Shown here piece after piece: positions 1-30,475 of a DNA stretch of 30,475 nt. The notes under the pieces are model-generated. The model searched no databases, had not been told where the DNA came from, and was given only the letters and a program-made list of their open reading frames with translations. The stretch's first letter is position 1; every line of letters starts with the position of its first letter. Origin of the DNA: a virus (lineage: Duplodnaviria; Caudoviricetes); the IMG/VR virus record IMGVR_UViG_3300049042_000218, positions 1-30,475 of that record. The stretch is one strand, 5' to 3'. The position numbers were made by a program, and so were the translations under genes.

Positions 1-468
1 TTGCAAGCCATCGTGGCCGTGCAACTGACCGCCGCCCTCGACCATGTGCAGCGTGAACTGTCAGCCATCGACGGCTTCGGCTCAGGCGCACCCGAGGTCG
101 CTATCCGGTCATCATCAGACCTCACCGGGCCCGAACGGTACGCCGACGCACGCTGGGCGCTGACCGACGCCAGGGAACAGTTGCGGGACGCCAAGGATGC
201 AGTGCTTGAGTCGATCCGTGACCTGCACGAGCTGTGCCGTCGAGTGATCATCATGCGAACCCCGAAGGTCGTTGTGAAGCCCGAGGACACCAAGCGCGAC
301 CTGTGCTGCAGTCACCAGTCCGGCAAGCACGCCGTGATCGAATGGGGCGACGCAGATTGCTTCATGCCGGGCGTCAAGTCCGGCCTCTGCCAGCGTCACT
401 ACATGGCGTGGTGGCGTGCACGGACGCGTGATGGCATCGACATCAGCAAAGACCATGAGCCGCTGTAA
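1..468 (+). CDS. Hypothetical protein with C-terminal Cys/His cluster; putative late-gene transcriptional activator (5' end may lie outside window)
   Basis: Helical N-terminal part, then CCSH...C...C..H; last gene before the HNH/terminase block, followed by direct repeats. Confidence 0.55.
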   Translation: MQAIVAVQLTAALDHVQRELSAIDGFGSGAPEVAIRSSSDLTGPERYADARWALTDAREQLRDAKDAVLESIRDLHELCRRVIIMRTPKVVVKPEDTKRDLCCSHQSGKHAVIEWGDADCFMPGVKSGLCQRHYMAWWRARTRDGIDISKDHEPL

Positions 469-491
469 CCGTCAACACTGCGATGTAACCG
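464..491 (+). promoter_or_regulatory. TGTAACCG direct repeat (464-471, 484-491); candidate late-promoter activator site
   Basis: Two exact 8-mers starting 20 bp apart, followed by TGTGCTAGAAC (extended -10-like) upstream of the HNH gene. Confidence 0.45.
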
Positions 492-517
492 GACAATGTG
501 CTAGAACACATACGTTC

Positions 518-546
518 CGACCCGTGGGCCAACTGCCTGCGGGTCG
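518..546 (+). other. Stem-loop in late-operon leader
   Basis: CGACCCGTGGGC (518-529) pairs with GCCTGCGGGTCG (535-546), two G-U pairs, 5-nt loop; no U-tract. Confidence 0.55.
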
Positions 547-565
547 TTGCGTTGTCGAGGTGAAC

Positions 566-841
566 ATGCCGGCACATTCCAGGGCGCACTACCGAGGCGA
601 TTACGCAGCTCGAGCACGCGTCGTTCGTAACGCTGCATACGCTGACCCGACCACACGTTGCTGGCGTTGTGGGCGCACACTTGCCGAGCATGGAGCTGCA
701 GCGCGTTGGGATGCCGGTCACCTGCGTGACGGAGATCCAACCAGTCCGCTTGCGCCCGAGGCAAGCAGCTGCAACCGCTCGGCTGGAGCAACGGCGGGCA
801 ACCTGCGACGGCGGCAACTGAAGACGTCCCGAGAATGGTGA
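566..841 (+). CDS. HNH-type endonuclease-like protein (terminase-associated)
   Basis: GAGGTG RBS before ATG 566; CWRC...WDAGH...PEASSCNRSAG and C-terminal TSREW typical of actinophage pre-terminase HNH proteins. Confidence 0.8.
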   Translation: MPAHSRAHYRGDYAARARVVRNAAYADPTTRCWRCGRTLAEHGAAARWDAGHLRDGDPTSPLAPEASSCNRSAGATAGNLRRRQLKTSREW

Positions 842-1308
842 CCGTCGCCAGTCTCACTGAAGCCAATGACTTGCACGTCAACTTCGAGACAGTGATCACC
901 GCTGGGCCGCGCCCACGCGACATCACATGGAAGCATCAACACCATCTGATCCGTTCGTTCTACGACATCAACAACAGCCAGGCTCGAGGCGCACCAACAG
1001 TCGACGACGTTGCAGCGATGCTTTCGTTCGGCGCAGCTCGTTCATCTGTCTTGGTGCATTGCCATCGTGGCGAAAGCAGATCGGTTGCGGTGGCAATCGG
1101 ACTCCTGGTGCAAGCCGGTGCAAGTCCGAGCGAGGCAACTGAGCAGCTGAAAGCGCAACACGTTGCAGGTCGTTCGTTCATTCCGAACGCATTAGTGCTG
1201 ACTCACGTCGAGTCGGTCCTTGGTCGACCCGGCCTGGTCGCTGAGGTTGCACGGCAAGCACCGACCTCGGGTGTCCTGCTGCCGCTGGGCACCACCCGCC
1301 CCTGGTAG
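835..1308 (+). CDS. Protein-tyrosine/dual-specificity phosphatase family protein (CX5R)
   Basis: VLVHCHRGESRS = HCX5R(S) P-loop, upstream FYDI acid loop, downstream PN motif; start overlaps the HNH stop. Confidence 0.82.
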   Translation: MVTVASLTEANDLHVNFETVITAGPRPRDITWKHQHHLIRSFYDINNSQARGAPTVDDVAAMLSFGAARSSVLVHCHRGESRSVAVAIGLLVQAGASPSEATEQLKAQHVAGRSFIPNALVLTHVESVLGRPGLVAEVARQAPTSGVLLPLGTTRPW

Positions 1309-1313
1309 CCCAG

Positions 1314-1465
1314 ATTCTGAGGCGTGGGTCGGTTTTTCACGGTGGGTGGGGGGCCAGACGACCCCCGAAAACTTCTGTACGTATATTTACCCTGCTAGAG
1401 GGGCTTGCCGGTCAACGCCTGGACCCACAGCGTGACCGAGCAATGTCACAGACAGTGAGCATTCC
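1314..1465. other. Putative cos/packaging-site region
   Basis: Non-coding gap before terS with TTTTTC...GGGGGG...GACCCCCGAAAA imperfect inverted repeat and an AT-rich patch (GTACGTATATTTAC); position typical of cos sites in HNH/HK97-type phages. Confidence 0.45.
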
Positions 1466-1747
1466 GTGTCCATCGCAACAGCAGCATCCTCCGGCGATCG
1501 GCGAACCACGCTGATCGCAATGCGAGACAAGTTGGCCGCCGACATGGACACGGCAGCTCCAGCCGTTGTGGCGCAAGTCGCTGCCAGGTTGCAGGCCGTG
1601 TTGGCCGAGATCGACGGTCTCGCCACCGAAGGGGAGATCGACCTTGCTGACCAGCTCGCGCAGCGCCGTCTTGATCGGATCGCAGCGACCAAGTCTGCTC
1701 AGTCTGCCAGCAAGCAGACACGGCAGCGCCGGCCGAGAAGCAGTTGA
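1466..1747 (+). CDS. terS: Terminase small subunit
   Basis: Short helical protein (LIAMRDKLA...DLADQLAQRR) immediately upstream of and overlapping TerL. Confidence 0.8.
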   Translation: MSIATAASSGDRRTTLIAMRDKLAADMDTAAPAVVAQVAARLQAVLAEIDGLATEGEIDLADQLAQRRLDRIAATKSAQSASKQTRQRRPRSS

Positions 1748-3134
1748 ATTCGCTCTCAGCGTCGGCTTGCTGTTGGACAACTGGCAACAATGGCTCCTCG
1801 AGGAGTCGCTAGCCGAGAACGCCGAGGGCCAGCACGCAGCATTCGAAGTCGGGATTGAAGTCGGCCGGCAGAACGGCAAGGGCGCAGTTCTTGAAGCTCG
1901 TCAACTGGCGGGCCTGTTCGTCGTTCGGGAACGCCTGCAGATCCATTCTGCTCACGAGTTCCGCACCACGTTCGAACACTTCCTGCGGCTCACCAACCTG
2001 ATCGACGGATCGCCAGCGATGTCGAAGAAAGTTGCACGCATACGGCGCGGCGCTGGCGAACAGGCGATCGAACTCAAGACCGGTGAGCGTCTGCGGTTCA
2101 TTGCGCGATCAGGTGGTTCTGGTCGAGGTATGTCTGGTGATTGCGTTTACCTGGACGAGGCGTTCGCTGTCACACCCGTGATGATCGGCGCACTGCTGCC
2201 AACGCTGTCGGCTCGTCCGAACCCGCAGATCTGGTTCACGTCCTCGGCCCCGATGTCGTCCTCGGCGATGATGCACTCGTTGCGTCGACGGGCGATCGAA
2301 GGAACATCGCCTAGGCTGTTCTACGCAGCATGGTGCAACGAACCGGGCTCAGACCCGGACGATTGGGATGCCATCGCTCGAGCCAACCCTGCGTTGGGTA
2401 TTCGCATCTCGCCCGAGTTTGTAGAAGCTGAACGTGCGGCAATGCCGCTCACAGAGTTTCTTCGCGAACGGTTGGGGATTCCTGATCCGCCGCCCGAAGA
2501 CTCAGTTGTCCGTGATCCAAAACTTCCGGCGGATGCGTGGGCGGCAACCATCACGCACAATCCGCCAGTCATCAATCCAGGCGAGATCGTGCTGTCGTTC
2601 GATGTCGCTCCAGGTGGCGAGTGGGCATCAATCGCGGTAGCGGCCGGTTCGCTTGATGCACCGTACGTCGAGGTGATCGAACACCAGGCCGGCACCGGCT
2701 GGTTGCCAGATCGTCTGCTTGAACTGGTTCAGCGGTGGCAACCGACTGTGGTTGTGTGCGACGGCGTCGGCCCCGCTGGCGCAACGGTTGCTGCAGTGCT
2801 GTTGGCATTCCGGCAGGCCGGCATCAGCGCCGACCTGCTACATCAAGTCACCTTCACGGAACTCAAGCGTGCGTGCGGTGCATTCTTTGCCGATGTTGTC
2901 GAAGGACGATTGAAACGGCCCGCCAACCAAGGGCCGCTGGAGAACGCAGCTGCGGACGCAGCCGAACGGCAGCTTGGTGAAGCGTGGGCGTGGGATCGGC
3001 GGAATGCCACGGTGCCGATCTCACCGCTGGTAGCCGTGACGTTGGCACGGTGCATGTTGTCGACCGAACCGGCAGTCAACAGCGAACAGTTCGATGGCGG
3101 GTTCGTTGACCTTGCCGACTTCCTCGAGGATTGA
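1644..3134 (+). CDS. terL: Terminase large subunit
   Basis: Walker A GRQNGKG, Walker B VYLDEA, nuclease LSFDV; start placed at TTG 1644 behind GAAGGGGAG RBS (ORF track extends it to 1566). Confidence 0.95.
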   Translation: MLTSSRSAVLIGSQRPSLLSLPASRHGSAGREAVEFALSVGLLLDNWQQWLLEESLAENAEGQHAAFEVGIEVGRQNGKGAVLEARQLAGLFVVRERLQIHSAHEFRTTFEHFLRLTNLIDGSPAMSKKVARIRRGAGEQAIELKTGERLRFIARSGGSGRGMSGDCVYLDEAFAVTPVMIGALLPTLSARPNPQIWFTSSAPMSSSAMMHSLRRRAIEGTSPRLFYAAWCNEPGSDPDDWDAIARANPALGIRISPEFVEAERAAMPLTEFLRERLGIPDPPPEDSVVRDPKLPADAWAATITHNPPVINPGEIVLSFDVAPGGEWASIAVAAGSLDAPYVEVIEHQAGTGWLPDRLLELVQRWQPTVVVCDGVGPAGATVAAVLLAFRQAGISADLLHQVTFTELKRACGAFFADVVEGRLKRPANQGPLENAAADAAERQLGEAWAWDRRNATVPISPLVAVTLARCMLSTEPAVNSEQFDGGFVDLADFLED

Positions 3135-3144
3135 AAGGCCGGGC

Positions 3145-3276
3145 ATGGGTACTGCGTTGCAACTGTTCGGCCTTGCCCTGCTCGTCGTTGGGGCTGCGTT
3201 CGTGTCGATCCCTGCCGCTGTCGCAGCGGTCGGTGTCGTGTCGGTGTTCGTGGGGCTTGCTGCGGAGCGTGAATGA
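3145..3276 (+). CDS. Small hydrophobic membrane protein upstream of portal
   Basis: 43 aa, two hydrophobic stretches, stop overlaps portal ATG; such genes are common at this position in HK97-like phages. Confidence 0.7.
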   Translation: MGTALQLFGLALLVVGAAFVSIPAAVAAVGVVSVFVGLAAERE

Positions 3277-4736
3277 TGCTGCGTCAACTGTTCCAGAACG
3301 CGCCCATCGAGGAACGCGCACAGGCCACCACCTGGGGCGACTGGCCCGGTGACGCCAACACTGTCGGCGCCGCAACCGTTTCCGAACTGACGGCGATGCA
3401 GCTGCTCGCTGTCGCCGGTTGTGTCCGTCTGATCGCCGACTCGATCGCCACCCTGCCGGTCGACACCTACCGGCGCAACAGCAACGGCGACCAGCTCGAG
3501 GTGCAGCCGCCAGCATGGCTGACAGAACCGACTGTCGACCTGGACTTCACGTCGTGGTGTACGCAGGCGATCACGTCGCTGCTGCTGCACGGCAACTGCT
3601 ACATCATGGTGCAGCGCAACAGCCTCGGTCAGATCGTCGAGATCCCGATCGTGGACCCGCAGTCGGTGCAGGTGTTCCGTGACCGTGGGATGGTCCGCTA
3701 CCGAATCAACGGTTCCCTGTTCGAGGGCCAGATGGTGCACATCAAGGGGATGATGCTGCCCGGTTTCGATACCGGTCTGTCGCCCCTGGAGTATGCGCGC
3801 CAGTCGATCGGGCTCGGCTTGAACGCTGTCGAGTTCGGCATCGACCAGTTCAACACGTTCAACAACATGCCCGGCGTGATCGAGATCCCCAAGCGCGCCC
3901 AGCCCGATCAGATGACCGCAATGGCGCAGGCGTGGCGTCGGGCCCGTCAGAAGCGCAACCGTGGCCTGCCCGGTGTGCTTGAGGATGGGGCGACGTGGAA
4001 GTCGACCGGTGTCACCAACGAGCAGGCACAGTTCCTGCAGCTGCGTCAATGGACCGCTGCCGAGATCGCCGGCCAAGTGTTCATGGTCGACCCTGCCGAT
4101 CTCGGCATCCCGGTCGCTGGCACCTCGTTGACCTATGCCAACTTGGAGCAGCGCAACATCCGCCGTCTGCAGGTGACGTTCCTGCCGTGGATCATCCGGC
4201 TTGAGAAAGCGCTGTCGGCGCTGTTGCCGCAGCCTCGCTTCGTCAAGTTCAACGTCGACGGCCTGCTGCGCGGTGACTCGTCGACCCGTTGGGCGATCTA
4301 TCAGACCGCCTCAAACATCAACGCCGCCGCCGCTGGTTACGGCCAAGGGCCGGTGCTGACGACCGCCGAGATGCGTGAGTTCGAGGACTTGAACAAGTTG
4401 CCCGACATGCCGCCGCCGCCGGCACCCGAGCCTGCCGTGACACAGACGAACTCGGCGGCGCCGGTCAACCTGACGCTGAACATGGGTGAGCAACGGTTCG
4501 AAGGCGCCCAGGTGACCGTCAACCCGCAGGTCGACGTGCATGTCCCGGAGCAGGAAGCAGCGAACGTGACGATCCGCCAGGAGGGCCCGCAGGTGCATGT
4601 CGCGCCGGAGGTGTTCATCGAACGGTCGCCCGAACCCGAGGTCGTCGAGCCCGCACCGCCCAAGCAGACGCGCCGCATGGTGGAACGTGACGAGCTGGGC
4701 CGCATCGCAGTGATCATCGACGAGGTTGTGTCATGA
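3273..4736 (+). CDS. HK97-family portal protein with C-terminal extension
   Basis: AVAGCVRLIADSIATLP, LLLHGNCY, GLSPLEYA, TYANLEQ, VKFNVDGLLRGD motifs; Pro/Val/Glu-rich tail ending RRMVERDELGRIAVIIDEVVS. Confidence 0.95.
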   Translation: MMLRQLFQNAPIEERAQATTWGDWPGDANTVGAATVSELTAMQLLAVAGCVRLIADSIATLPVDTYRRNSNGDQLEVQPPAWLTEPTVDLDFTSWCTQAITSLLLHGNCYIMVQRNSLGQIVEIPIVDPQSVQVFRDRGMVRYRINGSLFEGQMVHIKGMMLPGFDTGLSPLEYARQSIGLGLNAVEFGIDQFNTFNNMPGVIEIPKRAQPDQMTAMAQAWRRARQKRNRGLPGVLEDGATWKSTGVTNEQAQFLQLRQWTAAEIAGQVFMVDPADLGIPVAGTSLTYANLEQRNIRRLQVTFLPWIIRLEKALSALLPQPRFVKFNVDGLLRGDSSTRWAIYQTASNINAAAAGYGQGPVLTTAEMREFEDLNKLPDMPPPPAPEPAVTQTNSAAPVNLTLNMGEQRFEGAQVTVNPQVDVHVPEQEAANVTIRQEGPQVHVAPEVFIERSPEPEVVEPAPPKQTRRMVERDELGRIAVIIDEVVS

Positions 4737-5143
4737 CGATCAAGTACACGTCTGCAATCCGCAACGCCATGTTGGACACGATCACGTCCGCCGCTGGCGG
4801 TTCAGCGTTGCTCCGCATCTACGACAACACCGCTCCCGGCCGGCCGGCGAACGCCAACACTGCTGTCACGACCCAGGTGAAGTTGGCTGAGCTGACATGC
4901 AACGCCACGTTCGCCGCAGCCGCATCGGGCGGCGTGCTCACCTTGAACGCGATCACCGGTGCGAACGCCTTGGCGTCCGGTACTGCGTCGTGGTTCCGGA
5001 TCACGAACTCGGCTGGCACCGTCGTCATCCTTGACGGCGACATCAGCACCACTCTCAGCGACCTCAACCTGTCGACCACGACGATCGTGTCCGGTCAGCC
5101 GATCTCGATCACGTCGTTCACGATCACCGAGGGCAACGGCTGA
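4733..5143 (+). CDS. Small beta-rich virion protein (putative fibre bead subunit)
   Basis: RNAMLD...LRIY...GTASWFR...DGD...DLNL pattern; Thr/Ala/Gly-rich; translationally coupled to portal. Confidence 0.6.
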   Translation: MTIKYTSAIRNAMLDTITSAAGGSALLRIYDNTAPGRPANANTAVTTQVKLAELTCNATFAAAASGGVLTLNAITGANALASGTASWFRITNSAGTVVILDGDISTTLSDLNLSTTTIVSGQPISITSFTITEGNG

Positions 5144-5949
5144 TGGCCGACAGTGACGTCCCGATCACAGCCGGGTCGGGCACCAAGATCGACACCCGCA
5201 CCGTCGGCGCCGGCGTTGACGAGCACCGGCAAGTCGTTGTCATCGGTGACCCGTCAACGGCAGCAGCGGTCGGCACCGTCACCGCGACCGGCGGCCTGCG
5301 TGTCGAGCCGTACCTGACGAACGCTGCCGGAACCGGTGTCGCCGGCTTCCAGCAGGAAGACCAGCCGCACTCCGACGGTCATGCCGGCGTGATGATGCTC
5401 GGCGTCCGCAACCACTTCACCGGCTCCACTGCCGACGGCGACTACAGCGCAGTCTCGGTGTCGTCGTACGGTGACCTGCACACCGTTAGCCGCCGTGACC
5501 TGCAGCGCATCTCGGTCGCATCCGGTTCGCTGACCACCGCCACCACCAACTATGCGGCCGGTGACCAGCTCGGCACCCAGTTCATCATCACCGGCGCAGC
5601 TCGAGGTTCGCTGACCGGCGGTGCGATCGTTGGCGTCACGTTGATCGACGCCGCCGACAAGATCGGCGCAGTTGATGTCGTGTTCACCGATTCGGCGATC
5701 ACCCTCGCGGCCGACAACGCCGCCTACGCCATCAGCGACGCCGATGCGCTCAAGGTGGTCGGCATCGTCCAACTGGCTGGCGCTTACGACATCGGCAACA
5801 ACCGTGTCGCTCAGGCGCAGAACCTGTCGATCCCGTTCGTCACGTCGGGCGGTTCGGCGCTCTATGCCGGACTCATCACCAGGTCGGCCAACGGCACGTT
5901 CGTCGCAGCGACCGATCTGCAGCTGATCACCTACGTCGAACGGTACTGA
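5143..5949 (+). CDS. Virion structural protein, putative fibre component
   Basis: Gly/Thr/Ala-rich, QEDQPHSDGHAGVMMLGVRN...DGDY motif, beta-rich C-terminal domain; coupled start/stop. Confidence 0.55.
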   Translation: MADSDVPITAGSGTKIDTRTVGAGVDEHRQVVVIGDPSTAAAVGTVTATGGLRVEPYLTNAAGTGVAGFQQEDQPHSDGHAGVMMLGVRNHFTGSTADGDYSAVSVSSYGDLHTVSRRDLQRISVASGSLTTATTNYAAGDQLGTQFIITGAARGSLTGGAIVGVTLIDAADKIGAVDVVFTDSAITLAADNAAYAISDADALKVVGIVQLAGAYDIGNNRVAQAQNLSIPFVTSGGSALYAGLITRSANGTFVAATDLQLITYVERY

Positions 5950-5950
5950 T

Positions 5951-6799
5951 ATGCCGCTCACCTTCGGTGCAGCCACCAGCAACACCGTCAGCCTGCTCGG
6001 CACCAGCTTCGGCAGCACCGGCCAAGCCGGCCTGATCGCCGGATGGTGGCGGCCGACCACGCTGACCGCAGGCCGCTACTGGTGCGCGATGGGTATCAAC
6101 TCGGCCACCGCCAACTACGGCGTCAGGGTCGGGACCACAACCTCGACGTTGCAACTGTCCTCAGCGACCGCCACCACGGTCGGATCATGGACCGCCACCG
6201 CCGACACCACCGTCTTCCCTTCCGGGATCGTCGCTGGCAGCTGGTACTTCATGGCGGCGCTTGTGTCGATCGTGACCGGCCCGACCATCGCCTGGCGTGT
6301 CTGGCTCGGTGACGCCACAACGCCACCAACACCGATGACGATCGTGCAGAACACCGCACCCGCTGGTGCGTTGTCCGCCACCGCCAACCAGGCGCTCGGC
6401 AACCACACTGCCACCGCCGGCACCGCAGCGTTCCAAGGCGACATCGGCCAAGTGTCGATGCTGCAATACACGAGCGGCGTCAACACACCGTTCCCGATCG
6501 CTGCGGCCGGCACCATCACCACCGATGAAGCGTTACTGATCGAGCAGCAATACGTGCGGCCGTTGTGGCTCGGCAACCATCCCGGCCACTTCCCTCGAGA
6601 CGGTGCCACCGCTGGCGATTGGGTCATGTGGGAGAACCGGCTGACCGGCACCTATATCCGCCAACAACTTTCGGCTACGGCAGCGACTGCCATCAGCCGC
6701 ACTGACGGCACGTCGTCAGGCGTGACGGTCGCAGCAACGGAACAGCCACGGATCGTGGACATCTCGGCGAACGTGAGGTTGCCGCTAGTCAGGAGATGA
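5951..6799 (+). CDS. LamG/concanavalin A-like domain protein
   Basis: GWWRP...GSWYFMA...VWLG...FQGDIGQV pattern of LamG-like jelly rolls. Confidence 0.6.
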   Translation: MPLTFGAATSNTVSLLGTSFGSTGQAGLIAGWWRPTTLTAGRYWCAMGINSATANYGVRVGTTTSTLQLSSATATTVGSWTATADTTVFPSGIVAGSWYFMAALVSIVTGPTIAWRVWLGDATTPPTPMTIVQNTAPAGALSATANQALGNHTATAGTAAFQGDIGQVSMLQYTSGVNTPFPIAAAGTITTDEALLIEQQYVRPLWLGNHPGHFPRDGATAGDWVMWENRLTGTYIRQQLSATAATAISRTDGTSSGVTVAATEQPRIVDISANVRLPLVRR

Positions 6800-6802
6800 C
6801 CG

Positions 6803-7369
6803 ATGTCGCTGCTGCTGCTGTTCGGTGGAGTAGCGCCAACCGGTGTCACTGGCACCAGCGCCACCACCAACGCCAACGACACGTCGAGTGCCACCGGCAC
6901 CGTGACGATCGTCGGCAGCTCGGCAACGACGAACGCTGCCGACACATCATCAGCGTCCGGCACTGTCACCAACACCGTCACCGGCACCTCGGCAACAACG
7001 AACGCTGCCGACACCTCGACGGCGTCGGGCACTGTCACCATCGTCGGCACCTCGACGACAACCAATGCCAACGACACGTCGAACGCCACCGGCAAAGTCA
7101 CCATCGTCGGCACCAGCGCCACCACCAACGCCAACGACACCTCGACGGCGTCCGGCGATTCCGGCACACCAGCGCTCACCGATGACGTCAGCCACGGCGG
7201 CCTGCGGCCACGGCAACGACGCCGACCCGAACGACAACTGCCGATCCTCCTGCCACCGGTGTTCGCCTACGGCGACGCCATCAACACCATCGACTTCTCC
7301 ACCAGCAACGGGCTCGTCGACCCGCACAACATCTTCCTCGAGGACGAGGAACTGCTGCTTCTTGTCTAG
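6803..7369 (+). CDS. Thr/Ser-rich repeat protein with hydrophobic termini (MSLLLLF...EDEELLLLV)
   Basis: AGGAG RBS; five 21-23 aa repeats, then a basic RPRQRRR segment and an acidic-hydrophobic C-terminus. Confidence 0.75.
   Translation: MSLLLLFGGVAPTGVTGTSATTNANDTSSATGTVTIVGSSATTNAADTSSASGTVTNTVTGTSATTNAADTSTASGTVTIVGTSTTTNANDTSNATGKVTIVGTSATTNANDTSTASGDSGTPALTDDVSHGGLRPRQRRRPERQLPILLPPVFAYGDAINTIDFSTSNGLVDPHNIFLEDEELLLLV
6845..7160 (+). repeat. Five tandem coding repeats, consensus (V)GTSATTNA(N/A)DTS(S/T)ASGTVT
   Basis: Visible in protein; DNA copy GGCACCAGCGCCACCACCAACGCCAACGACAC occurs near 6851 and 7109. Confidence 0.9.
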
Positions 7370-7377
7370 GAGGCTTC

Positions 7378-8316
7378 ATGCCCAGCATCATCGAACGCGC
7401 TGCCCGCTCCGAGCGCGAGACCCGATCGTTCACCGTTGCCGACCTCGAGTTGCGTGACGGCACCGGAGGCTTCACCTTCGAAGGTGTCGCATCGGTCGTC
7501 AACACCGGCTACCACGTCCGTGACCAGTGGGGTGACTACACCGAGACAATCCTGCCCGGTGCGTTCAACCGCACGTTGAAGCAGAAGGCCGACGTCCGTC
7601 TCCTGGTGAACCATTCCGGCGTTCCGCTTGCCCGCAGCAAGTCCGGCACCCTCAAGCTGACCGCTGATCCGAACCTGCGGGCGACCGCCACGCTCGACCC
7701 GTCGAACCCGACGGTGCAGGAGATCCGGTCGGCCATGAACCGTGGCGACCTCGACCAGATGTCGATCGGGTTCCGTGTCCGCGACGAGGAATGGTCATCG
7801 GACTATTCGCAGCGGTCGATCAAGGAGATCGAACTGTTCGACGTCTCCGTCGTCACCTACCCGGCATCACCAACCACCACCGCCCAACTGCGGTCCTTCG
7901 ATGCGTTCATCGCCGACATCCGTGACGTCGACATGACCCACGACCAGATGCGTCGCGCCGTCCGGGCGTTGAACCGCCGCTTCGCCGATGTCTGGAACGA
8001 GGAAGTCGAATCGTGGCTCGAGCTGGCGCTGAAGGCCCGCTTCGCCACCACGCCGCTGACGATGATCGAGGTCGAAGACTTCAACGACCAGCAGGTCATC
8101 TTCTGCCTCTACGGCACCGAAACCGACGGCTACTTCCAGCTCGGCTACAGCCTCAACTCAGACAACACCGTCACCCTGGACACCGCTGACCCGGTGCAGG
8201 TGAACGAAGTTGTCTCCTACGTTCCGATCCGATCCAACCAGCAGTTCGAGCAGCGTGACCGCGCCGACCGCGAAGCGTTGGACCGCAAGATCGCCGCCCG
8301 ACCCGCCCTGGTCTGA
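7378..8316 (+). CDS. HK97-family prohead protease with C-terminal extra domain
   Basis: FEGVASV, ETILPGAF, LLVNH (catalytic His), QMSIGF (catalytic Ser), LFDVSVVTYPA; AGGAGG RBS. Confidence 0.95.
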   Translation: MPSIIERAARSERETRSFTVADLELRDGTGGFTFEGVASVVNTGYHVRDQWGDYTETILPGAFNRTLKQKADVRLLVNHSGVPLARSKSGTLKLTADPNLRATATLDPSNPTVQEIRSAMNRGDLDQMSIGFRVRDEEWSSDYSQRSIKEIELFDVSVVTYPASPTTTAQLRSFDAFIADIRDVDMTHDQMRRAVRALNRRFADVWNEEVESWLELALKARFATTPLTMIEVEDFNDQQVIFCLYGTETDGYFQLGYSLNSDNTVTLDTADPVQVNEVVSYVPIRSNQQFEQRDRADREALDRKIAARPALV

Positions 8317-8325
8317 CGGCTCCCA

Positions 8326-8393
8326 CATCGAACCCGGAGCGCGCCACCCGGAACCGCACAGCGGTCACCACGGGCGCCGCCACCACGTCGATG
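8326..8393 (+). promoter_or_regulatory. Structured cis-RNA element in capsid leader with duplicated internal loops
   Basis: Nested stems CATCGA/TCGATG, GCGCGCC/GGCGCCGC, ACCGC/GCGGT separated by two identical ACCCGGA/CACCACG loops. Confidence 0.7.
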
Positions 8394-8432
8394 ACCACAC
8401 ACCACAACCCACATCCCGAAAGGACGTGACCC

Positions 8433-9716
8433 ATGGACATTCGTTCCCATGTGATCGCGCTCAACGAGGACCGTGCCCGTGTCGTCGAACAGCTTCGCAG
8501 CGAACTCGACTACACCGCCGGCCGTGAGCGCAGCGCCGAGGAGAGCCAGAAGATCGCCCGCCTCGACGCCCGCATCGACGAGATCGACGCCGAAGTGCGC
8601 GAGTTCGTCGCCCGCGAGACCCGCGAGCAGGAAGCCGCCGCCCTCCGTCAGCAGACGCTGTCGGTGTTCGGTGAGGCCCGCACCGCCCGCAACGACAAGA
8701 CCGAAGCCGACGCCTTCCGCCAGTGGCTGACCCACCGCAACGGCGACTTCGAGATCGACATCCAGCGCGCCATGAAGGAGCGCCAGATGCTGCGCGCCGG
8801 TGCCTCGCCCGAGGAAATCCGTGCCCTCGCCTGGGACGCCACCAGCGGCTCGCTGGTCGTGCCGACCACGATGGCCCGCAGCCTGTTCGACCTCCTCGAG
8901 GCCAACATCGCAGCGTTCCGCATCGGCGCCACCGTGATGAACACCTCGACCGGTGAGAACATGCAGCTGCCGAAGCTGACGACCCACGGCATCGCCACCC
9001 AGGTCAGCGGTCAGGGCACCACCCTTGCCGGTTCCGACCCGGTGATGGGCCGCGTCAACCTCAACACCTACAAGTACGGCCAGCTCGTGCGTGTCTCGAA
9101 CGAACTCGTCACCGACGCAGCGTTCGACATCTCGTCCTGGCTCGGTGGTGACCTCGGCTACAGCCTCGGTCGCGTGATCGACGCCGACCTCGTCGTCGGC
9201 ACCGGCACCAACGAACCGACCGGCATGACCGTGCTGGCTGGCGCTGGCACCAACGCCCCGATCAAGACCGGCGGCTCGCTCATCGCGCCGTCGGTGGAGA
9301 AGTTCATCGACCTGCAGTACTCGGTGGCGGACAGCGTCCGTCAGCGTGGCTCGTGGCTGATGAACGACAGCGTCGCCGGTTCGATCCGCAAGCTGCGTGA
9401 CGGCGCCGGTGGCACCGTCGGTGCCTTCCTGTGGGAGCCGTCGGTGTTCAACGGCATCCAGGGCGGCCAGCCCGACCGGTTCCTCGGCAACCCTGTCTTG
9501 ACCGACACGAACTGCGCCGCTGCCGGCTCCAACGCCATCCTCGCCACGTTCGGTGACTTCTCCGAGTACGTCATCCGCACCGTCGGCAACCCGGTCATCG
9601 AGTCGGACGCCTCGCGCTACTTCGACACCGACGAGACCGGGTTCCGTGGCAAGTGGAGGGTCGGCGGCAACCATCGCCAGGTCGGCTACCTCAACACGCT
9701 CATCCAGAACGTGTGA
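8433..9716 (+). CDS. HK97-fold major capsid protein with N-terminal delta (scaffold) domain
   Basis: GAAAGGA RBS; coiled-coil N-terminus, GSLVVPT, KYGQLVRVSNELVTD, LRKLRDG-like IRKLRDG, FGDFSEY. Confidence 0.97.
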   Translation: MDIRSHVIALNEDRARVVEQLRSELDYTAGRERSAEESQKIARLDARIDEIDAEVREFVARETREQEAAALRQQTLSVFGEARTARNDKTEADAFRQWLTHRNGDFEIDIQRAMKERQMLRAGASPEEIRALAWDATSGSLVVPTTMARSLFDLLEANIAAFRIGATVMNTSTGENMQLPKLTTHGIATQVSGQGTTLAGSDPVMGRVNLNTYKYGQLVRVSNELVTDAAFDISSWLGGDLGYSLGRVIDADLVVGTGTNEPTGMTVLAGAGTNAPIKTGGSLIAPSVEKFIDLQYSVADSVRQRGSWLMNDSVAGSIRKLRDGAGGTVGAFLWEPSVFNGIQGGQPDRFLGNPVLTDTNCAAAGSNAILATFGDFSEYVIRTVGNPVIESDASRYFDTDETGFRGKWRVGGNHRQVGYLNTLIQNV

Positions 9717-9721
9717 CCTTC

Positions 9722-9868
9722 CCAGCCCTCGCGGCTGGACGATCCCCAGGCAGGGGGACGCCCTCGGAAACCTCCTCCAGGGTTTCCGAGGGCAATACCT
9801 GCCACATCCCCAAGCGGCACCGGCCGGCGGCACACGTTGTCGTCGGCCGGTCCCGTTTCACCCCTGCC
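9722..9868 (+). promoter_or_regulatory. Multi-hairpin intergenic RNA structure after capsid gene (attenuator/stability element)
   Basis: Hairpins 9722-9738, 9760-9793 (13 perfect bp) and 9812-9858; GGCAGGGG 9749-9756 can pair with either 9798-9803 or 9861-9868. Confidence 0.6.
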
Positions 9869-9883
9869 CAGGAGAACCAATCA

Positions 9884-10132
9884 ATGCCTGTTCACGAGGT
9901 TCCTCGCGGCCAGCTCGCCCTCGAGCTGCGCCGCATCGCCCGCACCGAACACGTCGTCACCGTCACACAAGACGGCGACATGTTCGTCATCGTCACCGAA
10001 CCCGGTGCACCGATCGAAACACGTCTCGGTGCGGCCACCCACCAAGCCCGTGTCGGCATCGCGTGGGACCGAGACCCGCTGCTGCACAGCTTCATCACCG
10101 ACCACATCGTCATCGACGAGGTGAACCAGTGA
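9884..10132 (+). CDS. Hypothetical protein (82 aa)
   Basis: AGGAGA RBS before ATG 9884; stop overlaps the GTG of the glycosyltransferase. Confidence 0.7.
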   Translation: MPVHEVPRGQLALELRRIARTEHVVTVTQDGDMFVIVTEPGAPIETRLGAATHQARVGIAWDRDPLLHSFITDHIVIDEVNQ

Positions 10133-12036
10133 AGATCCTGCTGCACTCCAACTCGGCCACCGTCAAGACCGGCTACGGCGTCCAGATCGCACTGCTCGCC
10201 GACCGTCTCGCCGACGACGGCCACCAGATCGCCATCTCGGCAACCTACGGCGCACCCGCCGCCACCGGCCTCACCACCTGGACATCACCTCGAGGACACA
10301 AAATCCCGGTGTACCCGTCGTGGTTCCTCGTGTCCGGCGACGACGTCATCTGCGCCCACGCGAAACAGTTCTTCGGCAGCGACGAAGGCTGGATCATCCC
10401 GCTGCTCGACGTCTGGTCGTTGACCACACCGAACCTTGCCGAGTTCAACGTCGCCGCCTGGGCGCCCGTCGATCACGACCCGGTGCCGAACATGGTGCTG
10501 CGGTTCTTCGAACGATCGAACGCCCGCTGCATCGCCATGTCCAAGCACGGCCTCGGCGAGTTCACCACGCACGACCTGACCCCGGCGTACATCCCGCTCG
10601 CAGTCGACACCAAGGTCTACAAGCCGACGTTCACCGCGACGATCGACGGACGCCAGGTGACCGGCCGCGAGTTCCTGCAGATCGACGACCGGGCGTTCGT
10701 GGTCGGCATGGTCGCCATGAACAAAGACCCGAACGATCGCAAAGGTTTCGCCGAAGCGTTCCAAGCGTTCAGCCGGTTCCACAAACAGCACCCGAACTCG
10801 ATCCTGCACATCCACTCGGAGAAGTCCGGCACCGCTGGCGGCGTCAACCTGCCAGAACTGGCTGCGATGGCCGGCATCCCCGAGAAGGCGATCCGCTACA
10901 CGAACCAGTACGCCTACATGATCGGGTTCCCGCCCGAGCTGATGGCCCTGATGTACACGGCGTTCGACGTGCTGCTCGCCCCGTCCAGGGGGGAGGGGTT
11001 CGGTGTGCCGCTCATCGAAGCTCAGGCGTGCGGCGTGCCGGTCATCACGTCGGCGTTCACCGCGCAACAGGAGCTGGTCGGCAACGGCTGGCTCGTGTCC
11101 GGCCAGTTGAACTGGGACGGCCCTTCGCGCTCCTGGTATCAGACACCAAACGTGTTCGAGATTGAACGAGCACTTGAGAAGGCGTACGCAGCCGACCTCG
11201 CCGAGATGCAGGACGACTGCGTCCAGTTCGCCGCCCAGTACGACGCCGACCACGTCTACGCCACCTACTGGCGCCCGTATCTGGCAACGCTCAACCTTGA
11301 GCCGCCAGCGACGAAGCCGATCATGGACGACGTCGCAGTGCTCGTCCCGGCAATGAACCGGCCGCAGAACGTGCAACGGCTCGTCGAGTCGTTCAACCGC
11401 AGCAACGACGGCACCGCCAACCTGTACTACATCCTCGACGAGACCGACGCCGATCAGATCGCAGCCGTCGAACAGGCCGGTGCACGCTGGCTGCCCGCCC
11501 GTCGCGGCACCTCGTACGCCTGCAAGAACAACGAAGGCTTCGACCAGACCGTCGAGTCGTTCGTGTTCCTCGCCGGCGACGACGTCGAGTTCACACCCGG
11601 CTGGATCGACGCAGCCCGCCGCCTGTCCGACCGCTACGACGTGATCGGCACCAACGACAGCGAACCGGGCCGCACCCGCAACCCGCTGGTGGCAGCCGGC
11701 AAACACGCCGACCACTTCTTCGTCCGCCGTTCCCACGTCGTCGAGCAAGGCACCTCGCTCGAGGGGCCGGGCATCCTGTGCCCGGAGGCGTACTACCACT
11801 GGTACTGCGACAAGGAAATGATCCAACTCGCCAAGGCCCGAGGCGTGTTCACACCCTGCCTTGATTCGGTCGTCATCCACCACCATCCCGGCTACGACGG
11901 ACGCGACGACCTGCGAGCCAAGGACGCCACCTACATGCGGGCCGTCGAGTTCTCCGAAATGGACGAGATCGCATTCAAGCGCCGGGCCGGCCTGATCGAA
12001 CAGCACCAGATCGTCAAGAAGGACATCTGGTCGTGA
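10129..12036 (+). CDS. Fused glycosyltransferase: GT4 (GT-B) N-terminal plus GT2-like (GT-A) C-terminal domain
   Basis: Start GTG MKILLHSN...TGYG; PSRGEGFGVPLIEAQACGVPVI (EX7E); second domain VAVLVP...FLAGDDVEF; ORF-track start 9553 is an over-extension. Confidence 0.9.
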   Translation: MKILLHSNSATVKTGYGVQIALLADRLADDGHQIAISATYGAPAATGLTTWTSPRGHKIPVYPSWFLVSGDDVICAHAKQFFGSDEGWIIPLLDVWSLTTPNLAEFNVAAWAPVDHDPVPNMVLRFFERSNARCIAMSKHGLGEFTTHDLTPAYIPLAVDTKVYKPTFTATIDGRQVTGREFLQIDDRAFVVGMVAMNKDPNDRKGFAEAFQAFSRFHKQHPNSILHIHSEKSGTAGGVNLPELAAMAGIPEKAIRYTNQYAYMIGFPPELMALMYTAFDVLLAPSRGEGFGVPLIEAQACGVPVITSAFTAQQELVGNGWLVSGQLNWDGPSRSWYQTPNVFEIERALEKAYAADLAEMQDDCVQFAAQYDADHVYATYWRPYLATLNLEPPATKPIMDDVAVLVPAMNRPQNVQRLVESFNRSNDGTANLYYILDETDADQIAAVEQAGARWLPARRGTSYACKNNEGFDQTVESFVFLAGDDVEFTPGWIDAARRLSDRYDVIGTNDSEPGRTRNPLVAAGKHADHFFVRRSHVVEQGTSLEGPGILCPEAYYHWYCDKEMIQLAKARGVFTPCLDSVVIHHHPGYDGRDDLRAKDATYMRAVEFSEMDEIAFKRRAGLIEQHQIVKKDIWS

Positions 12037-12833
12037 GGCGCCCACTGATCATCGACGTGTTCCCGTTCAACAACGAACTCGACATGCTGCAATGCCGCCT
12101 CGAGGAGATGGCTCCGGCGGTCGACTTCTTCATCGCGATCGAAGCCGACGTCGACCACCAGGACCATCCGAAGCCGTTCCACCTGACCGACAACCTGTCC
12201 CGCTTCGACGCCTGGTCGGACAAGCTGATCGTCATCAGGGCGACCGGGATGCCGACCGCCGCCGACGACCCGGACCCGTGGGCCCGTGAGCTCGCCCAAC
12301 GCGAGTACGCGATGGAAGGGCTCCGCAAGATCAACGACATCGTCACCCTTGCCGATGACGACATCGTCTTGCACGGCGATGTCGACGAGATCTGTCGGGC
12401 CTTGCATGTCCGCAACGTCCGACCTCGAGACCGGTTCGTCACCTTTGAGCAGCGGCTGCACTGTTTCGCAGTCGACTGGCTGCACCCCGACCCGTGGGGT
12501 GGCACCGTCGCCGCCACGTTGAAGGGCTTGGGTTCGCTCGGGCAGTGGCCGTTCCAGAAACTGCGGAACACCCGCAACGCCAACATCCCGATCCGTGACG
12601 CCGGCTGGCACCTGTCCTGGCTTGGCGGCAAGGACGCTGCCCTCGCCAAACTCGGATCGTTCTGCCATCCCGAGATCGCCGACCGCACCCTTGTCGGGCT
12701 GACCTCGGACCTGTACCTGCGCGAAGGGTTCCATGTCGACGGCCGCCGGATGAAACCGGTCGACGTCGACGACACATGGCCGAAGATGATCGCCGAGCGG
12801 CGCTGCCCGGAAGTGTGGTTCCGTCCGCGATGA
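12033..12833 (+). CDS. GT17-family (GnT-III-like) glycosyltransferase
   Basis: IDVFPFNNELDML..RLEE...VDFF...E; W.RE..QR; DDIVLHGDVDEI; AGWHLSWLGG. Confidence 0.85.
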   Translation: MRRPLIIDVFPFNNELDMLQCRLEEMAPAVDFFIAIEADVDHQDHPKPFHLTDNLSRFDAWSDKLIVIRATGMPTAADDPDPWARELAQREYAMEGLRKINDIVTLADDDIVLHGDVDEICRALHVRNVRPRDRFVTFEQRLHCFAVDWLHPDPWGGTVAATLKGLGSLGQWPFQKLRNTRNANIPIRDAGWHLSWLGGKDAALAKLGSFCHPEIADRTLVGLTSDLYLREGFHVDGRRMKPVDVDDTWPKMIAERRCPEVWFRPR

Positions 12834-13906
12834 ACTTCTTCACCGAGAACTGGTTCCACCACGCATCCTGCGACCGGCTCGCCCAGCTCGGCCGACAGGT
12901 CGAACACGTACCCGGCATGATCATCGAGATCGGGTCATGGGAAGGCCGCTCCACCAGCGTCCTGGCGAACGCGATCCGACCCCGGATCGTGCACGCCGTC
13001 GACACCTGGCAGGGTTCGCCCGGCGAGATCTCGTCGGACCTCGCTGCCGAACGTGACGTGTACGCCACGTTCCAACGCAACATGGACGCCCTCACCGGCG
13101 GAAACGTGACCCCGCACAGGTGCGGCTGGCGTGACTTCTTCGTCGACCACACCGAACAGATCGCCCTCGTGTTCATCGACGCCGAACACACCTATCGGGA
13201 AGTGTTCGACACCATCCAGACCGTCCTGCCCTACATGGCGCCCGGTGGTGTCATCTGCGGTGACGACGCACACCACCCGCCCGTAGCGAAAGCAGTGATG
13301 GAACTGTTGCCGAACGACGAGCTGCTGCAAGGCGGCAACGTGTGGTCATGGACCAAGCCGACCCTGCGGCAACAGTACGAACGGCTCTGCGCAACACCGT
13401 CGGACATCTACCTGCACCTGCCACGCATGGTCGAACTGGTCAAGTCCGGCAACTGCACCAAGGTGCTCGAGCTGGGCACCCGCACCGGTGTCTCCACGAT
13501 CGCTTGGCTGCACGCCCTCGAGCAGACCGGCGGCCACCTGTGGTCAGTCGACATCGACACTCAACCGGCGATCGGCAGCCACCCGCACTGGACGTACATC
13601 CAAGGCGACGACATGGATCCGACCGTTCAGGCGCAGCTGCCAGAACCGTTCGACATCGTCTTCCTCGACACGTCGCACCACTACCGGCACACCAAGGCCG
13701 AACTCGACCGCTACCAGCACATGGTGCGACCGGGCGGTCTGATCGTCTGCCACGACACCGAACTTCCAATCCCCGAAGGCGCACCGGCCGGCGATCCGAC
13801 CTACCCGGTGAAACGTGCCATCGAGGAGTTCGTCAGCATCACCGGCTACCGCTGGTTCAACTTCCCCGACTGTTGGGGGCTCGGCATCATCGAGGTGAAA
13901 CCATGA
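12830..13906 (+). CDS. Tandem class I SAM-dependent methyltransferase (two Methyltransf_24-like domains)
   Basis: EIGSWEGRST...VDTW...FIDAEHTY...GGVICGDD and ELGTRTGVST...SVDID...FLDTSH...GGLIVCHD; ATG 12830 coupled to GT17 stop. Confidence 0.88.
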   Translation: MNFFTENWFHHASCDRLAQLGRQVEHVPGMIIEIGSWEGRSTSVLANAIRPRIVHAVDTWQGSPGEISSDLAAERDVYATFQRNMDALTGGNVTPHRCGWRDFFVDHTEQIALVFIDAEHTYREVFDTIQTVLPYMAPGGVICGDDAHHPPVAKAVMELLPNDELLQGGNVWSWTKPTLRQQYERLCATPSDIYLHLPRMVELVKSGNCTKVLELGTRTGVSTIAWLHALEQTGGHLWSVDIDTQPAIGSHPHWTYIQGDDMDPTVQAQLPEPFDIVFLDTSHHYRHTKAELDRYQHMVRPGGLIVCHDTELPIPEGAPAGDPTYPVKRAIEEFVSITGYRWFNFPDCWGLGIIEVKP

Positions 13907-14526
13907 CGTTGACGAACTCGTACGCCACGATGGCAATGCTCAAGGCCGAGCTCAACATCGGACAGGCCGACACCTCGTACGACACCAAGTTGGAGATGGC
14001 GCTCAACGCCGCCTCACGCCAGATCGACCGGCACTGCGGCCGCCGCTTCTGGCAAGACCCTGCGGTCGTGCAGCGTGAGTACTACGCCGACAACGCATAC
14101 GACTGTTTCACCGACGACATCTCGACCACGACCGGGCTGGTCGTCAAGGTCGACGACAACGACGATGGAACCTACGCGACGACGCTGACGATCACGACGA
14201 ACTACATCCTGCTGCCACGCAACGCCGACCATGAGGTTCCCGATCTGCCGTTCACGCAGATCCGCCTCGTCGACTCCGGGATCACGGCGTTCCCGATCTG
14301 GTCATCTGGCCGGCCCGGCGTGCGCGTGACCGCCAAGTTCGGATGGCCCGCAGTTCCCGACGACGTCGAAAAGGCCTGCCTGATCCAGGCAACCCAGTTG
14401 TTCAAGGCGTCCGATGCAGTGTTCGGCGGCCTCAACTTCGACGGGTCGATCCTGCGTGTCCGAGAGACGTTGAACCCGATGGCCGCCGCCCTTGTCGAGT
14501 TCTACGTCAAGCCGAGGGTCGCATGA
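13903..14526 (+). CDS. Head-tail adaptor (gp6/gp15-like)
   Basis: YAT...LKAEL...AASRQIDRHCGRRF, GWPAVPDDVEKACLIQA motifs. Confidence 0.88.
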   Translation: MTLTNSYATMAMLKAELNIGQADTSYDTKLEMALNAASRQIDRHCGRRFWQDPAVVQREYYADNAYDCFTDDISTTTGLVVKVDDNDDGTYATTLTITTNYILLPRNADHEVPDLPFTQIRLVDSGITAFPIWSSGRPGVRVTAKFGWPAVPDDVEKACLIQATQLFKASDAVFGGLNFDGSILRVRETLNPMAAALVEFYVKPRVA

Positions 14527-14933
14527 CCACCATCGCCGAGGTGCGCGCCGACCTCGTCAACGTCCTCGAGACGATCCCCGGATGGTCGACAGCGAACGGT
14601 TACATCGGCGACCAGCTCAACACGTACAGCTTCAAGGTCGGCCGCCCAGCGTTCGACCCTCGGATGGTGTTCTCGCAAGCCAAAGCGGTGCACCAGTTCA
14701 CCGTCACCGGCTACGCACCACGCGCCACACCCGAGCTGTCCGAGGCAGCGTTGGATGCGCTGTGCGAACTGTCGGGGGAGGGGTCGCTGATCGCCGCCGT
14801 GCAGACCGGGTCGAACTGGTCGGTGACCGTCGACTATGCGGTGGTCACCAACTGCGGCGAAGTGCAATCAGTCACATGGATCGACGGCGTTGAATACCTC
14901 GCCGTCCAGTTCACGATCGAGGTCTGCTGGTAA
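14523..14933 (+). CDS. Tail terminator / head-tail joining protein
   Basis: IAEVRADL..LETIPG...YLAVQFTIEV; position between adaptor and tube genes. Confidence 0.7.
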   Translation: MTTIAEVRADLVNVLETIPGWSTANGYIGDQLNTYSFKVGRPAFDPRMVFSQAKAVHQFTVTGYAPRATPELSEAALDALCELSGEGSLIAAVQTGSNWSVTVDYAVVTNCGEVQSVTWIDGVEYLAVQFTIEVCW

Positions 14934-15649
14934 TGGCATTCGTAGCGTCTCTCAACAGCCGTCTGTTCGTCGGTTCCGCAAGCTGGGCCTCATACGCTCG
15001 AGGCTTCACCTACAGCGACGACACCGCCATGCTCGACGTCACCACCCTGGCGGACACGTCGAAGCAGTACGTGCCCGGCCAGCGCACCGGCACCGTGTCG
15101 CTCGACCTGCTGCTCGACACTGTCGCCGCAGCCGGCGGCGAGTTCGCCACACTGAACACCTGGAAGGGCACGCCGCAGGTGCTGTCGCTCGCACCGTCGG
15201 GCACCGCCCGCAGCGCCGAGACATGGCTGCTGCAAGCCAACCAGTCCAACGCCACCGTCACCAGCCCGGTCGCCGATGTCGTCACCGCAGCCGTGTCGAT
15301 CCAATGCGACGGCGGCGTCGACGCCGGTGTCGTCCTCGACCCGACCACAGCGATCACCACCACCACGTCATCAACGTCGGTCGACAACAGCGCCGGCACC
15401 AGCAACGGCGGCGTCGCCCACCTGCACGTCACCGCCTTCTCGGGTCTGACGTCGGACACGATCACCATCGAGCACTCGACGAACAACTCGACGTGGTCGA
15501 CGCTCGGCACGTTCACCGCCGTCACCGGCACCACCGCCGAACGTCTCGTGATCGCGGCAGGCACCACCGTCAACCGCTACCTGCGCGTCACCGACACCAT
15601 CGTCGGCGTCGGCTCGTGCACCCGTTTCGTCAGCTTCGCCCGACGCTGA
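14933..15649 (+). CDS. Tail-tube-like protein with C-terminal beta-sandwich extension
   Basis: LDVTTLAD...YVPG...GTVSLD tube motif; additional ~105 aa Thr-rich domain. Confidence 0.7.
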   Translation: MAFVASLNSRLFVGSASWASYARGFTYSDDTAMLDVTTLADTSKQYVPGQRTGTVSLDLLLDTVAAAGGEFATLNTWKGTPQVLSLAPSGTARSAETWLLQANQSNATVTSPVADVVTAAVSIQCDGGVDAGVVLDPTTAITTTTSSTSVDNSAGTSNGGVAHLHVTAFSGLTSDTITIEHSTNNSTWSTLGTFTAVTGTTAERLVIAAGTTVNRYLRVTDTIVGVGSCTRFVSFARR

Positions 15650-15687
15650 CCCACCCTTCTCCCACCACCCACACCTAGGAGACTCAC

Positions 15688-16101
15688 ATGGCATTCAAGG
15701 CCGGCACCACATCGGCGTTCTACCTGGCGAACGCTGCAGGCGCACTCCAGAACCTGTCGTCGTACGCCGACAACCTGTCCTTCCCGCAGTCCACCGACCA
15801 GCTCGACGTGTCGACGTTCGGTTCGGCATCAAAGGGCTTCATCCCCGGCCTGCAGGACGGCGACACCTACACGATGTCGGGCCCGTACGACGTCGTCGTG
15901 CACACCCAGCTCACCACCGCCAAGTCGGCCGGCTCGCTGCTCGGCTTCATCTTCGGTCCTGGCGGCTCGGTCTCGGCACAGGCCCGCACCGCAGGCTCGG
16001 TGTACGTCGCCCAGTACTCGGTGTCCACCGCTGTCGGTGGCCGCGTGGAGTACTCGGCGTCGCTCCAGGTGACCGGCGCTGTCTCCAACGGCACGTTCTG
16101 A
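15688..16101 (+). CDS. Major tail tube protein
   Basis: LDVSTFG...FIPGLQDG...SG.YD...VEYSASLQVTG; own AGGAGA RBS with C/A-rich leader like that of the capsid gene. Confidence 0.8.
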   Translation: MAFKAGTTSAFYLANAAGALQNLSSYADNLSFPQSTDQLDVSTFGSASKGFIPGLQDGDTYTMSGPYDVVVHTQLTTAKSAGSLLGFIFGPGGSVSAQARTAGSVYVAQYSVSTAVGGRVEYSASLQVTGAVSNGTF

Positions 16102-16102
16102 C

Positions 16103-16564
16103 TTGAACGATCTGGCCTCGCTCGAGCGTCGCATCGCGATGCTGCAACGAGAGTTCTCGGGCGAGGCCGGTCGTCGACGACTCAACGTCGTCGCAGGCCA
16201 GACGAAAAAGGATGTCGACGAAGCGGTCATCAACGACCTGGGCGACCAGTCGATGTCAGGTTGGCGTCGCAAGAAGCCGGTCAAGATCGCCGGCCGCTAC
16301 GACATCGTCTCCGATCACGAGATCAAGATCCGGCCCAACAGCCAGGGCCACATGGCCGTGTTGGAGAAGGGCCGCAACGCTGGCAAGTCACGGCCCACGC
16401 CACAGTTCAACAAGCGTGGCAAGCAGACCCGCCGGTCGAAATGGAACGGGCGCACGTCAGGCAAGCAGACGTGGTCGGATGCGACGCATCTGATGCAACA
16501 GCGTGTTCCTGGTCGCGTCGACAAGCAAGTGCAGAAGGCAATCGGGAAATTCTTCAAGGGGTGA
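16103..16564 (+). CDS. HK97 gp10-like tail completion/neck protein
   Basis: Basic ~150 aa protein with AVLEKG motif; start uncertain (TTG 16103 or ATG 16139). Confidence 0.55.
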   Translation: MNDLASLERRIAMLQREFSGEAGRRRLNVVAGQTKKDVDEAVINDLGDQSMSGWRRKKPVKIAGRYDIVSDHEIKIRPNSQGHMAVLEKGRNAGKSRPTPQFNKRGKQTRRSKWNGRTSGKQTWSDATHLMQQRVPGRVDKQVQKAIGKFFKG

Positions 16565-16567
16565 GTC

Positions 16568-18148
16568 GTGGCGACCTTCAATGAGCGGATCTCGGTCGTC
16601 ATCGACGTCGTCACCGACAAGGCGACGAAGGGCTTCAAGGACTTCAGGACTGCCGTCGGCGAAGCCAACGGGTTCACCGGCAAACTCAAGGCCGGCGTGT
16701 CGTCGCTCGGGTCCGTGTTCACCGGTGCGGTGGGCGGACCTGCTGCACTTGGCGCAGCTGTCGCCGGTGGCGCCAAGATCGCCTTGGATGCCGCCCAAGA
16801 ATGGGCTGCGCTTGGCGAACAGGTCGACAATTTCTCGGCATCAACAGGCTTGTCGTACGAAGCTGCCAGCAGGCTTCTTGAAGTCACCGGCGACCTCGGA
16901 ATTGACGCCGGCACGTTGGAATCAGTCCTCGGCAAACTCAACAAGTCAATCGACCCCAAGGTCTTCAATGATCTCGGAGTGTCGATCGCTCGCACATCAA
17001 CCGGCGCAGTTGACACGGCAGCCACGTTCGACAACGTGCTGCAAACACTTCGCGACATCAAAGATCCTGCAGAACGGGCAGCAACTGGCGCCAAGTTGCT
17101 GGGCAAAGGCTGGCAGTCCGTTGCGCCACTCATCGCCAGATCGGCCGACGACATCAAGTCACAGCTCGAAGGTGTCGCCGACGTCAAAGTGTTCAACGCC
17201 GACGACATCAAGAAAGCCAAAGAGTTCCAGCAAGCATGGCGTGACCTTTCGGACAAAGTCCAAGAGGTGACGCTGCGTCTCGGTAAAGGATTCGTACCGG
17301 TCCTAGCCGATTCGCTCAACGGCGTCATCAAGATCGCAGACGGCTTTGCCTACCTCGACGAGAAGGCAAACGTCCTTGGCTTCTCGCTGACAGACCTTGC
17401 CAAGGGGCCGATGGCTGCGGCCGAATACGGTTGGAACAAGATCTCCGACGCGTTCAGCATGTGGTGGAACGCCACCGACACCGAGAAAATCGTCTACACC
17501 GGAAAGTCGATCACCAACCTCGGCGACTCCGCCGGGTACGCCGCAAGGTATGTCGGCCTCGCAAGCCAGAAGCAAGACGCCGCTCAGCAGACAGCGGCGA
17601 AGCTTGCAACGAACGTGCGTGAGGCCACGACCGCCTACAAGAACCTCAAGAGCGAACTCACGAGTCAGAAGACGCTGGTCGACTTGAAGTTGCAGCTCGA
17701 AGGCAACGCACAGAAACTGAAAGACCTCAAGAAAGACTTCGACGAGGGAAAGCTTTCTGGTCGCGACTACATGCTCGAGGTCGCTTCTGCGACCTTGGAC
17801 AGCAAACTCGCCATCGAAGGCTACGCCGAAGCGTTGGGCAACGTCCCGCCCGATGTCACGTCCGATGTCGTACTCAATTTCGACCCCTACGCCCCAGGTA
17901 ACATTGACGCCGAACTGAACCGGTGGGCAAAGAACAAGACCGTGTTCGTCTCGGTCGCATTGGGTGGCGTGACGGTCGACCCAACGCGCAAGCCTGACAA
18001 TCCGGTCAACAATCCTCCGAAACCGGGCGGCAACACCAACGTCACCATCAAGGTCGACGTTGCTCCTGGCGGGAACCCGGTAGCAACTGGACGAGCCGTA
18101 CACGACGCCCTGCAGGCTTACTACCGCTCCGGTGGGGTGCGCCCGTAA
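16568..18148 (+). CDS. Tape measure protein (short, 526 aa)
   Basis: Ala/Gly-rich helical protein, N-terminal ISVVIDVV, ERAATGAKLLGKG, C-terminal NVTIKV; precedes tail tip gene. Confidence 0.85.
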   Translation: MATFNERISVVIDVVTDKATKGFKDFRTAVGEANGFTGKLKAGVSSLGSVFTGAVGGPAALGAAVAGGAKIALDAAQEWAALGEQVDNFSASTGLSYEAASRLLEVTGDLGIDAGTLESVLGKLNKSIDPKVFNDLGVSIARTSTGAVDTAATFDNVLQTLRDIKDPAERAATGAKLLGKGWQSVAPLIARSADDIKSQLEGVADVKVFNADDIKKAKEFQQAWRDLSDKVQEVTLRLGKGFVPVLADSLNGVIKIADGFAYLDEKANVLGFSLTDLAKGPMAAAEYGWNKISDAFSMWWNATDTEKIVYTGKSITNLGDSAGYAARYVGLASQKQDAAQQTAAKLATNVREATTAYKNLKSELTSQKTLVDLKLQLEGNAQKLKDLKKDFDEGKLSGRDYMLEVASATLDSKLAIEGYAEALGNVPPDVTSDVVLNFDPYAPGNIDAELNRWAKNKTVFVSVALGGVTVDPTRKPDNPVNNPPKPGGNTNVTIKVDVAPGGNPVATGRAVHDALQAYYRSGGVRP

Positions 18149-20070
18149 TGGCCGCATGGTTCGACAGCGCAACCGTCACGGTCGAGGTTGCGTTCACCAA
18201 CAGCCCGCTCACAGCGAACGCTTCGTGCACCTGGGTGGACATCACCACCTACGTGCGAGACATCCGCACCAACCGTGGCCGGCAGACCGAACTGTCCGAT
18301 TATGCGCCGGGCACGATGACGCTGACGTTGGACAACCGGACCCGCCGATTCGATCCGTCGAACACGGCCGGCGCCTACTACGGCAACCTCGTCCCGATGA
18401 AGAAGGTGCGTGTGCGCGCCAGCTCGGGCGCCACCTCGGCCACGATCTTCACCGGTCACGTCATGGGCTGGCCGATCGAATACCCCGGCATGGTTGATTC
18501 GCAGGTGTCGGTCCAATGCGTCGACGGGTTCCGTGCACTGCAACAGATCGCACCGCCAGCGAACGCCTACGAGGCCGTCGTCAAGGCTGACAGCCCGGCG
18601 CATTACTGGCCGCTCGACACGATCGACGACGGCGCGATCTCGCCAGCCGTGGTCGGCAACGTCGACATCTCCAACTTCAACCAGGGCGACTCGTCGTTCT
18701 CCGTGCCGGCCGACTTGACGATCACCCGCCCGGTCGGCCCGACCAGCACCCTCGCCAACGTCGGCTGGGTCGCCAACAGCGTCCCGACGTCAGCACCCAA
18801 GACGCTCGAGGGATGGTTCTGGAACTTCCAATACGGCGTGTACGGCGGCACCAACATCGCCCGTGCGGCGCTCGATTCCACGAACTGGATTCGGATCGCC
18901 GTGTCGGCCACCGACGGCACCGTGTCGGTCGGCTACTCGAACAGCACCGACACCAAGTCGTACACGTACGCATCGACCGGCTGGCAGATCAACCAGTCGC
19001 TCGCCCATCTGGTGCTGACCGTGTCGTCAACGAACCTGATCCTGTACGCCAACGGCATTCAGGTGTGGACCGGGACGCTGTCGGCTGCGACGTCAACCAA
19101 CACGTTCGCTGCGTTGCCGCCGCCGTCGGTGCAAGCCGTCGCGCAACCTCGAGCAGGGTCACCGGTCAACCCGGCGATCTACGGGCTCGCCATCTACACG
19201 GCCGGTCTGACCTCGACACAGGTGACCACCCACTATCAGGCCGGCCTCACCGGCTGGGGGCATCCGCTCGGCGACCGGGCCGGCACCCGCATCGGTCGCA
19301 TCCTTGACGCCATCAGCTGGCCGGCCGGTGACCGGGACATCTCGACCGGGTCGACCGTGCTTGGCACCTACACCGGTGGCAGCTCGACCTTGACGGCGTG
19401 CCAGGACTGTTCGGTCGCCGAGCAGGGGCTGTTCTTCATGTCGGGCGACGGCAACGTCACGATGCGCGACCGGCAATGGCAGATGACCAACGCGTCGTCG
19501 ATCACGGCCGTCGGGACGCTTGGTGATCAGGCCGGCGAAACGAACTACTCCGACATCGAGATCGACGGCAACCACCTGGAGAACATCCGGAACGTGATCA
19601 CCGTCTCCTACTCAGGGGGAGGGGTAACGGTGTCGGACTCGACGTCGGTCGCTGCTTACGGGTCGCAGTCGGATTCGGTGTCGGCATCGGCGCTGCCATC
19701 GACGGCCGGGTACGTTGCCCGCCAGTTGGCGGCGTCACGGCTGCGGCTGCGGAAAGATCCGGCGACCCGTATTCCTCGCGTCGAGATCAAGCCTCGAGCA
19801 GCGACGGCGACGATCCTGCCGGTTGTGCTCGGCCTTGAGCTTGGTGAACGGGTCACCGTGAATCGTCGGCCCACTGGTGGCACCGGCACGTTCTCTCAGG
19901 CGTGCATTGTCCAGGGCATCCAGCACACGATCACCGAGCACAACTGGGTGACGAACGTGTACCTGACGCCAGTGCAGATGACGGCCTACAGCTCGGCGCC
20001 GTGGCTGACGTTGGGTGACGCCACCTACGGCCGCATCGGTGCCGCAGCGAACAACAAGATCCCTTACTAG
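18148..20070 (+). CDS. Tail tip/hub protein with inserted LamG-like domain
   Basis: WVDITTYV...RGR...GTMTLTLDN...FDP N-terminus; ADSPAHYWPLD...TLEGW...HLVLT...LYANG...HYQAG insert; EQGLFF...DG and LELGERVTV C-terminus. Confidence 0.82.
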   Translation: MAAWFDSATVTVEVAFTNSPLTANASCTWVDITTYVRDIRTNRGRQTELSDYAPGTMTLTLDNRTRRFDPSNTAGAYYGNLVPMKKVRVRASSGATSATIFTGHVMGWPIEYPGMVDSQVSVQCVDGFRALQQIAPPANAYEAVVKADSPAHYWPLDTIDDGAISPAVVGNVDISNFNQGDSSFSVPADLTITRPVGPTSTLANVGWVANSVPTSAPKTLEGWFWNFQYGVYGGTNIARAALDSTNWIRIAVSATDGTVSVGYSNSTDTKSYTYASTGWQINQSLAHLVLTVSSTNLILYANGIQVWTGTLSAATSTNTFAALPPPSVQAVAQPRAGSPVNPAIYGLAIYTAGLTSTQVTTHYQAGLTGWGHPLGDRAGTRIGRILDAISWPAGDRDISTGSTVLGTYTGGSSTLTACQDCSVAEQGLFFMSGDGNVTMRDRQWQMTNASSITAVGTLGDQAGETNYSDIEIDGNHLENIRNVITVSYSGGGVTVSDSTSVAAYGSQSDSVSASALPSTAGYVARQLAASRLRLRKDPATRIPRVEIKPRAATATILPVVLGLELGERVTVNRRPTGGTGTFSQACIVQGIQHTITEHNWVTNVYLTPVQMTAYSSAPWLTLGDATYGRIGAAANNKIPY

Positions 20071-20079
20071 GAGGCGGAC

Positions 20080-20691
20080 ATGCCCGACGCAGGGCTCGCA
20101 GACGGAAGCGTCCTGACTTCCGCGAACTACGACACCTATCTGCGCCAGCAGGTCGTCGCCCAGGTGACCTCGGGTACACGACCGACCGGTGTTGAAGGCC
20201 GGCTGATCACCGAGACCGACACCGACCGGATCGTCTGCTACGACGGCACCAACTGGGTGCGTGTCGGCAACTACGGATCGGCTGGTCGCAGCGGCGTGCA
20301 GCTCGCACGCTTCGCCACCCAATCCATCCCGACCGGAACCGGCACCTTCACGGCTGTGTCATGGGACACCGAAACAACCGACACCGACGGCTACATCACC
20401 GCAACATCGGACACCATCACGATCCCGACAGGGCTTGGCGGTCTGTACGCCATCTCCGCTGTCATCTCATGGGCATCGTCACCCGGTGCCAACTCGTCCA
20501 TAGAGGCATATGTGAACGCGACCACCGCATGGCGTCATCCCATCGGAGCCGGAACACAAATGACCACCTGTGCCATGTCGGTCATCGTGCCGGTTGCCGC
20601 CGCCCAAACCGTCCAAATCCGACTCTCGCAAGGCACCGCCGGGGCCATCAACGTGACCGGAAACCTTGAAATGTGGAGGCTGTCAGCATGA
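20080..20691 (+). CDS. Minor tail protein / short fibre
   Basis: GGAGG RBS; GSVLTSA..., RPT..EG.LI.ETDT..YDGTNW, beta-sandwich C-terminus (TIPTGLGGLY). Confidence 0.72.
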   Translation: MPDAGLADGSVLTSANYDTYLRQQVVAQVTSGTRPTGVEGRLITETDTDRIVCYDGTNWVRVGNYGSAGRSGVQLARFATQSIPTGTGTFTAVSWDTETTDTDGYITATSDTITIPTGLGGLYAISAVISWASSPGANSSIEAYVNATTAWRHPIGAGTQMTTCAMSVIVPVAAAQTVQIRLSQGTAGAINVTGNLEMWRLSA

Positions 20692-21320
20692 TCGAGTTCC
20701 CGCCCGTTGAGATGCCGTCCGATCTGGCCGGCGAGAAGAACGGCCGGTTGGGTCCGTGCCATCTGCAGTCGGTCTGGTTCGAAGGTGTCGGCCACCTGTC
20801 GCTGCATCCGTTGGCGGCCCGTGCATGGAACGCGATGGCGGTCGTCTGTTTCGCCGAGACCAAGTCGCAGCTGTCAACGACCGGCACCTACCGCACGTAC
20901 GACCAGCAGCAGCAGCTGTTCCTCGCCCGTTACACGCCGACCTATCTGCCGGGCCGCAACGTGCTGACCTCGCCTCGAGTGTGGAACGGCAAGCGTTGGT
21001 ATCTGCGCCGAGGTGTCGCCCCGGCTGCTGTGCCCGGCACCTCCACCCACGGTTGGTCGTTGGCGAACGACATCGCTGTCTGCAAGTCGATCTACGACAA
21101 GCTGGCGAAGGCGTGGGTGAAGAAGATCATCGGCATCACCGAGGATGCCAAGGCGTGGCAGTGGGTGCAGGACAATGCGATCTCGTTCGGTTTCGGCTGG
21201 GAGGGCGCCCGTCCAGGTATGCCCGGCTGGGAACCGTGGCATCTGCGCTACTGGGCCGGTGACCTCGTGCCGCAACGCGTCAAGGACGTGGAAGCGTTTC
21301 TGGCGGCGGCCAAGCCATGA
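20688..21320 (+). CDS. Endolysin, M15 (VanY-like) Zn-peptidase
   Basis: GTYRTYDQQ, AAVPGTSTHGWSLAND (SxH...D), EPWH; ATG 20688 behind GGAGG. Confidence 0.9.
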   Translation: MIEFPPVEMPSDLAGEKNGRLGPCHLQSVWFEGVGHLSLHPLAARAWNAMAVVCFAETKSQLSTTGTYRTYDQQQQLFLARYTPTYLPGRNVLTSPRVWNGKRWYLRRGVAPAAVPGTSTHGWSLANDIAVCKSIYDKLAKAWVKKIIGITEDAKAWQWVQDNAISFGFGWEGARPGMPGWEPWHLRYWAGDLVPQRVKDVEAFLAAAKP

Positions 21321-21586
21321 TCGGGTTGTCGTCGGCGGAAGCGACCGTGCTTGCCGCAGTGCTGCCGGTGCTTGTCGTGCAGCTGGTGGCGTTGCATCAG
21401 AACCGCCAGGTGAAACAGGCGACCAAGGCAGCGGCCGAACAGTACCGGCCGAACGGTGGCAGCAGTCTGCGTGACGCCGTCGACCGGCTCGAGCAGATGG
21501 TGCGCCGGCTGCATGAACGTCACGACACGCTCAACGAGCGCATCTACATGATCGAAGACCACGTCACCCGACCTAAGGAGCGTTGA
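21317..21586 (+). CDS. Lysis-associated membrane protein (holin-like)
   Basis: One N-terminal TM helix, PNGGSSLRDAVDRLE motif and coiled coil; coupled to endolysin. Confidence 0.7.
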   Translation: MIGLSSAEATVLAAVLPVLVVQLVALHQNRQVKQATKAAAEQYRPNGGSSLRDAVDRLEQMVRRLHERHDTLNERIYMIEDHVTRPKER

Positions 21587-22305
21587 TGGCTGTCATCACA
21601 CAAGCACCAGCGACATTGAACATCGTCGCGGTCACCGGCGACGATCTGACTGTCACGCTTGGCGTCACCGAGAACGGTGCCGACTATTCGTGGACTGGTG
21701 TCACTGTGACCACCGGCATCTCGTCGGGTGGATCGCTCGTTGCCACCAACTGGACGACGACCACGCCATCCGACGGCGTGCTGGTTTTGTCGTTGACCGA
21801 CACGCAAACAACCACGCTCGGCGCAGCCACGTATCAGTTCTACGTCCAGTTCACGAAGTCCGGTGCGACCAGATCGTTGATCGCCGGCACGTTGTCGGTG
21901 ATGGAGTCAGGCTGGCCCGGCACGTCAACATCGACGGCGACGGTTGCGGCCACGTCGATCGCGGTCACCGGTCAGATCACAGGGGCGCAAGGCCAGTGGG
22001 ACACGGCGCAGACGCTCAACGCGCAGACCGGCACCACCTACAGCCTGCTCGCTACCGACGTTGGCAAACTTGTCACGCTGACTAACAGCTCGGCGATCAC
22101 GCTGACCGTGCCAAGCGGCCTTGGTCTAGCGACCGGCCAACGCATTGACCTCGCCCAGTTGGGTGCAGGCCAGGTGACGGTCGCAGCGTCGGGCACGACT
22201 GTCAACGCCACACCTGGACTCAAGCTGCGGGCCCAGTATTCGGCAGCCTCGCTGATCGTGACCGGCACCAACACGTTCCTGCTGGTTGGTGACCTCAGTG
22301 CCTAG
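21586..22305 (+). CDS. Tail fibre adaptor protein (BppU-like N-terminus)
   Basis: AAGGAG RBS; GDD.T..L...GVLVLSLTDTQT..L...Y; C-terminal NAQTGTTY.L...D.GK...QLGAGQVT...GDL fibre module. Confidence 0.7.
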   Translation: MAVITQAPATLNIVAVTGDDLTVTLGVTENGADYSWTGVTVTTGISSGGSLVATNWTTTTPSDGVLVLSLTDTQTTTLGAATYQFYVQFTKSGATRSLIAGTLSVMESGWPGTSTSTATVAATSIAVTGQITGAQGQWDTAQTLNAQTGTTYSLLATDVGKLVTLTNSSAITLTVPSGLGLATGQRIDLAQLGAGQVTVAASGTTVNATPGLKLRAQYSAASLIVTGTNTFLLVGDLSA

Positions 22306-23689
22306 CACCATCGGGATCGTTGCCTCGGGCGAGGACGTGCTGAACGACGCCGTGTTCTGGGTGGACGCCGGCCTGTCGTCGGTGGTGTCGGGCGCGCTGT
22401 CGAACTTGGGCACGGGCGGCTCGGCGCTGAATGCCGTGTTCGGTAACTCAACCGGCACCGACTCGTTCGATCCGGCGCTGCTGACGCATACGGGAACCAA
22501 CTACCTGTACCTGCCTGGCGGCACTGCCTCGGCCAACTTTGCGTCGGCTCCGAACAGTGGCGCATCGTTGGGTGGTGACGTTTCGATAGCCGTCAGGTAC
22601 GACCCAACTGATCGAAATGCCGATGTTGCGTTGCTGCTCAAACGACAGTCTGGCGTCGACACCAACTTCTACCCGTTCAACTTCGGCCAGTGGACAAACG
22701 CTGGCGGTTCGCTCAAGTTTTTATGGTACGACACCACTGGTGGTTTGCACTCGCTCTATGGCACTGTGGCAGTTCCTGCCAGCGCCAAATGGGTTGGTGT
22801 GCAGCATGACACTGACAATGGATCGGGTGGCAATACGGCGCATTTCTATTGGTCGCCAGATAATACGAATCCAACATGGACGTTGCTGCAATCAGTCACC
22901 GAAGCGTTCGTAGACCCTGCGGGTAGACGAGTGAACGCTGCTCAGATTGGTGTTGGTGGAACCGATGTTGGTGTGGCAGGTGCTGTTGGTAAGTATTACG
23001 AAGCAAAGGTGTGGAGTGGACTGACGTTCACTAACGCACCGTTGTTTCATGCCGACTTTACGACCGGTATCACCAGCGGCGCACAGGCCACGTTCACGGA
23101 GTCGTCGGCGAACGCTGCCACCGTCACGATCAACCGTTCCACGTCGGGCCGCAAAGCCGTCGCCGTCACCCGGTCGACCTTGCTGTTCGGCACCGACGAC
23201 TACCTCGAGGTCGCCGACAACGACCTGCTCGACTTCGGCGCCAGCGACTCGTTCACCGTCGTGGTCGTCGTGCGCCAGTGGGCGACACCGACAAGCTTCG
23301 GACGAATCATTGACAAGGCAGTGGTATCAAGCACCGGCTGGAGCGTGTCGAACAGTGGCACCTCGTCCGGCCTTTACGGCGGCATCTCGGACGGCACGGC
23401 CTCGGCCTCTAGATCGAACCTGTCGACATACACGCTTGGTGCGTTGCGCGTTTCAACCTTGCGAGTCAACCGAAATACACAAACGCTGGACACTGCAACC
23501 AACAACACCTTCAGCGCAACTACCAGCACAAGTGCCGTTGGCTCGTCAGCGAACGCGGTGCCGATGCGAATCGGACGCATGGGCGACACGGGAACCGGCT
23601 ATCAAGACTTCGAAATGGTCGCTGCCGCCGTCTGGCGTCGGGCGTTGAACGCCAACGAGATCGCCACCATCGTCAACCGCTACACGTAA
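22298..23689 (+). CDS. Receptor-binding protein with two LamG-like domains
   Basis: Start GTG MPSTIGIVAS; FWVDAG; LLFGTDDYLEVADNDLLDFGASDSFTV...MRIG...WRRALNANEI. Confidence 0.75.
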   Translation: MPSTIGIVASGEDVLNDAVFWVDAGLSSVVSGALSNLGTGGSALNAVFGNSTGTDSFDPALLTHTGTNYLYLPGGTASANFASAPNSGASLGGDVSIAVRYDPTDRNADVALLLKRQSGVDTNFYPFNFGQWTNAGGSLKFLWYDTTGGLHSLYGTVAVPASAKWVGVQHDTDNGSGGNTAHFYWSPDNTNPTWTLLQSVTEAFVDPAGRRVNAAQIGVGGTDVGVAGAVGKYYEAKVWSGLTFTNAPLFHADFTTGITSGAQATFTESSANAATVTINRSTSGRKAVAVTRSTLLFGTDDYLEVADNDLLDFGASDSFTVVVVVRQWATPTSFGRIIDKAVVSSTGWSVSNSGTSSGLYGGISDGTASASRSNLSTYTLGALRVSTLRVNRNTQTLDTATNNTFSATTSTSAVGSSANAVPMRIGRMGDTGTGYQDFEMVAAAVWRRALNANEIATIVNRYT

Positions 23690-23697
23690 GGAACCCG

Positions 23698-23874
23698 ATG
23701 TACCGCTTCTTCGGCAACGACGCCATCTCCAGCGCGCTCCGATCCCTGCTCCGCGCAGCAGTCGTGTGCGCCACCGCATTCGGCCTCAAGCTGACCGCCG
23801 ATCAGGTCGCCGCCATCCAGCTCGTGATCGAGTCGATCCTGCAGCTCGGCAAGACACTGCACTCGAGGTCGTAA
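23698..23874 (+). CDS. Small holin-like membrane protein (58 aa, missing from ORF track)
   Basis: AAGGAA RBS; MYRFFGNDAISSALRSLLRAAVVCATAFGLKLTADQVAAIQLVIESILQLGKTLHSRS; AFGL.LT..Q.AAI resembles actinobacterial holins. Confidence 0.65.
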   Translation: MYRFFGNDAISSALRSLLRAAVVCATAFGLKLTADQVAAIQLVIESILQLGKTLHSRS

Positions 23875-23876
23875 CG

Positions 23877-24122
23877 ATGGCGCTGGGGGCTGCACTGAAC
23901 GCCGAGGCTGCGCGCAACTTCCGAATGCGGTGCGCGATCGCCGTCCTGCTCGAGCAACTGACTCCGGCCGACTGCATCGCACTCGTTGACGCGCTCGCAT
24001 CGCCGCAGCAGTTCAGCAACGGACAGATCGAACGCGCCCTTGCCGCCGAAGGTCACGGTCACATCAAGTCGTACACGATCATGCGGCACCGGAACGGGTC
24101 GTGCAGCTGTGGCGCTCGGTGA
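23877..24122 (+). CDS. Small putative Zn-binding HTH protein
   Basis: C...helical...RHRNGSCSC; this gene type is often paired with phage metallophosphoesterases. Confidence 0.65.
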   Translation: MALGAALNAEAARNFRMRCAIAVLLEQLTPADCIALVDALASPQQFSNGQIERALAAEGHGHIKSYTIMRHRNGSCSCGAR

Positions 24123-25269
24123 CGCACTGGCCAACGAGCAACAACCGAACCGGGTAGCAACGCTCGGCAAGATCGCCGACCTGCTCGACCGCAACGGCAT
24201 CGACGTTGACGACGTCGGACGAGTCAACAAGATCACGCTGTACCAAGGCTTCTACAAGACGCAGAACGCCGAGGGCAAGGACGAACATCAAGTCGTCGAC
24301 ATGGCCGGCATCACCCTGTCGCCGCACTGGGCCGAAGGCCCGCAGTGGCCGGTCATCCAGCCCGGCCCGTCGGTCACCGTCCCGGCGCGCAAGGTCAAGC
24401 CGCAACGCACCGACGGCTGGCATGACGCCGTGATCCTGCCCGACATGCAGATCGGCTACTACCGAGCCCGCAACGGCGACCTCGAGCCGATCCACGACGA
24501 GGACGCCATCGCCGTGGCCCTCGCCATCACCGCCGACATGAACCCGACGTTGGTCGTCCTGGTCGGCGACAACCTCGACGCCGCCGAACTCGGCAAGTAC
24601 CGAACGACGCCGGCCTACCAGCAGACCACACAAGCCAGCATCGACCGTCTGGCGACGTTGTGCGCCGAGCTGCGCGCCGCAGCGCCGAACGCACGCATCG
24701 TGTGGCTCGCCGGCAACCACGAGGAACGCCTGCCGCGCTACCTCCTCGACAACGCCGTCGCAGCGTTCGGACTCCGCAAAGGCAACGCACCCGAATCGTG
24801 GCCGGTGATGTCGCTGCCGTATCTGGCACGCATGGACGAACATGCCGTCGAATACCTGCCGGGCTATCCGGCCTCGGCGTTCTGGATCAACGACCGGCTG
24901 CGGGTCATCCACGGTGACCGGGTCGCCTCCGGTGGCAGCACCGCCCACAAGTACCTCGGCAACGAGAAGGTGTCCGTGATCTACGGCCACATTCACCGCC
25001 GTGAGTACGCCGCCCGCACCCGAGAAGATCGTGACGGGCCCAAGGAGATCATGGCGGCATCGCCTGGCTGCCTCGCACGCATCGACGGCGCAGTGCCCTC
25101 CACCAAGGGCGGCGTCGACCTCGATGGCCGGCCACTGACACGCATCGAGGACTGGCAGCAGGGCGTGGCGCTGGTCTCATACCAAGAAGCCGACGGCATG
25201 TTCACCTACCACAACATCGCCATTCACGACGGCTGGGCCAGATGGGCCGGCAAGGACTACAAGGCATGA
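24109..25269 (+). CDS. Calcineurin-like metallophosphoesterase
   Basis: PDMQ, GDNLD, GNHE, HGD, GHIH motifs, C-terminal DWQQG; start placed at GTG 24109. Confidence 0.88.
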   Translation: MALGDALANEQQPNRVATLGKIADLLDRNGIDVDDVGRVNKITLYQGFYKTQNAEGKDEHQVVDMAGITLSPHWAEGPQWPVIQPGPSVTVPARKVKPQRTDGWHDAVILPDMQIGYYRARNGDLEPIHDEDAIAVALAITADMNPTLVVLVGDNLDAAELGKYRTTPAYQQTTQASIDRLATLCAELRAAAPNARIVWLAGNHEERLPRYLLDNAVAAFGLRKGNAPESWPVMSLPYLARMDEHAVEYLPGYPASAFWINDRLRVIHGDRVASGGSTAHKYLGNEKVSVIYGHIHRREYAARTREDRDGPKEIMAASPGCLARIDGAVPSTKGGVDLDGRPLTRIEDWQQGVALVSYQEADGMFTYHNIAIHDGWARWAGKDYKA

Positions 25270-25406
25270 GCAAGCACCCGGTGAAACTGACGGCCTCCGA
25301 AGCCAACCAGTTGGCGTCGCTGATCGCTGCCGTCGCACGACCACGCTCCCAGGACGAGGTCGCTGCCGTCGATCACTGGCTGCATCGGCTTGCCGTCAAG
25401 CCGTGA
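25266..25406 (+). CDS. Hypothetical protein (46 aa, missing from ORF track)
   Basis: MSKHPVKLTASEANQLASLIAAV...; ATGA and GTGA overlaps with both neighbours. Confidence 0.55.
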   Translation: MSKHPVKLTASEANQLASLIAAVARPRSQDEVAAVDHWLHRLAVKP

Positions 25407-25636
25407 AACGGCGGCCGGTGTGGATCCGTTGGCACGATGCAGCGCATGTGGCGCCAGGGGAGTGGCTGTCCGACCTCGACGACACCGGCGTGACTGTCCA
25501 CACCGTTGGGGTACTGATCGCCAAAACGAAGCGGCACCTCGTGATCGCCCATTCTTGCGACGACGCCGGAAACGTGACCGGCGTGTTCTCGATCCCGAGG
25601 ACCGCAGTCGAAGGCTGGGGCGACTTGTCTGACTAG
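25403..25636 (+). CDS. Conserved-looking phage hypothetical protein
   Basis: IRWHDA...W...TVG.L...SIP pattern familiar from small phage proteins; coupled start. Confidence 0.65.
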   Translation: MKRRPVWIRWHDAAHVAPGEWLSDLDDTGVTVHTVGVLIAKTKRHLVIAHSCDDAGNVTGVFSIPRTAVEGWGDLSD

Positions 25637-25665
25637 ATCGCAGCATCCGCCTGCTGCTGAGCGCA

Positions 25666-25709
25666 CACCCCTCGCGTCGCCCCCAGCGCGAGGGGTGCTG
25701 CTGCTTTTT
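25666..25709 (+). terminator. Intrinsic terminator ending the late operon
   Basis: CACCCCTCGCG/CGCGAGGGGTG 11-bp stem, 10-nt loop, then CTGCTGCTTTTT. Confidence 0.7.
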
Positions 25710-25710
25710 G

Positions 25711-25740
25711 CGCGCGTAATCGCGCGTAGTCGCGCGGAGT
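25711..25740 (+). repeat. Three tandem 10-bp repeats; putative integrase arm-type sites, left arm
   Basis: CGCGCGTAAT CGCGCGTAGT CGCGCGGAGT. Confidence 0.8.
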
Positions 25741-25823
25741 CGGTACCGAAACGTCCGACACCTACCATGCGTTTACCTGCGGTTTCGCGATCTACCGAAA
25801 CATAAAACACCTGTTGACCGTTG

Positions 25824-25866
25824 CTCTCAAGGTGGCGGCACGGGTTCGAATCCCGTACGGGCTGCA
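25824..25866 (+). mobile_element. attP: attP core: 3' half of tRNA-Glu(CTC)
   Basis: CTCTCAA anticodon loop, GGTGG, T-arm ACGGG-TTCGAAT-CCCGT, acceptor strand ACGGGCT; no matching 5' half upstream; adjacent to integrase. Confidence 0.88.
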
Positions 25867-25916
25867 AACAAAACCCCTGCTCAGACCACAAATCTGGGCA
25901 GGGGTTCTTTGTTTTT
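25866..25916. terminator. Bidirectional-type intrinsic terminator downstream of the tRNA fragment
   Basis: AACCCCTGCTCAGA/TCTGGGCAGGGGTT stem flanked by AAACAAA and CTTTGTTTTT. Confidence 0.8.
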
Positions 25917-25926
25917 CCCTGTCGGT

Positions 25927-25945
25927 CGCGCGTAGCGCGCGTAGT
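25927..25945 (+). repeat. Two tandem arm-type repeats, right arm
   Basis: CGCGCGTAG CGCGCGTAGT, same orientation as the left-arm copies. Confidence 0.8.
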
Positions 25946-25954
25946 TTTCGTCGA

Positions 25955-25983
25955 TTGACACCCGCCCTGCCGTGGTGCAGCAT
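25955..25983 (+). promoter_or_regulatory. Putative integrase promoter (leaderless)
   Basis: TTGACA 25955-25960, 17 bp spacer, CAGCAT 25978-25983, in-frame GTG at 25990. Confidence 0.55.
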
Positions 25984-25989
25984 CGCCCG

Positions 25990-27060
25990 GTGCACCTCCG
26001 CAAACTCGACAACGGCACATGGCAGGTGTCGGTCTACAAGTCCGGCCACCGGGCCTCGGCCACCGCCCGCACCAAGTCCGAAGCGACCAGCAAAGGCGTC
26101 GAACTTCTGCTCGAGCTGGGCGGCCGGCCCAAAGCCAGGGGCATGACGGTGCAAGAACTGACCGCCACCTGGCTGACATCAGCAGACCTTTCGGCCACCT
26201 ACCGGGTCGATGCCGGACGGGTGCTGAACGCGATGCCGGCCACGTTCGCCGACCGCAAGATCGCCGACATAACGCCGAGCGTTATTGAAGGCTTCTATCG
26301 GCAGCTGGGCCGCGACGGCTGGTCCGTGAACCGTGTCCGCCGGCTGCACGCCGTGCTGTCGTCAGCCTGGACGATGGCCCGCCGGTATGAGTGGGCGACC
26401 GTGAACCCGTTCACCGCTGCCAAGCGGCCGGCCGAACCCAAGCGTGAGATCGAGCCGCCATCGGTCGACCAGGTGATCAAGTTCCTCGAGGCTGTCGACG
26501 GCCCATTCGGTCTATTCATCGAACTGGCCGCAGCAACCGGCGCCCGAAGGGGTGAAGTGTGCGCGCTGCAATGGGCCGACATCAAGGACGACGCCATCGT
26601 GATGCGCCGATCAATCTCGCAGGTGCCCGGCGAGTTGGTCGTGACCGACGGCAAGACCGGCGCCAAGGGGCATCGGGTCGTGGCGATCAGCGACGTGTTG
26701 GCGCAGACCCTTGCAGCGCATCGTCGCCGCCAGGTCGAGTTGGCGTTGTCGGCCGGCCTGCCGTCACCGGTGTGGCTGTTCTCGCACGACGCCGGTGTCA
26801 CGCCCTGGCGTCCGGACTACGTGTCGCGAGAGTTTCGACGGCTGAGAGATCGGCTGCAGTTGCCGTCGTCGATCCGGTTGCACGACCTGCGGCACTTCGT
26901 CGCCACGCAGCTGCTGGCTGCTGGCATCCCGTTGAAGACGGTGTCGGAACGGCTTGGTCATCGCCAGTTGTCGACCACATCGGACCGCTACGGGCACTGG
27001 GTGCCTGCTGCCGACCGGGCGGCATCCGACGTGATGGCCGGCCTACGTCGGGCGAAATGA
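25990..27060 (+). CDS. int: Tyrosine integrase
   Basis: TGARRGE (R), HDLRH, LGH and RYGH catalytic motifs; N-terminal arm-binding-like MHLRKLDNGTWQV; alternative starts at 25972/25975. Confidence 0.95.
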   Translation: MHLRKLDNGTWQVSVYKSGHRASATARTKSEATSKGVELLLELGGRPKARGMTVQELTATWLTSADLSATYRVDAGRVLNAMPATFADRKIADITPSVIEGFYRQLGRDGWSVNRVRRLHAVLSSAWTMARRYEWATVNPFTAAKRPAEPKREIEPPSVDQVIKFLEAVDGPFGLFIELAAATGARRGEVCALQWADIKDDAIVMRRSISQVPGELVVTDGKTGAKGHRVVAISDVLAQTLAAHRRRQVELALSAGLPSPVWLFSHDAGVTPWRPDYVSREFRRLRDRLQLPSSIRLHDLRHFVATQLLAAGIPLKTVSERLGHRQLSTTSDRYGHWVPAADRAASDVMAGLRRAK

Positions 27061-27094
27061 CCGAAAAGGTGTTTTGTATACTTCTCGGTTTCGC
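27052..27094. terminator. Imperfect hairpin at the integrase 3' end
   Basis: GCGAAA...CCGA / TCGG...TTTCGC inverted repeat between convergent int and repressor genes. Confidence 0.35.
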
Positions 27095-27123
27095 TTGACG
27101 CCACGCCAAACGGTGTCCATCAT
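27095..27123 (+). promoter_or_regulatory. Rightward promoter pointing into the repressor 3' end
   Basis: TTGACG 27095-27100, 17 bp spacer, CATCAT 27118-27123. Confidence 0.45.
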
Positions 27124-27228
27124 TTCACGCCATGACAACCATGCAGCGGGGGGGGGGCGTCGAGAGCCCATCATTGACACACCCTCGGCCTACCGTCTGC
27201 GTCAGCCGTGGATGCCAGGAGGATGGAC

Positions 27229-27417
27229 GTGAACACCGACGAGTTCGAGACACTGATGCAAGCCAAGATGGCTCGCATCGAGACACTCACCTGTCGGATC
27301 GCCGCCGAGGCATCGCGGCTGCGAGATCAGCAACCGCCTGCGTCTGGTGCAGCAGCTGGTCGGCCAACTGAGCAACGGTCTGCTGCACCTGCAGCATCTT
27401 CGCCTCAAGATCGGTGA
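27229..27417 (+). CDS. Small hypothetical protein overlapping the repressor antisense
   Basis: AGGAGG RBS 6 nt before GTG 27229; helical MNTDEFETLMQAKMARIETL N-terminus. Confidence 0.4.
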   Translation: MNTDEFETLMQAKMARIETLTCRIAAEASRLRDQQPPASGAAAGRPTEQRSAAPAASSPQDR

Positions 27418-27631
27418 CCCGCTGATCGTTGGTGCGGGTGTCGACGTTGATCTGCAGCACCTCGAGCAACCGGTTGATGTTCGCCATCGACGGCGCCGAC
27501 CGGCCGGTCTCCCACTGGGTGACGCTCGCACTGGAGATACCCAAGGCTTCGGCAATCATCCGTTGCGTCAACCCGAGTTCAAGGCGTCGGCGCTTGAGCG
27601 CGTCGCCACTGATCGGTAGATCCTCCTGCAC
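27287..27631 (-). CDS. XRE-family immunity repressor with C-terminal coiled coil
   Basis: LKRRRLELGLTQRMIAEALGISSASVTQWETGRSAP HTH; only convincing minus-strand gene; divergent from the early operon. Confidence 0.9.
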   Translation of the reverse strand: MQEDLPISGDALKRRRLELGLTQRMIAEALGISSASVTQWETGRSAPSMANINRLLEVLQINVDTRTNDQRVTDLEAKMLQVQQTVAQLADQLLHQTQAVADLAAAMPRRRSDR

Positions 27632-27720
27632 GCCCGCACCTTAGCGATGGTTACGAGAAAACACCAGAGCCGAAAGTAATGACTTGTAAGTAACTAGTAA
27701 CTGTGCCTAAAGTACCGGCC
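27632..27720. promoter_or_regulatory. Genetic switch: divergent leaderless promoters with GTAA(C) operator repeats
   Basis: Leftward -10 TAAGGT (27643-27638) 6 nt before repressor GTG; rightward TTGTAA (27684)-18 bp-TAAAGT (27708) 7 nt before ATG 27721; AGTAACT twice at 27689-27702; AT-rich. Confidence 0.7.
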
Positions 27721-27969
27721 ATGACACAACCGAAAGCCACAGCGGCGGAGCTGCTGGCCTCGGCGGTGGTACTGACCACTACCGAAGTCGCAACAGTTCT
27801 CCGCCTCACCTACGTGAAGGGCGCCCGCAAGGGACAGCCGAAGCGCAAGCTGGTGATCGACCTCGTGGACCGTGGGCTGCTGGCCCCGGTGGACCCGACC
27901 GAGCCGTCCTGGCGTTGGCGGTTCTCCACGATGTCCGTCAACCGTTACCTCGGGCAGGTCGCAGCATGA
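27721..27969 (+). CDS. Excisionase/Cro-like winged HTH protein
   Basis: LTTTEVATVL...LVDRGLL...WRF...VNRYL pattern of Xis/HTH_17 proteins; first early gene. Confidence 0.7.
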   Translation: MTQPKATAAELLASAVVLTTTEVATVLRLTYVKGARKGQPKRKLVIDLVDRGLLAPVDPTEPSWRWRFSTMSVNRYLGQVAA

Positions 27970-28100
27970 GCGACGCCATCTTCGGACTGTTCCTCATCTT
28001 CGGATCGTTCGGCACCATCCTCACGGTCGCCGGCTGGATCGCCGACAACCACGGCGACTGGCTTGACCGCATCCCGTTCCTCACCGAGTGGGAGGACTGA
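27966..28100 (+). CDS. Small membrane protein (44 aa)
   Basis: MSDAIFGLFLIFGSFGTILTVAGWIAD; coupled at both ends. Confidence 0.65.
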   Translation: MSDAIFGLFLIFGSFGTILTVAGWIADNHGDWLDRIPFLTEWED

Positions 28101-28483
28101 TGCGCCGACTCCTGCTCGCTGCCGCGCTGATCGCCGGCACGCTCACACCTGGACACGCTGACGCAGCTGCTGGTCGCTGCAAGAGCTACGAACCCCTTCT
28201 TGCCGCCTTGGCCCCTCGAGGCGGCTGGAACATCCCGAAGATGTCCCGGACGATGCACCGCGAGTCGCGTTGCACCGCCTACATCCGCAGCCGCAGTCGT
28301 GACTCGGGCCTGCTGCAGATCAACGACATCAACCTGCCGTACCTGTCGTCGAAGATGGGCCGGCAGATCACGCCCGCAGCGTTGATGGACCCGACCACCA
28401 ACGTGCAGGCCGCCGCCTTGTTGTGCCAATACGCCCGGCGTGCATGGGGATCTTGCTACGTGCCGTGGCGAGGTGGCGCATGA
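28100..28483 (+). CDS. Secreted lytic transglycosylase (SLT/lysozyme-like)
   Basis: GGAGG RBS; signal peptide MRRLLLAAALIAG...ADA; RESRC (catalytic Glu), DSGLLQIN, L.DP..N, PW. Confidence 0.82.
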   Translation: MRRLLLAAALIAGTLTPGHADAAAGRCKSYEPLLAALAPRGGWNIPKMSRTMHRESRCTAYIRSRSRDSGLLQINDINLPYLSSKMGRQITPAALMDPTTNVQAAALLCQYARRAWGSCYVPWRGGA

Positions 28484-28653
28484 GGAGCTGCGTCAACCAC
28501 GTTGCTCACGCCTTGATCGAAGACGTGATCGACGCCGACTGGACCGACCTGCGGAACGTGCTGAACATCGCACGCACCGCCGTCGAGGTCACCGACCTGT
28601 ACCGCACGCTCTACAGCGCCACCGACACGGTGCACTGCTGGAGCAACTCATGA
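28480..28653 (+). CDS. Hypothetical protein
   Basis: GAGGTG RBS, ATGA overlaps on both sides. Confidence 0.55.
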   Translation: MRSCVNHVAHALIEDVIDADWTDLRNVLNIARTAVEVTDLYRTLYSATDTVHCWSNS

Positions 28654-29006
28654 TCGCCGACGACGTGACGCCGCCACATGCACAGGGCGCTGACGACCGT
28701 CTCGGCCAGACGGGCACCGGACCCTCACTTCCGGTGCCCGTCACACTCGACCAGCTTGAGGCCGCGCTGCATCACGTCGTCGAGATCGTGCTCGGCACCG
28801 TGACCCAGCGCGAAGGCCACGCTGCCGCCACCGTGGTGCGCGACAACCTCGACGTCATCATCGACGCCGTGTGGGCCGCCCACCACTACCGGCGGCTCGG
28901 CCACCGCCCGGTCGACGGCGACCCCGAATGGCACGCCATCACGAGCTGGGTGCAGACCGAAGTCGTGAACGCTGGCGACCTTGTCGTGAAGCGGGTCCGG
29001 CTGTGA
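28650..29006 (+). CDS. Hypothetical protein
   Basis: GGAG RBS, coupled ATG 28650, GC3-rich codons. Confidence 0.6.
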   Translation: MIADDVTPPHAQGADDRLGQTGTGPSLPVPVTLDQLEAALHHVVEIVLGTVTQREGHAAATVVRDNLDVIIDAVWAAHHYRRLGHRPVDGDPEWHAITSWVQTEVVNAGDLVVKRVRL

Positions 29007-29449
29007 TCCGTCTCGCACGCCTGGACGGCAGCAACAGCATCTGGCGCGTCACCGGCCAACGAGTCGACGGCTTCTACCGCCTGGAGAACGACCGCACCCA
29101 CTGTTTCGCCGCACCAGTGTTCGTCACCATCATCGCTGGCGCCCGCCACGACGACCCCGACACGTCACACGCAGCCGCCGAAGCACAGACCATCCACAAG
29201 GTCCGAGCAATGCACAACGTCGTGATGTGCATCCTCGAGCAAGGCCCGGCGACCGACTTCGACCTTGCACGCAAGGCGTCGCTCATGTTGAAGAAGGCCG
29301 TCAAGCAGACGTCGATCCGTGTGCGTCGAAAGGAACTGGAACGCCTCGGCCTGGTCTGCGACTCCGGGCGTCGAGGCGTATCCGACACCGGCACCAGCTG
29401 CGTCGTCTGGCAGTTGACGAACGCCGGCCGACAGGCGGCAGCCGCATGA
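29003..29449 (+). CDS. Winged-helix DNA-binding protein
   Basis: ARHDDPDTSHAAA...RRKELERLGLVCDSGRR...G...VW motif common in actinophage early proteins. Confidence 0.72.
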   Translation: MIRLARLDGSNSIWRVTGQRVDGFYRLENDRTHCFAAPVFVTIIAGARHDDPDTSHAAAEAQTIHKVRAMHNVVMCILEQGPATDFDLARKASLMLKKAVKQTSIRVRRKELERLGLVCDSGRRGVSDTGTSCVVWQLTNAGRQAAAA

Positions 29450-29661
29450 GCCTGCATCCGTCACTGCGCCGCCAACCGCAGACACCATCCGACGAGTTCT
29501 GCCACGTCGTCTGCTGCCTGCATGAACGCCTCACCCTGTGCGGCCATCTCACCGACACCGAATACGCCGACGACGGCGACGAAGACGAACCGATGTGCGT
29601 CGTATGCGCCGACCTCGAGCCGAGCGACTTCTGCCCAGCGAGACAGCAATGTCCCGAATGA
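29446..29661 (+). CDS. Small Cys-rich putative zinc-binding protein
   Basis: H..CC...LCG...CVVC...CP....CP. Confidence 0.62.
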   Translation: MSLHPSLRRQPQTPSDEFCHVVCCLHERLTLCGHLTDTEYADDGDEDEPMCVVCADLEPSDFCPARQQCPE

Positions 29662-29840
29662 CCCGCACCGAGCGAGAGCTGCTGCGCCTTCTGCAACAGG
29701 CACACCACAACCTCGACAAGTCAGACCTCGCCCGAGGCATCACCCGCTATCCGAAGCCATTCAACCTGGAGGAAACCAATGGCAACGCACAACCCGAGCG
29801 ACCTGCTCGCCGCAGTACCCGGCCGGCACGCACAGCCTGA
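29658..29840 (+). CDS. Hypothetical protein
   Basis: ATGA-coupled start MTRTERELLRLL; 3' part overlaps the next gene. Confidence 0.4.
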   Translation: MTRTERELLRLLQQAHHNLDKSDLARGITRYPKPFNLEETNGNAQPERPARRSTRPARTA

Positions 29841-30396
29841 CCCCAAGACGCTGGCAACCGTCCCCAAGGGCGGCGTCAACCTCGTCTACATGGGCCACGC
29901 CGAAGTCACCCTGGCGCTCATCGACATCGACCCGCTGTGGACGTGGGAACCGCTCGCCTACGACCCGACCACCGGCGGCCCGCGGATCTCCACGCAAGGC
30001 AACCGCCTCGTCATGTGGGGACGCATCACCGTGCACGGCAAGTCGATCATCGGCGTCGGCACCTGCGAAGCCCGCAAGGGCGAACCCGAGAAGGAACTGG
30101 TCGGCGACATGATCCGCAACGCCGCGATGCGGTTCGGCATCGGCACCAAGTTGTGGTCAAAGGCCGTCGACGAACCTGCCCGGTCGACAAGCCCGCTTGA
30201 CCCGCAACGCAAGAAAGCCGAGCAGGCGGCGGCGCTGTTCGATCGCTGCAAGGGCGCCGACGACACCATCAAGGCCGAGCTGCGCGCGATCGCTGAACAG
30301 GCCGGCCGCAAGATCGGCGTCGCATCGTTCCTTGAGGACGCCGCGTTCGCCCGCCAGATCGCCAACACCCTCGACAAGAAAGCAGCAGCAGCATGA
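29779..30396 (+). CDS. Rad52/Sak-like single-strand annealing protein
   Basis: GGAGG RBS; L.Y.GHA.V...L...DP.W.W, KELVGDMIRNAAMRFGIG..LW; followed by SSB. Confidence 0.8.
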   Translation: MATHNPSDLLAAVPGRHAQPDPKTLATVPKGGVNLVYMGHAEVTLALIDIDPLWTWEPLAYDPTTGGPRISTQGNRLVMWGRITVHGKSIIGVGTCEARKGEPEKELVGDMIRNAAMRFGIGTKLWSKAVDEPARSTSPLDPQRKKAEQAAALFDRCKGADDTIKAELRAIAEQAGRKIGVASFLEDAAFARQIANTLDKKAAAA

Positions 30397-30475
30397 GTGA
30401 CAACAACCTGACCATCTCCGGCAACGTGACATCGGACCCGATCGTCCGGTTCAGCCCGCAAGGCAAAGCCGTCGT
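30393..30475 (+). CDS. ssb: Single-stranded DNA-binding protein (truncated by window end)
   Basis: MSDNNLTISGNVTSDPIVRFSPQGKAV is a typical actinobacterial SSB N-terminus. Confidence 0.85.
   Translation, partial: MSDNNLTISGNVTSDPIVRFSPQGKAV

Follow-up and report, generated by a model that had tools for sequence, protein, structure and literature searches.

Comparative sequence analysis indicates that the hairpin examined here, which lies between a phage prohead protease gene and its capsid gene, is part of a real, strongly covarying, and modular RNA family in the leaders of HK97-type capsid genes. The window, namely, the whole stretch of DNA analyzed, is a virus record of 30,475 bases with the head-tail gene order of a siphovirus (terminase, portal, protease, capsid, tail genes, and integrase). 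The hairpin sits in the 116-nt gap from protease to capsid; it begins 9 nt after the protease stop codon and its 3' end is 39 nt from the capsid start codon. The stacked double unit occurs a single time in the whole 30-kb window. The coordinates that the first-pass annotation had assigned to the stems, loop copies, and apical loop were all exact on rechecking, and the features are as follows.

7378 to 8316, + strand: prohead maturation protease, S78 domain (Pfam PF04586, E 1.8e-33; PHROG 80), with a C-terminal extension
8326 to 8331, + strand: basal stem P1, 5' strand CATCGA, pairing with TCGATG at 8388-8393; its five pairs hold in 96.9% of cells and each shows two-sided changes
8332 to 8338, + strand: outer unit, 5' strand ACCCGGA, family core YCGG at 8334-8337
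8339 to 8345, + strand: middle stem P2, 5' strand GCGCGCC, partner at 8373-8380 with one bulge; sets the period of 12-14 nt
8346 to 8352, + strand: inner unit, 5' strand ACCCGGA, core YCGG at 8348-8351
8353 to 8365, + strand: apical stem P3, ACCGC (8353-57) with GCGGT (8361-65) and a 3-nt loop, ACA, the sequence and length of which are free to vary among relatives
8366 to 8372, + strand: inner unit, 3' strand CACCACG, core CCAC at 8368-8371
8373 to 8380, + strand: middle stem P2, 3' strand GGCGCCGC
8381 to 8387, + strand: outer unit, 3' strand CACCACG, core CCAC at 8383-8386
8388 to 8393, + strand: basal stem P1, 3' strand TCGATG
8394 to 8409, + strand: C/A-rich linker, predicted to be unpaired in the window
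8410 to 8428, + strand: weak predicted hairpin (-5.6 kcal/mol) holding the Shine-Dalgarno sequence (about 8419-8424)
8433 to 9716, + strand: HK97-type major capsid protein (Pfam PF05065 at residues 139-413, E 9.2e-44)

The predicted fold of the hairpin has a free energy of -29.2 kcal/mol (z -2.97), and one of 200 shuffles was equally good. Two identical 7x7 internal loops had been described. The repeat sequences are indeed exact; however, fully open loops are unlikely, with GG/CC pairs predicted inside each (G8336-C8384 and G8337-C8383 in the outer unit, G8350-C8369 and G8351-C8368 in the inner unit). This pairing likely leaves each unit with two small loops, CC/A (2x1) and A/CA (1x2). The double repeat is only modestly rare on the window alone, as 114 of 5000 intergenic shuffles yielded two different ordered repeated 7-mers. 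Therefore, the case rests on relatives, and the comparative data remove chance as the origin of the double repeat.

A capsid search returned 26 loci, and inspection of 23 leaders revealed ten with both 7-mers twice, ten of an alternative form (type B, described below), and three with neither in that view. L016, at a capsid identity of 72%, has both 7-mers twice on fully changed stems. A loops-only scan of viral contigs gave 44 loci, 30 of which had all four loop strands. By Pfam, the upstream frame at these loci was an S78 protease in 17 of 17 tested and the downstream frame was Phage_capsid in 16 of 19 tested (two of the rest were truncated and one had no match), while no capsid was found among seven frames beside chance pattern matches. 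A metagenome scan, the pattern of which also fixed two stem bases, enlarged the set and included L345.

In a set of 32 distinct copies, pairing held in 405 of the 416 anchored stem cells, compared with 312 +/- 8.6 for swapped partners (best 347 of 5000); loop invariance in this set is circular because the loops were the search pattern. The named structure was paired in 98.2% of cells with two-sided changes at 12 of 18 pairs, a level that none of 500 shuffles reached in a test inflated by kinship among the copies; slid controls gave 32-59%. The nested hairpin accounts for the covariation. Among 750 stem cells from 75 rows (without L312, L345, L501, L513, and L532), there were 27 G-U against 5 A-C combinations, and this excess indicates that the + strand, which is the mRNA strand, is the folded one. 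Covarying stems and the G-U excess bear out the original claim that differing stems with like loops represent a repeated RNA motif, not a simple DNA duplication. Covariation and loop conservation in relatives had also been set as a test in advance, and both were found: the stems covary and the core is kept.

The wider family came from a looser scan covering 37 of 64 database parts, at the loci of which the downstream frame was Phage_capsid in 34 of 36 tested. The family unit is YCGG(A) opposite (CA)CCAC; its lasting core is YCGG/CCAC with a 2x1 CC/A loop, stacked twice, and the extra A and G of the window's 7-mers are lineage-specific. All of the loci then collected contained 98 distinct four-part cores, of which 80 had a capsid or protease context as judged with our own profiles (79 capsid, 71 protease, and 70 both). 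Only one of these 80 cores does not precede a capsid gene. All five loop-flanking pairs held in 72 of the 80, compared with two of the 18 others. The base before YCGG in the outer unit was C (a C.C mismatch) in 48/80 and G (a G-C pair) in 30/80, and the period of units on the 5' arm was 12-13 nt, approximately one helical turn, in 72/80.

To escape circularity, leaders were also picked by capsid likeness alone and examined with a strict two-unit detector. The two-unit element was present in 52 of 62 leaders at a capsid identity of at least 60%, one of 14 below this value, and none of 760 shuffles; the detector misses copies visible by eye in L633, L639, L649, L660, L713, and L714. In the capsid-picked leaders, variation was seen at the A that follows GG and at the initial C of the 3' strand. 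Moreover, one inner unit, that of L654, lacks the A/CA loop, and L702 has A-U in place of one G-C of the GG/CC pairs. These variants and those of type B point to the GG/CC register and the 2x1 CC/A loop as the lasting parts, an assignment that rests on few events. The symmetric 7x7 register chosen by RNAalifold was dropped because L702, L654, and type B fit the GG/CC register only. The cis-regulatory RNA proposed from the window thus stands as a conserved, cis-acting structure of the mRNA strand that has a repeated loop module and is tied to the capsid start; however, its full 7-mers are lineage-specific and the family core is shorter, and the suggested setting of capsid:protease stoichiometry is a hypothetical role.

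The distance from the last CACCA to the capsid start was 38-72 nt in all rows but one. In L012, an extra reading frame separates the protease from the RNA, and the RNA stays beside the capsid start. In some carriers (L016, L030, L172, and L175), translation of the protease ends within or beside the basal stem, and the stop codon is 4-8 nt 5' of the outer core in 8/65 rows; a terminating ribosome could therefore open the hairpin in these carriers. The linker of the family is 50% C and 28% A with a mean probability of 0.64 of being unpaired (73 rows). The Shine-Dalgarno hairpin had a family mean of -4.35 kcal/mol (74 rows), compared with -3.58 +/- 0.18 for swapped arms and -3.92 +/- 0.19 for shuffled 5' arms; this mean beat all 200 arm swaps, and arm shuffles came within reach (best -4.48). 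Folding predictions thus make a weak hairpin over the Shine-Dalgarno sequence possible in the window and many relatives. An unstructured C/A tract followed by the capsid ribosome-binding site (RBS) had been noted 3' of the hairpin: the linker is indeed predicted to be unpaired, but the RBS lies in a weak predicted hairpin with weak family support.

The number of units varies. L345 has three, the third having been added on both arms; L631 has one (1420-1445, by eye); and the two units of L017 (560-715) seem, by eye, to be split into separate hairpins. Type B consists of GCCGC opposite GCAC, twice, with a period of about 7 nt, and has a CCG/CAC core in common with the main type. It occurs in the window's own capsid clade (L009, L010, L012, L013, L018, L020-L023, L025, L367, L373, L379, and L388). 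The covariance model R1, which represents the window's subtype, found L345 and L097; type B was not found, its best score being E 0.15. Some close capsid relatives of carriers (L626, L627, L643, L645, and L738) do not have the element, and phage Heather has no protease-capsid gap; therefore, the element is dispensable for HK97-type heads. Unrelated structured leaders were observed in close capsid relatives of carriers, one common to L626 and L643 and another to L627 and L628, and the delta N-termini of these four are divergent.

The capsid gene is preceded by two or three GGCAC(U)-loop hairpins in the mycobacteriophages Typha, Minerva, Courthouse, and WXIN and in the G696 prophage L739. These leaders are located as follows.

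L604, 1040 to 1110: GGCAC-hairpin leader
L605, 1035 to 1115: GGCAC-hairpin leader
L606, 1035 to 1105: GGCAC-hairpin leader
L609, 970 to 1030: GGCAC-hairpin leader
L739, minus strand, upstream of the capsid: GGCAC-hairpin leader

The capsids of Typha, WXIN, and L739 form one clade, the rows of Minerva and Courthouse being excluded. The five members of the GGCAC-type clade have, by eye, a 7-residue insertion in the first delta helix, which counts as one event because they belong to one clade. In the Pontimonas phage phiPsal1, the stretch before the capsid gene (L608:870-950) has ends that we take to resemble those of tmRNA or tRNA.

The element precedes the capsids of two deeply split clades, the branches of which measured 1.46 and 1.76 substitutions per site in a quick tree. 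Many carrier capsids barely align to that of the window by BLAST (approximately 22% identity, E 0.004 or worse), and the proteases are better conserved across carriers than the capsids (35-60% identity). Relatives of one carrier clade are named from Streptomyces, Nonomuraea, Actinomadura, and allies; a close cultured relative was not found for two further carrier clades. The best cultured-phage match of the window's capsid was 29.5%, and no carriers were found among cultured phages, for which blastn gave chance-level matches only. Six cultured phages were inspected: four have a different twin-hairpin leader, one is gapless, and one has an unrelated leader. A related capsid was present in 5 of 301 genomes of the Streptomyces-genus set (the genus of G001), and four leaders were readable: two with the element (L737 and L741), one with GGCAC-loop hairpins (L739), and one with neither. 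Host copies were not evident above the reversed control, neither in the phylum of G001 (401 genomes; 9 matches against 28, none with a four-part core; single units are undetectable by the pattern) nor in its family (151 genomes; 5 against 16). A scan of genome contigs with an overly loose pattern in 9/64 parts gave 120 loci and no capsid leader.

The sequence-fixed loops, one-turn repeat, and variable number of units suggest a protein site. We tentatively propose, by analogy with known operators, that the element is an operator with two sites at which the phage's capsid precursor binds before assembly, and that the delta domain of this precursor would lower capsid translation; this is the best of the explanations considered, at less than even confidence. 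Capsid residues ~1-138, outside PF05065, align with other HK97-type N-terminal extensions and probably form a delta (scaffold)-like domain, and their scaffold role is assumed by analogy; the delta label for these N-terminal residues is our assumption from HK97. The scaffold function of HK97-type heads comes from the delta domain of the capsid precursor. The delta domain of the unassembled precursor would bind the two CC/A loops, and the spacing of the two sites by approximately one helical turn would allow cooperative binding by an oligomer. Binding might then spread over the C/A linker or keep the weak Shine-Dalgarno hairpin shut, blocking initiation at a distance in a manner similar to T4 gp32. 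Excess capsid subunits would thereby reduce capsid translation, and prohead assembly would remove the repressor.

In favor of a delta-domain reader, we weighed the persistence of the RNA at the capsid start, the layout of the T4 gene 32 operator, the P22 precedent, and a delta N-terminus that is alignable across the deep capsid split (Arg in 59/66). Furthermore, two repeated motifs occur within one Streptomyces-genus set, and the GGCAC type tracks one capsid clade across host genera, which argues for a reader on the phage side. According to the portion of the literature available on the T4 gene 32 operator (PMC535899), a 5' fold (a pseudoknot) is followed by a loose tract of more than 40 nt holding the RBS. 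The element likewise has a folded 5' part and a loose tract of ~40 nt with the RBS of a highly expressed phage gene, and distant control by the element would need the same spreading step. However, gp32 is an ssDNA-binding protein acting on one pseudoknot, whereas the element is a predicted single hairpin with two stacked internal loops before a capsid gene. The N-terminus of the P22 scaffold acts in translational autoregulation (bioRxiv 10.1101/2022.12.13.520362, available in part), and this post-transcriptional feedback on a gene with scaffold function parallels a capsid leader. However, the scaffold of P22 is a separate gene, and the accessible part of that source does not describe an RNA structure for the feedback.

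Against the delta-domain operator, we weighed the divergence of the capsids and the dispensability of the element, together with several features of the proteins and leaders. No basic stretch was found in the delta region, where net charge is -3 to +1 per 30 residues. Carrier-specific residues were not found in the delta-domain alignments, and the conserved delta residues were equally common in capsids without the motif (Arg 12/14). L016 and L017 have identical capsids and different RNAs; on the capsid tree of 19 near relatives, the RNA type changes four times, and 21-26 of 500 shuffles were as low. The hairpin and RBS do not overlap.

The same relatives bear on the reading in which the prohead protease docks on both loops, either tuning capsid translation or being held where the capsid is made such that heads enclose the protease. 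On the protease tree, the RNA type needs two changes rather than four, and none of 500 shuffles was as low; L016 and L017 differ jointly in protease and RNA; an S78 protease gene is upstream in 71/80 cores; and the better conservation of the proteases across carriers fits a protease reader. However, linkage alone explains this co-inheritance: L016 and L017 are identical from the linker just past the RNA, and a crossover at that point transfers both RNA and protease. The protease-tree pattern has exceptions in L009 (type B) and L162 (type A), and a by-eye reading of one alignment revealed no residue distinguishing the carrier proteases from the Typha and Heather proteases. We know of no precedent for an RNA-binding S78 protease and regard protease docking as unlikely. 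A host factor reading the loops may be slightly better placed, although we still consider it somewhat unlikely. The element would then be a translation enhancer, a ribosome standby site, or a 5' stabilizer of the capsid message after processing, and would lift capsid output over the level of the upstream genes; in HK97, the capsid is needed in far greater numbers than the protease. Loops that are unchanged over two such distant capsid clades fit a slowly evolving host reader, and the fixed distance to the start, loose C/A linker, and weak Shine-Dalgarno hairpin fit a standby site. On the other hand, no host copy rose above the chance level in the genomes scanned, prophages of one host genus differ in motif, and two loops of fixed sequence with a constant period are more than a plain stabilizer needs.

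The strong predicted hairpins after the capsid gene (about 9750-9865) and a host target, which fits invariance across capsid clades, also lend something to antitermination, in which the nascent hairpin binds host RNA polymerase or a Nus factor as put of HK022 does and carries transcription past these hairpins into the tail genes. The put sites of HK022 are promoter-proximal, however, and no promoter of the sigma-70 type was found in 6700-10300; the spacing of the element is kept relative to the capsid start rather than to any promoter seen, and we consider antitermination very unlikely. An action of the repeats as DNA (protein-binding sites or a cruciform) or their neutral duplication is barely credible. 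Each side carries the 7-mers as direct repeats, and new units are built by duplication, as seen in L345, but the duplication in L345 is matched on both arms, the stems covary with the G-U excess described above (27 against 5 A-C), and the stems are missing from chance pattern matches (all five pairs in 2/18, against 72/80 in context). A broader speculation, in our opinion distinctly doubtful, is that in actinobacterial HK97-type phages an expandable RNA docking array of one to three CC/A loops captures the protease or the earliest capsomers where the capsid is being translated and couples assembly to translation. If so, the S78 protease or the delta domain would be a sequence-specific RNA-binding protein.

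Regarding novelty, a match to a described RNA family had been sought as a possible objection. Rfam 15, including GP20-a and GP20-b, gave no match at the gathering threshold in the window or in 20 family loci, the best in 8250-8480 being E 4.8. GP20-a (RF02991) and GP20-b (RF03003) are likewise predicted cis-acting RNAs of unknown function located just upstream of phage head genes. Fremin 2023 (PMC10690425), in the portion available, lists 8495 viral candidate RNAs, seven of which precede Phage_capsid or major_cap_HK97 genes by at most 25 bp. One of them, DNAVirus_933 (104 nt, 109 sequences, mostly freshwater), precedes HK97 capsids. By description only, DNAVirus_933, _1143, and _3525 fit the element in length and freshwater or soil habitat. 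Therefore, the element may already be an unnamed candidate of that study, with DNAVirus_933 as the likeliest overlap; the available portion does not treat the repeated-loop anatomy of the element or its range. In the literature searched, which covered few subscription papers, we found no description of the element, including in the accessible part of Weinberg 2017 (PMC5737381), and no RNA control of HK97-type heads with a built-in scaffold.

Several known sites were compared with the unit. A CsrA-type GGA loop was rejected because the GG of the element is paired, which runs against the preference of CsrA. Mimicry of the L1 site of 23S rRNA (Rfam RF02541 consensus) failed on loop size. Both combine a GGAG strand with an ACCAC strand; however, the CC/A loop of the element corresponds to a U-A pair in the L1 site, and two bases of the element to a strand of 12 nt there. 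The continuous helix 77 with a long strand opposite GA is absent from the element, and L702 supports the element's own register. The C-loop, as characterized in the part of bioRxiv 10.1101/2021.12.02.470923 available, has a longer strand starting with C, two non-Watson-Crick pairs, and two triads with flanking pairs. The longer strand of the element starts with C, but its core loop is 2x1 (3x2 with the C.C neighbor), in contrast to the three-base strand in the example given there, and the fit to a C-loop is doubtful.

The balance of capsid, scaffold, and protease in tailed phages is understood for very few systems. The element may provide a handle on this balance through a 4+4-nt core kept over two deeply split capsid clades, natural one-, two-, and three-unit versions, two interchangeable RNA types before an identical capsid, and copies in Streptomyces-genus prophages (L737 and L741). 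Further gains would be a recurrent internal-loop motif and an RNA family that has been missing.

Some observations concern the genes around the element. Protease C-terminal tails are kept per capsid clade, with a DREALDRKIAARP-like end in the window's clade (window 8250-8316) and an IAEARALL-like end in the other, as compared in the window and L040, L064, L074, L182, and L185; a conserved tail is expected of a prohead-targeting signal, a role known from HK97. The two strong predicted hairpins just 3' of the capsid gene (window 9750-9865) have no obvious U tract and may be terminators or processing sites. Two genes for glycosyltransferases, one GT1/GT4-like and the other of family 17, lie together with a methyltransferase gene in the interval from the capsid to the head-tail adaptor (window 9553-13906). 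In Minerva and phiPsal1, too, a glycosyltransferase is encoded 3' of the capsid gene, and capsid glycosylation is possible.
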